A stretch of DNA of 64,000 nt from an uncultured bacterium (GCA_943788175.1 CALSPG010000001.1:351775-415774); one strand, 5' to 3'; counted from the first letter of the stretch, positions 1 through 64,000 are shown. Program-made: numbers and translations. The notes: generated from the letters alone by a model not told the origin.

Positions 1-65
1 TCACCGATTTTTATGCCATCGACACTCAAGTCGTCGCCATAGCCATTTATTAATACCTCTGCCAT
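1..65 (-). CDS. Hypothetical protein, 5' part only (runs off window edge)
   Basis: ATG at 65 preceded by AGAGAG; open frame MAEVLINGYGDDLSVDGIKIG to the window edge. Confidence 0.5.
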   Translation of the reverse strand, partial: MAEVLINGYGDDLSVDGIKIG

Positions 66-114
66 AAAAACTCTCTATTTTTTGTGATTTATAAAAAAAG
101 AATCAATTAAAGGT

Positions 115-984
115 TTATTCCTCTTCAATCGAGCTGTCGAGATTATCAACAGGTACTACATTACCACTATTCTCTTGACGGTAAGCCGCATAACCAAGGG
201 TACCGACGATAATGAATAAAACCCAAAATGTAGCATAACTATATTCACTGCCAGAAAATTTTATGAGATCGGTAAACCTGCCAATAAGTAATGAAATGCG
301 ACCCATAACGGCAAAACCGAACGAGGCGCCAAAACTTATCATTAAGAAATAAATACCTATTTTTGAAGCTTTTCCTAGTAGGCCCTTATGCTCCTTTGAA
401 AAATAAAAATATAGAAGTCCGCATATCGTACCGATAAAAATAATTATATTATTAAATATTGATGGAGATGAGAGGCTAAAAACGGGCAAACTAAAGTCAA
501 GAAGATTAACAGCCGTGCCTTTAATTTGACCAAGAACATTTGAATTCAGATAACCATATGCTTTCAGCCCAGCAGCCATTCCAACAACATATGCGATACC
601 CCAGCGAGCCATCCAACTAAAACTAGGAATAAGACTAAGCAACATCATCACACCCAATGCTAAGGGTATTAAATAAGTTAAATGTTGGTCGTGCCCTTTA
701 TCAATACCACCTGCTGGAAAAATTGAACTGGAGAAAAAACTAAGTATATTATAGATAGTATACATAATAGTATCTGGGTCATAATGCTTGGCTGGAAAAA
801 GACGACCAAATAAATTTGGCTGCAGTTGAGTCCAAAATCCAAGAGACAAAAGATATCCAGCTGAAACACCTACAAAAAGATGTTCAGATGCCTTATAGAA
901 TGGGTTATCTTTATAAAGGTAAGAAAAGATGCCAATCGTTAAAAACGTGGCAACCCAAGCACCTAATATAGTCGAAAATTCCAT
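115..984 (-). CDS. Polytopic membrane protein of the GlmL/DUF6754 operon
   Basis: 289 aa, about 7 hydrophobic segments; motifs FSYLYKDNP, EHLFVGVSAGY, FLMISFGASFG..VMGRISLLIGR. Confidence 0.8.
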   Translation of the reverse strand: MEFSTILGAWVATFLTIGIFSYLYKDNPFYKASEHLFVGVSAGYLLSLGFWTQLQPNLFGRLFPAKHYDPDTIMYTIYNILSFFSSSIFPAGGIDKGHDQHLTYLIPLALGVMMLLSLIPSFSWMARWGIAYVVGMAAGLKAYGYLNSNVLGQIKGTAVNLLDFSLPVFSLSSPSIFNNIIIFIGTICGLLYFYFSKEHKGLLGKASKIGIYFLMISFGASFGFAVMGRISLLIGRFTDLIKFSGSEYSYATFWVLFIIVGTLGYAAYRQENSGNVVPVDNLDSSIEEE

Positions 985-993
985 TTTTATTCC

Positions 994-1848
994 TTAATAC
1001 TTTCTTGATCTTTTTCGTTCTATAAAAAAAGAAATATTACCAAGAACAATAAATAGCACGATTACTAAGTGAGCTACTGATTGCGCATCCATCCCGCTTG
1101 TGGCAGAACCTTTTTGATTTATTAATGATTCATATTCAGCGGCGCCAGGCATTCCAGCAAGCACACCAATCATTTGACCCGATTGGACATAAGGCATAAC
1201 CTCATTTACCTGGATAGATGTTACTCCAGAACTCATTGGTACTCCAGTAGGGTCTGCGGCATACTGCACCCACTCGATTGTACCTGGATAGCCAGCTGAA
1301 GCACTAAACAAAAAGTCGAAATCTTTAAAATTAGTTATTCCATCCATCATAGGAATGTCGTCGACCTTTGTTTGCTTTGCGTCAACAGAAAATAGTTTTC
1401 TAATATTACTAACAATCCCTTTAACCACTGCCTCCCCGCCAGGTCTATAACCAAGTAAAACATAATCTTCACCGTATGTTTTATTAAACTCGCCTTCTGC
1501 AACCTGTTTTAAAGCATCTTGAGCCATAAACTGTCCATCAGGCCATAGACAGGTAACATAAACCTTTTGATCATTTCTAAATAAATGTCTCATGATACTA
1601 ATAGTCATAGGATGATTTTCAGGCTTTGTACTGGGACTATATTCAATAGAAAGCAAAACATTTGACCCCTTAGGAAGCGCTTCTATAGCATCGTAGACAC
1701 TTTTTGAAGTATCAGTTGCTCGAATTGGAAGTCCAATTGGCACAAGCAGAGGGATGATTACAACGACAGCAATAACAATAAATATCCACCTTCTATCGAC
1801 ACTGCCAATTTTTAAAAAAATATCTTCTATTTTATTCAATTTACTCAC
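994..1848 (-). CDS. Membrane-anchored protein with central soluble alpha/beta domain (GlmL/DUF6754 operon)
   Basis: 284 aa, N- and C-terminal TM helices; motifs DRRWIF, YGEDYVLLGYRPG, PYVQSGQ..G...GM.GAAEYE; overlaps the upstream gene. Confidence 0.8.
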   Translation of the reverse strand: MSKLNKIEDIFLKIGSVDRRWIFIVIAVVVIIPLLVPIGLPIRATDTSKSVYDAIEALPKGSNVLLSIEYSPSTKPENHPMTISIMRHLFRNDQKVYVTCLWPDGQFMAQDALKQVAEGEFNKTYGEDYVLLGYRPGGEAVVKGIVSNIRKLFSVDAKQTKVDDIPMMDGITNFKDFDFLFSASAGYPGTIEWVQYAADPTGVPMSSGVTSIQVNEVMPYVQSGQMIGVLAGMPGAAEYESLINQKGSATSGMDAQSVAHLVIVLFIVLGNISFFIERKRSRKY

Positions 1849-2665
1849 CTATATAAGATCTTTCGATTCCTAGAATATAGCGAATTGAGGTCGCAAAAAT
1901 ACCCAAGCCAATTCCGATCATTATTGCACGAGCACCAGCAACATTAGGATAAAAATAAATCCATTCTTGTATTGACGGAAGATAAAATATGCCAGGTTGA
2001 TCTATTGGCCACCCCGTAATAACACCTCCTATAGTGACAAATGAAATACCCACAGCAACAAAAACGAAAGTGATCTTCATATCTTGTTTCAAACTATTTA
2101 CATAAACACCAAGACAAAGAACAATTAAATACATGATAAACCAGGAAGATATAACACCGCCGATAGGAACTCTACCGACCATGATAATAATACCAGAGAC
2201 TAAAAGCAGCGTCGCTTCAAAATTTCTTATTCTAAAAGCACGATACGAAGCTGAAGCAACAAAAAACGCCAACAAAGAAAACATTGTTGCTGACATTGGA
2301 GAAAAGACATAATCAAACATCCACTTGAAAAGAGTTCCATCTGAGGTAACGTGAGCACCCCATTGAGCGACAGAATCATCTACTCCCTTTACAAAAAAAC
2401 CAGCAATAATAGCAAAAACAAAACCAAAAACAGCAATAACACTATATTGCCAACCTGGTTTTTGATACAGAACTTTCTGCAATTGTAATTTAATTAAATT
2501 TAAAGCTCCAAGGATAATCGCAAAACTAGCTAGAACATCAAACCACTGAGTTGCATCATCCCCAACAAATTCTTTTACATTTGGTTGATCGATAAACCAA
2601 CCAAAAAGGGTAATTGAGCCGATTAGCGTAACGATGAATATAGGTATCTGTCTTTTCCAGAACAT
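1841..2665 (-). CDS. Polytopic membrane protein of the GlmL/DUF6754 operon
   Basis: 274 aa, hydrophobic; motifs ATMFSLLAFFVASASYRAFRIR and GARAIMIGIGLG...SIRYILGIERSY. Confidence 0.8.
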   Translation of the reverse strand: MFWKRQIPIFIVTLIGSITLFGWFIDQPNVKEFVGDDATQWFDVLASFAIILGALNLIKLQLQKVLYQKPGWQYSVIAVFGFVFAIIAGFFVKGVDDSVAQWGAHVTSDGTLFKWMFDYVFSPMSATMFSLLAFFVASASYRAFRIRNFEATLLLVSGIIIMVGRVPIGGVISSWFIMYLIVLCLGVYVNSLKQDMKITFVFVAVGISFVTIGGVITGWPIDQPGIFYLPSIQEWIYFYPNVAGARAIMIGIGLGIFATSIRYILGIERSYIGE

Positions 2666-2671
2666 AAACGG

Positions 2672-3535
2672 CTACCTTATTGTTAAATACTCTGTGATAT
2701 TAAAACCAATTCCAGTTGATTCAAAAATCGTCATCATAATCGCTGAAAGAACGATGACAGATATAACAACTAGCTTAATCATATCTTGACCCTTAACACC
2801 ACCGATAAGCTCAGGCTTTTGACTTAGATATGCACTGGCCGCAAAAAACTCTTCACCTATTAATGTATAGTCACAGGCAGTAACAAAAAAAGGTATTTGT
2901 GCTTGTGAAGCGGTACCTGCTATTTGAATGGCACCAATAGAATTTCCAGTTTCAGCTAAAATAAGAGACTCGGCATAAAACTTACCCATATACATACAGG
3001 CTGCAGGCTTTTCACGCAGCATAATACCATTAACGCCGGCAGCATAAGCAAATTGATCATCTGTCAAGTAGTGAACCATATCTTCATTAAACATATCTGG
3101 TCTACCCTCAAGCATGTAAGCTTCTCTGCAAGATTCTCTAGCAGCCTTCATCACGATAGATCTAGAAACAGGAACATTGAGACTAGTTTCATATCGAGCC
3201 GTCATCTTTGCGACATGACCAAGAACAACCACACCAGCAACTGTTTCAACTTGATCCATGTCCTGAATTCCAGGAACGTAAAGAATCGGTCTACCCATTT
3301 CAGTAGAACGACCCACAGCTTCTTCAACAGCTTTTAGGGCTGGAATTGGCCTTAGATAAAATTCTTCTCCGCGTTCAGCTGCTCTAATGAAATAAAGAAG
3401 AGTCGAACTAAGAGAAACGATAGCGAAAAGCATTACAAACCTTTCCGTAACGAAATAAGGATGTCCTAGTAGCCAATATGCTAGAAAAACAACTGTAATC
3501 GAAGCGATTACAAACCAAAATTTTCTATCCTTCAA
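2672..3535 (-). CDS. DUF6754-family membrane protein
   Basis: RPIPAL.AVEEAVGRSTEMGRP, QFAYAAG, FYAESLILAETG, QIPFFVTACDYTLIGEEFFAASAYLS motifs; TTG start. Confidence 0.75.
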   Translation of the reverse strand: MKDRKFWFVIASITVVFLAYWLLGHPYFVTERFVMLFAIVSLSSTLLYFIRAAERGEEFYLRPIPALKAVEEAVGRSTEMGRPILYVPGIQDMDQVETVAGVVVLGHVAKMTARYETSLNVPVSRSIVMKAARESCREAYMLEGRPDMFNEDMVHYLTDDQFAYAAGVNGIMLREKPAACMYMGKFYAESLILAETGNSIGAIQIAGTASQAQIPFFVTACDYTLIGEEFFAASAYLSQKPELIGGVKGQDMIKLVVISVIVLSAIMMTIFESTGIGFNITEYLTIR

Positions 3536-3558
3536 ATATTATCCTTAATTCCATCTTA

Positions 3559-3855
3559 CTAATCTAACATCTCAAGACGCTCAATTTCATCTAATAAAAT
3601 TGATAGAGAATCTTTTTTATTTAACAGTTCTGCAGCTCTGTAATAACCATCTGTCTGAACAAAACCATTAATTATTGGTCCCATAAAAACCATTAAATGA
3701 CTTCCAAGAGATGACAATGGCCGTACCATTTCTAAAAAAAATATTGATGGCGTAACGAAACCTGAACTATGAATTTTTTTTGCTAATCTATGAATGAAAT
3801 CAATATCTTGTTGAGATATTTTACCGTCAAGAATTTCTTTAGTCAAAGACATCAA
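3559..3855 (-). CDS. Small helical hypothetical protein within the GlmL operon
   Basis: 98 aa, 1 nt from the upstream stop; LAKKI....TPSIFFLEM.RPL motif. Confidence 0.7.
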   Translation of the reverse strand: MMSLTKEILDGKISQQDIDFIHRLAKKIHSSGFVTPSIFFLEMVRPLSSLGSHLMVFMGPIINGFVQTDGYYRAAELLNKKDSLSILLDEIERLEMLD

Positions 3856-3856
3856 A

Positions 3857-4984
3857 CTAATCAGTCTCTACAACTTCTAAATTAGAACGTGGAATTTCAA
3901 TCATCTTACCTTCAATATTAATAATTGCAACTCTAACCATTGTTTCAGACTCCATTTTCCTTAATTCAGACGGAAGCTCTTTTACAGACCCAATTTTACC
4001 AAAATTTGGAGATCGGATAACTCTAACTAAGCTACCTTCAGTCATACCAGACATTTTTTTTGAATTCTCATCATTATCTTTTTGGCTGCTTGCATCAGTA
4101 GGAATAATTATCTCGGGCCTTATTACACCAGCGCGTATTTGAGTAGCACCATTAATTGAGGCTAATCTGTCACTATTTTCTTTCAATAAATCAAATGTTT
4201 GCGCTCCCATTTGGATTTTGCCATAACCTTCTGTAACTATTAAAGAAGTAACTAAATCCTCAGAGCCAGTTATAGCCACACCAAGCGTGTATCCTAAAAT
4301 TTCTTCTAAGTCATAGTAATTAAAACCGCCAACAACAACACCAGCAACTTTGCATTCTAAGGCTTTTTTGTAGGCTTCTAAACTAATAAAACTACCGCCT
4401 ACAATTATCATTCCCTCATGTTCAGGAAGAATCATGTCAGCACTAATTTCAGAACTTCTATCTTCTGAAAGCATCTTGATTTTTCCTCGGCTTTCGCCTC
4501 CTATACCAAAGATACCCTGTACAAAAGAACCGTAGCTTTTTATTACCACACCTTCTTCAGTTATTACCTCATGAACAATACCTCGTATGTAAGCATCAAC
4601 TTCAACGGGAATTGGAGCTTCTCTAATCACAATTTGCCCTGTAATATTGGAAACTGACTCGACTGTGCCATCAACGGGACTATTTACACTGGACTTAAAA
4701 TATCCAAAGATGCCATTAGTTTGTGCAATCAAATCATTTTTACTTACCTTAGAACCTTCTTTTGCAATCATAACAGTTTCAACATCGGAAGCATCAATAT
4801 TCAACTGATTGGCGACGTTAACCATTTGCACATTTCCTGGCAAATCTGTTTTTGCAATAATATCTTCAGGAGCTACAGTATCTCCAACCGATGTATCAAC
4901 AGACCCCTTTAGCGGAAGCCTACGCTCTTTTAAAATTTTTGTTTTCTTTAATACCTTTAAACCTGGTGTATACGAATGAGCCAT
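3857..4984 (-). CDS. GlmL partner protein with biotinyl/lipoyl-like hybrid motifs and C-terminal KOW/SH3-like domain
   Basis: 375 aa; V.VGDTV.PEDIIA, EGSKVSKNDLIA and SPVDGTVE hybrid-like motifs; GSLVRVIRSPNFGKIGSV KOW-like motif; 1 nt after the glmL-like stop. Confidence 0.75.
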   Translation of the reverse strand: MAHSYTPGLKVLKKTKILKERRLPLKGSVDTSVGDTVAPEDIIAKTDLPGNVQMVNVANQLNIDASDVETVMIAKEGSKVSKNDLIAQTNGIFGYFKSSVNSPVDGTVESVSNITGQIVIREAPIPVEVDAYIRGIVHEVITEEGVVIKSYGSFVQGIFGIGGESRGKIKMLSEDRSSEISADMILPEHEGMIIVGGSFISLEAYKKALECKVAGVVVGGFNYYDLEEILGYTLGVAITGSEDLVTSLIVTEGYGKIQMGAQTFDLLKENSDRLASINGATQIRAGVIRPEIIIPTDASSQKDNDENSKKMSGMTEGSLVRVIRSPNFGKIGSVKELPSELRKMESETMVRVAIINIEGKMIEIPRSNLEVVETD

Positions 4985-4985
4985 A

Positions 4986-6803
4986 TTACTTACCTAATTC
5001 AGGATATTCATCAACAGCATCAGACCATTTTTTAAGATCTGAAATACGTTTTGAAGAAGACTTTTCTATCTGCAGAGGTCTACCACGACCATCAATGATA
5101 ATTCCAACCTGCCCACCAAATATTTTAGTATTTATTTGTTCTCCAGTGCCAGCGCCTACATCAACACTTTTTCCTGGAGTTAAAGTAGCTTTGACTTCTT
5201 CATAGCCCACTTTAATTCTTATTAAATCACCGAAACCAATATCAATGTTTTTCTTATCGCCATTTTTAAATTCTAAATTCACGTTAAGAATTTTTTCACT
5301 ACCGTTTACCTTGCCAACAGGTGCGATACAAGTACCAAGGCGAATTAAACAGTCTTTTTCAAAAACCTCTAGCGCAGCTATCCTAGCCTGCTCAGCAATT
5401 TCTTTATTTTCAATATTTGCCATTACGCCTAATTGAGGCATCATAAAAATTGAGTCTACAGCTAGTGAAGTAACTCCTTCAGGCAAAAAACTATCAATTA
5501 ACATTTTTGCTGACTGCTCTCTCCTAGGTGCATGAGATAAAACGCCACCAGATCCAACAATGAGATCAAGCTCCATCATATCTACAAGAGATTCACCAGA
5601 GTCGGATTGCTCAAAAGCATCTGAAATAGTTCTTTCTTTTTGAACACCTTTGAGATTTACCGCAAAAGCTTTGTGTTGTATAAACGATAATCTTAATGCT
5701 TCCCTGGCTATCGCTTGCTCAATTACAAGCTCTTCCAAACTCTGTGGAACTGTTGTTGGGCGAATCATTTTATTACCAATTCTATTGGTTAATTCTTTTT
5801 CATCGATATCAAAAGGCACCCAGCGAAGAACATTAGGCAGCGATGCTTCTGCAAGTACGTTACAAATTGAATAACTCATACCAAGATTTGCGCTGACAGT
5901 TCTATTAAACTGATTTTGAAAAACAGAAAAAATATCGGTAGTCGCCCCTCCAATATCAACGCCAACAACAGAAATATTTTCTTTTTTAGCGACCATTTCA
6001 ATTAGCGCACCTACTGCACCAGGAGTCGGCATAATCGGAGCATCTGTCCAACTCATAAGCTTCTTGTATCCAGGAGCTTGTTGCATGACATGTTCCATAA
6101 ACAAATCATGTATTTTATCTCTAGATGGCTTGAGATTTTCTTGCTCTAAAACAGGTCTAATGTTTTCTGTGACATCAAGATCTGTAAGTTTACCAAGTGT
6201 CTTTTTTATGTCAGAGGTTGCTTTTTTATTTCCAGCGTAAATAACGGGTAGCTTATAATTTTGGCCTAATCTTGGTTGTGGATTCGCAGCAGCTAATATT
6301 TCAGCTAGTTCAACCACGTGCTTTGTGGTGCCACCATCAATCCCGCCAGAAAGCAAAATCATATCGGGTCTTAATTGTCTTATTCTAGTAATCTTTTCAT
6401 GTGGTTTTCTGCCGTCATTAGCGGCAAGCACATCCATCACTATAGAACCGGCACCAAGGGCCGCCCGCTCAGCGCTTTCTCCAGTCATTGATTTAACAAC
6501 ACCTGCTACCATCATTTGAAGTCCTCCACCAGCAGAACTAGTAGATATGTAGATATCTACGCCATCATCTTTTTTCTGAGGCGTAATAATATTTTCACCG
6601 TCAAGTATTTTTCGACCTGAGAGCTCTTCAATCTCCATTGTAGCATTTAGAACGCCTCGAGTCACATCTTCAAAAGGAGCCTCAACAGTTGTAGGCGCCT
6701 CACCTCTAAAGGTTAAGCGATATTCACCATCAACAAATTCAATTAAAATTGCTTTTGTCGTTGTACTTCCGCAATCGGTAGCCAGTATAGAACGAAGTTT
6801 CAA
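4986..6803 (-). CDS. Glutamate mutase L (GlmL/MutL)-family ASKHA ATPase
   Basis: Phosphate-1 LATDCGSTTTK, SSAGGGL, ILLSGGIDGG, IYAGN, MPTPGAV, phosphate-2 VDIGGATTD, adenosine GSGGVL, C-terminal IDGRGRP. Confidence 0.85.
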   Translation of the reverse strand: MKLRSILATDCGSTTTKAILIEFVDGEYRLTFRGEAPTTVEAPFEDVTRGVLNATMEIEELSGRKILDGENIITPQKKDDGVDIYISTSSAGGGLQMMVAGVVKSMTGESAERAALGAGSIVMDVLAANDGRKPHEKITRIRQLRPDMILLSGGIDGGTTKHVVELAEILAAANPQPRLGQNYKLPVIYAGNKKATSDIKKTLGKLTDLDVTENIRPVLEQENLKPSRDKIHDLFMEHVMQQAPGYKKLMSWTDAPIMPTPGAVGALIEMVAKKENISVVGVDIGGATTDIFSVFQNQFNRTVSANLGMSYSICNVLAEASLPNVLRWVPFDIDEKELTNRIGNKMIRPTTVPQSLEELVIEQAIAREALRLSFIQHKAFAVNLKGVQKERTISDAFEQSDSGESLVDMMELDLIVGSGGVLSHAPRREQSAKMLIDSFLPEGVTSLAVDSIFMMPQLGVMANIENKEIAEQARIAALEVFEKDCLIRLGTCIAPVGKVNGSEKILNVNLEFKNGDKKNIDIGFGDLIRIKVGYEEVKATLTPGKSVDVGAGTGEQINTKIFGGQVGIIIDGRGRPLQIEKSSSKRISDLKKWSDAVDEYPELGK

Positions 6804-6838
6804 ATTAAAATTCTCTAAGTATAAACGTTAATTAATGT

Positions 6839-7657
6839 TTATTGATTAAAAACCAGGAGGTAAATATAAATCAAAGGCGATGAAAAAAGTAAGGAATCAA
6901 AGCGGTCCAGTATTCCTCCATGCCCTCTTAAGATATCTCCGGAATCTTTGACTCCAACATCGCGCTTAAGCAGCGACTCCCCAAAATCTCCTAGCTGGCC
7001 AAAAACACCAGAGATCAAACCAAAGACAATAGCATCAATTAAAGAGTATGTAGGTCCTAAAAAATCAAGCTTATATGCAATCAGAAACGTTAATATAGAA
7101 AAGATAAAACCAGAAATCGACCCTACCCAACTTTTTTTGGGACTTATTTTGGGAAGAATTTTTTTCTCACCAAATTTTGTTCCAAAAAAGAAAGCGGCTG
7201 TATCACATAGCCAGACAGACACAAACAATAAAAGCGTAACATTGGAATCAAAAATATGATCTAATTGCCGCAGGTGGATCAATGTTCCAAGCAAGGTTGG
7301 TACAAAAATAATCCCCAAAACAGTGTTTGCAATGTTTTGCAAGGGTTCCTTTTTATTGTTTATTATTTCAATGATAAAAAGACTAATTACAGTCATGCAT
7401 GCTAGGCCGAGTACTGTAATTTGATGATGCGCATAAACGCCAGAGTAAGCTAGTCCGATAAAAACAGTTATAATAAACCCAAATATACGATTTGGATAGC
7501 TCCCTTTTATTTCACACATTTTGAAAAACTCATCAAGGCCTAGCAACATAATCAACGTAGTAACGATGGCAAAAATTGGGTTCCCTACATAAAAACAGCC
7601 AACACCCAAGGGGACACCCAAGATTAAAATTAGCTTTCTACCTTTAAGTTCTTTCAT
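6839..7657 (-). CDS. cdsA: Phosphatidate cytidylyltransferase
   Basis: DTAAFFFG, ISPKKSWVG, GDFGESLLKRDVGVKDSG..LRGHGGILDRFDS signature. Confidence 0.95.
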   Translation of the reverse strand: MKELKGRKLILILGVPLGVGCFYVGNPIFAIVTTLIMLLGLDEFFKMCEIKGSYPNRIFGFIITVFIGLAYSGVYAHHQITVLGLACMTVISLFIIEIINNKKEPLQNIANTVLGIIFVPTLLGTLIHLRQLDHIFDSNVTLLLFVSVWLCDTAAFFFGTKFGEKKILPKISPKKSWVGSISGFIFSILTFLIAYKLDFLGPTYSLIDAIVFGLISGVFGQLGDFGESLLKRDVGVKDSGDILRGHGGILDRFDSLLFSSPLIYIYLLVFNQ

Positions 7658-7677
7658 ATCCTAATTTACTATAATCC

Positions 7678-8586
7678 TCAGGTTAAAATTAGATTATAAG
7701 TTCTACACCTTCCTTTGATTAAACTTACAGATACAGGCGACGTCCCAATAATCTCCCCATCAATATTTAATTCTCCTTTATCACCTGGATCGATAGAAAA
7801 CGATTTACATTGAACATATTCGCATGCATCGTGATCTACATGCGAGCCGTCAAATAGTTTGGGAAATACTGAAAATAACGTGAGACTAGATGCCTTTTTC
7901 ACAATGATTAGATCTATTAAGCCATCATCAATCATTGCATGAGGCGCCATCTTCATATCCTTGCCAACATATTTAGTATTACATGCGATAATAAAAGCGA
8001 AATCACCTTCTCTTTCAACTCCATCAATCGTTATTTTTGCAACTCTTCGCTTATTTTTAATAATTTCAAAAAATGAAGCAATGTTATAGCGCTGACCACC
8101 GAACATGCACGTAGCTTTTCCGCAAACACGGAAATATCAGTTGCCATTCCCCAGCCAATGAGGTTTAGTGAAAAGAAATCTTTTTGACCACAGACTTGCT
8201 TTCATGACGTCAATTTTTCTAGAGCTGTTCTCTCGCAATTATTTTCACAGCAGACTCTTGTTTAGTCGCTCCAACAGTCTTCATAAAAGAATTACCCGTA
8301 CCATTCGGCATTACTGATATAGGGACTCTATCCTCTGCCGACCTTGACAACATTCCGTTCAAAACCTCAAACAATGTACCGTCCCCGCCCATGGCGCAAA
8401 CGGAATCAAAATTAGTTAAATTTTCATTTTTCACTATATCTACGGCGTGACCCATTATACTCAGTTTTAATTAAAGTACTTTCTACGCTCATATCTTTTA
8501 AAGCACTACATATTAACAGTACTTATAGCATTATGAAAATTAATAGTCCCGCTTTTTGGATTAGCAATTAAAAGGACCTTGGTCAT
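7678..8586 (-). CDS. Diacylglycerol kinase-family (YegS/DagK) lipid kinase, split by several frameshifts
   Basis: Start at 8586 reads [13 protein letters not shown]; fragments carry GGDGTLFEVLNG, PNGTGNSF, NTKYVG and LNIDGE motifs in different frames. Confidence 0.85.
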
Positions 8587-9108
8587 TTTGGGCGATCCCT
8601 ATGATGCATATAAACACCGTCGCCCCATTCAATAACATCAACTTGTACTTTTGTTTTGCCTTCCTTAATAAAACCTAATTTTTTAGCAGCTCCGTAAGAG
8701 CAGTCGAGCATTCTTCCTTGGATATAAGGGCCCCCTATCGTTAATTCTTAAAATCAAAGATTTGCCATTTGCTAAATTTGTAACCCTTGCAACCGTATTC
8801 AAGGGGATTGTTTTATGGGCAGCAGTTAAGCCGTACATATCGTAAATCTCCCCATTTGCAGTAAGCTTCCCATGAAAATCCTCCGCATAAAATGAACTGA
8901 TACCAACCATCTTTTTTTTATGTTTGACATTGGTATTTACTGTTTTGGGATCAATAAAAACTGCCTTGCTTTTAGATTTGTTCTTTTTGAGCGGTGCCCG
9001 ATATTTTTTTTTAACCTTAGAAGTCGCCGTTCTTCCGTATCTGGGCGCGCTTGAGCAGGCTGCGAAGACTAAAAAAACCAGAACATAAATGAGCCTTCTA
9101 TGAATCAT
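8583..9108 (-). CDS. rlpA: Septal ring lytic transglycosylase RlpA-family lipoprotein (one frameshift near 8730)
   Basis: Lipobox FAAC; [33 protein letters not shown]; the shifted frame continues [15 protein letters not shown] to TGA at 8583, overlapping the next ATG. Confidence 0.88.
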
Positions 9109-9553
9109 TTATTTGCCTCAATGCTTCGTATAATACTATACCTACGCTCGTTGCCAAATTTAGACTCCGTATATTTCTATTTTTCATTGGTATCGTACAA
9201 GCATTCTCAGGATACTTGTTTAGAATTTTTTCTGAAATACCAGCAGTCTCACTGCCAAAAATAATAATGTCATTAGATGCATACTTTCTTTTTGTATAAA
9301 TATTTTTTGATTTTGTCGTCATTAAATGAAAATTATTTTTAAAAGTATTTTCACAATACTGATTTAAATCTGGAAAACATTCCCAATTTATGTAATTCCA
9401 ATAGTCTAACCCTGCTCTTTTTAAATATTTATCACTCATATCAAACCCAAGTTTTCCGACTAAATCTAATTTTACATCGTTTGCGCCACACAAGCGCGCA
9501 ATGTTTCCGGTATTCGGCGGTATCTGGGGCTCAAATAATGAAATTGTTAACAT
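9098..9553 (-). CDS. trmL: tRNA (cytidine(34)-2'-O)-methyltransferase
   Basis: [50 protein letters not shown]. Confidence 0.95.
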
Positions 9554-9555
9554 GT

Positions 9556-10630
9556 TTATTTCACTCGACTAAGCGCATAATTAATCTTCGGTATGCAATA
9601 GGGGTCCATAATTAAAGCTGTGGCTAGACCGTATAGTGATGCTCCTGCATCTCTCACTGCATTCAAATGATGTATTGTCGATATACCACCTGTTGCCATA
9701 ATCTTTAAATTCATATCGTTAAATAAATTGACCAGCTCCAAAGTTCTCGGGAAAATTGCAACACCGCTTAATCCCCCGCCACCGCGAGGAAGGCTACCAT
9801 TTTTAAAGCCTAAATATTTGATTGTTTTAAATTGCGTATTGCCGGCATTTATTATCATTCTTTCTTTCGACTTAATGACCTCCCCGATTTTTTTGAGGTG
9901 ATCATTGTTCCAATCAGGAGATATTTTTACCGAAACCACAGAATCATTTTTCGCTCTAATATGATTAATCAAAGTTTCTAATTCGTCAATATTCTCACCA
10001 ATAGTGCTGCCAGTATCTGTATTTGGACAACTAATGTTCAATTCAAAAAAATATTCACTAGATTTTAATTTATTCGATAATTTTTCCAACACATTAAATG
10101 TTTGTATATAATCATCAAGGTTCTCACCACCAATTGAGAGACCAATCGGCTTACTATGGTTCCACAAAGAATTGTCAAAAATTTCCTTAGAAAATTTTTC
10201 AACACCTTCCCCAGGAAGACCTAAAGCATTAACTAAACAAGCTTGTCTTTCAAGCCTAACTTGCTGTAATCGCGGTCTCGAATTTCCTAGTCTCTCTTCT
10301 TTCATAATAGTTTTTAGTATTGCGCCACCTAATCCAAGCCTTAGCCAAATACCAATCAAATTTTTATCAGATTTAAATGAAGAGGCTATAATAGGCGACT
10401 TAAATTTCAGATCAAATACTTCAACATCTAAATTGTCTGGTATTGCAAATTGATAAGCTAGACCACCAATAAACTTATCGATTTTAACAAGGTTCCTATC
10501 TCCAAACTCAACTATAGATTCAAGATCTTGTTTCTTATTAAAGAGTAAATTGATAAAGAGAAGTAATTATTCTTGCTAAAAATCGAGTAGATCTATAAAA
10601 AAAAGAAAAAAGGTGTTTTCTTATTAGCAC
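9556..10630 (-). CDS. pyrD: Divergent dihydroorotate dehydrogenase (PyrD-like); N-terminus frameshifted, start approximate
   Basis: NALGLPGEG, ELNISCPNT, VKISPD, GGLSG, ATGGI motifs; the frame extends upstream of 10359 (LDVEVFDLKFKSPIIASSFKSD). Confidence 0.7.
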
Positions 10631-10636
10631 AACTAA

Positions 10637-12373
10637 TTAATTAACTATGCCTGTACTATCATTATTCGAGCTAGATATCATATTTTCAATAATTTTCGCT
10701 CTATACTTTGCAAAGTTATTTTGCTCTGAGGAGGGGTGCCGTTTACCAAGCCAGTTATAATATTTAAATGCGCTGTCGAGTTCTGCATATTTATAATCAT
10801 ATTGATAACCTAAAAAATAGGCAGCTGAAGCAGATAGTTCGCTTAAAGAATCTGCAAAAATAACCTCTTTGAAGACACCTAGCGATGAAACTGGGTTCCT
10901 AGACCATAATTTTTCTGCTTTAAAAAATAATTTTTCTATTGGTCGAGAAAGAGAGTTTTTATTCGCTTTTTTAAATAAGTATGAAGTATAGTCAGAACTA
11001 GCATGGTTAGTCTGTAACAAGGTCTTGTATTTATCAACCATCAATGAATCTTCATTGTTTTCATAAATCATAGCTAACGTAAAAATTGATTTTGGAACAA
11101 AAGGAGAAGAAGAATTCAATTCAATAATTTTTTCAAAATACACAATCCCTGAATCAATTCTATCAAAACTGAAAGCTTCAATATCGCCTAATAAATAAAG
11201 CAACTCTTCAATTGATTTTGAGGGGTTAGGTTTTTCATGGCTGATTGAATCTGCTACTAACGAATCATTAATGGATGAATCTGGTACAGCTTGGTATTTA
11301 TTTAGCTGACTTATTGCATCTGTATACTTTTCAATCGCATTAATCTTGGTGTCGCAAAATGGTCCAAACTCTGTTCTTCCAAATTCTTTTTTTACCATAG
11401 AGAACTTCTCTTTAGCTATTATAGGATTCCATTTTTCAGCCAAGTAAATCTGGCCCGTTATATAATATGCTTCTGCAGAAGTCTGCGTTCTTGGATAATC
11501 ATTAATGATTGATTCTAAACGAACAATCGCATTGTCTGTGTCTTCTTGACTAAGGTATAATTTGACAAGTTCTAACTCAAGGTCACCCTTAATATTTTTA
11601 AATTTATCATCAACCAGCATGGATTTGATTTTTCTTTCTACCAATCTATGATCACCTAAAAGTCTAGATATTTTTAAAATTTGTATATGTGCATTTTCAA
11701 TTTTTTCTTTTGTTAATGAATTTTTAATTACTTCTTTATAAGCACTCTCTGCAACATCATATTTTTCATTATTAAAGGCAATATCCGCAAGTTGATTGTA
11801 AACAATCCCTTTTTTTGCTCTGTCTTTGATAACCTTGGCACCTTCTTCTAAATGGAATAAAAAATTACTATTTTGATCCTCAGTTAGATAAATATCCGCT
11901 AAGGATAGATGGCTTTGGGCAATGATCTTATTTTTATTGGAGGATTTGATAATATTTTGAAGTTCTTCAATCGCTGTTTGCGTTTTTCCTTTTTTCCATT
12001 TACAAACGGCAGACCAGTATTTAGCTTCAGCTACTTGTTCTACGTTACCCTGGTTATAGATTATCTTAAGATTTGAAATTGCATTATCATATTCAGATCT
12101 GTAAAACTGAGCTTTAGCCATTAAAAGAATGGCGTCATTTACATATTTTGATTCAGGGAAATCTGACAGAACAATCTTACACTTCTGAATTGTTTTCCCA
12201 TAATTATCCATTGCTCTAAGCGGAACGGCTTTATCTGATTTCTCGAGGCGAATACGATCGGCTTCATTGAAATATTTTTCTGCATTATAGAAAGTATTGA
12301 AATAAGCGCAAGAGGATAGCAATAAACTAACCGCTATAGGAATTAAGCGAGGTATTGTCCAAATTCTGTGCAT
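10637..12373 (-). CDS. TPR-repeat lipoprotein, PorW/SprE (T9SS)-like
   Basis: Lipobox LSSC followed by AYFNTFYNA; P.SKYVNDA.LL and many TPR motifs. Confidence 0.7.
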   Translation of the reverse strand: MHRIWTIPRLIPIAVSLLLSSCAYFNTFYNAEKYFNEADRIRLEKSDKAVPLRAMDNYGKTIQKCKIVLSDFPESKYVNDAILLMAKAQFYRSEYDNAISNLKIIYNQGNVEQVAEAKYWSAVCKWKKGKTQTAIEELQNIIKSSNKNKIIAQSHLSLADIYLTEDQNSNFLFHLEEGAKVIKDRAKKGIVYNQLADIAFNNEKYDVAESAYKEVIKNSLTKEKIENAHIQILKISRLLGDHRLVERKIKSMLVDDKFKNIKGDLELELVKLYLSQEDTDNAIVRLESIINDYPRTQTSAEAYYITGQIYLAEKWNPIIAKEKFSMVKKEFGRTEFGPFCDTKINAIEKYTDAISQLNKYQAVPDSSINDSLVADSISHEKPNPSKSIEELLYLLGDIEAFSFDRIDSGIVYFEKIIELNSSSPFVPKSIFTLAMIYENNEDSLMVDKYKTLLQTNHASSDYTSYLFKKANKNSLSRPIEKLFFKAEKLWSRNPVSSLGVFKEVIFADSLSELSASAAYFLGYQYDYKYAELDSAFKYYNWLGKRHPSSEQNNFAKYRAKIIENMISSSNNDSTGIVN

Positions 12374-12432
12374 AAATTGAAATTAAATTTACTTATATGA
12401 TTAAAGTTAATGTTGAAAATATTTTACTCTAA

Positions 12433-12858
12433 ATGTTAAAGTTAAAAAGTTACCTATTTGTATGTTTTATTATCTGCTCTAATCTATTTAGCCAAAAAAG
12501 TCGCGACATGGAAAAATTTGGCTTTATTGATTTGCGAACAGATAGCATGAGTGTACCATTTTATATTGATGGGATTTTTGTAGGCAAGAATCCTCTCAAA
12601 AACCCAATTCCTGTACTCCCGGGTTTTCACCTAGTTAGTTACCTGCCACCAGAATTGACAAAAAAATACATCGAAGAAGACCTTTCTGATGCTTACAAAA
12701 GAGTCTATGTTTCACCAAATGATACATTAGAAGTATTTTTATTCTATGATCATTACGTTAGAGAAACCAAAACCTTAGATGCTCAATTCATGGTAAAGAG
12801 ACTAACGGCGGTTAGTTTGATTTTAATGGCAGTTTTTTTGATTTTTCAAATAAGCTAA
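12433..12858 (+). CDS. PEGA-like domain protein with signal peptide and C-terminal TM helix
   Basis: FYIDGIFVGKNPL...PV.PG.H PEGA-like motif. Confidence 0.6.
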   Translation: MLKLKSYLFVCFIICSNLFSQKSRDMEKFGFIDLRTDSMSVPFYIDGIFVGKNPLKNPIPVLPGFHLVSYLPPELTKKYIEEDLSDAYKRVYVSPNDTLEVFLFYDHYVRETKTLDAQFMVKRLTAVSLILMAVFLIFQIS

Positions 12859-12902
12859 ATTTTTTATTCTAAGCATTAATTTATCATTGTAATTTTAACT
12901 AT

Positions 12903-13115
12903 ATGAAACATCACACTTTTGAAGATGGCCTGAAATATAGGCATGATTACAAATGGCCAGAGCCAGGAGCAAAAAAAGATTGTCCCAAATGTAATAATTC
13001 TCTCGAGCTTGTAGAAAACAGTCCCTCGTACTACGGCAAGCCGTGGTGGTGCTATAAGTGCAAATGGCAGTTTTCAGAAGAAGATTTCCAAGAAATGAAA
13101 TCAGAAGAAGAGTAA
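12903..13115 (+). CDS. Small zinc-ribbon protein
   Basis: CPKC...WWCYKC cysteine pairs in 70 aa. Confidence 0.65.
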   Translation: MKHHTFEDGLKYRHDYKWPEPGAKKDCPKCNNSLELVENSPSYYGKPWWCYKCKWQFSEEDFQEMKSEEE

Positions 13116-13120
13116 AACGA

Positions 13121-13506
13121 CTACGCGAAGCTCACTGCTGGTAAATCAGCGCTAATCGAATCAATAACCCACCTAGCTACAACAGCATCATCTAGATATC
13201 CTATTTCTGGTACGATATCTGGGATGTCATCATCGGATTCACAAAAGTAAGAAATAGCAAAAATAATTCTTTTTTTTATCGATTCTGTTAAATCTGGGTA
13301 TGTTTGATAAATACTCAAAAGGACTGAAACATTTTTAATAAGATCTGTTTCGACAATATTTAAATTTTTAGAAGATACAAGGTCATCAAGTTTTAATTAA
13401 GTGACTGTATTACTTCGGAAGATTTATTTAAATCAATTTTATCAATCAATGTAAGATAATGCGCTTTATCTTCTTCGGTTAATTGAAATATTTTAGATAT
13501 ATTCAT
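13121..13506 (-). CDS. YkvA/DUF1232-family protein (frameshifted)
   Basis: FAISYF....DDIPDIVPEIGYLDDAVV signature; upstream ATG at 13506 (MNISKIFQLTEEDK) not connected by an open frame. Confidence 0.75.
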
Positions 13507-13541
13507 TATCTAAATTTTAACAAATAAAATAAAATATACTA

Positions 13542-13813
13542 ATGGATATTGGCGATAAAATCAAACGACTTTAGAATCTTCTTTAAACATTGATCATTTT
13601 GAAATAAAGGACTTTACTGGTAGACATCTAAATCATGAACAACATGATGGTGGCTTTCACCTAGAAGCTGTAATCGTTTCCAGCGATTTCAATAATAAAT
13701 CTTTAATAGATAGACATAAAATGGTATATGCCTCACTTGGAGAACTCATGAAACATGAAATTCATGCTTTCAGCATGAAAACGTTTACCAATGATGAATG
13801 GGAAAAAAACTAA
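13542..13813 (+). CDS. bolA: BolA-family protein (missed by the ORF track; 1-nt frameshift near 13563)
   Basis: Manual translation: GGFHLEAVIVSSDFNNKSLIDRHKMVYASLGELMKHEIHAFSMKTFTNDEW, the BolA signature. Confidence 0.9.
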
Positions 13814-13817
13814 GACC

Positions 13818-14243
13818 ATGGGTATTTTTAGCTCTAGCAGGAAAGAAGAAATAAATCAGCCTGAGGAAATGTCACCTCTCGAATCGGTGACTCATCTTTT
13901 TGCTGCAATACAAATTGCTGATCAACAAGCTAGTTATGAAGAAAAAGAGTCTTGGATAAATGCTATATCAAAATTATTCCCAGAAAATTCTTCTGAAAGG
14001 TCAGAGAAATATTATTCTCAAGCACACAAAGTTCTATCGTTGCAAAACAATGAACAAAGGCTAGCATATATTCTATCTACCCTAGAAAGGATTAAAGCAC
14101 TCTTATCTAAGGATCAAATAGATTCAATTGGGCCCATGATTGCAGATATTGTAGAAGCCGATGGTATCGTAATGACTTCTGAAATGGATATTGTTTCTCT
14201 CGCTGAGAAAGCACTTGATATAAAGATTGAAATCGAAGAGTAA
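13818..14243 (+). CDS. TerB-like tellurite resistance family protein
   Basis: IADQQASYEEK and IVEADGIVMTSE duplicated TerB motifs; ATG at 13818 follows the bolA stop. Confidence 0.7.
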   Translation: MGIFSSSRKEEINQPEEMSPLESVTHLFAAIQIADQQASYEEKESWINAISKLFPENSSERSEKYYSQAHKVLSLQNNEQRLAYILSTLERIKALLSKDQIDSIGPMIADIVEADGIVMTSEMDIVSLAEKALDIKIEIEE

Positions 14244-14251
14244 CGACTTAT

Positions 14252-14758
14252 TCAACTTCCATAATCAATTACTTTTTGCTTTGCAAGAGCGATTATATTC
14301 TCTCTAGTTTTTTTTATCAAATCTTTTTTGCTTTTATAGTGCCTATCAATCTCATCTTTACTGACTTTTTTCCTCTTTGGCAATTTTTGCAAATCTTTTA
14401 TAAGTAAACGAACTATTTGATTATGCTTTTTGTTTTTTATTTCCGGAATTAATTTTTTGGCAAGATTGTATTTACCAGTATAAATGTAAGACCAAACTAA
14501 GGGCTTATAATGAACTGTTTTTTTTCTTGTAAGCTCGCTGCATCTATTAAAAAACTTTATCGCTATTTTCCATTGATTAGTATTGAAAAAAAACAGGCCT
14601 GTATTATAATTTTGTTTGAAGTTTCCCTCTTCAAAAACTGACTGAGGGTCTCCCTCAAAAATGTATTTTTGTCCAAAAATTGGATTTGAAAAAAGTAATA
14701 TTACAGCACAAAGAGCTATCTGTTTATATTTCATTCTAAATAGCGTTATGACCAACAT
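14252..14758 (-). CDS. Secreted TPR-like hypothetical protein
   Basis: Signal peptide; YNTGLFFF...QWKIAIKFF TPR-like helix pair. Confidence 0.55.
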   Translation of the reverse strand: MLVITLFRMKYKQIALCAVILLFSNPIFGQKYIFEGDPQSVFEEGNFKQNYNTGLFFFNTNQWKIAIKFFNRCSELTRKKTVHYKPLVWSYIYTGKYNLAKKLIPEIKNKKHNQIVRLLIKDLQKLPKRKKVSKDEIDRHYKSKKDLIKKTRENIIALAKQKVIDYGS

Positions 14759-15704
14759 ATGAATTTACAATCTTTTTAAAAACGCCAAGACATTGTCTAA
14801 TATTATTGCGTTCAGTACTAGAACGATCTATAATATTAATTTTCGAAATCCAAGTTTGACTGTTTTTGTCGAAAAAAATTGGTGGTGTCTTTCTTTTCCC
14901 AAATAATAGTTCCAGGTGCCTGTTTAATTGATTTACTCTACTACCAATAGCCATTTTCTCGTTTTCTAAACCGAAAAACCTGATTTCTTTTTTTCTTGAG
15001 AAGAGGAACAAGGTTATCAAAAGGGTGTTAGGTGTTTCCTCATTCTCTTTATCCGCGAAACCATAATCCCTAGCTTCCTGAACTGACTTTCTAACTCCTC
15101 CTAGGATTACTCTCATTCGAGGGATAGATGATTTTTCAGATGGCAAAATTTCTATACTAATATCTCCCCAATCATGATTCATACTCGTTGACATTTCCTT
15201 AAGCCAAAGTTTTGCATATTGTTTTTCATCAAAAGGTACTAACTCAGAAAAGTCATTTAGAGATTCTACTGATAAAAAATTTATTAATTCTATATCACTA
15301 GACAAATGGTTAGTCCATTTTCTAACTTTATTTAGAAATAATATTTGCCTATCAAAAGCGGAGAAAGCCCAAACAAAAACAGATTGTACCATAATCAATA
15401 CTGTGATAATAACTAAATTAAAAACTCCATTAATTAAGCCAAAAAATGTTGTTACTAAAATAAATAATATTTGAAATATTATAATCGCAAAATGGAGTCG
15501 AAAATCAATGTATTGAGATTTAATACCATCATTGATAAATCGATGAAAATAAGAAAAATCATTTAAAACCATCATACCTTCTTTATTAATTTTCTCAAGG
15601 CACTCTTCAAGCTTTATAAATAAATCATTGTCGTTATATTTACTGCTAGATTCAATTAATATAAGCCGCTTTATTATATCATAATTCATAACATCATTGA
15701 CCAA
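14736..15704 (-). CDS. Hypothetical membrane protein (2 TM) with possible C-terminal winged-helix domain
   Basis: 322 aa ORF overlapping both neighbours; TM hairpin at about aa 70-115. Confidence 0.6.
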   Translation of the reverse strand: MVNDVMNYDIIKRLILIESSSKYNDNDLFIKLEECLEKINKEGMMVLNDFSYFHRFINDGIKSQYIDFRLHFAIIIFQILFILVTTFFGLINGVFNLVIITVLIMVQSVFVWAFSAFDRQILFLNKVRKWTNHLSSDIELINFLSVESLNDFSELVPFDEKQYAKLWLKEMSTSMNHDWGDISIEILPSEKSSIPRMRVILGGVRKSVQEARDYGFADKENEETPNTLLITLFLFSRKKEIRFFGLENEKMAIGSRVNQLNRHLELLFGKRKTPPIFFDKNSQTWISKINIIDRSSTERNNIRQCLGVFKKIVNSYVGHNAI

Positions 15705-16212
15705 ACCGTGGTTGCTTTAAATAAAATTTATAACGGCTTAATGATCGCAGCGTGTCTAATGATTTTCTATGAGAACTCAATGCATAGAGTAAAGAATCAA
15801 GTTCATGTTTGATAATTAGCTTTTCTAGTTCAATATTTAAGTTAGGTTCTCTTGTGTTAGTGGAATCTAATCTCAGACCTTTCTCTTGATTTACTTTTTT
15901 TAACATTTCACTGTAACCAAACTCAAATTTTATATCTTCAAGTCTTTGAATTAAAACAGAATCCATACTTTCATATTTTTTTTCGATTAAAATTAAAGAG
16001 TCCAAAGACCATTCTTTATAGGCTATTAATTCTAATGTCGAGATGATGGATTTTTTAATTTTATTAGATTTTTTGTTTTTTATTAATACTTCATCATATT
16101 TATTGACAACTTTTTTGGGTGGTAGATATTCTCTTTCAGGTCCAAAAATAAAAAGCATAACGACACCAATAGCTATCAGTAGCGCTAGAAATTGAGATAA
16201 GTTAAGTTTCAT
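15694..16212 (-). CDS. Hypothetical protein with N-terminal membrane anchor
   Basis: 172 aa, hydrophobic N-terminus, helical body. Confidence 0.6.
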   Translation of the reverse strand: MKLNLSQFLALLIAIGVVMLFIFGPEREYLPPKKVVNKYDEVLIKNKKSNKIKKSIISTLELIAYKEWSLDSLILIEKKYESMDSVLIQRLEDIKFEFGYSEMLKKVNQEKGLRLDSTNTREPNLNIELEKLIIKHELDSLLYALSSHRKSLDTLRSLSRYKFYLKQPRFGQ

Positions 16213-16245
16213 TTATTTATTAATTGTTAAGTTTTGTATTCAAGT

Positions 16246-16368
16246 ATGAGCCAAAAACTTATTATAATATTAGTTATTTTATCATCTATTGCATTGTGGT
16301 GGTTTAACATCTTCCCAGTCTTATTACTGATACTACCAATAATGTATATAAAAAGCCTCAAAGACTAA
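16246..16368 (+). CDS. Putative 40-aa hydrophobic small protein
   Basis: ATG..TAA frame MSQKLIIILVILSSIALWWFNIFPVLLLILPIMYIKSLKD fills most of the intergenic gap. Confidence 0.4.
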   Translation: MSQKLIIILVILSSIALWWFNIFPVLLLILPIMYIKSLKD

Positions 16369-16372
16369 AATA

Positions 16373-18952
16373 TTAATAGACTTCATACTGATACATCCAG
16401 TGCCAAGGGCTAAAATCCGTTCGTACAGTATCTTGAATAAAGCTTTTTAGACGTATTGCTTCTAAATCTATAGTTTGTTCGCCTACATTTGTTTTTAAGG
16501 TTAATTTAGCTTCATTTTCACCTATTTTAAGTTTTGAACGATCTATTAAAATTTTTACAGATGTTGCTGACTGTACAATACCCTCATTTGGGACTGCTTT
16601 TATCCATTTCACAGCTGGGTCAATTGACCAGGTCAGCGTTCCTCCACCAAAGTTTCTAATGTTAAAAGTTTGTGTTGCCTTTGTAGAATCAAAAGATAAA
16701 TATTTTGTATCAATATATAAGGATGGCTTGGCAACAATTAACTCGACTGGAATCACTTTTGAACCTGCGTTCGATTGAATATTAATATTTCCATAATATT
16801 TCCCTGTTTTTAAACCTGACCTTTTAACTTTTACAGCACAATTAGATTTTTTCTTTGTAGAGCCTTTTCTTTTATCGAAATACAACCAATTTTCATTAGC
16901 TGATAAAGACCACATTAATAAACCACCACCATTATTAATTATCGAAAACTCTAACATGTTTTTCTCTGTAATAAAATTTAAAGTCTTTGTTGAGACTTGA
17001 ATCAAAGGTGTTTTATTGACGATTACTTTGCATGGTCCTGAAACATTTGAATTCTCTTTATTAAATGAATCTTCAACTTTAATTAAAAATTTATCACCCA
17101 CAATAAGGTTGTTCCACCAATCATACTTACCTTTATTAGGTACATGCTCTTCAATTAGACTCCAATTGGCACCACCATCAACACTAACATGTAAATTAAC
17201 TAAAGGAACCCAATCATTTGTATTCCAAGTTATTTCTACATTTTTAACTTCTTGGTATGCAAGACCTTTGGTAGGTGAATTTATTTTTAGTTCAGTATTT
17301 TTAGATAAGTTCGAAAGTCCAGTTTCTATTAAATTTGTAATTTGATTTTTAATTGCTAAATCTGATTTACCATGTTGGTTAATTAATCGATTTTCATTTT
17401 TTGAAGAAGACCAATAATTGTTATTTAAAGAAACATCATCATTATTTGAATAGCTAGAAATTTCTTCGCCACCGTGATAAAAACGAAGTTGAAAATTTTC
17501 TACAGCAGGTTTTACAACCAACACGCTATCATCTGATGGCAGATAGGTAGATTTAAAGTAATGTTTCAAATAATAGTCATTTGAAGAAACAAGATTCATT
17601 TTTTTTATAGACCAATCTACATATTGCTCAGTACTATCTAATAGCCCAGTGTGCTTTCTATACTTCAACCAACTATTCGAATTCTTCCCTGCTAGAGAAT
17701 TCCAACCGCATTGAAAGGGAGCGTTTAAATACGTTAAAGTCTGCTCCCTGGAGTTTTGCACTTCAAATACTGGAGACCAAACGCTTTTACCTGTACAAGG
17801 CTGCCAACTAAATTCATTTCCACCATCATTTGAATTATAATCAAAACTTATCCAACCAATTCTACCAAAAGGTACTTCTCTTTTGATTTTTCGTTCAAAA
17901 TTATTTACCCATCCACTACCGCTATATTCAATATCTGACCAATTTGACCATATATTATTATATCTAAAATTATCAAGAACAGTCGTTTTATAATTATCAA
18001 TAAAATTACTATTAGATATCTCTATAAAAGGACGCGAACTTTTTGTCCAAGAGTTAAGATGTCCATTCTCGCTCCAATCGGTTAACTCAAGACCATAACC
18101 GCCATTTGTTTGTATCGTGCAATACTCCATATTTACCTTACTACCACCACCAACCAAAATTCCATTTGAACGATTATTAATAATGTCAGCATAAGTAATA
18201 ATACTTATACCTGGTGAAAGGACAAGTCCATGTCTGTTTTGACTTATATATATATTTGATGCTGTCAAATGTCCATAGTTAACAATGCCATTATCTAAAT
18301 TCCGATGAACTTTCATATTGTTAATTGTTACCATACCATAGGTATTATTTACTAGTCCAACACCTCCCCCTCTATTTATGTCTACCCAATCAAGATTTAT
18401 ATTACCTTTTTCAATTAAGAGAGAGACATTTTCGCATTGACTAATAGTGACATTTTCAATTTCAATTAAGTCGTTATTTTTGCTTTCAATATAAATGCCA
18501 TTATTATTGCAAAATTGAATTTTAGTATTGGAAACTTTAATTGGGGATTTAATTTCTAAGCCTTTTTCAGCGTTTGATATTTTCAAAAAGTTAATATTGC
18601 TCTTGGAATGAGAGGATTCAAATTTTATTCCATCCCAATATTTTTTTTCACTTAAAGTGCCGCGCGGCCCAATGTAAACGAGATCATCAGCACTTCCTAA
18701 AATATTAAGAGCACCTAAAACTAAAATTTGAATGCGAGTTGTATCTTCATTATTAGGAACTTTATTTTGCACATATATACTAACGCCAGCATTTATTGTT
18801 AGGACTGAATTTGGTTGAACAATGACATTTTCACTCAGCGTTCTATTGCGAGTCCAAGTAGTATTTTTTTTTATTATAATATCAGCATAGGAAATATCAT
18901 TTACAGCAATGATCCAAAATAAATGAATAAGTATCTTATATCTAAATGCCAT
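16373..18952 (-). CDS. Secreted right-handed beta-helix protein with Ser/Thr-rich Ig-like and two BACON-like domains
   Basis: V.PNSVLTINAG/WDGIKF start, NxxxGl beta-helix repeats, SVDGGANW, two N.GGG.L.W.....WL BACON-like repeats. Confidence 0.75.
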   Translation of the reverse strand: MAFRYKILIHLFWIIAVNDISYADIIIKKNTTWTRNRTLSENVIVQPNSVLTINAGVSIYVQNKVPNNEDTTRIQILVLGALNILGSADDLVYIGPRGTLSEKKYWDGIKFESSHSKSNINFLKISNAEKGLEIKSPIKVSNTKIQFCNNNGIYIESKNNDLIEIENVTISQCENVSLLIEKGNINLDWVDINRGGGVGLVNNTYGMVTINNMKVHRNLDNGIVNYGHLTASNIYISQNRHGLVLSPGISIITYADIINNRSNGILVGGGSKVNMEYCTIQTNGGYGLELTDWSENGHLNSWTKSSRPFIEISNSNFIDNYKTTVLDNFRYNNIWSNWSDIEYSGSGWVNNFERKIKREVPFGRIGWISFDYNSNDGGNEFSWQPCTGKSVWSPVFEVQNSREQTLTYLNAPFQCGWNSLAGKNSNSWLKYRKHTGLLDSTEQYVDWSIKKMNLVSSNDYYLKHYFKSTYLPSDDSVLVVKPAVENFQLRFYHGGEEISSYSNNDDVSLNNNYWSSSKNENRLINQHGKSDLAIKNQITNLIETGLSNLSKNTELKINSPTKGLAYQEVKNVEITWNTNDWVPLVNLHVSVDGGANWSLIEEHVPNKGKYDWWNNLIVGDKFLIKVEDSFNKENSNVSGPCKVIVNKTPLIQVSTKTLNFITEKNMLEFSIINNGGGLLMWSLSANENWLYFDKRKGSTKKKSNCAVKVKRSGLKTGKYYGNINIQSNAGSKVIPVELIVAKPSLYIDTKYLSFDSTKATQTFNIRNFGGGTLTWSIDPAVKWIKAVPNEGIVQSATSVKILIDRSKLKIGENEAKLTLKTNVGEQTIDLEAIRLKSFIQDTVRTDFSPWHWMYQYEVY

Positions 18953-19007
18953 AGTAACTAAAATTTAAAAATAATGAAACAATAAGACCTCGAATTTTAT
19001 AAATTAT

Positions 19008-19455
19008 TTAAATGGCTATTTTAACTTTGCCAACAAGCCTATCATTATATTCTTCCGCCAAATCATATGCTTCTTGATAAGAGAGCTTGACTTCTTTTTG
19101 TTTAATTACCCGTTTAAGAATATTTGAGACAAGATACCCATAAAGAGAATATTCTACCATTTTTTTATTGTCTGCTGCTAGGCTCATAATACCTAGGCTA
19201 GAATTTCCGCACATATAACAACTCAATTTAAAACGTCTATTCATAAAATTTTTTTCATACATTAATGATTCTTCCATTTTTTCTTGATCATTAAGAATTC
19301 TAAAAAAATGAGATTTTGGTATTTCAACTCCAGATCTAATGGCTTTCCAACTGGATTTATGTTTAACAACTTTGATTTGTTTTGAACTCGTCTGAGCATT
19401 ACCGAGATTAGATACTAAGATAAAAAATGAACAGAAAATATTTATTTATCGACAT
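19008..19455 (-). CDS. Hypothetical protein (frameshifted; ORF track shows only the 3' part)
   Basis: The frame extends upstream of 19277 towards a signal-peptide-like start at 19455. Confidence 0.45.
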
Positions 19456-19573
19456 TTATAAATTTGAATTATTTGTAAACAGAAAAATTTATTTTATTTA
19501 TATTTTATTAAAAACCAGATTAAAACTTAAAATAGTATTTATTATAAATGGCATATCATAATTAATTTTTATT

Positions 19574-20167
19574 GTGTCATTTCATGAAAATAATCCTAAA
19601 AAAATCTTTTCAGATGAATGGAAAGAACTTCAGATTGCTGTAAAAGATGCGAGCCATGATTATCATCTCATGACTTTATCCACATCTACAAACAATAAGC
19701 CAGAATCAAGAACGGTAGTGTTGAGGCATGCAGACCAAGAAAATTATTTATTATGCTTTCATACTGATACGAGAAGCCCAAAATATGATCAGTTAAAAAA
19801 CAATCCAGATGTATCAATTCTATTTTACAGCGTAAATAAAAGGACACAATTGAGAATTATAGGCCAAGCTAGTCATTGCGAAGACGACGAGCTATTAGAA
19901 TCAAAGTGGATGGGTATGAATAAAAACAGTAGGGAGTGTTACTTAGGTGAAATTGCGCCTAGTGAAAAAATACCAAATGGTAAAATAATTAATGAAGTTA
20001 TCAATAAAGGTCAGGATACAAATAAATTTTTGGGTTTGGAAAATTTTACCAGGATAGATATTAAAATTTCCTCTATTGAAATTCTACGGCTCCACCATTT
20101 GGGTCACAAGAGGTTGTTTTGTAATTTAGAAAAAAACCCAATTGACTACCAGTGGTTAGCTTCATGA
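19574..20167 (+). CDS. Pyridoxamine 5'-phosphate oxidase-family FMN-binding protein
   Basis: PESRTVVLR, FHTDTRSPK, QLRIIG motifs. Confidence 0.85.
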   Translation: MSFHENNPKKIFSDEWKELQIAVKDASHDYHLMTLSTSTNNKPESRTVVLRHADQENYLLCFHTDTRSPKYDQLKNNPDVSILFYSVNKRTQLRIIGQASHCEDDELLESKWMGMNKNSRECYLGEIAPSEKIPNGKIINEVINKGQDTNKFLGLENFTRIDIKISSIEILRLHHLGHKRLFCNLEKNPIDYQWLAS

Positions 20168-21289
20168 ACTATTTAACTAAAAAGTATACAAGCCTAGCAT
20201 CACTTCTTTTAATAACTCTAATTACAACTTCGTGCTCAAGGTTGTATTTTGGTCCAAATAATCCTGCAAAATTTTCTACGAGCCAGCCCAATGAGCTTGG
20301 TCCAATCGTTAGTGTTTGGGAAGATGGTATGCGTACGACCGGACAACGAAATGAATTTGAGTGGTGGTACTTTGACGGAAAACTAGAAGACGGGTCAATA
20401 CTAGTTGCTTATTTTTGGAAAGTTCATTTTATTGCAGATCAATATTTCATCGGGTTTAACTATCGAGATCCTCAAGGAAATGACTTTTTCAAAATGAAAT
20501 ATTTTAAGAAAAAAAACGTGAAATTTTCACCTGATAGTTGCGATGTCGTTTTTGGTGAAAACCATTTTAAAGGCAATTTAGAATCATACAGTATTAAAAT
20601 AAATCCGGATGATTTTGATGGAATTGGTTTTGATTTAAAACTCTCATCAAAACTAAAACCATATAGGCCGCAAGATGGAATAATTAAAGCAGGTGATGAT
20701 TACTTTGCATGGCTTGCTGCTGTACCAAATGGTTCTATTGATGGTGATTTAGTTGTAACCGGCCAAAAGACTTCAATAACTGGCAGTGGATATCACGATC
20801 ATAATTGGGGCAATACACCGTTTGCAACACCTTTTTGATAATTGGGTATGGTTTAGAGGTGAAATTGAAGATAAAACCGTTGTAGCAGCTGTATTATACA
20901 TGACAGATAAACGTGGCGGTTATGATGTTCCAATTTTGTATGTAGCTGATAGTGATAGTGTTCATATCAATCGCTTCGGTGAATCCGGTTTGTATTCAAA
21001 AAAATCCGCTCGAATAGAAGGTCTTTACAATAAAAAAAACGAACCCTTGTTTAATGCGCTCGATATGATAACAGAAAATGGTTACAAGGTTAACATAAAA
21101 GGAAAAAGTGTTCTTGATAACTCTGCCCTTTTTAAAAGAATGGGAATGCCCTTGCCTCTGCGCTTAGCGATGAATGCCGCAAAAATCGACCCATTTTACA
21201 CTCGTTTTGATAGTGATATGACGCTAAAAATAAAAGACGAAGAACCATTAAATGGGTTTGGCGTCTTTGAGATCATGGACTTAAAATGA
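20164..21289 (+). CDS. CrtC/AttH-like lipocalin-fold lipoprotein (frameshift near 20820)
   Basis: Lipobox TTSC; EWWYFDG, FAWLAAVP.G, GSGYHDHNWG, then W.WFRG in the second frame. Confidence 0.75.
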
Positions 21290-22171
21290 TTACCCCTGCT
21301 TTATGTTTTCAACATGTAACTAAAAGTTTTGAGAATATAGTTGCGCTCGATAGTATTTCCATTAATGTTCCGCCCAACTCCATTTTTGGTTTGCTTGGAC
21401 CTAATGGTAGTGGGAAATCAACCCTAATGAGAATACTTTCAGGTCTGATTAAGACATGGGATGGAAATATAAGCATATCCGGCGAAGATTATTCCTCTAG
21501 CACACAAGGTTACATAAATAAACTTGGCTTTCTTATTGAAGCACCTTCTTTTTATGAATATCTTTCTGCTATTGAAAATTTGAAAATTCTTTCGAGGTTA
21601 ACAAACCTTAATAACGATAAAATTGAAGAAGCGTTAGATGTAGTTAATCTAACTGATAGATCATACGATAAGGTCAAAACATTTAGCTATGGAATGAAAC
21701 AAAGATTAGGGTTGGCACAGTGCCTGCTTCATGACCCTGAAATGCTTATACTTGATGAACCCAACAATGGATTAGATCCATCAGGGATTAGAGAAATGAG
21801 TAAGATTATTAACAACCTTCACAAAAATGGGGAAAACCATCTGTGTCAGTACCCATATTTTAAGCGAAGTTGATACACTATGTACACATGCGGCCGTTCT
21901 TAAAAAAGGAAAACACATTGCTACGGTAAAACTAGATGATGACTATCATGCAGATACTACTTATTTACTAAATGTAGACAATGCCTCTAGCAGTTTCAAG
22001 TTACTTAGTACAGATAAAAATTTCGACTTGAAATTCGTTGATGACAATAGTTTGATAGTAAAAACCAGAGTACAAGATGCCGTTAAAGTAATTAGGGAAA
22101 AAATATCAGAAACAAATACAGTTCACTCTCTGTCCAAACAATCTAATTTGATAGTGTATTTTGATGATTAA
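21286..22171 (+). CDS. ABC-2 type transporter ATP-binding protein (frameshift near 21830)
   Basis: GPNGSGKST, FSYGMKQRLG, ILDEPNNGLDP; H-loop GKTICVSTHIL in the second frame. Confidence 0.9.
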
Positions 22172-23003
22172 AAATTTACTTATTAATGAATTCATAAAGG
22201 TCTCATACAAAAAAAGGACTTACATAAGCTTCGCTTTAATTACTGTTCTCATTCCCTTTATTGTACTTGCGGTAAAAAGTGGTGGTGGATCTCTTGAAAG
22301 CAAATTATATGGCCAACTTGCTGATTCATTCATTTTTGTTGGTAGCCTAGTAAATGGGAATCTATCCGCTTACATTATTATCGCAATCTTAATAAGCCAT
22401 ATGCCTTTTTTGAGCACTATAGTTGCCTCAGAGATTGTATCTGGCGAATACTCCAAAGGTACATTTAGAATGTATCTTACGAGACCTGTAAGCAGAAACC
22501 TTGTTCTGTTTTCTAAACTAATTATTGTTCTCGGCTATACAACATTAATGATGTTCTATTTTGTGATGTACACTCTACTTGTAAGTAGGTTGATCATTGG
22601 TAACGGTGACCTAGTCGTTTTTCATGAAGGATTATTGGTGCTTGATGCTTACGACACGGTTTGGAGGTTTTTTCTTAGTTTTTGGTTATCTAATATTTTA
22701 ATGCTGACTGTGACCTGCTTGTGCTTTATGATTAGCACTTTATCAAAAAATAGCGTCACACCAATTATCGTAACCATTTCAATCGTTTTTGTAGGGACAG
22801 CAGTTGCTTTTATCCCAATTGAGTTTTTTGAGCTTTTAAACCCCTACTTATTTACCGGTTATATTGATCTTTTTTTAACAGCATTTCATGATCCACTACC
22901 CAAACACTTATTTATTCAAGAAGCTATTGTTTGTGGTATATGGTCAACAGTGTTTATTGTAACATCATTTTACTATTTTAATAGATGCGACATATTAGAC
23001 TAA
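22161..23003 (+). CDS. ABC-2 family permease
   Basis: NEFIK start, IVSGEYSKGTFRMYLTRPVSR...SKL motif, about 6 TM. Confidence 0.88.
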   Translation: MMIKNLLINEFIKVSYKKRTYISFALITVLIPFIVLAVKSGGGSLESKLYGQLADSFIFVGSLVNGNLSAYIIIAILISHMPFLSTIVASEIVSGEYSKGTFRMYLTRPVSRNLVLFSKLIIVLGYTTLMMFYFVMYTLLVSRLIIGNGDLVVFHEGLLVLDAYDTVWRFFLSFWLSNILMLTVTCLCFMISTLSKNSVTPIIVTISIVFVGTAVAFIPIEFFELLNPYLFTGYIDLFLTAFHDPLPKHLFIQEAIVCGIWSTVFIVTSFYYFNRCDILD

Positions 23004-23716
23004 TTATATACCTAGTATTACTAGGTTTTCTATCCTCCTCAAGAGCATATACGAGAAGCGTAGATCAAATTATTAAGAAAACTCAGGATCAATTTGAGAT
23101 GGCTGATAATTACCAGGTCACTATGAAAATCCAACTCAAAGTTCCTGGTTTTCGTATGCCAAAGAAAAAATATAAAGTTTTTTTTAAACAGCCTAATAAA
23201 CTCAAAATTAAATCTCGCGGATTTGGAATGCTGCCAAAAACAGGTATTTTTACTTCTCCGCAAGATAATTTTGATAATTTGAAAAATATGCGCTTTCTTA
23301 GCAGCAGAAATAGTGAGGGTAAAATATTTATCAAAGGTGATGTTATTATCGATAGCTTAAAACTAAAGATGCCAAATGATTATGCTAAATTAGGTTTTAA
23401 ACCAAGTGTAACCGTAAAAATAGATACAAATAAATGGGTCATAGACAACATCATAACAGAGCTAGATACTCTTAAACTTGTTGAGATTACAAATGAATAC
23501 AAAATTATAGATAAAAAATTCATAATGCCCTCTGCTTCTACTGTTCAGTATTTTATAAAGGATGCAAAACTATCTGGCTGGCTTAAAAAAGACATTACAA
23601 GTATTGTTGGCCAGAACCCACTTGAAAAATCTAATGATATGGTTGAAGGAAAAATATCTATTATATACGAAGATTATATAATAAATAAAGGCATCAAAGA
23701 TAAAATTTTTGACTAG
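22985..23716 (+). CDS. LolA-like periplasmic carrier protein
   Basis: Signal peptide; KVFFKQPNKLKI and IINKGIKDKIF LolA-fold motifs. Confidence 0.6.
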   Translation: MRHIRLIIYLVLLGFLSSSRAYTRSVDQIIKKTQDQFEMADNYQVTMKIQLKVPGFRMPKKKYKVFFKQPNKLKIKSRGFGMLPKTGIFTSPQDNFDNLKNMRFLSSRNSEGKIFIKGDVIIDSLKLKMPNDYAKLGFKPSVTVKIDTNKWVIDNIITELDTLKLVEITNEYKIIDKKFIMPSASTVQYFIKDAKLSGWLKKDITSIVGQNPLEKSNDMVEGKISIIYEDYIINKGIKDKIFD

Positions 23717-23720
23717 TTAC

Positions 23721-25058
23721 TCAGAAAGTAAAATTAATAGAGACACCAGGGGCTAAAGTTTTATTTTGAGCTAGTAGTGTTGGGTTAATTGTAAGTGCCA
23801 TATCGTTTTTAATAAAACTGTTTCTACTTGATACATCAGAACTTATATTTTTTCTAGAGAAGTACCACCCTGCAGTAATACTGGCTACATCCAAAAACCT
23901 AGATGACCGTTCACCATAATCTATTCCGGTTATCAATGCCGTACCAACCCAAGCAAGATATGCAGACCCTGCTCCCAGCCCAACAATTTTCTCTTGCCCT
24001 TGCGTAAGACTTCCGTACTTTTTATTTAATCTATCAGCTAAATATAAAAACCCATTTATTCCAACCATTGTAAGCATTGTTTGATCTTTGTAATGATTGA
24101 TTTCCACGGCATAACCTAAAAGCAAACTATTCATATAGCCTAAACCCATCGATAAATTTAAAAATGCTACATCACCCTCTGTAATTGATAAATTATTAAG
24201 AGCTATATTTTTTGCCATCTTACCACCAGCCAAGGCACCAGCATAAACTAAAGACGTTGTCCATCGAGCAAAGTTCTCAGGGTTTTTTTGAGACCAATCA
24301 GCCCAATCAGTTTGCTGAATTACGCCAATGGTGTTTAATGCTCCCAGGTTGATACCCAAAGATATTAAAAACGACTGACCATTAGAGAGTTTCCACGTTG
24401 TATATGTTTTATCTGCTAAGATTGCTCCATAAGGAACAGAGAACATGGTATAGCCAAGTGCTATTTTTCCGTCAGGGTCAAACTCACCCCAATTTTCTAG
24501 CCCGACCATACTGATGATTGGTATAATTGAATAAAAGCCTAAGTTTGCACCAGCAAATTGCAAGTATGAGCGCCCCAGGGGTAAATCCATTGTCCTTGTA
24601 TAACTTGAGCTTAAAGAATAAGATGTAGCAAAAGCTAACAATTTAAAACCTACGTACTGATCTGCTGTCTGATCCCAATTAAAAAGGTAAGGTATTCCTT
24701 CTCCATAAAGGGTATTACCAATACCCATCGCACCGTAGATTGTTCTCCACCTGGCTTCTTGGTTTAGAGGTTTTTTTACAACATTATTTTGGGAAACTAT
24801 ACCGTTATTTTGATTATTTTCAATCGATTTAGTTATTTTCTTATTGTTTATAGAATCAACATCATCAATAGGAATAACCAGTTCACCAAATTCAGTATTA
24901 AGCTTATAAGTAGAATCTGTTTTTGCAATTAGTGAACCCGTAATTTTATTGCCATTTTTAAGGTCAACTATTATTTCCTTTTCTTGAGAAAAAGAAAATG
25001 AAAACAGAAATAATGATATAAATAATGCTGTACGTCTTTTATAATTATTACTAATCAT
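23721..25058 (-). CDS. Hypothetical Gly-rich membrane protein
   Basis: N-terminal LKNGNKITG small beta domain; repeated LS.G(Q/D) helical hairpins; terminal Phe. Confidence 0.65.
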   Translation of the reverse strand: MISNNYKRRTALFISLFLFSFSFSQEKEIIVDLKNGNKITGSLIAKTDSTYKLNTEFGELVIPIDDVDSINNKKITKSIENNQNNGIVSQNNVVKKPLNQEARWRTIYGAMGIGNTLYGEGIPYLFNWDQTADQYVGFKLLAFATSYSLSSSYTRTMDLPLGRSYLQFAGANLGFYSIIPIISMVGLENWGEFDPDGKIALGYTMFSVPYGAILADKTYTTWKLSNGQSFLISLGINLGALNTIGVIQQTDWADWSQKNPENFARWTTSLVYAGALAGGKMAKNIALNNLSITEGDVAFLNLSMGLGYMNSLLLGYAVEINHYKDQTMLTMVGINGFLYLADRLNKKYGSLTQGQEKIVGLGAGSAYLAWVGTALITGIDYGERSSRFLDVASITAGWYFSRKNISSDVSSRNSFIKNDMALTINPTLLAQNKTLAPGVSINFTF

Positions 25059-25129
25059 ATATTAATCTAGAAACATTAAATTTAAATTCTATACAACAAT
25101 TAGGACCAAGCTTTAAAAATACTTAAAAA

Positions 25130-27067
25130 ATGAACAAAATTCTTTGGAACCCGAATCTGGATAGTAAAAATAACCTTGAAGAGTTTAAGTACCTAATTAA
25201 CAGTAAATACGCTCTTAGCTTGGACAGTTACCAAGAACTTTATGAGTGGTCTGTAAAGAACATTCCTGATTTTTGGAATAATGTCATTACCTATTCAGAT
25301 ATCCAATATAGCGGGGACTCAACAACCGTATTAGAAGATTTAGCCATGAAACCCGCTGCTAATTGGTTTCCTAATATTTCACTTAATTTTGCAGAAAATT
25401 TATTAAATGAAAGAAGCGATCATCTAGCAATCATATCAAAAAGTGAAAACTCTGATTTAATCAAAATCACTTATAATGAGCTTTATCTTAAAGTTGCCAA
25501 ATTAGCTAATTCATTAAAAAAACTTGGTATTAAACCAGGTGATAGGGTTGCTGCTATTCTTCCAAATTCGCACGATGCAGTTATTGCAATGCTTGCTACC
25601 ACTTCCATTGGAGCAATCTGGAGCTCATGTTCTCCTGATTTTGGAATCGCATCAGTAACAGACAGGTTTAAACAAATAGAACCTAAAATTATATTTTCTA
25701 TCCATTCATATTATTATAATGGAAAATTATTTGATTTTCGAAAAAAATTAAATTCAATTGTTCAAAATCTATCTTCTTTAGAAAAAATAATTATCTCAAA
25801 ACCTGCTGAAGAAGAATCGAATAAAAATGAAAATTTTTTAAACTTATTAGATTTATTAGATAACAATTGCGATGAGATACAATTCGAAAGGTTTCCTTTT
25901 AATCACCCTGCCTTCATTTTATATACCTCAGGAACTACTGGTTTACCAAAGTCAATCGTACACGGTGCAGGTGGAACATTATTGCAACATAAAAAGGAGC
26001 TACTTCTACATTGTAATGCATCCAAGGATGACATTGTATTTTACTATACAACGTGTGGATGGATGATGTGGAATTGGCAAGTAAGCTTTTTATCCACAGG
26101 TTCAACAATTGTTCTTTATGACGGTTCACCTTTTTTTCCTGATCCAACAGCGATGTGGAATCTCATTGATGAGCTAGATATAACAATTTTTGGCACTAGC
26201 GCGAAATTTATTGATGCATGCAAAGCACACGACCTTTCCCCTAATGGTTTTGCAAAGTTAGATTCTTTAAAGCAAATACTATCGACTGGGTCTCCGCTCG
26301 TTCCTGAAAGTTTTGATTATGTGTACGAAAAAGTAAAAAAAGATATTATACTTGGTTCTATATCTGGTGGAACTGATATTATTTCTTGCTTCGCTTTAAA
26401 TAGTCCTTCTGTTCCTGTATATCGAGGAGAATTACAATGTCGAGGGTTGGGTATGGACGTTGATGCTTTCGATGATAACGGGAACTCTGTTCAAAATAAA
26501 AAAGGTGAACTTGTTTGCAAATCCCCTTTCCCATCCATGCCAATATCTTTTTGGAATGATGAAAATGGAGAAAAATATTATAATGCATATTTTAATAAAT
26601 TTAAAAACGTTTGGGCTCATGGAGATTTTATTGAAATCAATGATCACGGTGGTGTAGTAATCTATGGACGAAGCGATGCAACGCTTAATCCAGGCGGAGT
26701 AAGAATTGGCACATCGGAATTATACAGGGTTGTAGAATCATTTTTTGAAGTAGAGGATAGCTTAGTTATTGCTCAAGAGTGGGAAAATGATCAACGAATA
26801 ATATTATTTTTAAAACTTAAAGAACCTCATGCCTTTTCAGAAAAATTCGTTGACACCATTAAGAAGACTATTAGAACCTCCCTCTCTCCAAGACATGTAC
26901 CTTCAATCATACTTCAGATAGAAGATATCCCGTATACAATCAGCGGAAAAAAAGTTGAGCTTGCTGTTAAAAAGATTATTGAAGGTAAAGAAGTTGTAAA
27001 TCAAGATGCTCTTAGCAACCCTGAATCGCTTGACTTTTATAGATCTATTCCAGAACTATCCTCATAA
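25130..27067 (+). CDS. Acetoacetate--CoA ligase
   Basis: LNFAENLL, WSSCSPDFG, YTSGTTGLPKSIVHGAGG, YTTCGWMMWNW, SISGGTDI, GRSDATLNPGGVRIG, SGKKVE. Confidence 0.93.
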   Translation: MNKILWNPNLDSKNNLEEFKYLINSKYALSLDSYQELYEWSVKNIPDFWNNVITYSDIQYSGDSTTVLEDLAMKPAANWFPNISLNFAENLLNERSDHLAIISKSENSDLIKITYNELYLKVAKLANSLKKLGIKPGDRVAAILPNSHDAVIAMLATTSIGAIWSSCSPDFGIASVTDRFKQIEPKIIFSIHSYYYNGKLFDFRKKLNSIVQNLSSLEKIIISKPAEEESNKNENFLNLLDLLDNNCDEIQFERFPFNHPAFILYTSGTTGLPKSIVHGAGGTLLQHKKELLLHCNASKDDIVFYYTTCGWMMWNWQVSFLSTGSTIVLYDGSPFFPDPTAMWNLIDELDITIFGTSAKFIDACKAHDLSPNGFAKLDSLKQILSTGSPLVPESFDYVYEKVKKDIILGSISGGTDIISCFALNSPSVPVYRGELQCRGLGMDVDAFDDNGNSVQNKKGELVCKSPFPSMPISFWNDENGEKYYNAYFNKFKNVWAHGDFIEINDHGGVVIYGRSDATLNPGGVRIGTSELYRVVESFFEVEDSLVIAQEWENDQRIILFLKLKEPHAFSEKFVDTIKKTIRTSLSPRHVPSIILQIEDIPYTISGKKVELAVKKIIEGKEVVNQDALSNPESLDFYRSIPELSS

Positions 27068-27798
27068 TGAAAGACATCTATCTATATCCTGATCTCTATG
27101 ATGCCCTTCATCACAACATAGAGACAGACAAAAATGTTATTACCCACTATGCAAAAAAATGTAATGGCCCTGTTTTAGAGTTAGCCTCTGGCACAGGAAG
27201 ATTATCAAAATACATTACAGATCTAGGACTGCCATACACGGGTATAGACAACAGCCAATCATTTCTAGATGTCTCCATCGAGAATCTAGGTAGCAGTGGA
27301 ACATTCTTACTTCGTGACATGCGTGATTTTCATCTAAATAAAAAATTTAATTTTATATTTATCGGTTTCAATTCGTTCTTGCACAACTTAACAGATAAAG
27401 ACGCAGTAAGCTGCCTTACATCAATTAAGACTCACTTGAATGATGGCGGATTATTCTTGCTATCTATTTTTCAACCTGACCACAGTTTTCTTTACAGAGA
27501 TGAATATCTTTATGAAGCTAGAACCTTTTTTGATTATCATGGTAAACAATGCAGGATGATGGAGAGAAACTCATTTGATGATGAAACGCAAATTAACAGC
27601 TTAACATGGCAGCTGGAGATTGATGGGGATCTTTCAGATGAATCGTACTCCTTTAAGCAGAGAATGTACTACCCGCATAAGATGGACTTATTATTTCAGG
27701 GAACAGGATTCTCAATTCAAGAAAAGTTTGGTGACTGGAATATGAACCCCTTAGGAGAGGAAAGCCCACTGCAGATCTACATCTGCAAATGTGAGTAG
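27067..27798 (+). CDS. Class I SAM-dependent methyltransferase
   Basis: VLELASGTGR, GID.S, DMRDF motifs; overlaps the ligase stop. Confidence 0.88.
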   Translation: MKDIYLYPDLYDALHHNIETDKNVITHYAKKCNGPVLELASGTGRLSKYITDLGLPYTGIDNSQSFLDVSIENLGSSGTFLLRDMRDFHLNKKFNFIFIGFNSFLHNLTDKDAVSCLTSIKTHLNDGGLFLLSIFQPDHSFLYRDEYLYEARTFFDYHGKQCRMMERNSFDDETQINSLTWQLEIDGDLSDESYSFKQRMYYPHKMDLLFQGTGFSIQEKFGDWNMNPLGEESPLQIYICKCE

Positions 27799-27801
27799 AT
27801 A

Positions 27802-28632
27802 TTAACCTTTTTTAATAGGTTCTCTATAGGTCTGAAATGGTATCAACAACAGGTTTTTCAGACTAGTGTGGTCTTTTTTATCCATATGAGTGTCTAAACC
27901 ATATACCAAAGATGTCACATCTTCTTCATATACCGCAGTGCCAAAAATATGATCCCAAAAAGAGAAAATATTACCATAGTTTGTATCTGTATATGGCTGA
28001 ACGTAATGGTGGTGAACTTTATGAAAGTGCGGTGTGACGAATACATATGATAAAAGCTTATCTACCCCTCTTGGCATTTGTATGTTAGCATGAGTTAAGT
28101 GTGCAAAAAAAGCAGAGATAGTCTGATAAAACATAACAAGTCCAAACGCTGGACCAACAACAAGAACAGCAAGTGTTGTAAAAGCCAATCGAAGAATATT
28201 CTCACCTGGATGATGCCTCAATCCGCTAGTAACATCAACATTTGTATCAGAGTGATGGATAATATGAAATCTCCACATCCACCTTACCTTGTGTTCAAGA
28301 AAGTGAATCAACCAAGCTCCAATTAGATCCATTAAGGCAAGTCCAATAATAACATACAGCAAAACGGGAAGATCGATCATATGTAATATTCCAAATTGAT
28401 TACGTTGAGTATAGTCAACGGCAGCGACGATCAACGCAGCACCAAAAAGATTAATAACCAGTGTTATGAGTGTAAAGGTGATGTTAATAGCGGCGTGTTT
28501 TCTTTTATGATAATTAAATCGAAATAAAGGAGATAGGGCCTCTATAATTAAAAAAAACGATAACCCTGAAACTAAAAATAGAGTTCTTACACTAGTAGGT
28601 ATATTTTCAAAATAGGTTAAAACTTCTTGCAT
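27802..28632 (-). CDS. Sterol desaturase / fatty acid hydroxylase family protein
   Basis: His boxes HFLEH, WRFHIIHHSD, RHHP, HAN, HKVHH, NYGNIFSFWD. Confidence 0.9.
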   Translation of the reverse strand: MQEVLTYFENIPTSVRTLFLVSGLSFFLIIEALSPLFRFNYHKRKHAAINITFTLITLVINLFGAALIVAAVDYTQRNQFGILHMIDLPVLLYVIIGLALMDLIGAWLIHFLEHKVRWMWRFHIIHHSDTNVDVTSGLRHHPGENILRLAFTTLAVLVVGPAFGLVMFYQTISAFFAHLTHANIQMPRGVDKLLSYVFVTPHFHKVHHHYVQPYTDTNYGNIFSFWDHIFGTAVYEEDVTSLVYGLDTHMDKKDHTSLKNLLLIPFQTYREPIKKG

Positions 28633-28648
28633 TTGATAATACTCTAAA

Positions 28649-31600
28649 TTATTTCAAAAGAACCATTTTTTTCATTTGATTATACGTCCCAGCGCGAATA
28701 GTATAAATGTACATTCCTGCACCAACCGGTAATCCCTTATCATTGGTTGCATTCCATACGGTTGTATGATATCCAGCTGAGATATTGCCCTGGATTAATG
28801 TTCTTACTTTCCTTCCCATCATATCATAAACGCTAATTGTCACCATCGACTGCTCAGGGATTGCATAGCGTATCTGCGTGCTAGGGTTAAATGGATTGGG
28901 ATAATTCTGTTCCAATGCAAACACAGTAGGTACAGTCACCTGTTCAGATGATGAGAGAACTGCTGCTGCGATATCGGAAGCATCGCTCTCATTACCAGCA
29001 CTATCAACCGCTGTAATCCAGTATTCATATAATCCTTGAGTACCTTCATGGTCAACATAAAAAGAGTCTGTTGTGGTAAAGACCATCGCAAGATCAGCAC
29101 TGTTAAGATCGTTTTTGTAAATATTATGATAACTAAAATCCTCATCTACCTGCGTGTTCCATTGTAATACAACGCTAGAACCGCTCTCAAGCGCAGTTAA
29201 TCCTTGAGGCACTGTTGGGTGTAGATTGTCAACAGAAAAGCCTGTCACAGGTTCAGAGACATGGTATAGTGCTACATCTTCAGTATGAGCTGTTACTCTA
29301 AACGTACTATGGTGAACGCCATGAGTAGTAGAGTCTCCAAGTGTTGGAACGACAAGACTGTACTCATCCTCCGTACCAATCCAAGGTACTGTCGCAATAA
29401 AATCCCAGAGATCTGATGTGTCAGCTTGGAACTCTACTGGAGAATGGTACCAAGAAAAACCACCTCCGCTATTATTACCAAAGTAGCTTGTAAAAGTAAC
29501 ATCATAGTATTCATCACTATCTATTAGATAAAGAGAAAATACCGGAGTACCGGCAAGTTGCTGGACTAGTGTTTGATTTACATTATATCCCGATTGCAAT
29601 ATCGCAGCATTTAATGACGTATATGCTAGATCTGAATGGCTTTCATCTAAAGTAGCGCCCCATCTCCAACTTGTTCCAGATGGTCCATTCGGATCGTAAC
29701 TATCTTGTGAGAAAATATTAAAGATGCCCTGATTACTAGCCCTAGTTAGCCAGACCGTTTCTGAAATACGGTCTTGATTTTCTTCTAAAGTCCAGTCTGC
29801 GTTATTCTCTTTGGTAAAATATACAATGTCTGGTTCTGGATTTACTTTTCTCCATGCAGAAAACTGAGTAAATAGTAATGATGGATCTACCTGACCAGGC
29901 TTCCATACGATTTGCATCTGCTTACCCTGGTCATTTGCTACGTCTCTTAAACTTAATATCTCCGGACGGTGGTCTGCGATATAAACTGTAAACTGCTCAC
30001 TTACAACATACTCACTATCCGATACACTCAAGGTAAATACATACTCCCCATCTTGCTCTGGCTGACCTACGATCTTCGATCCATCTAATGATATCCACGA
30101 AGGTGTTCCTTCAAGGGTAAAAAAGATATCAGAGTCTATATCATCTGCATAGATCCAGTGCTCTAGTCCTGATGTAATGTCCCCCATAGCGTGGAAATGA
30201 TCCATCGTAAAAAATGGAGCATCATTCACAGCAATGACATCAATAGTAAACTCCTCTACATCAGACGCTCTGCTCATATTATCATTAGCAACAACAACGA
30301 TCTCTGCTGTTCCATTCCAATCAGCATCTGGAGTGATATAAAGAAGTGTATCGTCTACAAAAGCAGATACTCTGTCCTGGGAGCTATAGGCATAAACACT
30401 TAGTTCAGCATTATCAATGTCACTAGCAAATACGGCAAGAACCAGTGTCGAGTCTTCAGACATCGATGTATCTGCAAAAGCAGATAACACCGGAGCATCA
30501 TTCATCGGCTCTACAAAAAGATGTATCATCGCAGTATCAGATAGAAAATCAGCTGCGCCATCAGTGGTGCCATTATCTGTTACAGAAAATAGAAAACTAT
30601 CTGCACCAAAAAAGTTCACATCAGGCGTGTAAGTAAACTCTCCGGAGGTATCAATTACGCTTAGAGTGCCGTTCGACGTGCTTAAAGTAATACTATAGCT
30701 TAAATCTTGCATCTCTTGCTGTGTAGGGGAATAATCTCCGTCTTCAGCATGTAGTTCTCCATGAAGCGTATCATCCTCTGCTATCATAAAATGATCACCT
30801 ATTGCTACTGGTTTATCATTCACTTCGGTCACTTCTATGGTAACCATAGCGGGTTCACTGTAGGCTTCACCATCATAGGCTACATACTTAAACGAGTCTA
30901 AACCAAAAAAATTATTGTAAGGGGAATATGTAACGGTAGAATCTGTTATGAAAACGACCTCCCCATGAAATGGACCATCTAAGATCGTATAGCTGATAGT
31001 GTCATTATCAGCGTCCTGTGAAATAAGATCAATATTTACTGGCACATCCTCAACGGATGAAGATGAAAATGAATTTGCCACTGGAGGTTGATTTTGATTT
31101 GACTCACCCCCCGCTAACCAGTAAACCATCTGCTCTAATAACTGATCCTCCACGCCGGAACGCATGCCGCTAGTAACATAACTAGTGCTAGCAATGTACA
31201 AACCACCTAAATATCCGGTCCTACCATTACTGCCATGATCATGAACGATTATAGGATAAGCATCATCAATATTATTAAAACCACCTAGCTTTTCGGCACC
31301 TGGATCAATAGATGTTGCATATTCAGTATAATTGCAGGTTGGAGTAAAATTTGAGATACCATTGGTCACTGGATGGTCATTTTGAACTATAGAAATTTGC
31401 CCTGGTTGTTGATATTGGTAACCCGGATTCTGCGCGTAAGGAGTAATCGCGGCTAGATCAGCATTGCCAGTATAATATGATTGTGTCTCATAAATAAACC
31501 AGCTTAAAATGAGTATACCGCCACCATTTTGTAAATATGTATTCAAGTTAGGATAAAAATTAGATGACCATGTAGTATATCCTCCATCTCCATGTCCTGA

Positions 31601-32599
31601 ACCACCAATAATTATAACATCATAATCAGAGATTTCCGAAATTTCATCTGCTTGGTTTAAAGTCAAAGTGACCGCAGAAAAGTCAAAATAGGTATCATCA
31701 TTTAATTGCGCTGCAACCAATTCTTTAGTGCCAAGGTTAGAATTACTGACAACGGCAACCTTAATGGAAGATGCATTTTCTTCATTCCAAGACGCACCGT
31801 TAATAACAGCATTGTTATTATTTGAACTTAAATCATTCGCTGTGCTACCCTGACCTTCATTAAAGCGCCAATAGCAAACTAAATTTCCAGCAGAATTGTA
31901 ACCAGAGGTATTCGAACTAAGATTTACGTGATTATAAATTGCATTTACCTCGCTACTAGGTATTGATTTATTCCAGATTGCAACATCGTCTAAACTCCCA
32001 TTTAAAAAGTATTGCGGGTTAGATGAATAGCTTTTTTTAGCACCAAGCTCGAGATTTCGAGTATTGTTTCCATTCGCGGTTAATCCTGATATTGAAACAC
32101 TAGATTCTTCATCTAAAGAGCCGTTGATATAAATTTTAGATGAGCCATTATCGGTGGTAATAAGAATATGGTACCAAGTTTCAATCTGAGGAGAAAAACT
32201 TGAACTCATTTCTGGCCAATTCCCCGATGGATGATTTCTGTATCTAAATTTAATCTCACCATCATCATTTAAAAAAACCCAGAACATATCCTCGGCCGAG
32301 AAAATGTATTGGACAGAGGATACATCATTAAAATTAACCCGAAAAGACAAGCTAAATGCATCCTCATCAGAAAAATCATAATCAGAAGAAGCAGGAATAT
32401 CTAGATAATCATCAACCCCATCAAAATTTAAATAAGAATTAGACTCACCAGAATTTCTATCTATTGATGGTGAATATTCATTTTGATAAACACTTGATAA
32501 TTCAATATCTCCTGCCCAATTACTAGAAATGAAATCAGATTCAGAAAAAGCAATAGTTGCTGTCAAAAAAATTAGAGAAAACCACATAGTAAATACCAT
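28649..32599 (-). CDS. Large secreted protein: LamG domain, glutamine-amidotransferase-like domain, tandem-95/cadherin-like Ig repeats, FN3, T9SS type A C-terminal domain
   Basis: LNFDGVDDY..WYHI..GSLDDVAIW LamG; VNDAP repeats; QNYPNPFNPST...KKMVLLK. Confidence 0.85.
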   Translation of the reverse strand: MVFTMWFSLIFLTATIAFSESDFISSNWAGDIELSSVYQNEYSPSIDRNSGESNSYLNFDGVDDYLDIPASSDYDFSDEDAFSLSFRVNFNDVSSVQYIFSAEDMFWVFLNDDGEIKFRYRNHPSGNWPEMSSSFSPQIETWYHILITTDNGSSKIYINGSLDEESSVSISGLTANGNNTRNLELGAKKSYSSNPQYFLNGSLDDVAIWNKSIPSSEVNAIYNHVNLSSNTSGYNSAGNLVCYWRFNEGQGSTANDLSSNNNNAVINGASWNEENASSIKVAVVSNSNLGTKELVAAQLNDDTYFDFSAVTLTLNQADEISEISDYDVIIIGGSGHGDGGYTTWSSNFYPNLNTYLQNGGGILILSWFIYETQSYYTGNADLAAITPYAQNPGYQYQQPGQISIVQNDHPVTNGISNFTPTCNYTEYATSIDPGAEKLGGFNNIDDAYPIIVHDHGSNGRTGYLGGLYIASTSYVTSGMRSGVEDQLLEQMVYWLAGGESNQNQPPVANSFSSSSVEDVPVNIDLISQDADNDTISYTILDGPFHGEVVFITDSTVTYSPYNNFFGLDSFKYVAYDGEAYSEPAMVTIEVTEVNDKPVAIGDHFMIAEDDTLHGELHAEDGDYSPTQQEMQDLSYSITLSTSNGTLSVIDTSGEFTYTPDVNFFGADSFLFSVTDNGTTDGAADFLSDTAMIHLFVEPMNDAPVLSAFADTSMSEDSTLVLAVFASDIDNAELSVYAYSSQDRVSAFVDDTLLYITPDADWNGTAEIVVVANDNMSRASDVEEFTIDVIAVNDAPFFTMDHFHAMGDITSGLEHWIYADDIDSDIFFTLEGTPSWISLDGSKIVGQPEQDGEYVFTLSVSDSEYVVSEQFTVYIADHRPEILSLRDVANDQGKQMQIVWKPGQVDPSLLFTQFSAWRKVNPEPDIVYFTKENNADWTLEENQDRISETVWLTRASNQGIFNIFSQDSYDPNGPSGTSWRWGATLDESHSDLAYTSLNAAILQSGYNVNQTLVQQLAGTPVFSLYLIDSDEYYDVTFTSYFGNNSGGGFSWYHSPVEFQADTSDLWDFIATVPWIGTEDEYSLVVPTLGDSTTHGVHHSTFRVTAHTEDVALYHVSEPVTGFSVDNLHPTVPQGLTALESGSSVVLQWNTQVDEDFSYHNIYKNDLNSADLAMVFTTTDSFYVDHEGTQGLYEYWITAVDSAGNESDASDIAAAVLSSSEQVTVPTVFALEQNYPNPFNPSTQIRYAIPEQSMVTISVYDMMGRKVRTLIQGNISAGYHTTVWNATNDKGLPVGAGMYIYTIRAGTYNQMKKMVLLK

Positions 32600-32610
32600 C
32601 CTATAAAATT

Positions 32611-32650
32611 AAAAAAAAATAGGCTCCCAAGATTTATGGAAGCCTATTTT
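32611..32650 (-). terminator. Intrinsic terminator after the 2453-aa gene
   Basis: Minus strand AAAATAGGCTTCC-ATAAATCTT-GGGAGCCTATTTTTTTTT hairpin plus U tract just after the stop. Confidence 0.8.
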
Positions 32651-32656
32651 AAAAAA

Positions 32657-35600
32657 CTACTTGAGAAGTACCATTTTTCTCACTTGTCTAAAATCACCCG
32701 CTTGGATTGTGTAAATATACATTCCAGCAGATACACTTCTACCTAAATTATCTGTAGCATCCCAGCGAATAGCTTTATACCCTAACTCTTGAAATTCATT
32801 AATAAGAGTACGAACCTCACGTCCCATAACATCATAGATCATGATAGAAACTATTTGAGACTCAGGAATATCATAATTAATAGTTGTCGTTGGATTAAAT
32901 GGATTAGGATAGTTTTGATGCAATGCAAACACTTCTGGTATTGATGCTTCCCCCACAGATAATACTGGCCTAGCATCAAGTATTAATGTTCGTATTTCAG
33001 AACTAAATGTAGTATCCACACCGTCTGTTGCAAAAACCATCCAGTCACATTCAACATACTGTAACCCTGCTGTTTCAAGGAGAGGTAGTGCAGATGTGTG
33101 AGGGATAGAAAGTTCAGTCATTTCTACATTTGCTGTATATAATGCTGGCGTTTCAAGTGCATATGGTCCATTATAAAGAATAAATCCATAACCCACACTA
33201 TCTCCGTCTACATCTTCACTCATTGTCCACGACACATCAATTGTTGCACCTCCAGAAGCAGATGCAGCAGTAATTACCACCTCTAAGCTGTCATCAGGTG
33301 TTATGAGTGTAAAAGCAGATGGCGCATCATTAACCGAGTTTATAGTAACCAGAACAGTATCATAAACAAATGCTCCAGAACCATCTGTTCCAACAATATG
33401 AAGCGTATCTACACCAAACATGTTAATCATTGGAAGAATCTTTAAATCATACCCATCTAAAGACCAATCAAAGATATCATTATTAGCAGCTTCAATCTCA
33501 AATTCGATACTATCTCCATCTACGTCAACAAAGTAAGGCTCTGTTTCAGAACCACTCAGGTTAACAACGATAGAATCTGCATCCTCTTCGCCAACAATAT
33601 CGACTAAAGGCATCATAATCATTGGAGCGTCATTTACAGGCATTACATGAACTGAAACGTAAAAAAGATCACTCGTTGAAAAACCATCGTTAGCCTTTAC
33701 GACTAACGGAATATCTCCAAAAAAGTTCTCATTGGGAACAATTCTGAAACCATATTCAATCGGAGTGATTGTATAATGATTTACTACAGGAGCTGTATCA
33801 TCTTCAGCTGTAATATCTAAGGTAATTAACTCCAACTGAGTGTCAGGATCTCTTATCACAAACTGATAAATAAAAACGTCAATAGAATCATCTTCAAGTA
33901 TTTCAAATGATGGAGCATCTACAATTTCAGGAGCATCATTTACCGTATTAACAGTAACAACGATAGAATCTCTTACATCATCACCTGAAGGATCAGTAGC
34001 AACAATAAAAACAGTATCTACACCTGAAAGGTTTGGATAAAATGATAAGTATAACGAATCTGAAGCAGCGAAAGCTGACACAACACCAGAACCATTCGTA
34101 AAAACATCAAAATTTAATGAGTCTCCATCGCTATCATAAAAATAAGGCGACGTTTCAGATCCGAGAAGACTTAAAACAACCTCATCTGCATCTTCATCAA
34201 CAATAATATCATTTACTGCTGTTAAGACAATAGGAGCATCATTTGACGGTAAAACCACAACTAAAAGCTCCCATACATTACTCAAAGAATCGCCGTCAGT
34301 TATTGTTGAAGGAACATACAATGTATCAGTGACATTCTCATCGGCGATAACTTTATATCCTGTTTCAACCATCTCAACGCTGTATCCGTCTCCGTCCTCA
34401 ACCATTAATGTTAGACTACTTTCATCACTATCAATATCATAATAAACAAAATCATCTAAGGTAACAGTAAAAGAATCTTCCTCTTCAATGACAAAATATG
34501 CAGCTGTGGTAATAACTGGTGCATCATTGATACTCGCAACCATTACTAACACAGTATCTGTAACAGATTCACCGCTTACATCTGTACCGATAACGAAGAC
34601 TGTATCACTACCAAAAGCATCTGGGAAAAACTCCAATTTAAGCGTGTCATTCATTACCATTGGCATGAGGAGTTCATAACCTCCAGTATATGCTTCAAAG
34701 ACTAAATCATCGCCGTCATTGTCGTAAAAATATGGAGCTGTTTCTGAACCATATAATTCAACCATAATGGGACTCGCATCTTCATCGACAGAAATGTCTG
34801 ATAAAGCAGTTGTAATCTCTGGAGTATCATTACCACCTATAACAGTTACGCTAAGTTCTAAAGCAGCACTAGAAACGATTCCATCGCTGATACTTGCTAT
34901 AATTAATAACTGTCCAGAAAAGTTTAAAGCTGGAGTAATAGTATAACCATTCGTAATAGCGCTAGCAGTATAGTTTTCGCCTGCGGCTATTTCAAGTATC
35001 AATGACTCATAGTCTGTATCTGGATCCTCTACAACAAAATCACCAATCAAAATATCAAAAGCAGTTTCTTCAAATGTTTCAAAACTTGTTGAAAAGACAA
35101 TAACTGGAGAGTCATTAATTGGCGTTATCGATATTTGAACCTCAGCTGCGTTTGAATAATATTCCCCGTCACTGCTTACATAGGTAAAAAAGTCTGATGT
35201 TGTCTCACTGCCATCGTGAACGTATGAAATTGATTGATCTTCATTTATCGTTAAGATTCCATACATCGGCTCAATTTCTACAATCAATGAAAGCAAATCC
35301 CCATCAACATCAACATCGTTCGATAGTAAGCCCGAAGATATATCAGAAACATATGTTCCTGCTTCGTCAACAACAATGACATCGTTTGTTGCTGTAGGAG
35401 CATCATTTAATGGCGTGATATTAACAGAAAATGTAACTGGAACATTATAACCGCCATCATAAGCATTTACAGTAATGTTTGAAGCAGCATCTCCATTATA
35501 ATTTAATTCTAATGCTGTCAAGGTAAGCACTTGGCCTAAAATTGAAGCAGAAATCTTATCACTACCCGTATTGGTCAATACGCTATAGACTATTTGAGAT

Positions 35601-38600
35601 GGAGCATGTTCAGCATCATACATTTTGCTGTATATATCAATTTCAACAATGCCATCTTCTTCAAGCAGTACAGGTTCACTCCAAGACCAAACTGGCTCGG
35701 TGTTAGCACCGCAAATCTCAACACTGTTTGACGTATAACTTTCCCCATCAACAATTCCGTCATTTGGTGTTACGACAGCATACCATTCGTCATTACAAAC
35801 TGTTGATAAAGCATTAACGACAGCGCCTGTTTGAGATGTTTCAAGCAAGCCATTTTTATACCATTTAATTGTAACGGTTACAGCATCATTGTCAATATCT
35901 TCTGTTAAATAGCTGACAGACAGGTTTTCATCTATTGTTGGTACGGCCGGCGTTATTGCAAGATCTGTTAGCATGGGAATATCATTAACACCATACACAT
36001 TTAAGTCAAATTGAAACGCAGTACTAAATGCACCATCTTGGTCCTTTGCAACAACGTTTATTGACAAGGAACCATTAAAGTTTTCAACAGGTTTCAATCC
36101 TGCGCCATCTGCGATGATAGCATAATTAATGCCCTCAAGAACTGATATAGTAAATGTTTGATCTATCCCATCAGGGTCAGAAATGCCAAATTGCGAAGCA
36201 ATAAAAGCAATTTCACTATCTTCAGCAATGGAACCGGCGCCGTTATACCTAGATATTGAAGGCGCGTCATTAACCTGAATAACTGTCACTGGCAAAACAA
36301 AATCTACCGATGTGGTGCCATCTGAAATAGAGTAATTCACATCTAGAGACCCAACATAGTCAGAAGCTGGGGTGATTGTTAAAGCGTCATCTGATACCGC
36401 ATACTCAGTTCCAGATACAGCCTGCAACGTAAAATCAAATGGAAAATCATTGTCAATATCTTCAATGACAAAATCATAAATAGAAGCTTCAAAACTTTCC
36501 TCTTCAAGGATTTCAGTCGCACCAGAGTAGCTTACTACAACAGGAGCATCATTGATTGCATCAATTGCAATAGAGAAATAAATATTCTTCTCTACCGATT
36601 CACCTTCTGATAAGTCCACAATTTTAAGAGATATGTCATTTTGAAATAGATTCTCATCATCTGGAGTCCCAGATAAGAGCACACTAAAAACACCGTTTGT
36701 TTCTATTACAGAACCAAGGGTCAACCACTCAGAAGCACCTCCATAAATGGAAGCGCTGTAACTATCAGCACCTGAACTATCAATATCTGTCCACGTTATT
36801 GTTTTCGAAAAAGCAGTTTCTTCAACAGCCTGCCCATCGATTACAGTTGATAACATTAAAGGATCGTTAACAGGAACAACAGAAATGACTAGATCCAATG
36901 AATCCTTTTTTTCACCATCACTAATGAAGGCTCTCACACTTAATGAACCATTATAATTAGGATCAGGTATAATTGTTTTCGAATCAGAACCGGTAGAATA
37001 GTTAGCTCCAGAAGCAAACATTAAAGAAAAGTCTAGAGGACTATTGTCAGGATCATCAACAACAAAATCATTTTCAGTTACCATAAGGTTTTCATCTTCG
37101 AAAACCTCACTAGAACCAGTGTATATTCCAATTTGTGGAGCATCATTTACTGCATTAATAGGAATGTAATAATATTCAATAAAACTTTCTTCGAAACCTT
37201 CTGAACGGTCAACAACGGAAAAAGAAACATCATTTTGCGAAAGGTTTTCATCATCTGGAACTCCAGATAATACTGCATTATAAACCCTTCCTTGCTCAGC
37301 TCCAGAACTGTAGACATTTGAAATCTCAAGCCAATCGCTTGCGGCAGCGCCTAATAATACCTCGTAGACGTTAACATCATCCGTGCCATCTGGGTCTTTC
37401 CAAGACAATGTTAAACTATATTCCTGTTCTTCATTAGCAGCACCATTATTTATTACGTCCGAACCGCTGGTTATCAGGAAAGATGGATCGTTAACCGGGT
37501 CAACATTAATCCCAACAGAATAAATTGCAGCGCCACCATTACCATCTAAAACTTGAATGTCAACATTAATAGGACCATTAAAGTTTGGTGCGGTATTTAT
37601 CATTCCAGGTGTCTCCATTGATCTCATATATTTTTCGCCAGGAAGCACAGATAATTCCATATCTACTATATCGTTATCGGGATCATCAATGGTAAAATTA
37701 TATTTTTCAAAAACAAAATTCTCATCCTCATCAAAACTAGCAGGTCCGTTGTAAGATAAAATGACAGGGTTGTCATTAACTGGGTCAATGCTTACATCCA
37801 CGAAAGATTCTGAAAAATCATTACCATCATCTGCTCTTAATGTTAATGTTGCAATAGCAGAACCGTAAAAGTTTTGTGAAACAGCAGACATAACCAATTT
37901 ACTGCCATCGAATGAAGCTGAAATCAAATCTTCACTCGTATTTCCTGTTACAGATAGACTCAACTGCGAAACCGCTTGTTCAGAGTCGTTTACAAAACCA
38001 GCCATTTCAATCATATTATTATCTGAGTCTTCAGCAATGTGAATCATTGGTATGTCTTGACTCCAAACTGGTGCTGTATTTCCGCCACAAATGGTTACAA
38101 CATTTGAAGAAATTTCGATACCTGACACCTGTCCATCACCAGGACTGACTGTCGCATACCATTCTTCAGTACAAGCAGTTGCAGCAGCGGGCAAAACAGT
38201 ACCAGAGTATGTTGTTGCTTCGCCATTCTTAAACCAGCTTATAACTGTGTTTACTTCAATATCTCCATCTGGATCTTCAAATAAATAAGAAACTGAAATA
38301 TCATCCGTTTCGTTTGGAACGGCAGGAGATAGTGCAACATCATATACCTGAGGCGGTCTATTAACAGCGATATAAGCATAAGCAGCTTCAGAACCGTGTC
38401 CTAAATTTTCACCCATATCAGTAGCACTTACTTTATAGTAAAGATGAAGGTTAGATGGCGCACTTTCATCTACAAAACTTGAAGTAGCTGAGAATCCGAC
38501 AAAATTGCTAAAATTTGGTTGGAAAAGCGAGTCTGACCCCCTGTGGATACTATAGTAATTAAAATCTTCTACATCGATTGAATTCCAAGAAAGAATAACA

Positions 38601-40018
38601 TTTGCGCCCTCTACTGTTGCAACTAGGTCTCCTGGTGCTGGTGGAGGAATATTGTCATAAGACCTACCAGATAGAGGAGCAGAATGAAAAAATACATTTA
38701 GATCTTCAGTATGTGCGACAACCTTAAATGCCGTAGGTAATTCATCTTCTAGTGTATTTACCAAAGCGGCATAGGGCTCGTGACCAACCCATGGTACTGT
38801 TGATAAGAAATCCCAAGTACCTAAATCACTCGTCATTACATCATTGCCTGAAGGCATTACGAAAGACTCTTCTTGCCCTGGAACAGTCCAGAACAAATCA
38901 CACATTGCACCACCACCATTTTCATAATATTCAAGGACTATTGTATGTTGCCCTTCATTAAGTTCTATTAAACCAGTATTCGAGGTTGGCGGGTAATCAA
39001 ACCAACTGTCTATAATTAAGGAACCATTAACAAACAATCTTACTCCGTCATCAGAATGAGTTCTGAAATTATATTGTCCAGAAATTGGAGCATTAACCTC
39101 TCCAGTCCACCTAACTTGAAAATCATCATTTACAGGCAGAGGGTTCTGGTCGAAATTTATATTAATCATTGAGTCTTCACGCGTCAGAATTAATTCTCCA
39201 AAATTTGGAGATGTGCCTGTGCCTGGGCTAGAAAAATACTCACCATAAAATACGCCATTTCCGGTTAAAACATAATCAGATGGATGCGCACTGTAGCGAT
39301 AAAGACTAAACTCTGTAAAATAAGGCAAATTAACTAAATCTCCAGGTGCCCAAGAAAGCATCATTTGTTTGCCTTGATCATTGTCTATATCAGATATAGA
39401 AACAATACGAGGGTTTTGATTTGGCGCAGCAATGGATTCAATCTCATCGATAGAAACGACACCATCAGCGTTCACGATAAAAGTAATGTTATTATTATCA
39501 CAGTCAATACCTAGATTATAATCTTCACAAAGCTCACAATTGTTATTTTCTCCAGTTTCAGGATCACCAACACAAAAATCTTGAGCCCAACCATCGTCAT
39601 AAACTGTGTAATCAATACTTATCGGTGCCTGGACCGCTCCATCTAAAAGAACAATAAAATCGTAAATCGTACCGCTCTGAAATAATCCAACGCTGCTTAA
39701 ACTAGAATCTCCAAACATCACCTCATTTCCTTGCATAACAACCGCAGGTTGACTACCCATCATATCTGAAGCAATGTATGCATCTAGGATGTTAATAGAT
39801 TGTCCAAAATTAAATCTTACCCCATCTGCAAAGTTCAAATCAGGAGAAACCACATTTATTGAAAGCTCAACAGTAGTATAGTTATCACCCTCAGCCCTAA
39901 AACCATAAGCATCGACAGAAGTACCGGTAAGATCACGACCACCCTGAGCAAAACCAACAGAAGCAATAATGGTAAAAACTAATAGAGATGTAAGATATTT
40001 GACCTTAGTCATGTTCAA
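32657..40018 (-). CDS. Giant adhesin-like protein: PA14 domain, many cadherin-like/tandem-95 Ig repeats, T9SS type A C-terminal domain
   Basis: FQVRWTG..SDDGVRLFVNG..YYENGGGA PA14; repeated (V/I)NDAP and D.D.D motifs; HQNYPNPFNPTT...RKMVLLK. Confidence 0.88.
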   Translation of the reverse strand: MNMTKVKYLTSLLVFTIIASVGFAQGGRDLTGTSVDAYGFRAEGDNYTTVELSINVVSPDLNFADGVRFNFGQSINILDAYIASDMMGSQPAVVMQGNEVMFGDSSLSSVGLFQSGTIYDFIVLLDGAVQAPISIDYTVYDDGWAQDFCVGDPETGENNNCELCEDYNLGIDCDNNNITFIVNADGVVSIDEIESIAAPNQNPRIVSISDIDNDQGKQMMLSWAPGDLVNLPYFTEFSLYRYSAHPSDYVLTGNGVFYGEYFSSPGTGTSPNFGELILTREDSMININFDQNPLPVNDDFQVRWTGEVNAPISGQYNFRTHSDDGVRLFVNGSLIIDSWFDYPPTSNTGLIELNEGQHTIVLEYYENGGGAMCDLFWTVPGQEESFVMPSGNDVMTSDLGTWDFLSTVPWVGHEPYAALVNTLEDELPTAFKVVAHTEDLNVFFHSAPLSGRSYDNIPPPAPGDLVATVEGANVILSWNSIDVEDFNYYSIHRGSDSLFQPNFSNFVGFSATSSFVDESAPSNLHLYYKVSATDMGENLGHGSEAAYAYIAVNRPPQVYDVALSPAVPNETDDISVSYLFEDPDGDIEVNTVISWFKNGEATTYSGTVLPAAATACTEEWYATVSPGDGQVSGIEISSNVVTICGGNTAPVWSQDIPMIHIAEDSDNNMIEMAGFVNDSEQAVSQLSLSVTGNTSEDLISASFDGSKLVMSAVSQNFYGSAIATLTLRADDGNDFSESFVDVSIDPVNDNPVILSYNGPASFDEDENFVFEKYNFTIDDPDNDIVDMELSVLPGEKYMRSMETPGMINTAPNFNGPINVDIQVLDGNGGAAIYSVGINVDPVNDPSFLITSGSDVINNGAANEEQEYSLTLSWKDPDGTDDVNVYEVLLGAAASDWLEISNVYSSGAEQGRVYNAVLSGVPDDENLSQNDVSFSVVDRSEGFEESFIEYYYIPINAVNDAPQIGIYTGSSEVFEDENLMVTENDFVVDDPDNSPLDFSLMFASGANYSTGSDSKTIIPDPNYNGSLSVRAFISDGEKKDSLDLVISVVPVNDPLMLSTVIDGQAVEETAFSKTITWTDIDSSGADSYSASIYGGASEWLTLGSVIETNGVFSVLLSGTPDDENLFQNDISLKIVDLSEGESVEKNIYFSIAIDAINDAPVVVSYSGATEILEEESFEASIYDFVIEDIDNDFPFDFTLQAVSGTEYAVSDDALTITPASDYVGSLDVNYSISDGTTSVDFVLPVTVIQVNDAPSISRYNGAGSIAEDSEIAFIASQFGISDPDGIDQTFTISVLEGINYAIIADGAGLKPVENFNGSLSINVVAKDQDGAFSTAFQFDLNVYGVNDIPMLTDLAITPAVPTIDENLSVSYLTEDIDNDAVTVTIKWYKNGLLETSQTGAVVNALSTVCNDEWYAVVTPNDGIVDGESYTSNSVEICGANTEPVWSWSEPVLLEEDGIVEIDIYSKMYDAEHAPSQIVYSVLTNTGSDKISASILGQVLTLTALELNYNGDAASNITVNAYDGGYNVPVTFSVNITPLNDAPTATNDVIVVDEAGTYVSDISSGLLSNDVDVDGDLLSLIVEIEPMYGILTINEDQSISYVHDGSETTSDFFTYVSSDGEYYSNAAEVQISITPINDSPVIVFSTSFETFEETAFDILIGDFVVEDPDTDYESLILEIAAGENYTASAITNGYTITPALNFSGQLLIIASISDGIVSSAALELSVTVIGGNDTPEITTALSDISVDEDASPIMVELYGSETAPYFYDNDGDDLVFEAYTGGYELLMPMVMNDTLKLEFFPDAFGSDTVFVIGTDVSGESVTDTVLVMVASINDAPVITTAAYFVIEEEDSFTVTLDDFVYYDIDSDESSLTLMVEDGDGYSVEMVETGYKVIADENVTDTLYVPSTITDGDSLSNVWELLVVVLPSNDAPIVLTAVNDIIVDEDADEVVLSLLGSETSPYFYDSDGDSLNFDVFTNGSGVVSAFAASDSLYLSFYPNLSGVDTVFIVATDPSGDDVRDSIVVTVNTVNDAPEIVDAPSFEILEDDSIDVFIYQFVIRDPDTQLELITLDITAEDDTAPVVNHYTITPIEYGFRIVPNENFFGDIPLVVKANDGFSTSDLFYVSVHVMPVNDAPMIMMPLVDIVGEEDADSIVVNLSGSETEPYFVDVDGDSIEFEIEAANNDIFDWSLDGYDLKILPMINMFGVDTLHIVGTDGSGAFVYDTVLVTINSVNDAPSAFTLITPDDSLEVVITAASASGGATIDVSWTMSEDVDGDSVGYGFILYNGPYALETPALYTANVEMTELSIPHTSALPLLETAGLQYVECDWMVFATDGVDTTFSSEIRTLILDARPVLSVGEASIPEVFALHQNYPNPFNPTTTINYDIPESQIVSIMIYDVMGREVRTLINEFQELGYKAIRWDATDNLGRSVSAGMYIYTIQAGDFRQVRKMVLLK

Positions 40019-40087
40019 GTTCCTTTTATAATAAATTTATAATGTAAATAATTGTGCTAAAAACAAAGTTTAACTTAGCTATAAACC

Positions 40088-40102
40088 TGATATTTAATAT
40101 CA
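40088..40102. promoter_or_regulatory. 7-1-7 palindrome upstream of the giant adhesin gene (candidate operator)
   Basis: TGATATT-T-AATATCA perfect inverted repeat 70 bp upstream of the start. Confidence 0.3.
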
Positions 40103-40214
40103 CTTAACGAACAGATATTCTGAGGATAAAGGTAATTAGATTATATAGTTGTTTAAAATATGAATTAATATATTTCCCAGTTCTATTATTTATGATTTTA
40201 GGAATAATATACTT

Positions 40215-40883
40215 TTAATATGGACCATATAATTCCATAATTCTTTTTGTTAATGTTTCTTTTGTATGCCTAAATGATTCGGTATTCTCCATAATAGCCT
40301 CAAAAGCTTGATGGATTTCTTGCGTATTTTCAACAATCATCGATTTATTATCCCTAATATCATCATCGAAATTTGATAATTGCTCAATCGCTTTTTCAAT
40401 TAAAGATTCTCTTTCATCTAGTTTTTTTCTGAATAGCTCAATCCGAATATCAATTTCTGCTGACAATTCATCGTAATGAGTATAAATTAAGTCATTGTTT
40501 TCAGAAATTAGTTCTTTTGCCTCATAAATATCATTTTCTCTACTAATAGTCCTTATTTCGTTTTCTCTCACACGATTAAGTAATTCCTCATTTTGCTTAC
40601 GTTGCTTATCCGCAACACTATTAATGGAGTACTGAACTTTGTTTTTATCGTAAGAGGCAACTTTACCACTCCCATCTTCAACGCCTCCAATAAAAGCTGT
40701 AATTTCTCCTAACCTGTTGTATGTGGTAATAAAACCACCATTTTGATTATCTACAACCTTAATCGAATTAACGGTAATATCTCCTAAATTGTTACTTTTT
40801 GAGGCTGTAAACATAACAAAACTTGCTGAAAGGCAAATTGCTGTAATAAATCCATGTAAGTATTGACTCATTTTTGACTCCAA
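40215..40883 (-). CDS. Signal-anchored hypothetical protein with beta repeat and coiled coil (paralog family)
   Basis: YLHGFITA N-terminus; GDITVNSIKVVD; IxxN heptads. Confidence 0.75.
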   Translation of the reverse strand: MESKMSQYLHGFITAICLSASFVMFTASKSNNLGDITVNSIKVVDNQNGGFITTYNRLGEITAFIGGVEDGSGKVASYDKNKVQYSINSVADKQRKQNEELLNRVRENEIRTISRENDIYEAKELISENNDLIYTHYDELSAEIDIRIELFRKKLDERESLIEKAIEQLSNFDDDIRDNKSMIVENTQEIHQAFEAIMENTESFRHTKETLTKRIMELYGPY

Positions 40884-40913
40884 TTATTAAAATTGTAAAA
40901 ATTAATTAATATT

Positions 40914-41522
40914 TTATCTAGAAGTAGAATTCAGTATACCCTTATCACCTCTACCCACTCCTACCATCGCTCTGAAAAGACCGGCATTATTATTCACACT
41001 TAAAAGACCAGCATCATTTTGGTCTGTTCCGAGAAAAACGGTTTCTAGCCCTAGGCCATTATACGCTTTAATTTGGCCACCATTAATTTTGTTTGTGCCC
41101 ACATAGACTGTTTTGCTCCCACGAAGATTAAAACACGTCATTCGGCCACCTTCATTACTAACAGACTCAAGCTTTAGCGATGTTATACCGCCGCGTCCAC
41201 CTAAAATTATTTTACCATTATTTTTTTTATCGACTTCCATACTCACAACATCTTTGCCTAAAGAATTTCGAAGCTTTAAAAATCCGCCGTTTTTTTTTGA
41301 CAAAAATTCAATATCGGCATTTTTACTTTTTGAGGATTTAAGCCATAAGTAAGACTTGAATTTATCATTACCAATTTTACCGACGACCTTTCCTTTTTCA
41401 TCAACTATGGTAATATTCTGGACAGTAAGATTATCAATGGAACGCTTATTTGCACCTATAAAAAGGAAAAAGCTTGTGGTTAAAACTATTGCAGAGATGA
41501 AACCTGCCATATACTGATTCAT
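40914..41522 (-). CDS. Signal-anchored beta-repeat hypothetical protein (paralog family)
   Basis: YMAGFISA N-terminus; about 22-aa Gly-rich repeats. Confidence 0.75.
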   Translation of the reverse strand: MNQYMAGFISAIVLTTSFFLFIGANKRSIDNLTVQNITIVDEKGKVVGKIGNDKFKSYLWLKSSKSKNADIEFLSKKNGGFLKLRNSLGKDVVSMEVDKKNNGKIILGGRGGITSLKLESVSNEGGRMTCFNLRGSKTVYVGTNKINGGQIKAYNGLGLETVFLGTDQNDAGLLSVNNNAGLFRAMVGVGRGDKGILNSTSR

Positions 41523-41583
41523 ATAAACTCCTAATTAATCCAATTAAAAATTATAGATGAATAGGTTTTACTATTTTTTGAAA

Positions 41584-42864
41584 TTATACGATTTCTAGTT
41601 TATTCATCTTTGTAGATACACTATCAAAAAGAGCGGTCTCAAAGTCAACATTGTCCTTATAGTAACTTCCAAAAACTGACTCCCAAACTGAACTTTCCTC
41701 CATGCAAAGATATAAGAATACGTCTTTGTGCCAAGGCTGAAATTGGTCATAGACTGTCGAAAATATCTCTTTTTTAATTTCTTTTGTATAAGAAGATTTT
41801 CCAACTGCATCAGCCATCGGAATTTGAAGCACTTTACTTTTCAAACCGGTTGATCTCAATTTATTGATAGCGGGCTTTATATAGGTAAGTGTTCCCATAG
41901 AAATCATAGCAACTTCAGAGGGCTTAAACATCGACATCACTTTTTTAACAATATTTTTATAATCATTTTCATAGCCTTCGTAATAGACAATTGGATGAAA
42001 ATGGAATCCAACTAAAACGCCTTTTCTTGATAAATCTTTTGCTGCCTGGAGCCTTTGATTTAGACTAGCAGTGCCATGCTCTTCATGGTCAATAAACAAT
42101 TGCGGATTTAAAGACCAACAAACAAAAACATTATCAGGAAGGTCTGTTTTTAATAGATGAGAAATATTATTTGATTTTGTTTTGAATTCAAAAATAATAT
42201 TTGAGTTTTCACTAGCAAACTTTAATTGCGCATCTAACACACCTTCTTTATTCCCAATCACTAAAGAGTCAGAAGACTGACCAGAACCGATATGATAATT
42301 TTTGTTAGGGTCAAGAGGAATATTAGCAAGTTTTTCAGCCAAATTTTTATCTACTGAAACTTTCCCGTCTGAATAAAATGTCTGAATACTGCAGTAACTG
42401 CATCCCAAGGTACACCCTTGTACAGCATCAATGGTCATTAAGTTACAGCAAACTGTTTTTTCTGAGGCAACAGGACACATACCAAACACTTCATTTTCTT
42501 GATCACTTAACTGAACTTTCCTTGGCTTTGGACGTTCGACTTCTTTTTTATTTACAGGCTCATATTTTATTTTTGCACCGCGCAAATTTTCCCAATGGTT
42601 TTTCACATGTGCAATGACTTCTTTTTTTGATAAATCTTTCTTTTGAATATTCTCAAATTCTTCAATGCAGTCTCTTACACCGCTCTCATTCCACATATAA
42701 AGATCCGTGGCAATGATTGACAGCTGCCTTAAATCTTGAAATGAAAAAGGATATTTATCACTTATTTCGACAATATCTTGCTTACTAAATTCATTAAGGT
42801 TAAGAAAGACCTTGTCTTTTTTTAACTGGCTAAGCTTAACATTATTTGTTTTTACTAAATTCAA
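41584..42864 (-). CDS. Spore photoproduct lyase (SplB)-like radical SAM protein
   Basis: GCTLGCSYC, SDSL, EFKTKS, WSLNP, EHGTASL..RL, GFHFHPI, YLCME. Confidence 0.85.
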   Translation of the reverse strand: MNLVKTNNVKLSQLKKDKVFLNLNEFSKQDIVEISDKYPFSFQDLRQLSIIATDLYMWNESGVRDCIEEFENIQKKDLSKKEVIAHVKNHWENLRGAKIKYEPVNKKEVERPKPRKVQLSDQENEVFGMCPVASEKTVCCNLMTIDAVQGCTLGCSYCSIQTFYSDGKVSVDKNLAEKLANIPLDPNKNYHIGSGQSSDSLVIGNKEGVLDAQLKFASENSNIIFEFKTKSNNISHLLKTDLPDNVFVCWSLNPQLFIDHEEHGTASLNQRLQAAKDLSRKGVLVGFHFHPIVYYEGYENDYKNIVKKVMSMFKPSEVAMISMGTLTYIKPAINKLRSTGLKSKVLQIPMADAVGKSSYTKEIKKEIFSTVYDQFQPWHKDVFLYLCMEESSVWESVFGSYYKDNVDFETALFDSVSTKMNKLEIV

Positions 42865-42881
42865 TTCTTTAATTACTTTAA

Positions 42882-43376
42882 TTATTTAGCCAACACTCTA
42901 GTTTCTAAAACAGGCAATTCATTTGATTCTTTTAACACATGTACGATCTTGGTGTCTTTAATAATTTCTCCATACCCATCAGTAAGTGTTATTTCGAATG
43001 CATACTCGCCTGGACCAGCATTAAATGCAACTCGCGGAGAACTAGGATTAGGTTCTAAATAAACAGTTTTACCTTCTGTCTGTTTCCACTCAAAAATTAA
43101 CTTATCCACCTTGTTCGGATCATATGAGCCACCTGCATCTAGAATGACAGTAGCCGTGTTCGTTTCAGGCCTACCATCATGCTTAATTCTTACTTTGAAA
43201 ATCTTATCTTCTAATTCTGCAACTTTTTTCTTTTCTATTTTTTGCTTTTTTATATCGGCTATTTTTTGGACTTTTTTCGCCTCTTTTTCCTCTTGGAATA
43301 CTTTTTCAAGCTCTATAAGTCCGAGCAAAGCAGCAACGCAAAGTATTAGAAATAATACCGCTGTTCTATCGTTCAT
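42882..43376 (-). CDS. Membrane-anchored PKD/REJ-like Ig domain protein
   Basis: ILDAGGSYDP..DKLIFEWKQ..G, GEYAFEITLTD. Confidence 0.75.
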   Translation of the reverse strand: MNDRTAVLFLILCVAALLGLIELEKVFQEEKEAKKVQKIADIKKQKIEKKKVAELEDKIFKVRIKHDGRPETNTATVILDAGGSYDPNKVDKLIFEWKQTEGKTVYLEPNPSSPRVAFNAGPGEYAFEITLTDGYGEIIKDTKIVHVLKESNELPVLETRVLAK

Positions 43377-43450
43377 GAACGAAACTCCATAATTAATGAA
43401 ATACTAAAAAATGCATTGAAATTTAAATCATTATTTTGTTAGACAATGTA

Positions 43451-43600
43451 TTAATACTTAAAAGAAATCAATCTACTGATTTCAAACATATGCTTAAGAA
43501 AAACAGCCATACCAATATCATATATTGGCTTAGCTCCGGGAACACTATAGTTCCATAGAATTACTCCAAAAAACCAAACTAAATATTTAACTTTATTCAT
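43451..43600 (-). CDS. 49-aa small membrane protein (below the ORF-track cutoff)
   Basis: GGTAGGA RBS-like motif, then MNKVKYLVWFFGVILWNYSVPGAKPIYDIGMAVFLKHMFEISRLISFKY; follows the nuclease gene on the same strand. Confidence 0.7.
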   Translation of the reverse strand: MNKVKYLVWFFGVILWNYSVPGAKPIYDIGMAVFLKHMFEISRLISFKY

Positions 43601-43616
43601 ATTTTTTAATTCCTAC

Positions 43617-44537
43617 CTAATCAAAGCAAACGGTTTGAAAGCTACAATAACTGCATGGATAGCTCTCTCGATCTTCTCCAATCATAGGGAACAGATCTAT
43701 TTCTGTTTTATTATTTTCAACATCGGTTAATAGCTCTTTCATTGAATCAATACTGGTTTCAATAAACACTTTGGCAGAATCTATCAGTCTATTAGTAGGC
43801 TTAACTTTTACAGGCAACTGCTGATTTAAATAAACATCAAAGAGACGAATAAGATTAAGATCGACATCCCACTTTTGTTGAGCATAGAGCGCATATATAG
43901 CCAGCTGAACCTCATTTTCTTTCGCAACCTTACCTGTCTTCCAATCGTAAATATAAACTCGTTCGCCATGCCTAATAGCAAAATCTAACTTAACCCATAG
44001 CTTTGCACCATGAACTTCAAAAGAATCAAGGTCTTCAATGGCGAGCCATTGAGAATCCGACATCGTTTGAATAAAGCGATAAGAATCTGAAGCAAAAAAG
44101 CCATCTATACTATTTAGCATAAGATCCCTAATATCTAGGAGAGCTTCATCAGTTGGCTTTTGATTATAAAAGTGTTCAAATAAATTTGTCTTCCATTTAG
44201 GGTTATCTTTCCAGTCTTTATTTTTTGATTGAGCCCAGGATTGCTTGAAAACCTTAATAACATTTTCTTTAGACTTAACTATATCTGCATTTCTGCCGTA
44301 TCGCACAGCCTTAAGAGTTCTTTCAACTTCATCATGAACGATTGTACCAGCAAGCATTGGAAGCGATGACATTTTGTTCAATAAATACAGTTTTTTACTA
44401 AGATCATCCGCATCTTTATTCCAACCTCCCCAACTTCCATAATAAGAATAGTAATATTTACGTTTGCATGTATTAAATGCATTATCTCTCGAAAAACTCC
44501 AAGAAAATCTATTTTTAAATTCTTTTTTTTCTGCCAC
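43617..44537 (-). CDS. PD-(D/E)XK nuclease, Cas4/AddB-like, with four-Cys Fe-S staple
   Basis: SFS....TCKRKYY, GTIVH, KLDFA, DWKTG, QLAIY, C-terminal CSYCSFQTVC. Confidence 0.88.
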   Translation of the reverse strand: MAEKKEFKNRFSWSFSRDNAFNTCKRKYYYSYYGSWGGWNKDADDLSKKLYLLNKMSSLPMLAGTIVHDEVERTLKAVRYGRNADIVKSKENVIKVFKQSWAQSKNKDWKDNPKWKTNLFEHFYNQKPTDEALLDIRDLMLNSIDGFFASDSYRFIQTMSDSQWLAIEDLDSFEVHGAKLWVKLDFAIRHGERVYIYDWKTGKVAKENEVQLAIYALYAQQKWDVDLNLIRLFDVYLNQQLPVKVKPTNRLIDSAKVFIETSIDSMKELLTDVENNKTEIDLFPMIGEDRESYPCSYCSFQTVCFD

Positions 44538-44539
44538 GA

Positions 44540-45247
44540 TTAATTGAGACTGTTAAGAATTGATACTATATCGTTTTTCATGTAAGGCATAGAGTAAGTT
44601 TCTACGTTATCATCCTTTAATTGAGCGACTAATTGTCTGGAAACCATTATACCATAGTATTTTTCAAGTATGTATCTATATAAAGATAATTGGAGGGCAT
44701 AATGATTATACTTACTATCATCGATATGAGAACTCTCTTTCCTGATTCCTTTTTTACCCTTAAATGATTTTTTATCAATTCTTTTTGAAGTTTTCCAATC
44801 AATTAAGACATATTCACCTGAGTTTTTATTCATCATCAAAACATCAATTGTACCTGCGATAGCGAGCTCTTTACTGTAGACAATGACTTCAGAGAATGTA
44901 TCGACATTTGGTTTCGAGATGTAAACGTCAATCCATTTTTTTGCGGCAATAGATTTAAGGTCCCTTGGCGCTGTACCTTCTTTTATCCAATTTTCAATTT
45001 CAAGATGGACTTCTGTTCCATGCTCTCGAGCAACCTGCCATTGCTGCATGATCGATTCTGGTGTTTCTCCGAAATATTTAGGAACATTATTTGCAAGATG
45101 GGTAGAAATTTTAACCTCATCAAAAGGTTCAAAAAAACTATTTATTACTGTTGTTACGCTTGTAAAAACAAACTCAGGTTCTTTTGAAAGCTTATACTCA
45201 TGCTTCTCGATTTCTAAACGAATGTCATTATTATTAATTTTATTCAT
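44540..45247 (-). CDS. PD-(D/E)XK exonuclease, viral-type
   Basis: TSVTT, GTEVH..IE, SE.IVY, AGTID, IDWKT, HYALQLSLY; no cysteine cluster. Confidence 0.85.
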   Translation of the reverse strand: MNKINNNDIRLEIEKHEYKLSKEPEFVFTSVTTVINSFFEPFDEVKISTHLANNVPKYFGETPESIMQQWQVAREHGTEVHLEIENWIKEGTAPRDLKSIAAKKWIDVYISKPNVDTFSEVIVYSKELAIAGTIDVLMMNKNSGEYVLIDWKTSKRIDKKSFKGKKGIRKESSHIDDSKYNHYALQLSLYRYILEKYYGIMVSRQLVAQLKDDNVETYSMPYMKNDIVSILNSLN

Positions 45248-45250
45248 ATT

Positions 45251-45868
45251 TTATGAACTTTTCCCAGTTTTGTACCAACCTCTATTACCGAATTTATCAT
45301 AGAGAAGGACAGAGCCATCACCATTAGAGTTTGTTCCGTATTTACCTGTTAGTTTCCCATCGCTATTAAAGGTTGTTAGAGACTGGATTAAATGAAGACT
45401 TTCTTTACCTCTACTATCAAATAAGCTAAGCTTACCAAAACCGCCATCAACCCCGCCAAGTACTGAGGTCAATTTGGCATCATTGTTAAATGTAGACAAT
45501 ATACCTTCACCAGATCTATTTTCGCCTAATGATGTCGTTTTTTTACCAATCTCATTAAAGGTATTTAAATATCCACCACGTTGAAGCAATATATTACCCT
45601 GACCTTTATTATCTGCACTAATGCTTACTACTTCGGAGTTCTCTTCATTAAAGATTTGAATAGCACCATTTTTAATGGATATGAGTTCATTTCCATTTTT
45701 ATCTAAAACTCTAAAAGCACCTCCGAATCCATTCTTATCAGTAACAGTAACAGAATTTGCAATAATATCTCCAAAATGTTGAGATCCGCCGTATTGTGAA
45801 GCCATAAAAATAGCAGCAGAACAAAAAAGAAGTCCCGAGGTAAAAAAGCCTTTAAAGTAGTTTACCAT
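45251..45868 (-). CDS. Signal-anchored beta-repeat hypothetical protein (paralog family)
   Basis: YFKGFFTS N-terminus; GDIIANSVTVTD; G.L.TFN..GK....LG repeats. Confidence 0.75.
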   Translation of the reverse strand: MVNYFKGFFTSGLLFCSAAIFMASQYGGSQHFGDIIANSVTVTDKNGFGGAFRVLDKNGNELISIKNGAIQIFNEENSEVVSISADNKGQGNILLQRGGYLNTFNEIGKKTTSLGENRSGEGILSTFNNDAKLTSVLGGVDGGFGKLSLFDSRGKESLHLIQSLTTFNSDGKLTGKYGTNSNGDGSVLLYDKFGNRGWYKTGKSS

Positions 45869-45916
45869 ACATTTCCTCGCAGTTTTTATTTTTAAATAAT
45901 TTCTTTTAAAAAAATA

Positions 45917-46192
45917 TTATATTTTTTTTACTTCATCATATGAGTAATCACTTGAACTATTATCATCATGGTTATCATATTTTTCAAGTTCAATTTTATA
46001 ACCATCCACTACATCGACTTCTTTAATGCCATCAATATGCATTTTTTTTATTTTATACTCTTTTATTTCTTTTGCTTTTGATTTTGCTTCTTTTACATCC
46101 TTCGCAACTACAAAATAATTTGTATGTGACTCGTAAAATCCTCCAGAAACATTAGCATCATAAAAACCGGCATGCACTAAAAACAATTTCAT
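45917..46192 (-). CDS. DUF1543-family protein
   Basis: MKLFLVHAG, ESH..FVVA....EAK, MHIDG..EV..VDGY. Confidence 0.75.
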   Translation of the reverse strand: MKLFLVHAGFYDANVSGGFYESHTNYFVVAKDVKEAKSKAKEIKEYKIKKMHIDGIKEVDVVDGYKIELEKYDNHDDNSSSDYSYDEVKKI

Positions 46193-46211
46193 TACAAACT
46201 CCTCTATTTTA

Positions 46212-46727
46212 TTAATTCGAAAACATTAATATTGATATTAGCCCTAAAACAATGATTAGAATTTGTACAGCAGTCTCATTTTTAAATAGTTTATCTGGGC
46301 TCAGTATTGATAAATCAAATTCTAAATTATCAAAAGACAATGAAGACGGTTTAGTGTATGCAGGTGGTTCTAGCTCATCTTTCAATATTTTATCCATATA
46401 TGATTCTTTAGGACACTCACCATATATATTTGTGCTAGGCTCGCTATCTAAGAACATAAAGTAGTAGTATATAAAACCTAGAAACGGAACATTTGCTGCA
46501 AGGATCCACATTCCATTTTTACCACTATCATGTAGTCGACGAATTCCTACGCCAACCATAGGACAGATTGTAAGTGTCAAGTAAGCTACTAAAACAATTT
46601 TAGCTATAAAATATAAAGCAATTGAAATCAACATATGGATGAGCATAAACATCCAAAACTCTTTACGCCGAGCCCTGCCCTGAAAATTGATATAATTATT
46701 TAATATTACCTCAATGTACCATCTCAT
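46212..46727 (-). CDS. DUF805 (YhaH-like) membrane protein
   Basis: YINFQGRARRKEFW, RRLHDSGKNG.W, N.YG..P. Confidence 0.9.
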   Translation of the reverse strand: MRWYIEVILNNYINFQGRARRKEFWMFMLIHMLISIALYFIAKIVLVAYLTLTICPMVGVGIRRLHDSGKNGMWILAANVPFLGFIYYYFMFLDSEPSTNIYGECPKESYMDKILKDELEPPAYTKPSSLSFDNLEFDLSILSPDKLFKNETAVQILIIVLGLISILMFSN

Positions 46728-46812
46728 TTTTTGTACCTATATATTAATGATTCAACAAATTTCAATGCTAAAAATAATCTTAAATTTTGATTATTTCTAA
46801 TAGATAGGTTCT

Positions 46813-47613
46813 CTATTTTTTTAAAATAGCGCAAATATATGTCATCGAGCCGCTTGAAAATGCATTATAAATTTCTGTTCCTTTGATACCAGCATATGTT
46901 TTAAATATTTTTCTAAGAAATAGTGGTACACTCTCATCAATATGCTTTTCGCGATAACTAGAAAGATTATCCAGGCCGCTTAAAATATTATCTGTGATAT
47001 CTACCCTATTAATAAATTGCAAATCTGAATTGCTGAATTGATCATAAAGTTCTTGAATACTACTTTTCGTTCGAAAATCGCAAAAAAGAAAAAAACCGCC
47101 AGGTTTTAAAACCCTATAAGACTCATTAAGAAACTTTTTCATATCACCGTAACAATGAGAGGATTCCACATTGATTAAAATATCATATGAATTATCGACA
47201 AAAGGGATATTTTCTGCATCCCCAACGATAAAATTAAGATTTGGGATATTGTAAATTTTCGAGCATAATTCAATGGCATCTTTTGAAATATCAATGCCAG
47301 TTATAGATTTAGGGTGTAAATATCTAGCAATAAAAGATGCGCCTCCACCTCTTCCAGAACCAATTTCTAAAATATTTTTATCTATTATTTCTGCCTGATT
47401 TGCTATAAAAGAGTATAACTGAATCGGGTAGCGTTCAATTTCATCTTCTTCGTTTAATTTAAGTTCCAGGCTAGGAGAATGATAACCATAATTCATTAGT
47501 TTCAGGTTAGTATTTTTAGCGTTCCTTGCAAATACATTATACCACTTTTCCCAAAACCATTTTTTAGATGATGGTGAAAGTTTTAATATGATTAGTATAA
47601 TAGACTTTAACAC
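46813..47613 (-). CDS. Class I SAM methyltransferase, fatty-acid/phthiotriol O-methyltransferase-like
   Basis: MNYGY, RY.IQLY, LEIGSGRGGG, GDAENIPF, NVESSHCY, RVLKPGG. Confidence 0.85.
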   Translation of the reverse strand: MLKSIILIILKLSPSSKKWFWEKWYNVFARNAKNTNLKLMNYGYHSPSLELKLNEEDEIERYPIQLYSFIANQAEIIDKNILEIGSGRGGGASFIARYLHPKSITGIDISKDAIELCSKIYNIPNLNFIVGDAENIPFVDNSYDILINVESSHCYGDMKKFLNESYRVLKPGGFFLFCDFRTKSSIQELYDQFSNSDLQFINRVDITDNILSGLDNLSSYREKHIDESVPLFLRKIFKTYAGIKGTEIYNAFSSGSMTYICAILKK

Positions 47614-47672
47614 GTGTCAATAAAGTATAGAGCGCTTAAGATAAAAAGCTATCTTTTTATCAATTATTCATT

Positions 47673-48383
47673 TCACCAATTAAATATTTTCCATTTATTT
47701 TTGTTGATAACTTGTTCTAATAGCGGATGGATGATATTACTCCAAAGATCATATCCTTCTGAACTCAGATGTAGACTATCGCTTATAAATAGGCTTGATA
47801 TAGGTCTGCCGCTATCATTAATCATTGGGCCCGCGGTATCTATATAATACTGGTTAGAAGACTTTTTAATATACTCACTCACAAGATTATTAGCTTTTTT
47901 CATATTACCCCAATACTTCCACCTAGCTGGACTAGGTTTTATTGGAATGAAGATAATGGAACAATCAGGGATACTATCATCAACAAGTCTAACAAATTTT
48001 TGATAGTCTCTTAAAAAGCGATTTGGTGTTTTTTTTGCGGCAATATCATTATCGCCAGCGTAAAGAAAAATAATTTTCGGTTTGTATTTTGAAACAATTA
48101 AATCAAAATAATGATTTATATCAGATAAATGAGCTCCGCCAAAGCCACGATTAATAATATTATAATCAAAATACTGCTTTGTGGGCCAAAGCCTAATGCT
48201 TGAACTGCCAATAAATAATATACCGTTTTGGGAGAAAGCGTTTTTTTTATCCCATTCAACAAATTGCTCAATAGATATTTCTCTTCCAATCTTTGAAGGG
48301 TAAAACCTCTCAGGATTTGGATTTAATTGAGCTGTTAAACTACTAAGAAAAATAAGTATAAAAAAAAGGGCTACTCTTCTCAT
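47673..48383 (-). CDS. GDSL/SGNH hydrolase
   Basis: FIGSSSIRLW, NRGFGG, YAGDND, DSLH. Confidence 0.9.
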   Translation of the reverse strand: MRRVALFFILIFLSSLTAQLNPNPERFYPSKIGREISIEQFVEWDKKNAFSQNGILFIGSSSIRLWPTKQYFDYNIINRGFGGAHLSDINHYFDLIVSKYKPKIIFLYAGDNDIAAKKTPNRFLRDYQKFVRLVDDSIPDCSIIFIPIKPSPARWKYWGNMKKANNLVSEYIKKSSNQYYIDTAGPMINDSGRPISSLFISDSLHLSSEGYDLWSNIIHPLLEQVINKNKWKIFNW

Positions 48384-48544
48384 TATTTCAACACTTTTAA
48401 ATCATGCTAAAAACATTAATAAGAACAATAGCCCTGCACATAGGTTAATTCACTAAAAATCTACTAAATAATTTTGGTGGATTTTTCTAGGCTGAATAGC
48501 CTAAAATGTGGAAGAAGTCCGAATTGAATGGACCTTCACTATAA

Positions 48545-48742
48545 TTAATCTATACGGGATATATCGGTAGCTTGTTTACCTCTATCTCCATCAGTTGCGT
48601 TGAATTCTACTCTATCTTCATCACGTACTTGTTGACCATCAACGAGCATTGATTCATGAAAAAAGTAGTCTGTACCATTGTCTCCGGTAACAAAACCATA
48701 TCTTTTTTCTCTATTATAGAATTTTACTTTACCTGTTTCCAT
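48545..48742 (-). CDS. Cold-shock domain protein
   Basis: GKVKFYN..KRYGFV, DYFFHES, G.QATDI. Confidence 0.92.
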   Translation of the reverse strand: METGKVKFYNREKRYGFVTGDNGTDYFFHESMLVDGQQVRDEDRVEFNATDGDRGKQATDISRID

Positions 48743-48806
48743 GTTTTTCCTCTTTAGTTAATCGCTTAATGTATTTCTTTTTTGACACTAATGTAATAAA
48801 TATTTT

Positions 48807-50507
48807 TTATTTTTTCTTTCCGGTCATTTCCCATTTAATGAGGTCAACAGGTATGTTTCCAGCATCATTATAAAACTTTAAAAAAGATTTTATACTAAAC
48901 TTTTCTCCCTCATTTTCTAATTTTTTAGACAATGATTTTATCAATCGCTCTATTAAATATTTCCCCGTGATATAGCATGTTCCATAACCAGGCTGTCTCA
49001 GATATAAGTGTTGCTCAAACTGTAAAAGGTGTGGCTCTCGCTCCATCCATCCTCGCGGTGTCCATTCTACATGAACATGACCAGCTTCTTCCATGTTCAT
49101 CATATTTGCATGAGCATAGAGTGACCCTAAACCCCTTGCAGCTCTTTGAGCTAGCATAATCCATACAATTTCTTTTGACCTGGGGCTGTCTTCATACAAT
49201 CCTAGTTGCATAAACATTTCTTCAACTCCCGTGGCAATACCCTCGCTTTTAGAATCAAAAATATTATATAACAAAGGACCTCTTCTGATTGGGCTTTTAT
49301 GAGGATTATCTCTTACCTCAGCGAGATCAAACCAATGGTAAAAGTGCGTATATAGAGGAACCGGATCATAATGCATACCAATGTAAAAGAAATTCCTTTC
49401 GTTTTTAGGAACAAATTCACCCATGTGTTCCCTTAAAGCAGGTTCCATATTTTCTTTTATTTCCATAATGTCATGATCAGATAAAAATTGCATCAGACGT
49501 TTCACGCCATTTTCTTTCATTTCATCAAATTCATCTTTTGTATTAGCTGATTTCATTTGTGGTAAATTTCTATTTAAATGCTCTTGCATCTTCAGAGAAC
49601 TCCATGCTCGATCAAGTTCTCGTTTTAATAAAGAAACCTCTTCGTCCCAGGTTAGAGGAATGAGGTGAACATTTTGTTGGTACCAGGTGTAATTTTCTTT
49701 ACCAATACCAGAAGGGCCATTTTTTATTGATTTCTTTGATATTAGCCATTCAATAAAATCATTATTTGCTTTTAATGCTCTGTCGATTGGTTTTTTTAAA
49801 ATTTTATTAAACTGTTTTCCATGTTCCTTTTTAATGTGTGTTTTGATTTTAAGTAAGCTCTTTTGCTGGTCCTTAAAATTTTCTATTCCTGCAATCCATA
49901 AATCTTTAGCATTCCCAGTAAGATTTCCTCTCGCCTGAAATAAAAGATTTGGAATTACTTCCATTTCTGAAGCCATATCTCTAGCTCTGTCCTCAGTAAG
50001 TGGAAATTCATATTGCCAAAATTCTAATAAAGCATGATTTGCAGGACCCTCGTGAGCGGGTACATCACTTTCATACATCCAAATAGTTTGATAAAAAGCA
50101 GGGTCACGAACCCACGGTTTCAACACTCGCCTATTGAAATCGTAACCATTCATTTCAGCATTGACCACGTTCCAATCTACTCTGTGATGAACCGACCAGT
50201 TTGTAGTATCCATTTTTTCAAGCTCCTTACGAAGTAAGTTGAACTCTTCTTCACGATGACTAAACATTTTCGTAGTATAATCTGGAGCACCACTGGTCAA
50301 TGGCGGCTTTTCAAATTCTCTCCATTTGTAAAACAAATCTACAAGCTGGTGGTAATTCTTAGGTTGGTTTTCCTGTTCTGCTTTCAATGGTTCACTAAAT
50401 GTGATAAATATTAATAATCCTAATATAAGTACTTTAACATTATTTTCCCTTATCACTCTACACATAATTAAAATATAAATATCATTTTGAAACCATCTGC
50501 ATCTCAT
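48807..50507 (-). CDS. DUF885-like secreted protein (true start probably slightly downstream of 50507)
   Basis: [40 protein letters not shown]. Confidence 0.65.
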
Positions 50508-50949
50508 ACCATTTTATTATAGTAGGAAAATCTTCATATACTTCTGAAGGCTTATTATAACTACTTGAGTCAGCCCTTAAGACAAACAATGCATACGCAT
50601 CATCTTCCGTGTTCTCGATGCTGTTATAATCAATATTTGATACTACTTCTGTAGTCCACATTGCTTTTAATTCTGGTTGGTATAGTTCGCTGGGATTAAA
50701 ATTATTTAATTTTTGGAGACTATCAAGGTTAGCGTATGCATTTTCAATTCCAGCAATCAACCCAAGAGACCTATTATTTATACATTTAAATTTTATGTAT
50801 GGGTAAAGCCAATCACCGCTTTTTCCACCATCATCATGGCCTTGACAAGAACCATACGTTTTAACGCCCTCAAGATTATTTATAAAATTTACTAGAGGTC
50901 TAATTTCTACATCCACATCAAACATTAATAAACTACCAATGAAAACCAC
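50482..50949 (-). CDS. Hypothetical protein with TYW3-like N-terminal motif
   Basis: [26 protein letters not shown]. Confidence 0.6.
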
Positions 50950-51508
50950 TTTCTTTTAGCCACTGCTGTCCTCCTGAATGAGCTAACCTAGCAGCTTTTC
51001 TGTAAGAATCTAATGCGATGTCAAAATTATTGTTTTTTTGGTATACGATTCCAAGATTATAGTGAGCGCTAGCATAATCAGGCTTGTACAAAATAGCATT
51101 ACGATATGCCTTAATTGCTAGAGGGTAATTTTTGATTTCTTTATAGGCATTTCCTAGATTATTAAAAGCATGTGCATCTGTTGGCCTCAACTCAATTGTT
51201 TTATTGTAGTATAGTATAGCCTTATTATAATTTTTTGTTAAAAGTGCATTATTGCCTTTGTGAAATGCATCAGAAGCCCTCAATAAAGAGGTCTCTTTTT
51301 TATGCTCTATTAATAGGCGGTCTCGCTCGATTATACTTTCGGATAATTTATTCTCTAATTTACTTATTCGACCAACAGCATTTTTTGCAATTAGTTTTGT
51401 CCTATGCAATTCTTTTGTAATGGCTTCTAACCTTAACTCGTATTTATCTGGTATAGTAGAAACACAACTACAAATAAACAGACATGATATGATTATATAA
51501 TGATTCAT
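50933..51508 (-). CDS. TPR lipoprotein with coiled coil
   Basis: Lipobox-like ICSC; three TPRs (AFNNLGNAY, AHYNLGIVY). Confidence 0.85.
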   Translation of the reverse strand: MNHYIIISCLFICSCVSTIPDKYELRLEAITKELHRTKLIAKNAVGRISKLENKLSESIIERDRLLIEHKKETSLLRASDAFHKGNNALLTKNYNKAILYYNKTIELRPTDAHAFNNLGNAYKEIKNYPLAIKAYRNAILYKPDYASAHYNLGIVYQKNNNFDIALDSYRKAARLAHSGGQQWLKESGFHW

Positions 51509-51615
51509 AAAAATTAAAAATACAGGAATTGGTTTGAATACGAAGGCAGGTGGAGAAAAAATATAATACTAAAATATATTTAAACAATATATTTAATTAA
51601 GAAGTCGGTCAGTAT

Positions 51616-51659
51616 GTTTACTTTTTACAAAAATTCAAAAATCGATGTAAAAAGTAAAC
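51616..51659. repeat. Perfect 14-bp inverted repeat
   Basis: GTTTACTTTTTACA (51616-51629) and TGTAAAAAGTAAAC (51646-51659), 16-nt spacer. Confidence 0.85.
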
Positions 51660-51704
51660 GATACAGAAATAAAGATGATTATACTGCTACCATCTTAATC
51701 CAAA

Positions 51705-52022
51705 TTAAAAGGGCAAATCGTCATCCTCGATCGGATTTGGTGTTGGCTCTTGTTGAGATGGTTCAGGGCTCATTTGTGGAGGCTGCGAGGACTGCGGAGC
51801 ATTTTGTCGTTGGTATTCACTTTTGTAAGCATAATGAGTAGCACCTTTTTCTGATACTTCTCTTCTTTTTGCAATAACGATATTGACCCAACCATTTTCA
51901 TCTACGTGTTCTTGTAGCTCACTTACTTTAAAAGCAGCATTAATTAAGCTACCGCCGTTATCAAAAGTCTTTTCTCTTAGGGAGCATTGATTTATATAAA
52001 CTCTATCTTGAGACATTTTCAC
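51705..52022 (-). CDS. Small phage-like protein with SSB-type acidic tail (putative ssDNA-binding)
   Basis: About 70-aa beta domain, P/Q/S linker, C-terminus IEDDDLPF; AGAGG RBS. Confidence 0.75.
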   Translation of the reverse strand: MKMSQDRVYINQCSLREKTFDNGGSLINAAFKVSELQEHVDENGWVNIVIAKRREVSEKGATHYAYKSEYQRQNAPQSSQPPQMSPEPSQQEPTPNPIEDDDLPF

Positions 52023-52130
52023 CTCTTTTGTAAATATTTTTTATTAAAAACGAAACAAAACATACGTATCATATACGTTTAGCCAAAATTAAAAGAGTCA
52101 AAAAATATAATTTTCTTTTTGACAAATAAA

Positions 52131-52943
52131 TTATTTTAATACTGGGTACATATCATAGTTTTGATCATCAAAATATTTAATTCTGTTTGGCATAGATAAC
52201 TCAATTTTTTGTTTCAAACTTAAGGGGATTCTATCTGCTCTAAATCTTACAGCAAAATAAGGAAGATAGCTTTCGGCAATATCTTCACGATATGGATGAT
52301 CCTGAGCGTATGAAGAAATAAACCCACAATCTTTTTCTTGAGCAATTAGCCATAAACTATCCTTTGCATGGTATTCATCAAGTGAGGTATGGGCTGCTTC
52401 ATGTATAAGCGTTTCTTCAAGAATACCTTGTTCTTCATAATTTTTTACCGAATAGTCCGTATGAATAAGTAGGTTATTATTGCCACCACCAAAAGGAAAA
52501 TCGCCTCGATGAATCCAGACTGTTTTAACATCTTTTCTAAGTTCAGTTGGCAGCTGCCCAATCACTGGAGCAAATTTTTCAGCCTGAATCATTGCCTCTT
52601 GGTAGGAACCAAATTCAGGATTTACTTGAATTTCAATTTGGATATTATCATCATAAATAGCTGGAAACAAATATGGCTGAATAGTAATCCAATTAGCTAT
52701 TCTTCTATCGAACATCACTCTTTCTTGTCTTCCATCATATGATAATCTGACAAAAGTAGAAATATCATCTGGGGTCACTATTTCACTATCAATAAATATA
52801 GTACCATGAAAAGGAGGCTCTTTTAGCGATTCGCAGTTATAAGCTAGTGCTGAATTAGCAGAATTATTTGAATGACAGCAGAATTGTTCCAGGCAAATAA
52901 AAGCAATTAATACTATGTTTTTAATTATATTATTAAAAAGCAT
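52131..52943 (-). CDS. Secreted HExxH zinc-metalloprotease-like protein
   Basis: LIHEAAHTSLD, ISSYA...PYREDIAES. Confidence 0.7.
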   Translation of the reverse strand: MLFNNIIKNIVLIAFICLEQFCCHSNNSANSALAYNCESLKEPPFHGTIFIDSEIVTPDDISTFVRLSYDGRQERVMFDRRIANWITIQPYLFPAIYDDNIQIEIQVNPEFGSYQEAMIQAEKFAPVIGQLPTELRKDVKTVWIHRGDFPFGGGNNNLLIHTDYSVKNYEEQGILEETLIHEAAHTSLDEYHAKDSLWLIAQEKDCGFISSYAQDHPYREDIAESYLPYFAVRFRADRIPLSLKQKIELSMPNRIKYFDDQNYDMYPVLK

Positions 52944-52955
52944 ATTAGATTATTT

Positions 52956-53450
52956 TTATAAAAAAAGTTGAGACCATTTTTCGCAAATATTTTCAAAGTT
53001 TATCGCCATATTTGCGGGACTAGAGCTTGGCAATGAGACATATTTAATGTCAGGGTTTAGTTTGAAAAACTTATAAAACATTTGTTCGGATTTTTTGCCA
53101 TTAAAACCTATCACTTTTATTGAAGGATTGGTTTTTGTTAATAAGTCTATATCATTAGGTCTTTCTTCTTTAATATTACTATCGAGACTTCCTTTTCGAA
53201 TCGCGCTACGGGCTACATCCCAGAGGCCTATTTTTAATAAATTTAAGAAAACCTTTTTATCATCATAATTTGTTGGAGTCTCCTTTTCTTTTAAGTAAGA
53301 AAGGATACTCCAAATTCTGTTCCTTGAATGACCATAATATTGATTTAATTCAATAGATTTTCTTCCCGGTAATGATCCCAGAATTAAAATTTCTGTGTTT
53401 TGGAAAATCACAGGTTCAAAAGACAAACTGAAATCAGATTTTTCAATCAT
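52956..53450 (-). CDS. DNA-deoxyinosine glycosylase (UDG family 6)
   Basis: ILILGSLPG..S....QYYGH.RN..W, GLWDV, GSLDSNI, FNG, LPSSSPAN. Confidence 0.9.
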   Translation of the reverse strand: MIEKSDFSLSFEPVIFQNTEILILGSLPGRKSIELNQYYGHSRNRIWSILSYLKEKETPTNYDDKKVFLNLLKIGLWDVARSAIRKGSLDSNIKEERPNDIDLLTKTNPSIKVIGFNGKKSEQMFYKFFKLNPDIKYVSLPSSSPANMAINFENICEKWSQLFL

Positions 53451-53452
53451 AT

Positions 53453-54667
53453 TTATCTTTTAATTATATAATTAGAGGCGTTTAAACCGGAGCATACAGC
53501 ACCTTCAATACTGCCAGTAACAGTATGGTCTCCGGCAACAATTAAACCTTCGCCTAAGAAAGAACTTCTTTTTTTAAAGAAGTCTTTATTTTGAATGATT
53601 GTAGCCCTTTTTATGTCAAACCGTTTCATGAAATCATAGTTTGATTCTGATCCACCAAAATAGTTAGACAATCTCTTTTTAATCGAATTAATTGGTATGT
53701 CAAATGTTGAAAAATCTCCAAGAACAGATATCGAAAGAAGATTATTTGATGCACTGTAAGAAGAACTAACTTTGTTTAAAATTGCAATATTATTAATCAA
53801 GTCATCCTTTGGAAACAAATGGATGTATTTTCCGTTTTTTATATCAATATCGGTTACAAAATATAAATTACAAACAGAATTATATTTTGCAGATTTTTTT
53901 TTAATTAAATTCTCACTACCTCCTGTAAAAACAATATTGTCAGCTTTTATATCAATACTATTACTGAATGATAATATCTTACTGCGGTCTATTTTAATTA
54001 ACGCATGATCAAAAAAAATATTTTCTTTATTTATATTGTTTGAAATCGAATCAGGTATTTTTTGCATACCATTTTTCGGTATACAAGCCATGCCCTTACT
54101 AAAATTTGAGAAGACATATTTGAAAAATTTTGAAGAAGTTTTTAAATCCTTTTCTAAAAATATCCCAGAAAAAAAAGGGCTAAAAAAGAGATCTATAAAT
54201 TTCTCGGAAAATTTTCGTTGTTTTAAATATTCTAGTGTTGTCATATCGAAAGAAATATCATTTTCGATTCTGTAATTCGATAATTCATATATTAGGAGCA
54301 AAACTTTAAGTTTGTCTGAAAAGCTCGACAACGAAGAAAAAAGACTACTAAATAAATTTTTAGGATCTCTAATTGGATCTGAAACCATATGGAACTTTTT
54401 CCCATTGTGTATTACTGAGCCTGGCTTAAATAATTGTAAATCAATGTTTTTTAAATCTAAAATACGGCTGGACTCTGCATACGCAGTATTATAGACCTGA
54501 AAACCAACATCAAATATGTAATCATTCTCGTAAATGGAGCCTACTCTACCACCAACTCGATTCGATTTTTCTACAATTAAATATTCTTTTTTGTGTTTTT
54601 CTAAAAGAGATGCACAAGCCAGACCTGAAAGACCAGCACCAACAATAACTGTTTCAACTCTGACCAT
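53453..54667 (-). CDS. FAD-dependent oxidoreductase (amine oxidase/protoporphyrinogen oxidase family)
   Basis: GAGLSGL, VGGRV, DVGFQV.NTAY, AGDH...GSIEGAV.SG. Confidence 0.88.
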   Translation of the reverse strand: MVRVETVIVGAGLSGLACASLLEKHKKEYLIVEKSNRVGGRVGSIYENDYIFDVGFQVYNTAYAESSRILDLKNIDLQLFKPGSVIHNGKKFHMVSDPIRDPKNLFSSLFSSLSSFSDKLKVLLLIYELSNYRIENDISFDMTTLEYLKQRKFSEKFIDLFFSPFFSGIFLEKDLKTSSKFFKYVFSNFSKGMACIPKNGMQKIPDSISNNINKENIFFDHALIKIDRSKILSFSNSIDIKADNIVFTGGSENLIKKKSAKYNSVCNLYFVTDIDIKNGKYIHLFPKDDLINNIAILNKVSSSYSASNNLLSISVLGDFSTFDIPINSIKKRLSNYFGGSESNYDFMKRFDIKRATIIQNKDFFKKRSSFLGEGLIVAGDHTVTGSIEGAVCSGLNASNYIIKR

Positions 54668-54779
54668 TTTTATATGTATTTTGGAATCATTAGATGTGCA
54701 ATATTAATTAACATAGATAATTGATTAATATTATTTATTACTAGCTTAAAAAATAAAATATTGAAAGAATAATTGAACC

Positions 54780-55430
54780 ATGAAACGAAAAGACAAAGCA
54801 ATTATCATTGGGGAAACACTCGAAGAACTTTACCCTACAATCCCAATTCCTCTAAATCATAGTAGCGCATATACTCTTTTAGTTGCCGTTATGCTATCTG
54901 CTCAAACTACAGATAAAAAAGTGAATGAGGTAACTCCAAGTCTTTTTAACCTTGCTGATACACCTGAAAAAATGTCAAAACTAGAGGTCGAAACAATCCA
55001 AAATGTTATTAAAGAAATAGGATTGGCTCCAACCAAAGCAAAAAATCTTCACAAAATGGCATTTCAACTAATTGAAGGCGGTGGTGTAAGAGAAGACTGG
55101 ACCTACCTTGAGAGTCTTGCCGGGGTTGGTCATAAGACTGCCAGTGTAGTGATGTCTCAGTGGTTTAATATTCCTGCTTTCCCTGTAGATACACATATAC
55201 ATCGTCTCGCTGCTAGGTGGGGTTTATCAAATGGAAAAAATGTAGAGAAAACCGAATTAGACTTAAAAAAACTGTGGCCACGAGAGTTATGGAACCGCAG
55301 ACATCTACAAATTATATTTTTTGGAAGAGAGCATTGTCCTGCTAGAGGCCACAATCTCAATGAGTGTTTAATTTGTTCTTGGGCGGCATCAAAAAATCGC
55401 ATTTTAATGGAAATGGTAAATAAAAAATAG
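54780..55430 (+). CDS. nth: Endonuclease III
   Basis: LLVAVMLSAQTTDKKVN, HhH LAGVGHKTA, FPVDTHIHR, C-terminal GREHCPAR....CLIC. Confidence 0.95.
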   Translation: MKRKDKAIIIGETLEELYPTIPIPLNHSSAYTLLVAVMLSAQTTDKKVNEVTPSLFNLADTPEKMSKLEVETIQNVIKEIGLAPTKAKNLHKMAFQLIEGGGVREDWTYLESLAGVGHKTASVVMSQWFNIPAFPVDTHIHRLAARWGLSNGKNVEKTELDLKKLWPRELWNRRHLQIIFFGREHCPARGHNLNECLICSWAASKNRILMEMVNKK

Positions 55431-55445
55431 TTTTTATGAATGATG

Positions 55446-56709
55446 TTAAATCTGAGAATTTTTTGAACCGAGGAAAGCACCCCAAACGCTTAGTCTCAGC
55501 ACCGCTGAAAAAATCATCACAAAATGAATAACATTATCTAAATAGGTAATACTAACAAGGTTTATCTCTTCCCGCGTTAGAAGCCCACCTATTAAACCAC
55601 CAATAAAAATAGATAAACCTCTGAAGAATATTCTTTTAGAAGTCACTTTGATCATTTTTTTATTTTCCATATGCTCATAAAGACGATTATCTAGAGCTAG
55701 CGCTCTCCCGCTAAACATTAAAGAAGCCAAGGACGCGATAACAATAGCACCTGGCAACGATAATTCTTTTGGTAAATAAAATAAACCAACCCAGAATAAA
55801 GGAAAAATGGCAATCCAAAAACTTGTGAAGCGTATAGCATTATAAGACCCCGTACTATCAATTCTTTTACCCCAATAACGCATACTAAAAAGACCAAGGA
55901 TTTGACTGACATTAATAAGAATAGCTAGCTCAATATAATTAAACTGAAGATCCCTTAACCAATAAACCATCATCAATGGGCCAGATACGTGGAAGGAGAA
56001 TTCAGAAAGAGAGTCATAGGTTATGAAACGTTTTAACTTTCCAGTTAATGTACCTACGCTATCATCAACTTTACTTTCTTCATCATCAACAGTATCTTCA
56101 GGCTCATATTGTCTTTTTAGATAAAAAATACATCCAAAATTTGCTAGTATACCGATACAAAAAATCAATGCGAAACCATTAAATAAATTTGAGTCTTTAA
56201 ATGAATTTAAAATAGCACCCGCTAAAAGAGATGATATAAGCATAAAAATTCTTACAACTTGTGAACGGTTACCAAAATAACGCCCTCTTAAGTCTTCCTG
56301 GCACAAGATAGCCCATCCAAGAAGTCCATGGCGACATCTGTGACATAGCCAATGCATAATAAGCACAAATAAAACAGAGAAGTAAAAAATAATTACCGGA
56401 AGAATATCCAGCAAAAAAAATCAAGGGAATTGTAATAGTCTGAATCAATTTTAATATGATCAAAAGCTTTTTTCTTGAGCGCAGAATATCATAAAACCAG
56501 CCTGTCATATTTTGAAATAATGCTCCGAAAAATATAGGAAAAGTGGATAAAATTGAAATCTCAAAACTAGTGTATTTTAAATATTCAAAAAATGCGCCGA
56601 AGTAGGTTTCTACGGAACCATACATTACCGCCCACCAGGAACCTTCTACCGTTGAAATTTTAAGCGATGACCGTATTGCTTGTGAGTGCCTTTGCCTTCT
56701 TTGAGCCAT
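55446..56709 (-). CDS. MFS transporter (frameshift near 56290)
   Basis: SLKISTVEG start, W.SWMGYLVP then RGRYFG.R in the next frame, YWGKRIDSTG loop motif. Confidence 0.8.
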
Positions 56710-56738
56710 GAGTGCTTCTACAATAAAATTCTTTATTT

Positions 56739-59500
56739 TTAACCAGTTGTCTGCATTGCAGCAGCAATATGATTAATGCTGAGGAAATATGGCATTGTCT
56801 AATTCCACATTTTTGTCTTCGGACAGACCTGTATCTTTCTAACAATTCTGATTGAGCACAGTTTAAAATGTCTGTAAAAGGATTACGAAATCTAATCGAA
56901 CTGTCTATTATCTTATTTCGCTCAAGCAACGTCTCGTATCCTGTTATTTTTTTATATGCGTTTAATAATAAGTTAAACTCAATTTCAACCGCTTTATGAA
57001 ATGAAATCTCTTCTTTTGATTTTGAATATAATAATGATATTTCCAGTCTTGACCTTGCCATTTCAAAAGACATATTATCAAGCAACTGCCTAAAAAATTT
57101 TGATTGTCATAAAATAGGATTTCATTTCTTCAAGGTTTTTCTCATTTTTACAGCCTTATCAAGTGCCGTTCCCATACCGAACCAGCCGCTTAAATTATAT
57201 CGTATTTGAGTCCATGAAAAAACCCAAGGTATTGCTCTAAGATCATCAAACCCCAGGACACTCTCCTCCATTTTTTTTCTCGATGCTGGACGTGAAGTAA
57301 TTGGAATTTTGCTAATATGATTTATTGGTGTTGCCTTAAGTAAAAAATGCCAACATCTTTCGCTAATAATCTTTTTTCTATAGGTATCATAAGATTCATC
57401 TAAAATTTCTTGAAGTATATCAAGCTGATCATCTTTGGATTCACTACTTCTACTCAAAGCAATTATCTGTGCATTCACTATTTGTTCTAAGTGCCTTTTT
57501 GCGATACTAGCAGAACCATATCTATAATTAATCACCTCACCTTGCTCAGTAAAGCGAATCTTTCCATTCTGACACTCATTCGGAAGACTTAGAATAGCTT
57601 TATTACTTTTGCCTCCCCCTCTACTAATTGAGCCACCACGACCATGAAAAATTCTAAAATCAATATCTTTATTCTTCATCACGTTAGAAATTGCAATTTG
57701 ACTTTCATTCAAACAAAAGTTTGCCATTCCAAAACCGCCATCTTTATTACTATCCGAATACCCAAGCATTATTTCTTGAAAATTATCTCTATTTTCTAAA
57801 TGTAATCTGTAGGTACTATCTTCGATTAATTCGCTTAACAAAAGAGGTGCATTTTTTAAATCAGATATTGTTTCATACAACGGTATAATATTTAGTTGAG
57901 ATGTGATTCTATTTGAATCAGATGTAACTAATCCGGCTAGTTTTGCTAAAAAAAGAACTTCAAGAATATCACTTTTTGAGTGTGTCATGCTTACGATATA
58001 AGAGGAAATTATTTTTTGATCAATTTCGAAGGCGTCTTTAATCATTTCAAACGTGCTTAGGACCTCGTTAACAAGAACGGAAGCGTTTCCTTTAATTGAA
58101 TTTATGCCTTCAACATCTGAATGAATAAATTCATTTAGAAGTTCACATTTTTTTTGCTCTTCATTTTTTTTATAATGAGTACCAGGTTTTATCGACTCCA
58201 TTATTTCATTTATTGCTTTCTCATGCATGCCAGAGTGTTGACGTATGTCAATACTTAAATAGTACAAACCAAAGACTCTTGATCGTACTAAAAGGTCTTT
58301 CATTAACCCATTTACTAACCTATCACCATCGTAAACATTATTTAAAAAATAAGCAATCATTTCTAAATCATGATGAAATTCATTTGAAGAGTAAGAAGCT
58401 TTAAAATCACTGTTAATTAACTTTTCAAAGTTTTTCAATTTTTTACAAATACATAATATTTTTAATCTCAAAGGTTCATATTGATAGCGAGTAATTATGC
58501 TTTCATCTAGTTTGATAATATTTAAGTCGTCTTTGATCGATTTAGATAAAATACTATCGCCAATGCTCTCATCAACATGAATACTTAAATCATCAAATAA
58601 TATGTTTAAATCATTTAAATATTTTTTAATAATTAGGCTAATTTGGTTTCTTATAGCATCTTTTGTCACTTGACTATTTACGTTCGGGTTACCATCTCTA
58701 TCACCACCAACCCAACTATGAAAAGATAATACATTTTCCAATTCAACCTTTTCTTTATAGTACTCTAAAAAGGAGAATTCAAGATCATTTAATAGATCAG
58801 GAACAGCATCCCAGAGCGCTTCAATGGTGCTATTAATTGTATTATTTATTTCATCTTGAACTGAAATACTGTGAGATCGTATATCATCAGTCAACATTAT
58901 TAATCCACATAATCTTTTTGCTTCGTTCTCATAACGAGCTAGCTCACTACTACTCAGGTCTTCATTTAAAATCAAATCAATTATATGAAGAAGTTTCTTT
59001 TGCTTATTAATTATTGATTGTCTTCGAGTTTCTGTGGGATGAGCTGTAAACGTAGGATGAATAGACACACTTCGCACAATATCCCTTGCTTCTTCAAAAT
59101 CAACCGAGTTTTCTTTTAAGTATTTTATAGCAGCAGGAATTGAGTCTATTTTTGGGTTATTTTTATCTGAAACTTTGTCTCTATCGTTATTAATAGATAT
59201 AATCTCATTTAACTCAGCTTGGTTTAAAAGATGAAAATATGTGCCTATAAACTTCATACCTCTTCCCAATTCATCGACAGACCAAGATTTAAATTTCTCA
59301 ACGATTTCGTATCGCGTTATTTTAATTTTTTCGCCAGAAGAAATCATTGTGCTCATACATTCAATTAATTGATTATGCTTTTCTTTGCTTAATCCACTAG
59401 AAGCGTCTTCTAATAGAGTTATAATGTAGGTAGACTTATCTATCATACTTTTTGAAAGATGACAAGCACTTGCAAAGCTTTTTATTTGATTATTTAACAC
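56739..59500 (-). CDS. ppc: Phosphoenolpyruvate carboxylase (frameshifts in the 3' part)
   Basis: TAHPTE, GGDRDGNP, MLGYSDSNKDGG, FHGRGGSISRGG, LRAIPWVFSWTQ; later frames give RNPFTDILN and INHIAAAMQTTG-stop at 56739. Confidence 0.93.
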
Positions 59501-59529
59501 GAGAGAATTTAAAGGTCTTTATCAAAAAT

Positions 59530-59992
59530 TTATAAATCGTAATTACCTTTTTTCCATAGAAAAATAGAATAAGCTCTTAAGCCAACACTGATTAAAACTA
59601 TTAGGACAATCAAGGTGTTAATTCAACAATGAAAAGGCCATAGTAATGCTGATATAATATGCTAAGTGTTAGGCCCAACGCTATGCCAAAAAGCATTGTA
59701 ATAAAGTGAGATAACTGAGCTAATATTTTAAATGATTTTTTCATATTTTTATTTTTGTTTTTTTATACAAGAATGGATGTTTATAATTTTTTAAAAAAGT
59801 TAATCTTTATTGATTTTTTTATCACTATAACTTTTAGCAATAGTGATGAAGAGCCAAGCACAAATGAGAATTGGCACAACACTATCGTTTTCATAAGGGA
59901 TAAGTGCATATAACCCCTATAACCGCAATAACGAGACTGAAGTCAGCGAATAGTTCATTTTTAACAAACAATTTTTTTAACCTATTCATCAT
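59530..59992 (-). other. Two possible small membrane-protein genes, both frameshifted (about 59800-59992 and 59530-59745)
   Basis: Hydrophobic fragments FADFSLVIAVIGV, ILICAWLFITIAK and LIVLIVLISVGLRAYSIFLWKKG; no intact ORF. Confidence 0.3.
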
Positions 59993-60115
59993 TCTAAATA
60001 TGAAGGTTTTGGATACTGAAATGAAGTCACAATAAAAAATCATGAGAATTTATTTAATTTAGAAAGTTAAGTTTACTCATAATTAATTTTTTAATTATTA
60101 AATAAGGAGTTTTAA

Positions 60116-60436
60116 ATGAAATCATATTTTCAAGGTATAATCACAGGTAGCGTAGCGGTAGCATCAATTTTGGTATTTATGGGCCAAACTACTATTGATA
60201 AACAAATAAAAGATCAATTGAAAGAACTAGAGTCATTACAATCTGAAATAGATATACTTGGAAAGTCTATGTCTGAATCATTTAATGAAGATCCTAAGAT
60301 AAATTTAAGCTCAAATGATAATGTTGCTATTATCCAATTAAATAAAAAATTTGATAAATTAGATCAAAAACTTGTTTCTATTTTTCAAAAATTAGAATCA
60401 AAAATAGAAGGAGACAATTGTATCGATAGAAGATAA
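60116..60436 (+). CDS. Signal-anchored coiled-coil protein (paralog family)
   Basis: AAGGAG RBS; MKSYFQGIITG...S..VFMG N-terminus. Confidence 0.75.
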   Translation: MKSYFQGIITGSVAVASILVFMGQTTIDKQIKDQLKELESLQSEIDILGKSMSESFNEDPKINLSSNDNVAIIQLNKKFDKLDQKLVSIFQKLESKIEGDNCIDRR

Positions 60437-60513
60437 TAATGGAATATTACAGGATATTTATACTGATGGGTTACCATGCAGCAAATAGAAGATTAGGTTT
60501 TCTTTTTAATTAT

Positions 60514-62697
60514 TTACTTTAAAAGAACCATTTTTTTAGAAATAGTACTTTTATCGAACTGAATTGTATAAATATAAACTCCTCCAGCTACTAATTCATT
60601 TTTAATATTAGTTCCATTCCAACTAATAGAATTAAATCCAGCGTTTTGACTTTTATCTATTAGCGTCGTAACGAGCCTCCCCAGCATATCATGTATGCTA
60701 ACCTTTACCCTTCCATCTGAGGAAAGGTTGTAGCTAATGTTAGTTGCAGGGTTGAAAGGATTCGGGAAATTACTAAAGAGCTTAATATTCTTTGGCATAA
60801 CCAGTTTGTCATCAAGAGCCAAAAACCTATCCGTGCTTATCTTCGCTCTAATATTAGCATTGCCGTACGATGATAAAACATCACTAAAATTGATCCCATC
60901 TGTGGAGTAATACGAAGTACCTGCACTCGGGCTATGATCATCGAAAGGCACAGAGTAAGTACCATCAGCAAATTTAACAGATATAAAGAATTTCTGACCT
61001 GAGGATACAGCTATTGAATCGATTGAGGCAGATAACCAACCAGAATTATCAGCATAACCAACTTTTGTAGGCATTAACGATTGCCCTGGATCTGTTCCAT
61101 TAAATGAGTCATATATGTTTAATTCCCAGCTTATTGCTGACCGAACGCCAAAGTCGACCTCCGTTATATAGCCATCGTGCTCAGCAGTAAACTCAACAGC
61201 GGACCACTTGTCTGAAGCAGTTGAATTTCCAAAACCGTAGTAAGACATTCCCCTCTTATCGTACGCAATCGCATATCCATTTTCTTGGGCGATATTCTAT
61301 ATCAAGATACATGATAGAGCCCAGAATCACTTATATTTTCAAAAGAGATATTTGTTTCCTCAGCTATCATAATGTATTTGATGATGGGTAGGAAGAATCA
61401 TCAAAAACACGATTATTATTCCGTTCCTGGAAAAGGGTCACCACCATCGCCTCGATTATGCTCTAAATCCAAATCATCGTTGCCGTCTGCCTCTTCAATA
61501 TCGACTAATTTGTGATCATCATCATCATTGACGGAAGCCACCGCTCATTGCATTCAGGCCGTAGTTTTGATTTTCATCTATGTGATATATCATTAATCCC
61601 TCTCCCCTTATACTTGGAATCAAACCCTATTTTTTGACGGTTTTCGATTAAAAAATATCTGCTCCAATAATAATCGTCTTCCCAAACTTTTAATACGGAG
61701 CCTGTCGTAGCAAAAGTCACTGATACTAACGCTGGAAATATTTTGACTCAATTACGACTGGTTCTACCCAACCTAACTGCAATTTGCACCAAGATGACAT
61801 ATGAGCTGGTACTAGTCACCCGCAAAGCCTAACCAACTACCCGAAGCCATTAGAGCACCATTCTCCTACGCCCTCAGAATCTACCATTTACAGAGTTCTG
61901 ATCATATAAGATCAGGTAGACCTAAGATATGACCAAATTCATGAGCATAAACGACCCATTGGCCTAATTACATCTGTCTAACAATTCTCCACCTACCTGC
62001 ATAGTTCAGGACTTACAGCATAAGTACTAACTATGATATTTTCACCATTCGCACCTAAATCATTTGTTACATATTCATAATCTAACAGAACTTTGATGAG
62101 GCCAAATATTTGAATTTCCGGGGCTCCATTCAGCACCACAACCAGAATAAACAATAATTATACCATCGACATAACCATCATCATCACCTGAATTTGGAAT
62201 ATTATCAGGACCATCATTATCATACAAGAGCATAATTAAAATCATCATCAGCTAATGCAGCAATTTCAGAGACATAAGCTTTGAGTTTTCAACAGCTTCA
62301 ATCATTGTAATGTGACTGGTACCAACCTTCGCATTCTCCATCAACTTAAAAGACCATATGAAATTTCATCATAATATTCGCTCATTGTTCCAGTAGCATT
62401 ATTATCAAAAAGAAGATTTTAAAATCTGTTGCGCTAAAATATGTATCTGACACGTCGGAATACTGTACCTAAAAGCACAGGAATGTTAAAGTCATTTGAA
62501 TATCCCTGTTTTGGCATGTTTCTGCTATCCGATATCCTTTTTATCCACCCCGGATTGCCGTAGTCTTTTCCAATATTTTGGTTGCGAAAATTCCGCATTA
62601 CTTGCTCTGGAATTTTTCCTTTGCTTGGTGGGTTTATCGGCCAAAGAAGAGAATAAAAACAAATAATTAATAGTGCTATTTTTTTCATTATAAACAT
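60514..62697 (-). pseudogene. M6-family (immune inhibitor A-like) metalloprotease with T9SS C-terminal domain, multiply frameshifted (possibly sequencing error)
   Basis: YDNDGPDNIPNSGDDDGYVDG, NIWPH, AHEFGHILGLPDL near 61915-61950, IENRQKIGFD, EEADGNDDL; 3' ORF ends NFPNPFNP...KKMVLLK. Confidence 0.85.
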
Positions 62698-62730
62698 AAT
62701 ACCTGAATTGAAAGCTTAATAATTTTAGTT

Positions 62731-62760
62731 AAAAAAAAGAGGCACCGTTAAAGTGCCTCT
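62731..62760 (-). terminator. Intrinsic terminator after the 113-aa gene
   Basis: Minus strand AGAGGCAC-TTTAACG-GTGCCTCT followed by a T tract. Confidence 0.85.
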
Positions 62761-62788
62761 AAAAATAAGATAAACGTTTTTTTTGATA

Positions 62789-63130
62789 CTACTTAGTAGC
62801 AGCTTTTTTAGAAAAAAGTTTCTTCCACCAACTAGTTGATTTCTTTCCGCCTTTGTTCTTTTCTTTTAAAGAATCTTTTTTATCTTTTGGTTTTTCAATA
62901 TCTTCTCCACCAGTAAGAGATTTCCGTATCTTTTTACTTCTTTTTCCTCTGCGAGAAGCCCTTTTTTTCCTCGGCATTTCTTCAGCGAATGCAAAAACAA
63001 TATTACTTTCAGAAGTATTTTCTACTGGCACTGCAATTTGATCTACTGAACCTATTCCTGCAAAAGCAGAGGTTAGTAACATCAAGGTCGCAAATAAAGT
63101 AACCGACATTCTTTTTAATTGATTTAACAT
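62789..63130 (-). CDS. Small secreted Lys/Arg-rich hypothetical protein
   Basis: AAAGGA RBS, signal peptide ending AFA, own terminator. Confidence 0.7.
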   Translation of the reverse strand: MLNQLKRMSVTLFATLMLLTSAFAGIGSVDQIAVPVENTSESNIVFAFAEEMPRKKRASRRGKRSKKIRKSLTGGEDIEKPKDKKDSLKEKNKGGKKSTSWWKKLFSKKAATK

Positions 63131-63207
63131 AATGATATTCCTTTACACGTTAGTTTAATTCATTTGTACTATAAAATCTAATTAGAGCTTATCAAGAAAT
63201 CAATTCT

Positions 63208-63486
63208 TTAAATACTAACGCTATCAAATTCCTCTTCATCTATTTCATCAATTTGCTTGAAAAAGCTTTTTATATAGTCATCATTAATAATTTTATCTTT
63301 CATTAAATCATATTCATCTTGATCAATTGCACCTTCATCCAGAGCTTTTTTTAAGTCTGACAGCTCTTGGCCTTTCGTAATTGTATTATTGTAATGAAAT
63401 TGGCCTTCTGCTTTATTTAGTGACCCACAGCCACTAAAAAAGAATAATGACAAAATAATAATAACTGATAAGATTGCATTCTTCAT
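63208..63486 (-). CDS. SHOCT-domain lipoprotein
   Basis: Lipobox FSGC; ELSDLKKALDEGAIDQDEYDLMKDKII. Confidence 0.85.
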   Translation of the reverse strand: MKNAILSVIIILSLFFFSGCGSLNKAEGQFHYNNTITKGQELSDLKKALDEGAIDQDEYDLMKDKIINDDYIKSFFKQIDEIDEEEFDSVSI

Positions 63487-63634
63487 AATTTATTTCTTCC
63501 TCAAATGTTACTTACTAAAAAATACTAGCGAAGTTATATAAACATCGATTTAAATTATTCTAATTTTTGATTTTATAAAACTTAACCTGATGCTGAGCTA
63601 TAACCTTTTTAAATAGTATGAGCGTAAAATCAAT

Positions 63635-64000
63635 CTAAAATGTCCATCCTAATGATATTCCGAGCCATGGCGCACTAAACTTACCCAAAGTCAGATAATA
63701 CCCTTTTACGCCAAATAAAAGACCGTCTGTTAGATAATAACGATATCCACTTCCTATATATAAAGTTGACTGATTTTCTTCAACTTTCTCACCATTCATT
63801 TCAAGAGTCCCATCAAGTAATGTCATACCTCCTCCAATCTCAAATCTATACTCACCAGCACCGAATAGATAAGCTGCACCAAGGGGATAAAATTTTATGA
63901 ACTCATTATCAGAATACTTGCTTGCACCTTCTTCTTTTTCAAATCCATATCCTAAGCGGGCAATGATATTGCTCGTGAGCATGCGTTCATAATTCAACGT
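63635..64000 (-). CDS. Outer-membrane beta-barrel-like protein, 3' part (start outside window)
   Basis: Alternating beta strands, GYRYY, terminal PWLGISLGWTF beta-signal. Confidence 0.7.
   Translation of the reverse strand, partial: TLNYERMLTSNIIARLGYGFEKEEGASKYSDNEFIKFYPLGAAYLFGAGEYRFEIGGGMTLLDGTLEMNGEKVEENQSTLYIGSGYRYYLTDGLLFGVKGYYLTLGKFSAPWLGISLGWTF

What the first reader, a model, noticed from the sequence alone, without database searches (positions are those of the whole stretch)
115..6803. Orphan GlmL-type ASKHA ATPase coupled to a DUF6754 multi-subunit membrane complex: candidate undescribed ATP-driven membrane system
Seen: seven co-directional genes with gaps of -8 to 23 nt. They encode a 605-aa protein with intact actin/ASKHA ATPase motifs, a 375-aa soluble partner, a 98-aa helical protein and four membrane proteins (DUF6754, two polytopic, one with a large soluble domain between two TM helices). 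Known: GlmL/MutL is described as an accessory, probably reactivating, ATPase encoded beside the B12-dependent glutamate mutase subunits GlmS/GlmE, and no such genes occur in this window. There are no ABC, TRAP, PTS or Fe-S redox motifs. Inference: the ATPase has been repurposed to energise or gate a membrane complex, such as a primary transporter, ion pump or transmembrane signalling machine outside the recognised classes. Unlike many neighbours, all seven frames are intact.
Basis: partly seen in the sequence, partly recalled or inferred. Interest (0 to 1): 0.88.

Follow-up and report, generated by a model that had tools for sequence, protein, structure and literature searches.

The report
Actin-fold ATPase with unknown membrane complex
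A seven-gene operon in a marine bacterium pairs an actin-fold ATPase with four membrane proteins of unknown function, and the same pairing recurs in hundreds of species, so it looks like an undescribed ATP-driven membrane machine.

Summary
Seven tightly packed minus-strand genes (115-6803) encode:
- g1, a 605-aa MutL/GlmL-family ASKHA protein;
- g2, a 375-aa soluble partner;
- g3, a 98-aa protein;
- g4, a DUF6754 protein;
- g5-g7, three membrane proteins with no Pfam family.

It is not a glutamate-mutase accessory gene: g1 scores below the NCBIfam GlmL cut-off and no glmE/glmS lies nearby.

The genes form two modules, g1-g2(-g3) and g4-g5-g6-g7.
- They co-occur almost perfectly: both in 81 of 121 Marinimicrobia genomes and 26 of 101 Planctomycetota genomes, with mismatches in 1 and 3.
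- They sit in several gene orders across more than 10 phyla.
- Fusions exist: 63 g1-g2, one g2-g4, one g6-g7.
- Zixibacteria and Ignavibacteria carry two or three tandem membrane modules beside one ATPase unit.
- A predicted g1/g3-g4 complex gave only weak support.
- Marine RNA libraries hold the operon.

Folds are generic or domain-level only: g4 is Rossmann-like; g2 is barrel-sandwich, swivel and KOW. No transporter, defence or B12 signature was found.

Best reading: an undescribed ATP-driven membrane machine, possibly a transporter. Cargo and mechanism are inferred, not shown.

The parts
4986..6803 (-). g1: 605-aa MutL-family ASKHA (actin-fold) ATPase with an extra C-terminal domain of about 135 aa
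   Evidence: Pfam MutL E 3.1e-123 over residues 6-470. It scores below the NCBIfam GlmL, Or-4 and TIGR01319 cut-offs. Orthologues in other phyla are 63-66% identical. Alignment A7 has 68% mean column identity with invariant ATP motifs. It is single-copy in this genome.
3857..4984 (-). g2: 375-aa soluble partner with three parts: N-terminal barrel-sandwich hybrid, central swivelling beta/beta/alpha domain, C-terminal KOW/SH3-like barrel
   Evidence: AlphaFold model with pLDDT 85.7. Only domain-level matches were found. It follows g1 after a 1-nt gap. It is fused to g1 in 63 of 64 longer homologues and in G115.
3559..3855 (-). g3: 98-aa helical protein with a conserved hydrophobic hairpin core
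   Evidence: No family hit. Orthologues occur in 38 of 80 loci. They sit beside g4 in Marinimicrobia and in front of g1 in Planctomycetota and Fermentibacteria.
2672..3535 (-). g4: DUF6754 protein with two N-terminal TM helices, a Rossmann-like alpha/beta domain (about residues 63-240, inferred cytoplasmic) and a long C-terminal TM helix
   Evidence: Pfam DUF6754 E 2.8e-115. Model with pLDDT 88.2. Only generic Rossmann matches. 41 invariant columns across 37 sequences. Homologues elsewhere carry N-terminal FN3 or PQQ-propeller extensions.
1841..2665 (-). g5: 274-aa polytopic membrane protein, no described family
   Evidence: No Pfam or NCBIfam hit here, nor for the two orthologues scanned, L047 and L074, apart from an FG-GAP insert in L074. 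No PDB profile hit below E 0.36. It follows g4 in 76 of 80 loci. One paralogue carries an FG-GAP insert.
994..1848 (-). g6: 284-aa protein with a TM helix at each end and a soluble domain of about 200 aa between them (inferred periplasmic from basic residues at both termini)
   Evidence: No family hit. Present in 74 of 80 loci. One g6-g7 fusion, P0279.
115..984 (-). g7: 289-aa polytopic membrane protein, no described family
   Evidence: No family hit. The ESM Atlas gave only unnamed clusters. Present in 70 of 80 loci. 7 of 8 longer homologues carry an insert of about 250-350 aa.
6839..7657 (-). cdsA (CDP-diacylglycerol synthase): conserved upstream neighbour, 35 nt from g1; not shown to be part of the system
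   Evidence: Pfam CTP_transf_1 E 1.1e-57. cdsA lies in the locus on the upstream side of g1 in 18 Marinimicrobia loci. It also lies upstream in G021, where g3-g7 are 1.07 Mb away. An RNA contig bridges the cdsA/g1 junction.

Best explanation
The seven genes encode a two-module system that is widespread and, as far as I could find, undescribed.

Module A is a cytosolic ATPase unit. It consists of the MutL-family actin-fold protein g1 and its obligate partner g2 (barrel-sandwich, swivel and KOW domains), helped by the small protein g3.

Module B is a four-protein inner-membrane complex. It consists of g4 (DUF6754), whose Rossmann-like domain is tethered between TM helices on the cytoplasmic side; g6, with a domain on the periplasmic side; and two polytopic proteins, g5 and g7.

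Proposed mechanism. ATP binding and hydrolysis open and close the g1 clamp. g1-g2 dock on the cytoplasmic domain of g4. That domain is tied to the membrane at both ends, so its movement switches the g4-g7 module between two states. One ATPase unit can serve several paralogous membrane modules that differ in their periplasmic domains.

The most likely output is movement of a substrate across the inner membrane, which would make this a new kind of primary transporter or extractor. I put about 0.3 on transport specifically. The cargo is unknown: a nutrient or an envelope-lipid precursor are the leads.

Shown: gene content, domain folds, synteny, co-occurrence, fusions, presence in RNA libraries.
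Inferred: topology, docking site, ATP coupling, transport.
For: (1) Synteny across phyla. 590 of 600 pattern hits in species-representative genomes encode a g4 relative. In the best 80 loci, g4 occurs in 80, g5 in 76, g6 in 74 and g7 in 70, always in that order. g1 and g2 are in the same locus in 41 and 42 loci, in at least four arrangements: g1-g2-g3-g4..7; g3-g1-g2-g4..7; g4..7-g3-g1-g2; and g1/g2 divergent from g4.

(2) When g1 is not adjacent it is elsewhere. 5 of 5 such genomes hold exactly one g1, 63-66% identical.

(3) Co-occurrence. Among 121 genomes of the window's phylum, 81 have both DUF6754 and MutL, 1 has MutL only (87% complete), 0 have DUF6754 only and 39 have neither. Among 101 Planctomycetota genomes, 26 have both, 2 have DUF6754 only, 1 has a weak MutL hit only and 72 have neither.

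(4) Fusions. 63 of 64 longer g2 homologues are g1-g2 fusions and one is a g2-g4 fusion. One of 8 longer g7 homologues is a g6-g7 fusion. G115 has a 1006-aa g1-g2 ORF.

(5) Shared ATPase. 15 of 80 loci carry two or three tandem g4-g7 modules, with at most one g1-g2. The genome of L079, which has three modules, holds one g2.

(6) Variable extracytoplasmic domains (FN3, PQQ propeller, FG-GAP) are added to g4 and g5.

(7) Predicted complex of g1 + g3 + g4, with g4 as the scored partner: weak support. The score was 0.40 and the best of 3 controls was 0.00, including the control with g1 replaced. The mark was reached by 58 of 80 solved complexes and 2 of 110 mismatched pairs. At 0.60 or under it was reached by only 7 of those 80 and by both mismatches. 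The runs share at least 54% of contacts and the partner's pLDDT is at least 72.

(8) The operon is kept in 6 of 6 sampled genomes of about 1 Mb.

(9) Contigs of four marine RNA libraries from two studies cover the operon and bridge the g7/g6/g5, g4/g3 and cdsA/g1 junctions. Depth is near zero at 7501-9000.
Against: No experiment or structure shows binding, ATPase activity or transport.
- The one complex prediction is weak and, by the tool's own calibration, more often wrong than right unless the guess was likely beforehand.
- No known transporter uses an ASKHA ATPase.
- g1 is far more conserved (63-66% across phyla) than I would expect of a transporter ATPase (a recalled impression, not measured here).
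- g5, g6, g7 and g1 were not folded, so resemblance to a known transporter or enzyme fold is untested.
- g1-g2 pairs also occur without a membrane module nearby. This holds for the distant fusion family (7 of 7 loci examined) and for the divergent third paralogues in Planctomycetota (4 of 4). In G021 the two modules lie 1.07 Mb apart.
- Neighbours are mostly housekeeping genes and differ between phyla.
- The system was not found in 39 of 121 and 72 of 101 sampled genomes, so it is dispensable.
- The g2-g4 and g6-g7 fusions are single records and could be frame errors.
- The RNA evidence rests on contigs, which cannot prove a single transcript.
Confidence: 0.5

Rival explanations
1. Activase or chaperone for a membrane-bound enzyme of envelope-lipid metabolism. 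g1-g2 would work like the ATP-dependent reactivases of B12 enzymes (GlmL, DdrAB, EutA). They would bind the Rossmann-like domain of DUF6754 and use ATP to load, exchange or release a cofactor or lipid intermediate. The g4-g7 complex would be the enzyme or lipid handler.
For: - g1 belongs to the MutL family.
- g2 supplies a swivelling beta/beta/alpha domain (PTS Enzyme I Z 9.7, RraA 8.7, pyruvate kinase C-domain 8.5, PPDK 6.7). From memory, not from a call: the reactivase DdrA combines an ASKHA domain with a swivel domain and binds a Rossmann-like subunit.
- The soluble domain of g4 is very strongly conserved, as for an active site (41 invariant columns).
- Lipid genes are neighbours in three lineages. 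cdsA lies upstream of g1 in 18 Marinimicrobia loci, and in G021 even though g3-g7 are 1.07 Mb away. uppS, a lipoprotein gene and cdsA follow a distant g1-g2 fusion in L102. plsX and fabH follow g7 in the Phycisphaerales locus L047 and in L050, with fabD and fabG also annotated in L047.
- One ATPase unit serving several modules fits a shared chaperone.
Against: - No cofactor-binding motif was identified.
- Fold matches for g4 are flat and generic (188 chains with Z of 8 or more, top 10.6).
- In other phyla the neighbours are glycine cleavage genes, a TonB-dependent receptor with ExbBD-TonB, zwf/pgl or PPDK.
- MlaE presence (54 of 121) is not complementary to the system.
- Variable periplasmic FN3 and propeller domains are not expected of a lipid-synthesis enzyme.
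Confidence: 0.22
2. A membrane-anchored structural, positioning or signalling machine. g1 would act as an actin-like switch or polymer on the cytoplasmic face, as PilM does with PilN/O/C or FtsA and MreB do with their membrane partners. g4-g7 would link it to periplasmic structures through the FN3, propeller and FG-GAP domains.
For: - g1 has the actin fold and its conservation is very high (68% mean column identity across phyla), as I recall for cytoskeletal proteins.
- Bitopic and tethered partners carry periplasmic domains.
- The system sits among housekeeping and envelope genes.
Against: - From memory, the MutL family groups with non-polymerising enzymes (hydantoinase, reactivases); this was not tested here. 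Passages of PMC5597319 list glutamate mutase among the non-polymer members.
- Two or three tandem paralogous modules per ATPase are unusual for a cytoskeletal anchor.
- The system is missing from whole families.
Confidence: 0.1
3. Cobamide (B12) uptake or handling. The GlmL-like ATPase would strip a corrinoid from the Rossmann-like domain of DUF6754 after import.
For: - GlmL relatives serve B12 enzymes.
- In the phylum sample, CbiC was found in 0 of 121 genomes, although methylmalonyl-CoA mutase is in 114 of 121.
- BtuC-type FecCD permeases were found in only 6 of 121 genomes, all six lacking DUF6754.
- TonB-dependent receptor and ExbBD-TonB genes follow the operon in Fermentibacteria; ExbB, ExbD and TonB relatives also lie near it in WOR-3 loci.
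Against: - No cobalamin riboswitch, or any other Rfam element near the operon, was found in 7 loci from several phyla or in the window.
- Family f19 has the mutase in 18 of 22 genomes but has neither DUF6754 nor, with one weak exception, FecCD. Another route must therefore exist.
- No B12-binding domain hit and no invariant His in g4.
- The neighbouring receptor is of the CarboxypepD_reg/SusC-like kind.
- Only 2 of the 6 FecCD hits are strong.
Confidence: 0.05
4. An ordinary GlmL-type reactivase for a soluble B12 mutase, lying beside unrelated membrane genes by chance.
For: - Pfam MutL match.
- The genome has a split methylmalonyl-CoA mutase and a MetH-like protein.
- A small B12-binding protein is kept in 5 of 5 streamlined genomes.
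Against: - g1 scores below every NCBIfam GlmL-family cut-off.
- No mutase gene is adjacent in the window or in the loci examined.
- The mutase is present in 114 of 121 genomes, including families without MutL.
- MutL tracks DUF6754 instead, and a g2-g4 fusion exists.
Confidence: 0.02

Closest known systems
GlmL/MutL, accessory protein of coenzyme-B12-dependent glutamate mutase (Pfam PF13941; NCBIfam NF040745)
   Same: The same Pfam family covers residues 6-470 of g1, with intact ASKHA nucleotide motifs.
   Different: g1 scores 219 bits against a cut-off of 475 for the equivalog. It has about 135 extra C-terminal residues. It is never beside glmS/glmE here. It is paired or fused with g2 and tracks DUF6754 membrane genes.
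ATP-dependent reactivases of B12 enzymes (diol dehydratase reactivase DdrAB, EutA)
   Same: Both have an actin-fold ATPase together with a swivel-type domain (in g2) and a Rossmann-like partner domain (in g4). The DdrAB domain composition is recalled from memory, not taken from a call.
   Different: The partner here is a membrane complex, not a soluble radical enzyme. No B12 enzyme or cobalamin riboswitch is nearby. The swivel domain lies on a separate or fused protein that also has barrel-sandwich and KOW domains.
ABC and ECF transporters that share one ATPase among several membrane or substrate-binding modules
   Same: One cytosolic ATPase unit per genome beside two or three paralogous membrane modules. 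There are polytopic subunits and a subunit with an inferred periplasmic domain.
   Different: No P-loop ABC domain in any of the seven proteins. The ATPase has the actin fold. The membrane proteins match no transporter family by sequence.
Type IV pilus / type II secretion inner-membrane platform (PilM with PilN, PilO, PilC; GspL)
   Same: An actin-fold cytoplasmic protein is associated with bitopic and polytopic inner-membrane proteins that reach into the periplasm.
   Different: No Pfam match to PilM, PilN, PilO, PilC or GspL. No pilin, secretin or hexameric ATPase genes were found in the parts of the loci examined. The MutL branch is a different ASKHA family.
Phosphohistidine swivel domains of PEP-utilising enzymes (PTS Enzyme I, PPDK)
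   Same: They are the best structural match to the central domain of g2: 2wqd_A, Z 9.7, rmsd 2.6 over 101 residues.
   Different: No invariant histidine in g2. No Pfam PEP-utilizers hit. Profile comparison with this genome's own PPDK swivel domain gave probability 0.07.

Membership tests
GlmL, methylaspartate (glutamate) mutase accessory protein (NCBIfam NF040745 equivalog) | Score at or above the curated equivalog cut-off | tested here: not met
   219.1 bits against a cut-off of 475. Also Or-4 198.9 against 600, and TIGR01319 151.6 against 204.05.
GlmL, methylaspartate (glutamate) mutase accessory protein | Encoded beside glmS and glmE | tested here: not met
   No such genes lie in the window's first 12 kb or in the 12 kb beyond its start. 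The only Met_asp_mut_E-like hit in the genome is a methylmalonyl-CoA mutase on another contig.
Pfam MutL (PF13941), ASKHA superfamily | Domain match above the gathering score, with nucleotide-binding motifs | tested here: met
   412.3 bits against a cut-off of 27, over residues 6-470. The motifs are invariant in 22 orthologues.
Pfam DUF6754 (PF20539) | Domain match above the gathering score | tested here: met
   384.3 bits against a cut-off of 27, over residues 27-272 of g4.
ABC / ECF primary transporters | P-loop ABC ATPase domain and a recognised permease family | tested here: not met
   No ABC_tran or permease family was found in any of the seven proteins at E up to 0.1 in Pfam or NCBIfam.
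Any structurally characterised transporter fold | g5, g6 or g7 adopt a known transporter fold | not tested
Only sequence profiles were run against PDB chains, and the best E was 0.36.
B12-enzyme reactivases (DdrAB / EutA kind) | Association with an adenosylcobalamin enzyme | tested here: not met
   No B12 enzyme is adjacent. Methylmalonyl-CoA mutase occurs with and without the system.
B12-enzyme reactivases (DdrAB / EutA kind) | ASKHA ATPase plus swivel domain plus Rossmann-like partner | tested here: inconclusive
   The three fold types are present but spread over g1, g2 and g4. No reactivase chain appeared in the fold-search lists. The family's composition is recalled from memory.
PEP-utiliser phosphohistidine domain (PF00391) | Conserved phosphorylatable histidine and sequence-level membership | tested here: not met
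   No invariant His in alignment A2. No Pfam hit. hhalign against the genome's own PPDK domain gave probability 0.07.
Known anti-phage defence systems (PADLOC) | Any component matches a defence model | tested here: not met
   0 families for all seven proteins at E up to 0.01.
Cobalamin-regulated B12 transport loci | Cobalamin riboswitch upstream | tested here: not met
   No Rfam match at the gathering score in the window, and none near the operon in 7 loci from several phyla.

The most novel reading that the evidence does not exclude
This would be a new class of primary active transporter or extractor in which an actin-fold (ASKHA) ATPase, rather than a P-loop, P-type or rotary ATPase, drives a four-subunit membrane module. 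One ATPase unit would serve several substrate-specific modules. The class would be widespread in Marinimicrobia, Planctomycetota, Zixibacteria, Ignavibacteria, WOR-3, Fermentibacteria and Riflebacteria.
Probability: 0.3. Interest if true: 0.95.

Novelty: categorically new. Interest (0 to 1): 0.8.

Why it matters
The system is found in at least 590 species-representative genomes. It occurs in about two thirds of sampled Marinimicrobia and a quarter of sampled Planctomycetota. It is kept in genomes of about 1 Mb and is present in marine RNA libraries.

Three of its four membrane proteins have no Pfam family, and no paper in the searched library names DUF6754.

If the actin-fold ATPase really powers the membrane module, it would add a new energy-coupling principle to membrane biology. 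It would also explain a conserved, abundant operon in major uncultured ocean and sediment lineages.

Even if the function is different (enzyme activase, envelope machine), the work redefines the MutL/GlmL family: its large branch is tied to a membrane complex, not to glutamate mutase, so the common annotation 'glutamate mutase L' is misleading.

The question is now directly testable, because cultured Planctomycetota and Ignavibacteria are likely carriers.

Tried and rejected
**Sequence searches that found nothing**
- PDB chains, single sequences: no hit for g1 at E up to 1; only E above 0.2 for g2 and g4.
- PDB chains, profiles of g5, g7, g6 and g1: best E 0.36, none, 1.2 and 1.5.
- PADLOC: no hit.
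- hhalign found no homology between g5 and g7 or between g4 and g6.

**Fold searches**
- g4 gave only generic Rossmann matches (Foldseek best E 1e-3; VIA-wide top Z 10.6 on a flat list). I did not assign it to any of those families.
- The whole g2 model had no full-length match.

**ESM Atlas:** g2 and g7 gave only their own kind of cluster; no stored models.

**Promoter and terminator scan:** no more sites than in shuffles.

**B12-importer idea:** tested and put low.

**Replacement of the Mla lipid transporter:** rejected. MlaE is in 54 of 121 genomes with no complementary pattern. LptF/G and LolCE-like genes are present in the window's genome.

**Weak g4 hit beside a divergent Planctomycetota g1-g2 pair (L109):** it lay in the FN3-like extension columns of the alignment, not in DUF6754, so I dropped it.

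**Literature**
- 'DUF6754': 0 papers.
- 'GlmL' as a whole word returned mostly 'g/ml' text.
- Two broader searches gave nothing on this operon.
- I read only matched passages of PMC5597319.
- Supplements are closed and could hold family listings I did not see.

**Not done**
- Taxon names for G handles.

**Rows dropped**
- In one search, ORFs outside set length ranges were left out of the ortholog lists.
- Alignments A2-A8 use 22-37 hand-picked full-length orthologues out of the 31-91 listed.
- The neighbour clustering used only ORFs of 100 aa or more within 6 kb.

Full report
**1.

The window lies at G000:C1:351775-415774 in a 2.27-Mb, 12-contig genome that is 92% complete. By the names attached to near-identical proteins and loci, it belongs to Marinimicrobia / Fidelibacterota.

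| Gene | Coordinates | Length |
|---|---|---|
| g1 | 4986-6803 | 605 aa |
| g2 | 3857-4984 | 375 aa |
| g3 | 3559-3855 | 98 aa |
| g4 | 2672-3535 | 287 aa |
| g5 | 1841-2665 | 274 aa |
| g6 | 994-1848 | 284 aa |
| g7 | 115-984 | 289 aa |

The gaps are 1, 1, 23, 6, -8 and 9 nt.

- g1 matches Pfam MutL at E 3.1e-123 over residues 6-470. g4 matches DUF6754 at E 2.8e-115. The other five have no family above threshold in Pfam or NCBIfam.
- g1 is 'GlmL-type' only loosely. It falls well below the NCBIfam cut-offs for GlmL (219 against 475), Or-4 (199 against 600) and TIGR01319 (152 against 204). It also has about 135 extra C-terminal residues.

**2. Surroundings**

Upstream and co-directional are cdsA (6839-7657, 35 nt from g1) and a YegS/DAGK lipid-kinase gene split into two ORFs.

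Downstream, beyond the window's start, lie a class-III aminotransferase (49 nt after g7), an aldehyde dehydrogenase, a second aminotransferase, a TP_methylase-family gene, tmk and an S41 protease.

There is no glmS or glmE. The genome's only Met_asp_mut_E-like hit is a methylmalonyl-CoA mutase. Its B12-binding proteins are that mutase's small subunit and a MetH-like 1185-aa frame, all on other contigs.

**3. Two modules, linked across phyla**

A representative search found 2111 DUF6754 clusters at 50% identity. The best 80 loci come from Marinimicrobia, Zixibacteria, WOR-3, Eisenbacteria, Fermentibacteria/Aegiribacteria, Ignavibacteria, Riflebacteria, Planctomycetota, and single records labelled Lentisphaeria, Stahlbacteria, Deltaproteobacteria and Bacillota.

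In those 80 loci, g4-g5-g6-g7 keep one order (found in 80, 76, 74 and 70 loci). g1 and g2 are in the same locus in 41 and 42, and g3 in 38. Several loci are cut by contig ends.

The position of g1-g2 changes with lineage:
- in front of g3-g4 (Marinimicrobia);
- g3-g1-g2-g4 (Phycisphaerales, Fermentibacteria, Aegiribacteria);
- behind g7 (Riflebacteria);
- divergent from g4 (Ignavibacteria, some Zixibacteria).

Rearranged but persistent linkage is the classic sign of a functional tie.

Where g1 was not adjacent, 5 of 5 genomes held exactly one g1 elsewhere, 63-66% identical. In the complete genome G021, cdsA-g1-g2 and g3-g4-g5-g6-g7 lie 1.07 Mb apart.

**4. Co-occurrence**

| Sample | Both | MutL only | DUF6754 only | Neither |
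|---|---|---|---|---|
| 121 genomes of the window's phylum | 81 | 1 (G105, 87% complete) | 0 | 39 |
| 101 Planctomycetota genomes | 26 | 1 (partial hit, E 3e-29) | 2 | 72 |

- In the window's phylum, DUF6754 was found in 81 genomes and MutL above cut-off in 82. The same families lack both: f14 0 of 4, f16 0 of 2, f19 0 of 22, f21 0 of 5, f23 0 of 1.
- The weak MutL hits in those families score 19-25 bits and fall in frames of about 720 aa.
- All six sampled genomes of about 1 Mb keep both genes.
- In Planctomycetota, DUF6754 was found in 28 genomes and MutL at E up to 1e-20 in 27.
- Kin are not independent, so these are descriptive counts. But the pattern repeats in two phyla.

**5. Fusions**

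G115 has a 1006-aa ORF with g1 at residues 8-599 and g2 at 630-1002.

- Of 64 database proteins longer than 658 aa that match g2, 63 have the architecture g1-g2. They include a distant family (24-31% identical to g2) named from Cloacimonadales. One, P0323 (707 aa), is g2 followed by DUF6754.
- Of 8 longer g7 homologues, one is g6-g7, and seven carry an insert of about 250-350 aa.

So g1 and g2 are one functional unit. The single g2-g4 and g6-g7 fusions point to contacts, but they could be frame errors.

**6. One ATPase unit, several membrane modules**

Fifteen of the 80 loci carry two or three tandem g4-g7 sets, with at most one g1-g2. The genome of L079, which has three sets, has one g2. The Zixibacteria genome of L061 has one g1.

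Some Planctomycetota have two or three MutL genes and two DUF6754 genes. In the four places examined, the divergent third g1-g2 pairs have no membrane module nearby.

**7. What the proteins look like**

*g4 model* (pLDDT 88.2):
- two N-terminal helices, a six-stranded alpha/beta domain (63-240) and a long C-terminal helix;
- the domain is a generic Rossmann-like sandwich. The Foldseek best hit is E 1e-3 to a Moco carrier protein. VIA-wide puts LpxB at Z 10.6, followed by sirtuins, TrkA-N/RCK and GT-B domains, with 188 chains at Z of 8 or more;
- it is very conserved: 41 invariant columns in 37 sequences, clustered after the strands;
- most homologues are longer and carry FN3 repeats or PQQ-type propellers in front of the domain. 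This placement, the g2-g4 fusion and the basic residues together suggest that the Rossmann domain is cytoplasmic and the extensions periplasmic. That is inference.

*g6* has basic residues at both ends, so its middle domain is probably periplasmic (inference).

*g2 model* (pLDDT 85.7) has three parts:
- an N-terminal barrel-sandwich hybrid (NqrA Z 7.6, RnfC Z 7.5, membrane-fusion-protein lipoyl-like domains);
- a central swivelling beta/beta/alpha domain (PTS Enzyme I His-domain Z 9.7, RraA 8.7, rifampin phosphotransferase 8.7, pyruvate kinase C-domain 8.5, aconitase X 8.3, PPDK 6.7);
- a C-terminal KOW/SH3-like barrel (Z 7-8).

g2 has no invariant His and no profile similarity to this genome's PPDK swivel domain, so a phosphohistidine relay is unlikely. 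Its first residues (YTPGL) are invariant yet modelled with low confidence, as expected of a peptide that binds a partner.

*g1* is 68% identical per column across phyla, with all nucleotide motifs invariant. No MutL-family structure was found by sequence in the PDB.

**8. Binding test**

A three-chain prediction (g1, g3, g4; g4 scored) gave weak support.
- The score was 0.40 (runs 0.40, 0.43, 0.38), and the best of three controls was 0.00. One of those controls kept g3 and g4 but replaced g1.
- The mark was reached by 58 of 80 solved complexes and 2 of 110 mismatched pairs. At 0.60 or under it was reached by only 7 of the 80 and by both mismatches.
- The runs share at least 54% of contacts, and the partner's pLDDT is at least 72.

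I count this as a small push towards a g1-g4 contact.

**9. Expression**

Four marine metatranscriptome runs from two studies hold 37-76% of the operon's sampled words. Their contigs cover 20-27 of 30 bins of window 1-9000 and bridge several junctions:
- g7/g6/g5 (X1 record 2, 839-2398);
- g4/g3 (X3 record 20 and X4 record 29);
- cdsA/g1 (X1 record 8).

Depth is about 0-2 over 7501-9000. Contigs cannot prove one transcript, and DNA carry-over cannot be excluded.

**10. What it is not**

- *Not a glutamate-mutase accessory gene* (sections 1-2).
- *Not specifically tied to methylmalonyl-CoA mutase.* The mutase is in 114 of 121 genomes, including 4 of 4 in f14, 18 of 22 in f19 and 5 of 5 in f21, all families that lack the system.
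- *Not a known defence system*.
- *No ABC, PTS or other transporter family by sequence*.
- *A B12-import role is unsupported.* It was tempting: CbiC is in 0 of 121 genomes, and FecCD in 6 of 121, all of them without DUF6754. But no cobalamin riboswitch lies near the operon in 7 loci or in the window, and f19 manages without either transporter.
- *MlaE shows no complementary pattern*.

**11. Context clues to the cargo or role**

Lipid-synthesis genes recur in three lineages:
- cdsA lies in the locus on the upstream side of g1 in 18 Marinimicrobia loci. It stays with g1-g2 in G021 when the membrane module is far away.
- A distant g1-g2 fusion in L102 is followed by uppS, a lipoprotein gene and cdsA.
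- plsX and fabH follow g7 in the Phycisphaerales locus L047 and in L050; fabD and fabG were also annotated in L047.

Other lineages show different neighbours:
- Fermentibacteria and Aegiribacteria place the operon between gcvT-H-PA-PB and a TonB-dependent receptor with ExbB-ExbD-TonB.
- WOR-3 loci also have ExbB, ExbD and TonB relatives nearby.
- Elsewhere the neighbours are zwf/pgl, PPDK, an M28 peptidase or a peptide-binding protein.

The context therefore points to housekeeping or envelope biology, with no single substrate.

**12. Best reading and its rivals**

The shown facts fit a cytosolic actin-fold ATPase unit (g1-g2, with g3) that works on a four-protein membrane module through the tethered cytoplasmic domain of g4. 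The modules are multiplied and decorated on the periplasmic side.

| Reading | Probability |
|---|---|
| ATP-driven coupling of the two modules (about 0.3 for transport or extraction as the output) | about 0.5 |
| Reactivase-like activase of a membrane enzyme of envelope-lipid metabolism | 0.22 |
| Structural or signalling actin-like machine | 0.10 |
| B12 handling | 0.05 |
| Chance adjacency of an ordinary GlmL | 0.02 |

The remainder is unassigned.

**13. Novelty**

- No paper in the searched library contains 'DUF6754'.
- Sources name the proteins 'hypothetical protein', 'glutamate mutase L' or 'uncharacterized protein (TIGR01319 family)'.
- g5, g6 and g7 have no Pfam family.

I file the system as categorically new at the level of system architecture. 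Its function is unproven.

Noticed in passing
window 7678-8455 (-): A YegS/DAGK-type lipid kinase gene is split into two ORFs: a 142-aa YegS_C part and a 78-aa DAGK_cat part. A related RNA contig (X4) lacks single bases at 8101, 8104 and 8726 relative to the window. The breaks may therefore be indel errors in the assembly rather than real pseudogenes.
   Followed up: partly
G000:C7:405547-406836 (outside the window): A second LptF/LptG-like frame matches the whole profile (E 5e-70) but contains 13 stop codons.
   Followed up: no
phylum sample of 121 genomes: Methylmalonyl-CoA mutase is in 114 of 121 genomes. The corrin-synthesis marker CbiC is in 0 of 121, and BtuC-type FecCD permeases are in only 6 of 121. 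The B12 uptake route of most of this phylum is therefore unaccounted for.
   Followed up: partly
L063 5677-6159, L075 934-1437, L068 3-440 and five more loci: A protein of about 145-167 aa with two TM helices and a soluble tail precedes g3 in 8 of 80 loci from several phyla. It has no Pfam family. It may be an eighth, optional component.
   Followed up: partly
L079 3036-3791, L081 3933-4694, L067 6457-7221: In Ignavibacteria-like and Zixibacteria loci, a protein of about 250 aa with an N-terminal signal-like helix and a C-terminal TM anchor is inserted between g1 and g2. It has no Pfam family.
   Followed up: partly
L003 7835-12065 (just beyond the window's start): A class-III aminotransferase, an aldehyde dehydrogenase and a second class-III aminotransferase follow g7 co-directionally after a 49-nt gap. 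An RNA contig runs from g7 across the window's start. The trio recurs in 13 of the 80 loci, nearly all Marinimicrobia.
   Followed up: partly
L037 3638-4006 (-): A 369-nt match to bacterial SSU rRNA (model positions 39-400, not cut by a contig end) lies about 5.5 kb from the DUF6754 module of a WOR-3 chromosome. It looks like an isolated 16S fragment.
   Followed up: no
L096-L102; L109-L112: A distant g1-g2 fusion family (Cloacimonadales and others) and divergent third g1-g2 pairs in Planctomycetota lie without any g4-g7 genes nearby. Their partners are unknown and could reveal what the ATPase unit does.
   Followed up: partly
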